From positions 1 to 14,869 of the forward strand of contig JAYGCN010000042.1 in NCBI GenBank assembly GCA_046583315.1: a stretch of 14,869 bases of DNA, in the 5' to 3' direction. A program made the translations under genes and the position numbers. This DNA is from Candidatus Hydrogenedentota bacterium. Its GTDB lineage: Bacteria; Hydrogenedentota; Hydrogenedentia; Hydrogenedentales; GCA-2746185. Below the pieces are notes generated by a model. The model was not told the DNA's origin. It did not search any database and saw only the letters and a list, made by a program, of their open reading frames with translations. Positions 1 through 14,869 of this stretch are shown one piece after another (position 1 is the stretch's first letter; every line of letters begins with the position of its first letter).

Positions 1-1097
<1,097 letters not shown>

Positions 1098-1135
1098 TTA
1101 ATACAGTCCGCCCCCACACATCGCAGGCTCACCGC

Positions 1136-1144
1136 AGTGTAACA
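1136..1144 (-). promoter_or_regulatory. Putative extended -10 promoter element (TGtTACACT) for thiC
   Basis: Minus strand reads TGTTACACT about 60 nt upstream of the thiC start; motif match only. Confidence 0.35.
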
Positions 1145-1252
1145 AAATCGCTCGTAGTTTTGCAGGTTGTTGGATTGGAGATACGCTTCCTGGAATGCCG
1201 CGAAGCACCCACAGAATAGAGAAGGCACCGGGTTTTCGCGTACTTAATAACA

Positions 1253-1280
1253 TTCCTACGTAAAAGTTGTTTTACGGGAA
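1253..1280. promoter_or_regulatory. Inverted repeat, candidate operator in the divergent thiC / CFI-box gene intergenic region
   Basis: CGTAAAA(1259-1265)-gttg-TTTTACG(1270-1276) is a perfect 7-bp IR, extendable with TTCC/GGAA across a 2-nt bulge. Confidence 0.35.
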
Positions 1281-1342
1281 AGCATCGGTTAATATCACTT
1301 ACACATCAGTATTGATCTTGATTAAACACTGAGGGAACCATC

Positions 1343-3013
1343 GTGAGATACATATTGCACATTGCGCTCGTCGCCGTATTCACCGTCATTACGAGCGCAA
1401 ATTCCCAAGAACTCCCGGAGTGGACTGATCCAAAACCACTCAACACAAATGCGGAGGTCGATTCGCGATCTGACCGTGAGCAACGAGTCATTCTCGACTC
1501 CCAAGGAAATGGCGTTGCCGTATGGCCTGGTGGTACTCGTGGACAAACAGTACTGTATGCAACGTATGCCGTCGAAAGCGATTCTTGGTCCTCCCCCACG
1601 TGGATATATACGCACAACCAATCGGATATTCAAGGGGATTCCTCTGTGTCGCTTGCTACCGACAACCAAGGTACGTGGATAGCAGTTTGGACATCCCAAT
1701 ACGGTATCAACAATACCTCAGACCTATCTAATTACATATTGTATTCCTTATACGATTTCGAAAATGATGAGTGGAGTACCCCCTCGCACGTCGCTCCCGA
1801 TACGGGGAGTGTTATCGGTTATCATCATTTTCCAAACATCGTCAGCGCGGGTCAAGGGATTTGGATGGCGACCTGGACGACGCTGGACTACAACGTAGCA
1901 AACGATGAAAACATTTCTTATTCACTGTTTGACATCGACACCGGACAATGGTCAACGACCAAACCGCTCAACTCAGATACGACAACAAATCGAGGCGACG
2001 ATTCGGATATCAGGGTCGCAACAGACGGACATGGCGAATTGCTCGCTGTCTGGAGAAATTACCGGCGCTTTTTTGGGGGGGCCGAAGAATTTAAGATTAG
2101 TTACGCTACCTTTGATGCTGGACTCGATTCCTGGTCTGTCCCAAAGACTCTTGCGCAGATGAGTGGTAGGGGATTTTCGCCCGAAGTCTCTACAGACGGA
2201 CTTGGGAATTGGATATCTGTGTGGACATCCGACGAGCCAATGGATAATGTGCTTCAAGATGTTCGCTACGCAACATACGACGTACCAAACGATACGTGGA
2301 GCTCCTCGATGCCACTCAATACGGATTCGGAACTTGCCCAGAGCAGCTTTGAAGATAGGCCACACATCGCCGCCGATGACCAAGGCAACTGGATGGCAGT
2401 ATGGTCGTCAGAAAATCGTTCTGCGGAAATAGTAGACTTCGATGAAGTCATCTTGTTTTCCATGTATGATGTCCAAACCGATTCATGGACTGCGCCAAAT
2501 CCAGTGAACAACGATTTCGATGGTGATGTCGTAAGAAATCGTTCTCCGAGAGTCGCCACCGACGGAAATGGCAATTGGCTAATCAGTTGGGCGGCAATTA
2601 ATACTCGTTATTATGATGGCGACTCGGATTTATTCTATGCCAGAACGCCGAAAACCAGTTTCGGCGGTAGCGGAAGCGGAAGCGTCTGCTTCATCGCGAC
2701 GGCTGCATACGGCACTCCGCTAGCTGGCGAAATCACCGTATTGAGAGAATTTCGCGATGCGCGACTATTGAACAATGGAGTTGGCACGGCGTTCGTGGAT
2801 ACTTACTACCGCTTGAGTCCACCGCTTGCAGGCATCGTAAGTCGATACCCGGCGGTGGCCAATCTTGTACGCACGGCCTTGGCACCATTGATCGCGATTA
2901 TCTCGATTGGGTCATCAGCATTAGTATCGATTTCGCTCGGTGCCGCGTTACTTTTCGGCATGCACCTCCGACGAAGAGGCGCTTACCGATTGAAAACGAA
3001 TTCTACTCAGTGA
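1343..3013 (+). CDS. Secreted, membrane-anchored repeat protein (probable 7-bladed beta-propeller) with a C-terminal CFI-box-CTERM domain
   Basis: GTG start with RBS GAGGGA; signal peptide; seven D-x-x-G-x-W-x-x-x-W-like repeats; GGSGSGS linker, then CFIATAAYG...LREFRD...FVDTYYRLSPPLA, a TM helix and a basic RRRG tail. Confidence 0.88.
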   Translation: MRYILHIALVAVFTVITSANSQELPEWTDPKPLNTNAEVDSRSDREQRVILDSQGNGVAVWPGGTRGQTVLYATYAVESDSWSSPTWIYTHNQSDIQGDSSVSLATDNQGTWIAVWTSQYGINNTSDLSNYILYSLYDFENDEWSTPSHVAPDTGSVIGYHHFPNIVSAGQGIWMATWTTLDYNVANDENISYSLFDIDTGQWSTTKPLNSDTTTNRGDDSDIRVATDGHGELLAVWRNYRRFFGGAEEFKISYATFDAGLDSWSVPKTLAQMSGRGFSPEVSTDGLGNWISVWTSDEPMDNVLQDVRYATYDVPNDTWSSSMPLNTDSELAQSSFEDRPHIAADDQGNWMAVWSSENRSAEIVDFDEVILFSMYDVQTDSWTAPNPVNNDFDGDVVRNRSPRVATDGNGNWLISWAAINTRYYDGDSDLFYARTPKTSFGGSGSGSVCFIATAAYGTPLAGEITVLREFRDARLLNNGVGTAFVDTYYRLSPPLAGIVSRYPAVANLVRTALAPLIAIISIGSSALVSISLGAALLFGMHLRRRGAYRLKTNSTQ

Positions 3014-3605
3014 CCTCTTTCACCAGCTTAATCAATTCCTCAGTCGCATGACGTTCCTGATAGCGTTCGAGGAAGATTTTGGCAAGTATTGTGCCGTCTT
3101 CCGAGAGTATGTAGGTTCCCGGAAACGGGATGCCCGACAGATCGTTCTTGCCAAACTTCTTGCCCTCCATCGCGTCATTACGAATACCGAAGGCATCGAT
3201 GGTTTTGCTGCCTTCGTCGGAAAGCAACGGGTAACCCAGTTCATTCCGTTCCGAGAATTTCTTAAGCACTTCAATCGAGTCGTAACTGATCGCGACCACG
3301 TTGATGTCGGCTTTTTTGAGGGCTTTCGCGTCGGTGTGCAACTGGACCAGCTGCTTCTTGCAGTACGGTCACCAATTCGCCGAGCGATGGAAGACCAGCG
3401 CGGTGGTGCCGTCCTTTGCGAGCAGGGATGTTAAGGAGACCTCTTCCCCATCCTGATTTTTCAGCGTGAAGTCCGAGACTTTCTCGCCCACGGCCAGTCC
3501 GGTCATCTCATCGGGAGCAGCTTCGCCCGCCGCAGAACTCCCTGATGCTACCATAATCGCCATCCCCAGTAGTGAAAGCGTCAAAAACATTTTCAGTTTG
3601 CGCAT
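3003..3605 (-). CDS. Exported AhpC/TSA (peroxiredoxin-like, thioredoxin-fold) selenoprotein, about 200 aa, Sec encoded by TGA at 3369-3371
   Basis: ORFs 3369..3623 and 3003..3341 are in the same frame and joined across one TGA: ...VGEKVSDFTLKNQDGEEVSL...ALVFHRSANW-U-PYCKKQLVQL...VVAISYDS...YPLLSDEGSKTIDAFGI...PFPGTYIL. ATG at 3605 has RBS GAAGGA and begins a signal peptide. Confidence 0.88.
3338..3368 (-). other. Putative bacterial SECIS element just downstream of the UGA
   Basis: mRNA after UGA: CCGUACUGCAAGAA-GCAGCUG-GUC-CAGUUGC. This gives a 7-bp stem (one G-U pair) with a G-initiated apical loop 22 nt after the UGA, similar to the GGUC-capped fdhF SECIS. Confidence 0.65.
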
Positions 3606-3682
3606 CGAAGGTTTCCTTCTCACGGTTAACTTCTATTGATTGTCATGCGTCGCACCCAGCATAGACTGGAATCGCTCAATAG

Positions 3683-4507
3683 TCAAGGCGATTCAACCAC
3701 GGACACGCGTAGATTGTATAGTGAACGCTTTCCGGAGGATTTTTCTTCCACGGACAACGATAAAATTCCTTCGCTCACATCTTCGCCTTTGTATTTGGGT
3801 CGAAACGTGATCTTTTCAGCGGAAATTTCCGCTATCCACGGGCCGCCAGTGCCTGGGAAGAAACGTGGGCTTTCGGTCGAATTAGCAAATGACAAGCCCC
3901 CGGCAGGCGTGATTTCGATCAACTCGGGAGAATCCTTCTTCCAGGTCACTTTCACAAATCGACCAGGAATATCCATCGGTTTCCATACGGTCCTTTGTCG
4001 CAAAAACAGGCTCGAATCCCAGGCAACTCGGGACTGCGCATGCACAGGAATCTCCAGACTCAGCTCCGCATCCTCAGGAATACACACGCCATCATCCAGG
4101 CACAGTAGCCAGTGGACCTTTGCGCGAATCGTCAGAGTATCTCCGTCCGACATCGACTTCGGGATAGCGATCCTCGAAAAGAGCAGCACTTGATCCGTGT
4201 ATCCGAAATACGATTCATCCAGCCCCTCTATTTCAAACTGTTTCGGCACGGGCCATTGCAAATCCCCCACTTCAAGCGCGTCACCCACGGACCACTCCAC
4301 ACCCGTCGCAAGACCCGACTCCCCCGGATTGCGCCAATAAATATGCGAACGAGGCGGCAGATCAAACAGCACACCCACCTGAATCGTCACGCCCGGTTCA
4401 GCCCTCTCCACATTGGACACCAACTTGGTCGAGACGTTATTTTCTGAGTGCGCGGCCATCGAAAACATTAGTAACGCTATACAAGTTAATAAAATCGATT
4501 TGAGCAT
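3683..4507 (-). CDS. Stand-alone DsbD N-terminal-like (protein-disulfide reductase) domain protein, secreted
   Basis: HIYWRNPGESGLAT motif, WPVP, FGY and WLLC-LDDGV-CIPE cysteine pair; signal peptide from ATG at 4507 (RBS GAAGGGG). Confidence 0.82.
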   Translation of the reverse strand: MLKSILLTCIALLMFSMAAHSENNVSTKLVSNVERAEPGVTIQVGVLFDLPPRSHIYWRNPGESGLATGVEWSVGDALEVGDLQWPVPKQFEIEGLDESYFGYTDQVLLFSRIAIPKSMSDGDTLTIRAKVHWLLCLDDGVCIPEDAELSLEIPVHAQSRVAWDSSLFLRQRTVWKPMDIPGRFVKVTWKKDSPELIEITPAGGLSFANSTESPRFFPGTGGPWIAEISAEKITFRPKYKGEDVSEGILSLSVEEKSSGKRSLYNLRVSVVESP

Positions 4508-4579
4508 GTGTACCCCTTCTACCCAAAGAATAACAAATTCCAGCAGCAAAACATTTCAATGCGCCCATTACACTGAGAT

Positions 4580-5947
4580 CTATGATTCTTCAGTCACTTC
4601 AAATGCGTGCTTCACGCTGTCGTTCATGGAGATGCCGTGGTAGGAGTTTCCGGTGAAGCGCAGGCCGGGGTGTTCGGATTCGGTGGCGGCAATGACATCA
4701 AGTACTTCGCCGTGGTTAAGGCCGAATTGGGGAATGCCGCGCGGGTGGCGATAAATTTTAACAAATTCGGGATCTGTCAGCATGCCCAGCGTAAAGAATA
4801 CTTCCTTGTGCATGATTTTCAGCAGTTCGTCATCGGATTGATCGACGTACTCCGGATGAATCGCGCCACCAACCATCGTGCGCAAATACACCCTGCCGTC
4901 CGGCGCGAAATCATCATAAAGCGAACTGGTCCAGATGCACCCCAACACGTCGCGTTTCTGATTCGGCGGCACGAGATAGCCGAAGCCTTCCAGGTCATGC
5001 CCGACTTCTTTCCTGTCGTGGCCAGTGCAGATCACGGCGATGGGTTCGTTGCGGATCGTTGCGACTGCCTTTGATAGGTCCGGCGCAAATTCACTGAACA
5101 GGTCAACCGAAGCGTGAGCGGGCAACGCGCACACGAGCGAATCGGTTGTATACCGCTGCGAATCCGTTTCGATTGCAAATGTACCGTCCCCGTTTTTGGA
5201 TATACTTTTCACGGTCGTGTCTAATTTAAGACTCGACGCAATGACTTCAGCCGCGCGCTCCGTCAGGCGACCTATTCCCGTCTTGAAGGTCGTCAGCGTA
5301 CCCCCCGGACCCGCAGGTCCTCCCCCATTTCGCCCTTCTTTAGCCTTGGCCCGCATCGCTTTGATGAGGCTGCCGTATTCCCGTTCCATCTCGGCCATGC
5401 GTGGAAAACAATGGGTCAACGAAAGTTTTTTGGCATCGCCGCCGTATACGCCGAGCACCATCGCCGAGACCAACGTGTCCGCCGCTTCGGGACCTATCCG
5501 GCGTGCCGCGAAATCCCAGATGCTCTCCGGTGCCTCGTCTGTACGCTTCCGAATAAGGGGTTCCTTCAGCAATCGCATGCGCCCTTTTAGCGACAGCACC
5601 GGACTCGACAAGAAAGCAGGAGGCGGCTTGATCTCTTGTAACTTTCCGTTTAGCAGAAGAAATCGACGTGCCGATGCTTCGTTCGCGCGTATCAGCTCGC
5701 CCGAGATGCCCAGCGACTCGATCCACTCGAGCATGCGGGGTTCTTTATCCAGAAATCCGTTCGGCCCCTCGTCGCAGATATACCCGTCGATATTTTCCGA
5801 CTGAATGTAGCCGCCGGCCCGCGAAGCTTTTTCCAGACACACGACCGCGTCCGCGCCATGCTGCTCCATCAAACGGTGCGTGCAACACAGCCCCGAAACG
5901 CCTGCGCCGATAACGATCGTTTTTTTATGAATAGGGCTTTCACTCAT
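4580..5947 (-). CDS. hemG: Protoporphyrinogen/coproporphyrinogen oxidase (HemY/HemG type, FAD-dependent)
   Basis: VIGAGVSGL Rossmann motif, DEGPNGFLD, RRIGPEAADTLV, GVYGGD, GFGYLVP, GIPQF, TGNSYHGISMNDSV. Confidence 0.93.
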   Translation of the reverse strand: MSESPIHKKTIVIGAGVSGLCCTHRLMEQHGADAVVCLEKASRAGGYIQSENIDGYICDEGPNGFLDKEPRMLEWIESLGISGELIRANEASARRFLLLNGKLQEIKPPPAFLSSPVLSLKGRMRLLKEPLIRKRTDEAPESIWDFAARRIGPEAADTLVSAMVLGVYGGDAKKLSLTHCFPRMAEMEREYGSLIKAMRAKAKEGRNGGGPAGPGGTLTTFKTGIGRLTERAAEVIASSLKLDTTVKSISKNGDGTFAIETDSQRYTTDSLVCALPAHASVDLFSEFAPDLSKAVATIRNEPIAVICTGHDRKEVGHDLEGFGYLVPPNQKRDVLGCIWTSSLYDDFAPDGRVYLRTMVGGAIHPEYVDQSDDELLKIMHKEVFFTLGMLTDPEFVKIYRHPRGIPQFGLNHGEVLDVIAATESEHPGLRFTGNSYHGISMNDSVKHAFEVTEES

Positions 5948-5963
5948 GCAGAATTAAACCCGC

Positions 5964-7400
5964 CTATCGATGTCTCGGTTCTTCCATGCGATCTTTCTTC
6001 GAAGCCTTCTTCCATTTATGGTTCACGACGTCCGGGACGACCTTGGTACCCGTGGAAAATTTGAACGGCACGGTCAGGCCGCTTGGATAACTCATCTCGA
6101 TGTAATACGCCGTGAATCCACTTGCCGGCGGATCCAGTTTCACAACGTACTTGCCCGGTTCCACTTCCTCCAGCGGCGTACTCTGATACGCGGGCCCGAT
6201 GATGTCCTTCATGAAATTCCGGTTCTCCGGATTGTGCGCCTGCCACAACAATACTTCGGTCGGCTCATCCAGACTCAGCACCGTAATCGTGCCGTCCTCA
6301 GCCACATCCCAGGAATAACGCGGCATCTTCACATTGTGCACGATCGCGTGATACCAGGCATCCACGCTCTCCAAAACGTCCGTGCCGCCCATGCCATGAT
6401 CCGCGTTCGGCACATAGCGCACATGTTTTTCGCCCACGAGATCATCCCAATAAAATTTCCAGGAATCCGGAATGAAAAATTGGTCGCCTGTTGAGTTCAA
6501 CAAGAATTTTGGAAGTTTCAGGCGATCGCGATACTCGTAGGGTTCAACGATATCCAACAAGGCGTCATACTCCGGCGTTCCCATCCATTTCATGATACCC
6601 ATCGCCGTGTAATCGCCGACGGCATTCGCATAACGCCCATAAACCTGATAATGATGCTTGAAGGATTCGACTACGTTGAGCATATCAATCACAATCGGCA
6701 TGATCGCAACCACACGGTCATCCACCACGGCCGTCGTCCACGTCGTCCAACCGCGTTTCGATCCACCCGCGACCACGAACTGACTCACGTCGATGCTACC
6801 GCCCACCTCCGAGGCCATCAGATCGGTCACAGTATCCATCGCACGCACCGCCGCCTTGGTCATCGGCAGGCGCAAAGGCCATTTCTCGTCCCCTGTGCGC
6901 AGATACTTGTCCCAGGTATACGCAATGATCGCGTCTTCGGTACGCGTGCGCGTTTCGTCCCCGACAAATATCAGCGGTTCACTCGGAATTTGATACAGAG
7001 TCGTCACAACCGTCTGACTCGACAGCGCGCGCGCAACATCGGTTTCCCCGGGACCACCCGGTGCATCACGTTCGTTGCCCCCACCCGAAATATACAAAAA
7101 TCCGATATCGCTGGCGACCGTATCCGGACGAATCACGACCATCCAATGTTTCCAAATGGGTTTGTTGACTTCCTTCTCCGTCAGCCACTTCTGCGAGGTC
7201 ATATCGACAATGAACGTCGTGTAGCCATCGCCATCAATCGTATTCACGATCTCATATCTATAGTGATCATCCGGCTCCGCCACATAGCGGTCCAGGGCCG
7301 TGCGCTGGAGTCCGGCTGCCTCGGCAAAAACAGTACCCTGCAACGCGATCGCCACCATCAGCGTCAAGCCACCCGTCACTTTGAATAGTCGTGCAAACAT
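5964..7400 (-). CDS. PqaA / PhoPQ-activated pathogenicity-related family protein (secreted alpha/beta hydrolase)
   Basis: TALDRYV, MTSQKWL, WKHW, EDAIIAYTW, LPMTKAAVRAMD, GGSKRGWTTW nucleophile motif, GDQFFIPD, PNADH. ATG at 7400 with RBS GGAGG and a signal peptide. Confidence 0.9.
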   Translation of the reverse strand: MFARLFKVTGGLTLMVAIALQGTVFAEAAGLQRTALDRYVAEPDDHYRYEIVNTIDGDGYTTFIVDMTSQKWLTEKEVNKPIWKHWMVVIRPDTVASDIGFLYISGGGNERDAPGGPGETDVARALSSQTVVTTLYQIPSEPLIFVGDETRTRTEDAIIAYTWDKYLRTGDEKWPLRLPMTKAAVRAMDTVTDLMASEVGGSIDVSQFVVAGGSKRGWTTWTTAVVDDRVVAIMPIVIDMLNVVESFKHHYQVYGRYANAVGDYTAMGIMKWMGTPEYDALLDIVEPYEYRDRLKLPKFLLNSTGDQFFIPDSWKFYWDDLVGEKHVRYVPNADHGMGGTDVLESVDAWYHAIVHNVKMPRYSWDVAEDGTITVLSLDEPTEVLLWQAHNPENRNFMKDIIGPAYQSTPLEEVEPGKYVVKLDPPASGFTAYYIEMSYPSGLTVPFKFSTGTKVVPDVVNHKWKKASKKDRMEEPRHR

Positions 7401-7500
7401 TAAGGTAACCTCCACCGTGATTCTCGTTGACAAATTGAGTAGAATCTAACGCTGTACTCTATCGAATCAACACGTAAAACATCAATACAGGAAGCCATTC

Positions 7501-9051
7501 ATGACTGGAGCTGAAAGTTTACTGCAATCCGCCCTAAAATCCGGCGTCGCCACTTGTTTCGCCAATCCCGGAACCACCGAGATGGATTTCGTCAAAGCAC
7601 TCGATAATACCCCCGAGGTCAAAACCGTGCTCGCTCTTTTCGAAGGCGTCTGCACGGGAATGGCCGACGGATTCGGTCGCATGACCGATGCCCCCGCCAT
7701 GACCCTGCTGCATCTCGGCGTAGGACTCGGCAACGGCATCGCGAATCTCCACAATGCACGCCGCGCACAATCCCCCGTCGTCAATCTCGTCGGCGATCAC
7801 CCCGTCGATCATGTTAAATACGATGCGCCGCTCACCTCCGACATCGCGACCATGGCCGCGCCCGTGTCGAACGTCGTACACACTTCAGAATCCGCAGATA
7901 CCGTAGGGGAGGACATCTCCCGCCTCATTTCGCAGGCCTCCACTATGCCCGGCAACGTGACTACGCTCATCACACCTGCCGACACCATGCGCGACGAGAC
8001 CACGGTGGTTCACGAACCGACTCCGATTCCCGATGCACCTGCCCTGGACAGTGACGTGCTCAAGAACGCGCTGGGTGCTCTCGAAAATCCCGGTGCCACC
8101 ACCGCCATCATCATCAACGGTCGCGCACTGCGTAAAGAAGGCCTCGAAATCGCCAGCCGTATCGAACAGAAAACGGGCTGCACCATTTTCTCCTCCTGTT
8201 TTCCTGCGCGTATGGATCGCGGTGCTGGGATACCCGCAATAAAACGTCTCCCCTACTTCCCCGAAATGGTGCAGGAACGCATCGCGCCTTTCAACACCCT
8301 CATCCTCATCGGTGCCTACACCCACCCGGTTTCCTTTTTCAAATACGAAGGCATCCCCAGCGACCTCGTGCACGAAGGGTGCGCCGTCATCAATCTCGCG
8401 CAACGTGAACACGACACCGTCGACGCGCTACGTTCACTCGAGGAAGGCTGCAACGCCGCTTCACTCACTCCCATCTGCCAGGAACTACTGATCCCCGATG
8501 CACCGACAGGATCGATCAACCGAAAATCGATCGGCCCCGCCATTGCCCGAGCACTACCCGAAAACGCCATCATCTCCGACACCTCCGGCTCCAGCGGCGC
8601 GCCCATCTATTACAATACCCAATCCGCCCATCCGCACAGTTCACTCTTTCTCACCGGTGGCGGCATCGGAATGGGACCGCCCGTCGCGGCTGGAGCTGCC
8701 GTCGCCTGTCCCGATCGCCCCGTGATCGCGCTGCAAAGCGACGGCGGTGGACTCTATACCGTACAAGCGCTCTGGACTCAGGCCCGCGAAAGCCTCAACG
8801 TCACAACAATAATCTTCGCCAATCGGAAATATCAGATCCTTCAAACCGAACTCGCCCGCGCAGGCATCGAGAATCCCGGCCCCGTCGCTACCTCCCTCAC
8901 CGACCTCTCCAATCCGGACATCAGCTGGTGTAAACTGGCCGAAGGCTTCGGTGTACCCGCCTACCAACCTCAAAATATTGAGGAATTCCAGAAAAACTTG
9001 ACGAATTCAATCAATAATCAGGGTCCGCACTTGATCGAGTTGATCATTTAG
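7501..9051 (+). CDS. Thiamine-diphosphate-dependent enzyme, acetolactate synthase large subunit-like / benzoylformate decarboxylase-like family
   Basis: CFANPGTTEM, LFEGVCTGMADG, LLHLGVGLGNGIANLHNARRA, ThDP-binding SDGG...FANRKY motif. Confidence 0.9.
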   Translation: MTGAESLLQSALKSGVATCFANPGTTEMDFVKALDNTPEVKTVLALFEGVCTGMADGFGRMTDAPAMTLLHLGVGLGNGIANLHNARRAQSPVVNLVGDHPVDHVKYDAPLTSDIATMAAPVSNVVHTSESADTVGEDISRLISQASTMPGNVTTLITPADTMRDETTVVHEPTPIPDAPALDSDVLKNALGALENPGATTAIIINGRALRKEGLEIASRIEQKTGCTIFSSCFPARMDRGAGIPAIKRLPYFPEMVQERIAPFNTLILIGAYTHPVSFFKYEGIPSDLVHEGCAVINLAQREHDTVDALRSLEEGCNAASLTPICQELLIPDAPTGSINRKSIGPAIARALPENAIISDTSGSSGAPIYYNTQSAHPHSSLFLTGGGIGMGPPVAAGAAVACPDRPVIALQSDGGGLYTVQALWTQARESLNVTTIIFANRKYQILQTELARAGIENPGPVATSLTDLSNPDISWCKLAEGFGVPAYQPQNIEEFQKNLTNSINNQGPHLIELII

Positions 9052-9058
9052 GGTATTA

Positions 9059-9087
9059 ATAGTGTCAACACTTTGTATTGACACTAT
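9059..9087. promoter_or_regulatory. Perfect 10-bp inverted repeat between the ThDP enzyme and GNAT genes (operator or hairpin)
   Basis: ATAGTGTCAA(9059-9068)-cactttgta-TTGACACTAT(9078-9087). Confidence 0.55.
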
Positions 9088-9100
9088 AGAGAGAGACGAT

Positions 9101-9700
9101 ATGCCCGGTCGATTCACTCCTCAACCGATTACGCTGGAGGGTCCGCGCGTCACATTGGTTCCACTGTCTCTCGACCATGCCATTGACCTCGCCGACACGC
9201 TCGGCCACCCCAACATCTTTCACTACATGCCCTGCAAAGCGCCCGAAGGCATCGATGACATGCGCGCCATCATCCGGGGTGCACTCGACCAGGCCAAAGC
9301 CGTCGGCGATATGCCCTTCGCCATCATTCACGCCGAGGACGGAAAAGCGGTCGGCTCCACACGCTTCATCGATGTGCAACGCCCCCACCGCGGACTCGAA
9401 ATCGGCTGGACTTGGGTCGGCCTCGAATACCAACGCACCTTCGTCAACACCGAATGCAAATACCTACTACTGAAACACGCCTTCGACGACCTCGGTGCAC
9501 TCCGCGTGCAACTCAAAACCGACAGTCGAAACGAAAATTCCCAAAAAGCCATTCTACGCATCGGTGCCAAAAAAGAAGGCGTCCTGCGCAACCACATGCT
9601 CATGTGGGACGGCCACATCCGCCACACCGCCATGTTCTCCATCATCCACAAAGAATGGAAAAACGACGTCGGCCCCGCCATGAATCTGCGACTACTATAA
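9101..9700 (+). CDS. GNAT family N-acetyltransferase (RimJ/RimL-like)
   Basis: PITLEGPRVTLVPL, VGSTRF, LEIGWTW, VNTECKYLLLKHAF, RVQLKTDSRNENSQKAILRIGAKKEGVLRNH, RHTAMFSI. ATG at 9101 preferred over GTG at 9062. Confidence 0.93.
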   Translation: MPGRFTPQPITLEGPRVTLVPLSLDHAIDLADTLGHPNIFHYMPCKAPEGIDDMRAIIRGALDQAKAVGDMPFAIIHAEDGKAVGSTRFIDVQRPHRGLEIGWTWVGLEYQRTFVNTECKYLLLKHAFDDLGALRVQLKTDSRNENSQKAILRIGAKKEGVLRNHMLMWDGHIRHTAMFSIIHKEWKNDVGPAMNLRLL

Positions 9701-9728
9701 GCCAAACTTTCCCCACGGTTTTATCCAT

Positions 9729-9806
9729 CACGAAGACACGAAGAGCCACAAAGGACGAAACCGAAAACCGCTTTTCATCCGCAGATTACGCCGATTCACG
9801 CAGATT
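9729..9806 (+). repeat. Left modular short-period repeat cassette
   Basis: CACGAAGA-CACGAAGA-gc-CACAAAGG (9729-9754), linker ACGAAACCGAAAACCGC (9755-9771), then ATCCGCAGATTACGCCGATTCACGCAGATT (9777-9806). Confidence 0.8.
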
Positions 9807-10164
9807 GAATAGCGCGCGCCACATTGTTTTCCTGGAAATGAATATTCCCCATCCCCGATGGTACTATCCCCGTACAGTACCATCAGCCATTGACACTGCG
9901 GAACACACATGATCAAACGAATCCTCAAATGGACATTCCGATTCGCCGTAGTCGCCCTGCTCATCCTGATTGCGATCACCACAAACTCCTGGTACGGATA
10001 CCGACAAGCCCAAGCCGACTTCCGTGCACTGGGATACCCCACTACGATGGAAGAACTTCGCGCATGGGACGCTGTGGACGATCCAGCCGAGAATGCCGCA
10101 ATCCCTATTCAAGAAGCAATGAACAAAATGACGTGGGAATTCCCCGAAGACCTACAACTCCCGG

Positions 10165-10210
10165 TTTCCAGCGACTGTTGTTGGCGTTTTCCAGCGACTG
10201 TTGTTGGCGT
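10165..10210 (+). repeat. Perfect 23-nt tandem duplication
   Basis: TTTCCAGCGACTGTTGTTGGCGT at 10165-10187 and 10188-10210. Confidence 0.97.
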
Positions 10211-10760
10211 AATGACTACTACGGCACCTACCCACCCGAAATCCTCGCTGACATCAAAATCATGCTTGATGCCAATCAGGAAAGTCTTCGAATCCTCCAC
10301 GACTCGCGGCACCTTGAGAAGTATCGCCCCAAAGTCACAAACGGCTATATCGATTTCGACCGCTATAGGGTTCATTCAAGCTACCGGGAAACTGCGCGAT
10401 ATTTGACTGAAGAAGCCCATTATTACGCTGGAGTTGGGCAGATGGATGAAGCCATCGACTCCATCGAAACCACTTTGTGGTTAAGTAAAATGATTTCACA
10501 ATATCCAGAGATAATCAGCGCGCTCGTCGCTGAAGCGATTCGTGGTATCGGCTTCGGAACCACACGAGAAATGATCAAAAGATATGAAGTTACCGATCTC
10601 CAGTTGCAACGACTACTCGATATCAACGAACCGTCGCTTGTAAATTTATACTTTCAACGAAACGTGCTCGGAGACTACGTGATGACGGGAGATTACTTTT
10701 CCTTGGGAAAGAAACTTATTCTGCTCACGGACGAGTTGAGCACAGATTCGTTTTTCAAAA

Positions 10761-10787
10761 TTGTCCTGAACGTTGTCCTGAACGTTG
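10761..10787 (+). repeat. In-frame 12-nt tandem duplication
   Basis: TTGTCCTGAACG x2 plus TTG; encodes ...IVLNVVLNV... Confidence 0.9.
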
Positions 10788-11300
10788 AAACCTATAAATT
10801 TGTATTTACTCCGTTAACTACAACCTACGTTTCCAATCAACAATTTCATGCGGAAGGAACTCAGCAATATCTCACCTTCATAGAATCAGAATTCTTCTCA
10901 TCAGCTGAAGAGGGGACCCTTATCTCGGGCGAGCCTCCGTTTCCACCAAATCATGAATTTTCCGTTCGCGAGTCAATCGACAGCCTTAGAAAAATGAAAT
11001 CTTTCCCCTTCCAGCACCGTGCTCGTACCACCGTCCTTCGCGCTGGCCTCCAGATCGAACAATACCGCCGCAGGCACGGCGCGCTACCTGAATCTCTGGA
11101 CGACCTTGTCCCGGAATTCACCAAGTCGATTCCCATGGACGCGATGACCGGCGAAGCACTCCACTATACCATCACCGACGACGGTTACGAAGTCTACTCC
11201 CTCGGCCAGAATCTGGAAGACGATCACGGCTCCCTGGACGAGGAAGGCGATCCAATACACGAACACGTCGAATTCCAGCGCGTACTCAACTAAAGTACTT

Positions 11301-11382
11301 CTCTCCGCGTCTCTGCGCCTCTGCGTGAAGAATTCGCTGTTTTCTGTTTCGTAATCTGCGTTCATCGGCGTAATCTGCGGAT
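11301..11382 (-). repeat. Right modular short-period repeat cassette (inverted relative to the left one)
   Basis: Minus strand: ATCCGCAGATTACGCCGATGAACGCAGATT (11382-11353), linker ACGAAACAGAAAACAGC (11352-11336), then ACGCAGAG-GCGCAGAG-ACGCGGAG (11326-11303). Confidence 0.8.
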
Positions 11383-11457
11383 AAGAAGGCGGTTCGCGGT
11401 TTGTTTCTGCAGATGCCTCCCGAATAGTCCCGATTCTGGTTTTAATCGGGTCCACCG

Positions 11458-11466
11458 TGCTATCAT
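11458..11466 (+). promoter_or_regulatory. Putative extended -10 element (TGcTATCAT) for the lipoprotein-TPR pair
   Basis: Motif about 48 nt upstream of ATG 11514; a short IR CCCGATT/AATCGGG (11429-11450) lies just upstream. Confidence 0.35.
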
Positions 11467-11513
11467 AGGCCCGTTTTAAGGTGCGAAACAGGTCCGTTTG
11501 GGAGAAAAACGTC

Positions 11514-12008
11514 ATGATACGAGCTATTGCCAGTATGCTTTTGCTCACGGTTACGCTGTGCGCGTGCCAGACGGGTCCGTTTTCCCGCAATACTTCGGAT
11601 GAGGAGTTGGCCAACGAGTTACTCCAGACCGATGGCGGTGCGGCTACTGCACCGCGTCGATTCGATGATGTTCCTGTGCCCAAAGGCGCGAAGGAAGACA
11701 CCGAACGCACCTACACCTTTGAATCGAATTCGCTACAGATTGGTCGCATGGTCTACACGGTGAAAGACTCCCCGAACAACGTGGCCCAGTTTTACATTCG
11801 CGAATGTGCGAACCTGGGCTGGTCGCTGGAAACGGCATTGCAGGCCAACGGCGTGATCCTCGAATTCAACCGCCCCGGAATACGCTTGTGGGTGACTACG
11901 CAACCAACGGGCATCGCGAATCGCAGCACCTTACTCATTCTAAATTATACGCCGGACACAGGTTCAGGCCCTTTATCGAGCAACCCACTTCAAACACCCC
12001 CCTTATAA
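11514..12008 (+). CDS. Lipoprotein of unknown function
   Basis: RBS GGAG; MIRAIASMLLLTVTLCA|C lipobox-like signal; RFDDVPVPKG and FYIRECANLGW segments. Confidence 0.8.
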   Translation: MIRAIASMLLLTVTLCACQTGPFSRNTSDEELANELLQTDGGAATAPRRFDDVPVPKGAKEDTERTYTFESNSLQIGRMVYTVKDSPNNVAQFYIRECANLGWSLETALQANGVILEFNRPGIRLWVTTQPTGIANRSTLLILNYTPDTGSGPLSSNPLQTPPL

Positions 12009-12047
12009 ACCCAAACACGACACGAAAACCGTAAAACGGAGTACCTC

Positions 12048-12743
12048 ATGGCCAGCAGCACCACGCACGACACCGATGCCCCTCTCGAAGGCACGTCGGG
12101 AATCAAATCGATCATTAAAAATGTTCAAGAAAACCCGGGCATGTATATCGCCTCGGTTGTTATTGTACTAGGTGTCTTTATCGGCAGCGCATTGTTTCGA
12201 TTGAACACCGACCTCGAGGCGCAGGAGCAAGCGTCCGTTTATGCCGAGGCGATGGACGTCGACGATCCGACGGAACGCATCGCGGCATTGGGTGTTGTAG
12301 CGGACAGCGGCTCGAAGTATGCAGCCGAAGCGCGTTACCTGCAAGGTTTCACGGCGATGGACGCTGAAGATTATGCCACGGCGGAGATCGCGTTTACCGA
12401 TCTGCGCGAAAATAACGCCGACTTTGAATTTACGCCGGACGCCCTAGAAGGCCTGGGCACTATTCGCGAAATCGAAGGTGACTACGCCGGTGCCGTCTCG
12501 GTCTACACAGAAATCATGACGACGTGGCCGGATTCATTCGCCGCGCGTCGCCAGCCCTTCAACATCGGCCAATGCCACGAAAAAAATGGGGCCGTTGGCG
12601 AGGCCGTCAAAGCCTATCAAGAACAACTCGCGAAATTCCCCGGTTCGTACGTGGCACAACGTGCGGAGGTTGAACTCAATCGTCTTCAGGCGGAAGATCC
12701 GGGCCTCGATACTGAATCCGATCTGTTGACCGTGGTCGAATAA
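12048..12743 (+). CDS. Membrane-anchored tetratricopeptide repeat protein (YfgM-like architecture)
   Basis: One N-terminal TM segment, then TPR-like helices (ARYLQG...AEIAF, DALEGLG...AVSVY, FNIGQCHE...AVKAYQE...FPGS); RBS GGAG. Confidence 0.85.
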   Translation: MASSTTHDTDAPLEGTSGIKSIIKNVQENPGMYIASVVIVLGVFIGSALFRLNTDLEAQEQASVYAEAMDVDDPTERIAALGVVADSGSKYAAEARYLQGFTAMDAEDYATAEIAFTDLRENNADFEFTPDALEGLGTIREIEGDYAGAVSVYTEIMTTWPDSFAARRQPFNIGQCHEKNGAVGEAVKAYQEQLAKFPGSYVAQRAEVELNRLQAEDPGLDTESDLLTVVE

Positions 12744-12756
12744 CACGACCGCGTAG

Positions 12757-12912
12757 TTACAACTCCCGATCGTCATCTTCGGTCAAGTCTTCGAGCACGT
12801 CGTCCACCTCGAAATGACCGCGCCAAATCAAGACGGCGTAGGTGAGCGCATAGACGGCGCAGGCCACACCCAGCGAGACCATCAGTTTTCCCGCGAAATC
12901 CAGACCATCCAT
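12757..12912 (-). CDS. Small single-TM protein, 51 aa, acidic tail
   Basis: Hand translation MDGLDFAGKLMVSLGVACAVYALTYAVLIWRGHFEVDDVLEDLTEDDDREL*; RBS AAAGGGGA about 8 nt upstream. Confidence 0.65.
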   Translation of the reverse strand: MDGLDFAGKLMVSLGVACAVYALTYAVLIWRGHFEVDDVLEDLTEDDDREL

Positions 12913-12933
12913 CGAGCAATTCCCCTTTCGCGA

Positions 12934-13104
12934 TTAAGAACGTGGCGGTTCGGGATCGTTGGCGTCCAACCCCATCTCACGATGCAATGCGTCGTAGCGT
13001 TCCTGTTTGCGGCGATGCAACACCATTTCAGCCACGACGGTGATGCCCCCCGATACGACAGTCAGCAGCCCAATTGCAATCGTCCACACTATCCATTCAC
13101 GCAT
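12934..13104 (-). CDS. Small single-TM protein, 56 aa
   Basis: Hand translation MREWIVWTIAIGLLTVVSGGITVVAEMVLHRRKQERYDALHREMGLDANDPEPPRS*; RBS AAGGGGG overlapping the rng stop; ATG 12 nt after rng. Confidence 0.68.
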   Translation of the reverse strand: MREWIVWTIAIGLLTVVSGGITVVAEMVLHRRKQERYDALHREMGLDANDPEPPRS

Positions 13105-13116
13105 GCTTCACCCCCT

Positions 13117-14646
13117 TTAAGCAAGAGATGCGATTTCATTCCGTGTTCGCGCGCTAATCACCTTCGTATCGTGCACGTGGAAATCAGAAACCGACTCCAC
13201 CGCAATCTCGCGCTCGAAACGTTCGGCAAGATCGTCCAATAAGTTTTTGTTTTCGAATCGAAGTCGTCGCGCCACATCGGGATGTACCTGCAAGATCACA
13301 CGTTTCTCTTTCGATTTACAGAATAATTTTTGGAGCCTGCGCAACGTATCAAAGGTCATCGTCGTTACCGATCGCACGACGCCGCTGCCCTCGCAATAGG
13401 GGCACGGTTGGGACAGCGCACTCACGAGATTGTGTTTCACCCGTTTGCGCGTCATCTCGATCATGCCCAGCTCGCCAACATCGGAGACCGTAATGTTGGC
13501 GTTGTCCATACTGACCGCGTCCTGGCATCGTTCCAGCAACTTCTTGCGGTGGGAGTGATACTCCATATCGATAAAGTCGACCACGATAATACCACCCAAA
13601 TCGCGAAGCCTCATCTGGCGCGCAATCTCGTCAGCCGCTTCCAGGTTCGTCTTGTACACGGTGTCCTCAAGATTCTTGCGCCCAGTAAACTTGCCGGTAT
13701 TCACGTCGATGGCAATCAACGCCTCGGTCTGGTCAATGCAGATGTGCCCCCCGCTCTTCAGGAACACTTTACGGTCCAATGCGCTTTCGATTTCGTTTTC
13801 GATCCCGAGTTTGTCGAAGATTGGACGTTTCGCCGTGTACAAGCGACAACGTTCTTTTAGGTGAGGTGCGAAAATATCAAGGAAATCGACAATCTGGTTG
13901 TATTGGGCCTCGTCATCAATGGTCAATCGGTCGATATCATCGGTAAAAGTATCGCGCACCTTCTTGAGAATCGGGTTAAACTCTTCCCGAAGCAATACCG
14001 TATTCTTGGCACGCTCCATTTTGCGTTTCGTCTTGTCCCACAACTTATTCAGGTAGCGCAAATCGGCGATGATTTCGTCTTTGGGTTTACCCTCACCCGC
14101 CGTGCGAATGATAAGGCCGTATTTCTTGTTGCGTCGGAATGAGCGGAGTGTACTTTTCAATCGGTCCCGCTCTTTGGGAGATGAAATTTTACGTGACACG
14201 CCAATTTGGGTCACAGTCGGCATCAATACCACGTAGCGCCCCGGGAGCGTCACGAAATTGGTCAGCCGTACGCCTTTGCTGCCCAGCGTGTCTTTCTGCA
14301 CCTGCACCATGATCGACTGACCCTTTTTGAGAATCTTCTCAATGGGCTGGCGACTCGTCTTGCGCGTTCGACGTTTGGGTTTGGCGGACGAATCTTCGGC
14401 ATCGAAGTCACCGGTTCCCTCGACACCGGCGATATCGCCTACGTAGAGAAAGCCGTTTCGTTCAAGTCCAATATCGATGAATGCGGCCTGGATGCCCGGC
14501 ACGACAGAATCGACGCGGCCCTTATAGACATTCCCTACGACGCTTCGTTGTTCTTCGCGCTCGATGGTGAGTTCTGCGAGACGTTTGTCCTCGAGCAACG
14601 CGATGCGGGTCTCGAGTGGATTTACGTTAATTACATATTCTTTCAT
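13117..14646 (-). CDS. rng: Rne/Rng family ribonuclease (RNase G-like)
   Basis: VGNVYKGRV...PGIQAAFIDIG S1 domain, LPGRYVVLMP, IIRTAGEG, LKSGGHICIDQTEAL.AIDVNTG, DLGGIIVVDFIDM, CPYCEGSG Zn-link. 509 aa with no long RNase E C-terminal scaffold. Confidence 0.95.
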   Translation of the reverse strand: MKEYVINVNPLETRIALLEDKRLAELTIEREEQRSVVGNVYKGRVDSVVPGIQAAFIDIGLERNGFLYVGDIAGVEGTGDFDAEDSSAKPKRRTRKTSRQPIEKILKKGQSIMVQVQKDTLGSKGVRLTNFVTLPGRYVVLMPTVTQIGVSRKISSPKERDRLKSTLRSFRRNKKYGLIIRTAGEGKPKDEIIADLRYLNKLWDKTKRKMERAKNTVLLREEFNPILKKVRDTFTDDIDRLTIDDEAQYNQIVDFLDIFAPHLKERCRLYTAKRPIFDKLGIENEIESALDRKVFLKSGGHICIDQTEALIAIDVNTGKFTGRKNLEDTVYKTNLEAADEIARQMRLRDLGGIIVVDFIDMEYHSHRKKLLERCQDAVSMDNANITVSDVGELGMIEMTRKRVKHNLVSALSQPCPYCEGSGVVRSVTTMTFDTLRRLQKLFCKSKEKRVILQVHPDVARRLRFENKNLLDDLAERFEREIAVESVSDFHVHDTKVISARTRNEIASLA

Positions 14647-14672
14647 TTGGATAGTATACCTTTATGATGACC

Positions 14673-14869
14673 TTAGCGGTCAAAGAACCCTTGTCGGGCG
14701 TGAATGCTGAGCAGTACACCGACACACAACATTGTGGTCAGATAAAATGATCGTCCCCAGCTTAAAAATGGTAAGGGCATTCCTGTAACAGGAGCGATGC
14801 CCAATGTGATGGCAATATTCACGAACACGTGAAATGCCAGGAGTGTGACGATTCCCACGGCCAGAAGTG
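14673..14869 (-). CDS. rodA: RodA/FtsW (SEDS family) C-terminal end, partial
   Basis: HVFVNIAITLGIAPVTGMPLPFLSWG.S motif; position directly upstream of rng fits the common mre-mrd-rng arrangement. Confidence 0.85.
   Translation of the reverse strand, partial: LLAVGIVTLLAFHVFVNIAITLGIAPVTGMPLPFLSWGRSFYLTTMLCVGVLLSIHARQGFFDR

What the first reader, a model, noticed from the sequence alone, without database searches (positions are those of the whole stretch)
3003..3605. Hidden exported selenoprotein: peroxiredoxin-like protein with a U-P-Y-C redox motif and SECIS hairpin
Seen: two same-frame ORFs separated by one TGA (3369-3371) that sits exactly at the first Cys position of a thioredoxin-fold W-C-P-Y-C motif. 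A GCAGCUG-GUC-CAGUUGC hairpin follows, with its loop 22 nt after the UGA. TGG is used for Trp and TGA ends other genes here (3013, 3683), so this is not a genome-wide code change. Established: bacterial Sec insertion needs an in-frame UGA plus a 3' SECIS bound by SelB, and UxxC AhpC/TSA-like selenoproteins are known. Inference: this is an intact, signal-peptide-bearing selenoprotein that standard annotation would split or call a pseudogene.
Basis: partly seen in the sequence, partly recalled or inferred. Interest (0 to 1): 0.82.

Follow-up and report, generated by a model that had tools for sequence, protein, structure and literature searches.

The report
Exported UxxC selenoprotein beside ScsB-alpha-like gene
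A gene that databases cut in two at an in-frame TGA very likely encodes one selenocysteine-containing redox protein, predicted to be exported, of a family already catalogued in ocean metagenomes in 2008, so it is real but ordinary.

Summary
Window 3605→3003 (−) is one 200-codon frame with a single TGA (3371-3369) at the first Cys column of W-U-P-Y-C. The genome has selA, selB, selD and tRNA-Sec. Close orthologues occur in 8 of 135 genomes of the phylum; all 8 have the TGA and selA (base rate 29 of 135). The hairpin is unremarkable alone, but lies at the same place in 10 of 10 TGA copies, with compensatory changes, and in 0 of 23 more distant Cys controls. It is not a true peroxiredoxin: no PxxxTxxC, no catalytic Arg. 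It belongs to the published 'Prx-like 1' (PF00578, UxxC) selenoproteins; the 2008 GOS dataset lists a read matching 19 of 21 active-site residues. This scan noted the same type twice before, in other genomes. Added here: a stand-alone DsbD_N (ScsB-alpha-like) gene lies upstream in 5 of 7 informative loci, and two Sec paralogues are fused to DsbD_N, which suggests a periplasmic electron relay (inferred, untested). New member of a known kind; low interest.

The parts
3003..3605 (-). Gene for a 200-aa AhpC/TSA-fold (PF00578) UxxC selenoprotein, ATG 3605, TAG 3005-3003
   Evidence: PF00578 104.6 bits, cut-off 26; model pLDDT 90
3369..3371 (-). In-frame TGA = predicted Sec79, first position of W-U-P-Y-C
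3338..3354 (-). bSECIS-type hairpin, 7-bp stem, GUC loop at 3347-3345
   Evidence: model criteria from PMC13188914
3531..3605 (-). Predicted signal peptide (about residues 1-25: basic start, hydrophobic core, small-residue end; no lipobox Cys)
   Evidence: sequence; hydropathy maximum 2.39 at residue 10 against 1.25 in the mature part; 97 of 104 full-length homologues have a similar N-terminal hydrophobic stretch; no signal-peptide predictor was run
3612..3620 (-). Shine-Dalgarno-like GAGAAGGAA upstream of ATG 3605, favouring it over GTG 3623
   Evidence: sequence read by eye
3683..4507 (-). Stand-alone DsbD_N (PF11412) protein with invariant C136-x5-C142; ScsB-alpha-like; likely redox partner, 77 nt upstream

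Best explanation
The two ORFs are one reading frame whose in-frame UGA is very likely decoded as selenocysteine, giving a predicted exported thioredoxin-fold thiol-disulfide oxidoreductase (U79-P-Y-C82) that would likely be kept reduced by the ScsB-alpha-like protein encoded just upstream. Shown: one frame, the TGA at the conserved Cys column, a conserved G-loop hairpin 21 nt downstream, and selA/selB/selC/selD in the genome. From established knowledge: SelB binds such a hairpin and delivers Sec-tRNA(Sec) to the UGA (PMC13188914). Inferred: the signal peptide takes the protein across the inner membrane. The selenolate at the start of helix 80-91 attacks a disulfide or oxidised cysteine in an envelope substrate, and Cys82 resolves it to a Se-S bond. 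The C-x5-C motif of the neighbouring DsbD_N protein reduces that bond, with electrons from the genome's membrane DsbD-type transporter (contig C303). The substrate is unknown. Odds by step: Sec gene about 0.97; exported about 0.9; relay with the neighbour about 0.6.
For: Sec machinery over curated cut-offs: selA 576 bits, selB 329, selD 268, tRNA-Sec 78; ARAGORN finds one tRNA-SeC(tca) and one tRNA-Trp(cca). Column 79 in the 120 listed homologues (of 254 found): Cys 102, Trp 3, and 15 fragments that start just after it, among them the closest hits at 64-77% identity. The 8 of 135 phylum genomes with a close orthologue (E ≤ 1e-64) all show one TGA; it is at column 79 in each. All 8 have selA, against 29 of 135 overall; G008, 97% complete, has a TGC homologue and no selA match. 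Hairpin: the six outer pairs are kept in 10 of 10 TGA copies and 0 of 23 Cys controls; best G-loop hairpin −8.0 to −11.6 kcal/mol in TGA copies, while 1 of 23 controls reaches −7.5, at another position. Three of 7 pairs change on both sides, 95.7% of cells pair, and slid controls give 10-40%. It meets all four bSECIS criteria quoted in PMC13188914. Partner: DsbD_N gene directly upstream in 5 of 8 orthologue loci, 1 of the 8 being cut by a contig end; the same two domain types are fused in two TGA-bearing paralogues of this genome (C272, C94) and in Cys homologues P0103 and P0115; a DsbD-type membrane protein is present. PMC3322552 shows that ScsB keeps periplasmic TlpA, PrxL and ScsC reduced and that ScsB-alpha occurs as a separate protein.
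Against: No expression or protein evidence. The hairpin in the window alone is weak, and over 60 nt a competing fold that includes part of the UGA is the minimum. The stem lies on Q-L-x-x-L codons, which tend to be self-complementary: 4-11% of synonymous draws give the six pairs. The 10 copies are related, so the covariation counts are not independent, and the Cys controls are only 24-42% identical to the query. The innermost pair is broken in 3 of 10 copies. The DsbD_N neighbour is missing upstream in 2 informative loci (G002, G007). The stand-alone neighbour and the fused DsbD_N domain are only 20% identical, so the fusion links domain types, not orthologues. No NCBIfam equivalog passes its cut-off.
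Confidence: 0.7

Rival explanations
1. The same selenoprotein acts as a direct peroxide scavenger in the envelope, using the selenolate (glutathione-peroxidase-like chemistry), rather than as a disulfide reductase.
For: The nearest solved folds are BCP/PrxQ/AhpE peroxiredoxins, ahead of ResA. R74, S75 and R185 are invariant or nearly so and could activate a peroxide. Periplasmic peroxidases fed by ScsB exist (PprX, PMC3322552).
Against: The PxxxTxxC motif and the catalytic Arg that PMC3322552 calls absolutely conserved are absent: the Thr place holds U/C, and the Arg place holds Pro or His, Gly or Ala. Another Prx-like ScsB substrate, PrxL, had no detectable peroxidase activity. The genome has a separate predicted exported TGGU-type Prx (C163).
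Confidence: 0.15
2. Electron flow is the reverse: the selenoprotein is a free gamma-like carrier that takes electrons from a membrane CcdA/DsbD and hands them to the stand-alone ScsB-alpha-like protein.
For: PMC3322552 proposes that exported thioredoxin-like proteins replace ScsB-gamma where ScsB-alpha is separate. Adjacency and fusion do not give direction.
Against: The one DsbD_TM match in this genome already carries its own C-terminal WCKNC thioredoxin domain.
Confidence: 0.12
3. The TGA is a real stop or an error: a pseudogene, or two small proteins.
For: Databases hold the halves separately. In-frame nonsense codons do occur in this family: a Cys homologue in G428 has a TAG six codons after the first Cys.
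Against: The same TGA at the same column in 8 genomes at 48-63% identity and in two paralogues, with intact frames on both sides; co-occurrence with selA 8 of 8; conserved hairpin; other assemblies agree.
Confidence: 0.02
4. UGA is reassigned (Trp, Cys or Gly) in this organism.
For: Three database homologues were called with W at this column.
Against: TGA ends 349 of 1485 long stop-to-stop frames (some are shadow frames) and two window genes. The only UCA-anticodon tRNA found is tRNA-Sec. Trp next to W78 in place of an otherwise invariant Cys would remove the nucleophile.
Confidence: 0.01

Closest known systems
[quoted passage not shown]
   Same: Same Pfam family and motif. Dataset S1 under 'Prx-like 1' has read JCVI_READ_1092963671785, which matches 19 of 21 residues around the Sec (counted by eye) and resembles the rest of the C-terminal half. 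RSADWU occurs 13 times and RSAVWU 13 times in that file; one such read (JCVI_READ_900765) has a signal-peptide-like start and a C-terminal extension like the fused paralogues here.
   Different: A different lineage (close homologues of the neighbour are named Candidatus Hydrogenedentota). The link to a DsbD_N/ScsB-alpha-like gene was not found in print: 'DsbD' has 0 hits in the GOS main text, and searches gave no relevant paper.
Caulobacter ScsB substrates PrxL, TlpA and PprX (PMC3322552)
   Same: Exported Prx- or thioredoxin-fold proteins kept reduced by an ScsB/DsbD-type system; separate ScsB-alpha proteins are described.
   Different: Those use Cys, not Sec. PprX is a true PrxQ with PxxxTxxC and Arg; PrxL (cd02969) has distant cysteines, not an adjacent CxxC.
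BCP/PrxQ and AhpE peroxiredoxins (PDB 5epf, 2cx3, 1xxu)
   Same: Best structural matches: TM-score by target 0.80-0.89, 23-29% identity.
   Different: The peroxidatic Pro/Thr/Arg set is absent, and this protein has a signal peptide.
SelL-related redox protein (NF040769) and PrxU (NF040737)
   Same: Thioredoxin-fold bacterial (seleno)proteins with weak similarity.
   Different: Far below the cut-offs: 44 against 120 bits and 20.7 against 270 bits.

Membership tests
Bacterial selenoprotein gene | In-frame UGA aligned to a conserved Cys of homologues | tested here: met
Bacterial selenoprotein gene | bSECIS: 3-9 nt loop with G in the first two places, 4-16 bp stem, 16-37 nt spacing, ≤ −7.5 kcal/mol | tested here: met
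   3-nt GUC loop, 7 bp, 21 nt, −8.9 kcal/mol; criteria; bSECISearch itself was not available
Bacterial selenoprotein gene | selA, selB, selC, selD in the genome | tested here: met
Bacterial selenoprotein gene | Sec actually incorporated into the protein | not testable with these tools
   needs 75Se or mass spectrometry
Prx-like 1 / Prx-like thiol:disulfide oxidoreductase | PF00578 domain over its cut-off | tested here: met
   104.6 bits against 26
Prx-like 1 / Prx-like thiol:disulfide oxidoreductase | UxxC motif | tested here: met
   U79-P-Y-C82; motif
Prx-like 1 / Prx-like thiol:disulfide oxidoreductase | Close similarity to listed members | tested here: met
   19 of 21 active-site residues shared with a listed GOS member, compared by eye; no full alignment or tree with the published sequences was made
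Peroxiredoxin (BCP/PrxQ, AhpC, PrxU) | PxxxT/SxxC(U) active-site motif | tested here: not met
   F-x-R-S-A-x-W-C/U-x-x-C in 38 of 38 aligned rows; no Pro or Thr at those places
Peroxiredoxin (BCP/PrxQ, AhpC, PrxU) | Conserved catalytic Arg before the strand at 163-167 | tested here: not met
   columns 160-163 are P/A, H/Y/F, P/H, A/V/G; Arg in 3 of 38 at column 161
Peroxiredoxin (BCP/PrxQ, AhpC, PrxU) | NCBIfam equivalog score over cut-off | tested here: not met
   PRK09437 70.8 against 140; PrxU 20.7 against 270; AhpC 19.1 against 272
Stand-alone ScsB-alpha/DsbD-alpha (neighbour gene) | DsbD_N domain with two redox Cys and an export signal | tested here: met
   PF11412 63 bits against 25; C136 and C142 invariant in 31 rows; hydrophobic N-terminus read from the sequence
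Stand-alone ScsB-alpha/DsbD-alpha (neighbour gene) | ScsB-alpha class rather than DsbD-alpha | tested here: inconclusive
   only PDB match is 6c29 'putative metal resistance protein' (E 7e-14); that 6c29 is Proteus ScsB-alpha is recalled, and one search found no paper to confirm it
Stand-alone ScsB-alpha/DsbD-alpha (neighbour gene) | Electron transfer to the thioredoxin-fold partner | not testable with these tools
   needs redox-state assays

The most novel reading that the evidence does not exclude
A dedicated selenium-dependent reducing branch of the cell envelope: a free ScsB-alpha-like carrier paired with a Sec oxidoreductase (fused in two paralogues), in a marine Hydrogenedentota lineage with at least 14 candidate Sec genes of redox families, several with N-termini that look like export signals. 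Neither the pairing nor a selenoproteome of this phylum turned up in the literature searches run.
Probability: 0.4. Interest if true: 0.4.

Novelty: new member of a known kind. Interest (0 to 1): 0.2.

Why it matters
It corrects an annotation: databases hold the gene as a 78-aa and a 112-aa fragment, and the closest relatives are truncated the same way. 'Prx-like 1' is an abundant marine selenoprotein family, listed only as predicted (225 sequences in GOS). The conserved DsbD_N neighbour and the fusions give it a testable partner and place it in the envelope reducing pathway. This is a modest gain; a selenoprotein specialist would not be surprised by the gene itself.

Tried and rejected
The search for related loci in genome and metagenome collections returned almost only distant homologues; L008 served as a Cys control. 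A search of 351 genomes of another phylum for close Cys controls gave 1 match, so the hairpin control rests on distant homologues; 4 of 27 control loci were dropped because no Cys or stop aligned at column 79. Sequencing runs: no RNA holder listed. The first read lay-down cut its table of differences and was repeated on a short stretch. Promoter and terminator scans were at chance level (6 found against 3.7 ± 1.8), so co-transcription of the pair is not shown. No complex model of the pair was obtained, so binding is open. Two genome-wide TGA candidates (C278:2748, C220:9432) matched no family when read through and were rejected; C186:26138 also had no family hit and is left uncounted. The genome-wide TGA scans were noisy, and candidates were picked by eye. 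Literature: selenoprotein + Hydrogenedentes 0 papers; selenocysteine + ScsB + selenoprotein 0; selenoprotein + DsbD + periplasmic + signal peptide 1 unrelated review, listing only; 6C29 + ScsB 0. The BSepDB database described in PMC13326102 could not be queried and may already list this gene.

Full report
Observation. Under table 11 the region holds two same-frame ORFs on the minus strand, 3369-3623 and 3003-3341. With TGA read as Sec they are one frame; from ATG 3605 it gives 200 residues with a single recoded step, U79, in FHRSANW-U-PYC. A GAGAAGGAA element lies just upstream of that ATG. The protein scores 104.6 bits on PF00578 and 65.7 on PF08534 and passes no NCBIfam equivalog cut-off. 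TGA ends the genes at 3013 and 3683, and TGG is used in all 10 window genes checked. TGA ends 349 of 1485 long frames genome-wide. The exact-sequence look-up finds the 78-aa N-terminal half (NCBI) and the 112-aa C-terminal half (Logan) as separate database proteins.

Is the TGA real and conserved? Contigs of four runs from three studies cover the codon with no other letter listed there; X1 may be the source of the window, and one X5 contig matches 3340-3420 with zero differences. Of the 120 best homologues listed (254 found), 102 have Cys at column 79, 3 were called with Trp, and 15 are fragments that begin just downstream, including the most similar ones. In 135 genomes of the phylum, 8 carry a close orthologue (E ≤ 1e-64; next best 2.5e-48) and each has one TGA, at column 79. 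Two paralogues in this genome (C272, C94) have it too.

Machinery. The genome (96.7% complete, 5.4% contamination) has selA and selB in tandem on C271, and selD and tRNA-Sec on C299, all over curated cut-offs. ARAGORN finds tRNA-SeC(tca) and a single tRNA-Trp(cca). selA is found in 29 of 135 phylum genomes and in all 8 with the TGA orthologue. These genomes are kin (7 of 8 in one family), so this is a pattern and not a test. G008 has a TGC homologue and no selA match. Of 14 hand-picked in-frame TGA candidates elsewhere in the genome, 11 match redox families when read through, among them SelL-related, AhpD-CFYUT and UGSC over their cut-offs, and WAxxUGC (3), Trx7/PDZ and deiodinase-like below cut-off on partial sequences; 3 match nothing.

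SECIS. The hairpin has a 7-bp stem, a GUC loop, 21 nt spacing and −8.9 kcal/mol, which meets the bSECIS model as quoted in PMC13188914 (passages). Alone it is weak: z −1.95 on 31 nt, and on 60 nt a different fold is the minimum; 9.5% of synonymous recodings give the six outer pairs. Across the 10 TGA copies the six outer pairs are always kept, the loop starts with GU or GG, and 3 of 7 pairs change on both sides; the innermost pair is broken in 3 copies, giving a 5-nt loop. None of 23 Cys controls has the six pairs at that place and 1 of 23 has a comparable G-loop hairpin elsewhere, but the controls are distant (24-42%). The residue that supplies the loop G is Val or Gly in 10 of 10 TGA copies and in 11 of 11 Trp-called or truncated homologues that cover it, against Val in 19 of the Cys homologues, as expected if the RNA constrains the protein.

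What the protein is. The AlphaFold model (pLDDT 90, Sec modelled as Cys) is a thioredoxin fold with helix 80-91 starting at the motif and a low-confidence N-terminus. Its nearest solved structures are BCP/PrxQ/AhpE peroxiredoxins, then ResA. The peroxiredoxin catalytic set named in PMC3322552 (PxxxTxxC plus Arg; passages) is absent: the family has F-x-R-S-A-x-W-C-x-x-C and G-[VI]-P-x-P where peroxiredoxins have Arg. It is therefore Prx-like in fold and thioredoxin-like in motif. The N-terminus looks like a signal peptide without a lipobox, and 97 of 104 full-length homologues have a similar hydrophobic stretch; no predictor was run.

Partner and mechanism. The gene 77 nt upstream (3683-4507) is a stand-alone DsbD_N protein with invariant YWxNPG and C-x5-C motifs. 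Its only PDB match is 6c29, which I recall as the ScsB N-terminal domain of Proteus; I could not confirm this in print. It lies directly upstream in G000, G004, G006, G010 and G115, is not there in G002 and G007, and G005 is cut by the contig end. The two domain types are fused in the Sec paralogues on C272 and C94 and in Cys homologues, although the fused and free DsbD_N domains are only 20% identical. One DsbD-type membrane protein with its own thioredoxin domain is on C303. PMC3322552 shows ScsB-dependent reduction of periplasmic TlpA, PrxL and ScsC, no peroxidase activity for PrxL, and separate ScsB-alpha proteins in many bacteria (passages). The most likely working, all inferred: membrane DsbD → DsbD_N carrier → Se-S bond of this protein → oxidised envelope substrate. 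Rivals are direct peroxidase activity (0.15) and reverse flow (0.12).

Comparison with the literature. PMC13188914 and PMC9312934 (passages and table rows) list 'Prx-like thiol:disulfide oxidoreductase, PF00578, UxxC/UxxU' as a predicted selenoprotein family. PMC2398784 (passages) counts 225 'Prx-like 1' selenoproteins in GOS. Its Dataset S1 (searched for motifs) holds, between the 'Prx-like 1' and 'Prx-like 2' headers, a read sharing 19 of 21 residues around the Sec with this protein, plus reads with signal-peptide-like starts and C-terminal extensions. PMC13326102 (passages) describes a database that I could not query. Two earlier notes of this scan report the same type in other genomes and pointed to the name 'Prx-like 1', which I then checked in the paper. 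The searches for a Hydrogenedentes selenoproteome and for a selenoprotein-ScsB/DsbD link found nothing relevant; the library lacks most subscription papers, so this is weak.

Verdict. It is a new member of a known, predicted selenoprotein family and not a peroxiredoxin in the strict sense. The only element I did not find in print is the conserved pairing with a DsbD_N carrier. Interest 0.2.

Noticed in passing
genome G000: C9:4131, C17:2761, C46:33040, C77:6149, C94:800, C154:3793, C163:1591, C186:17962, C207:86996, C232:11382, C272:1845, C303:9791, C318:3965 (L062, L063, L167-L178): Thirteen further in-frame TGAs at catalytic positions of redox families (SelL-related, deiodinase-like, Trx7/PDZ, WAxxUGC x3, TGGU Prx, AhpD-CFYUT, UGSC, Prx-like x4), so at least 14 candidate selenoprotein genes with this one.
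   Followed up: partly
G000:C186:26138 (L176): In-frame TGA in LLFSPT-U-PAC with a G-loop hairpin (−8.5 kcal/mol, 22 nt spacing); thioredoxin-like by eye, but no Pfam or NCBIfam match on the stretch given. Possibly an uncatalogued UxxC selenoprotein.
   Followed up: partly
L004 (G000:C299:29879-33787): SelD is a 771-aa frame fused to an N-terminal FAD/NADH oxidoreductase, with a Cys (CAGC) motif; Ndh-SelD fusions are described in PMC2398784.
   Followed up: partly
window 10165-10210: A perfect 23-nt tandem duplication shifts the frame of one gene that starts at 9909 and continues in the 9890-11293 ORF; assembly artefact or recent mutation.
   Followed up: partly
L161 (G428:C86): A Cys-type homologue has an in-frame TAG at a Gln column six codons after the first Cys; probably a nonsense change or assembly error.
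   Followed up: partly
window 1343-3013: Repeat-rich exported protein with a CFI-box-CTERM sorting domain (NF041770); several other contigs carry the same domain. Its stop overlaps the end of the selenoprotein gene on the opposite strand.
   Followed up: no
G000:C46:31452-33040 (L166, L169): A second pairing of a selenoprotein gene (Trx7/PDZ) with a downstream, weakly DsbD_N-like gene (E 3e-4, under cut-off).
   Followed up: partly
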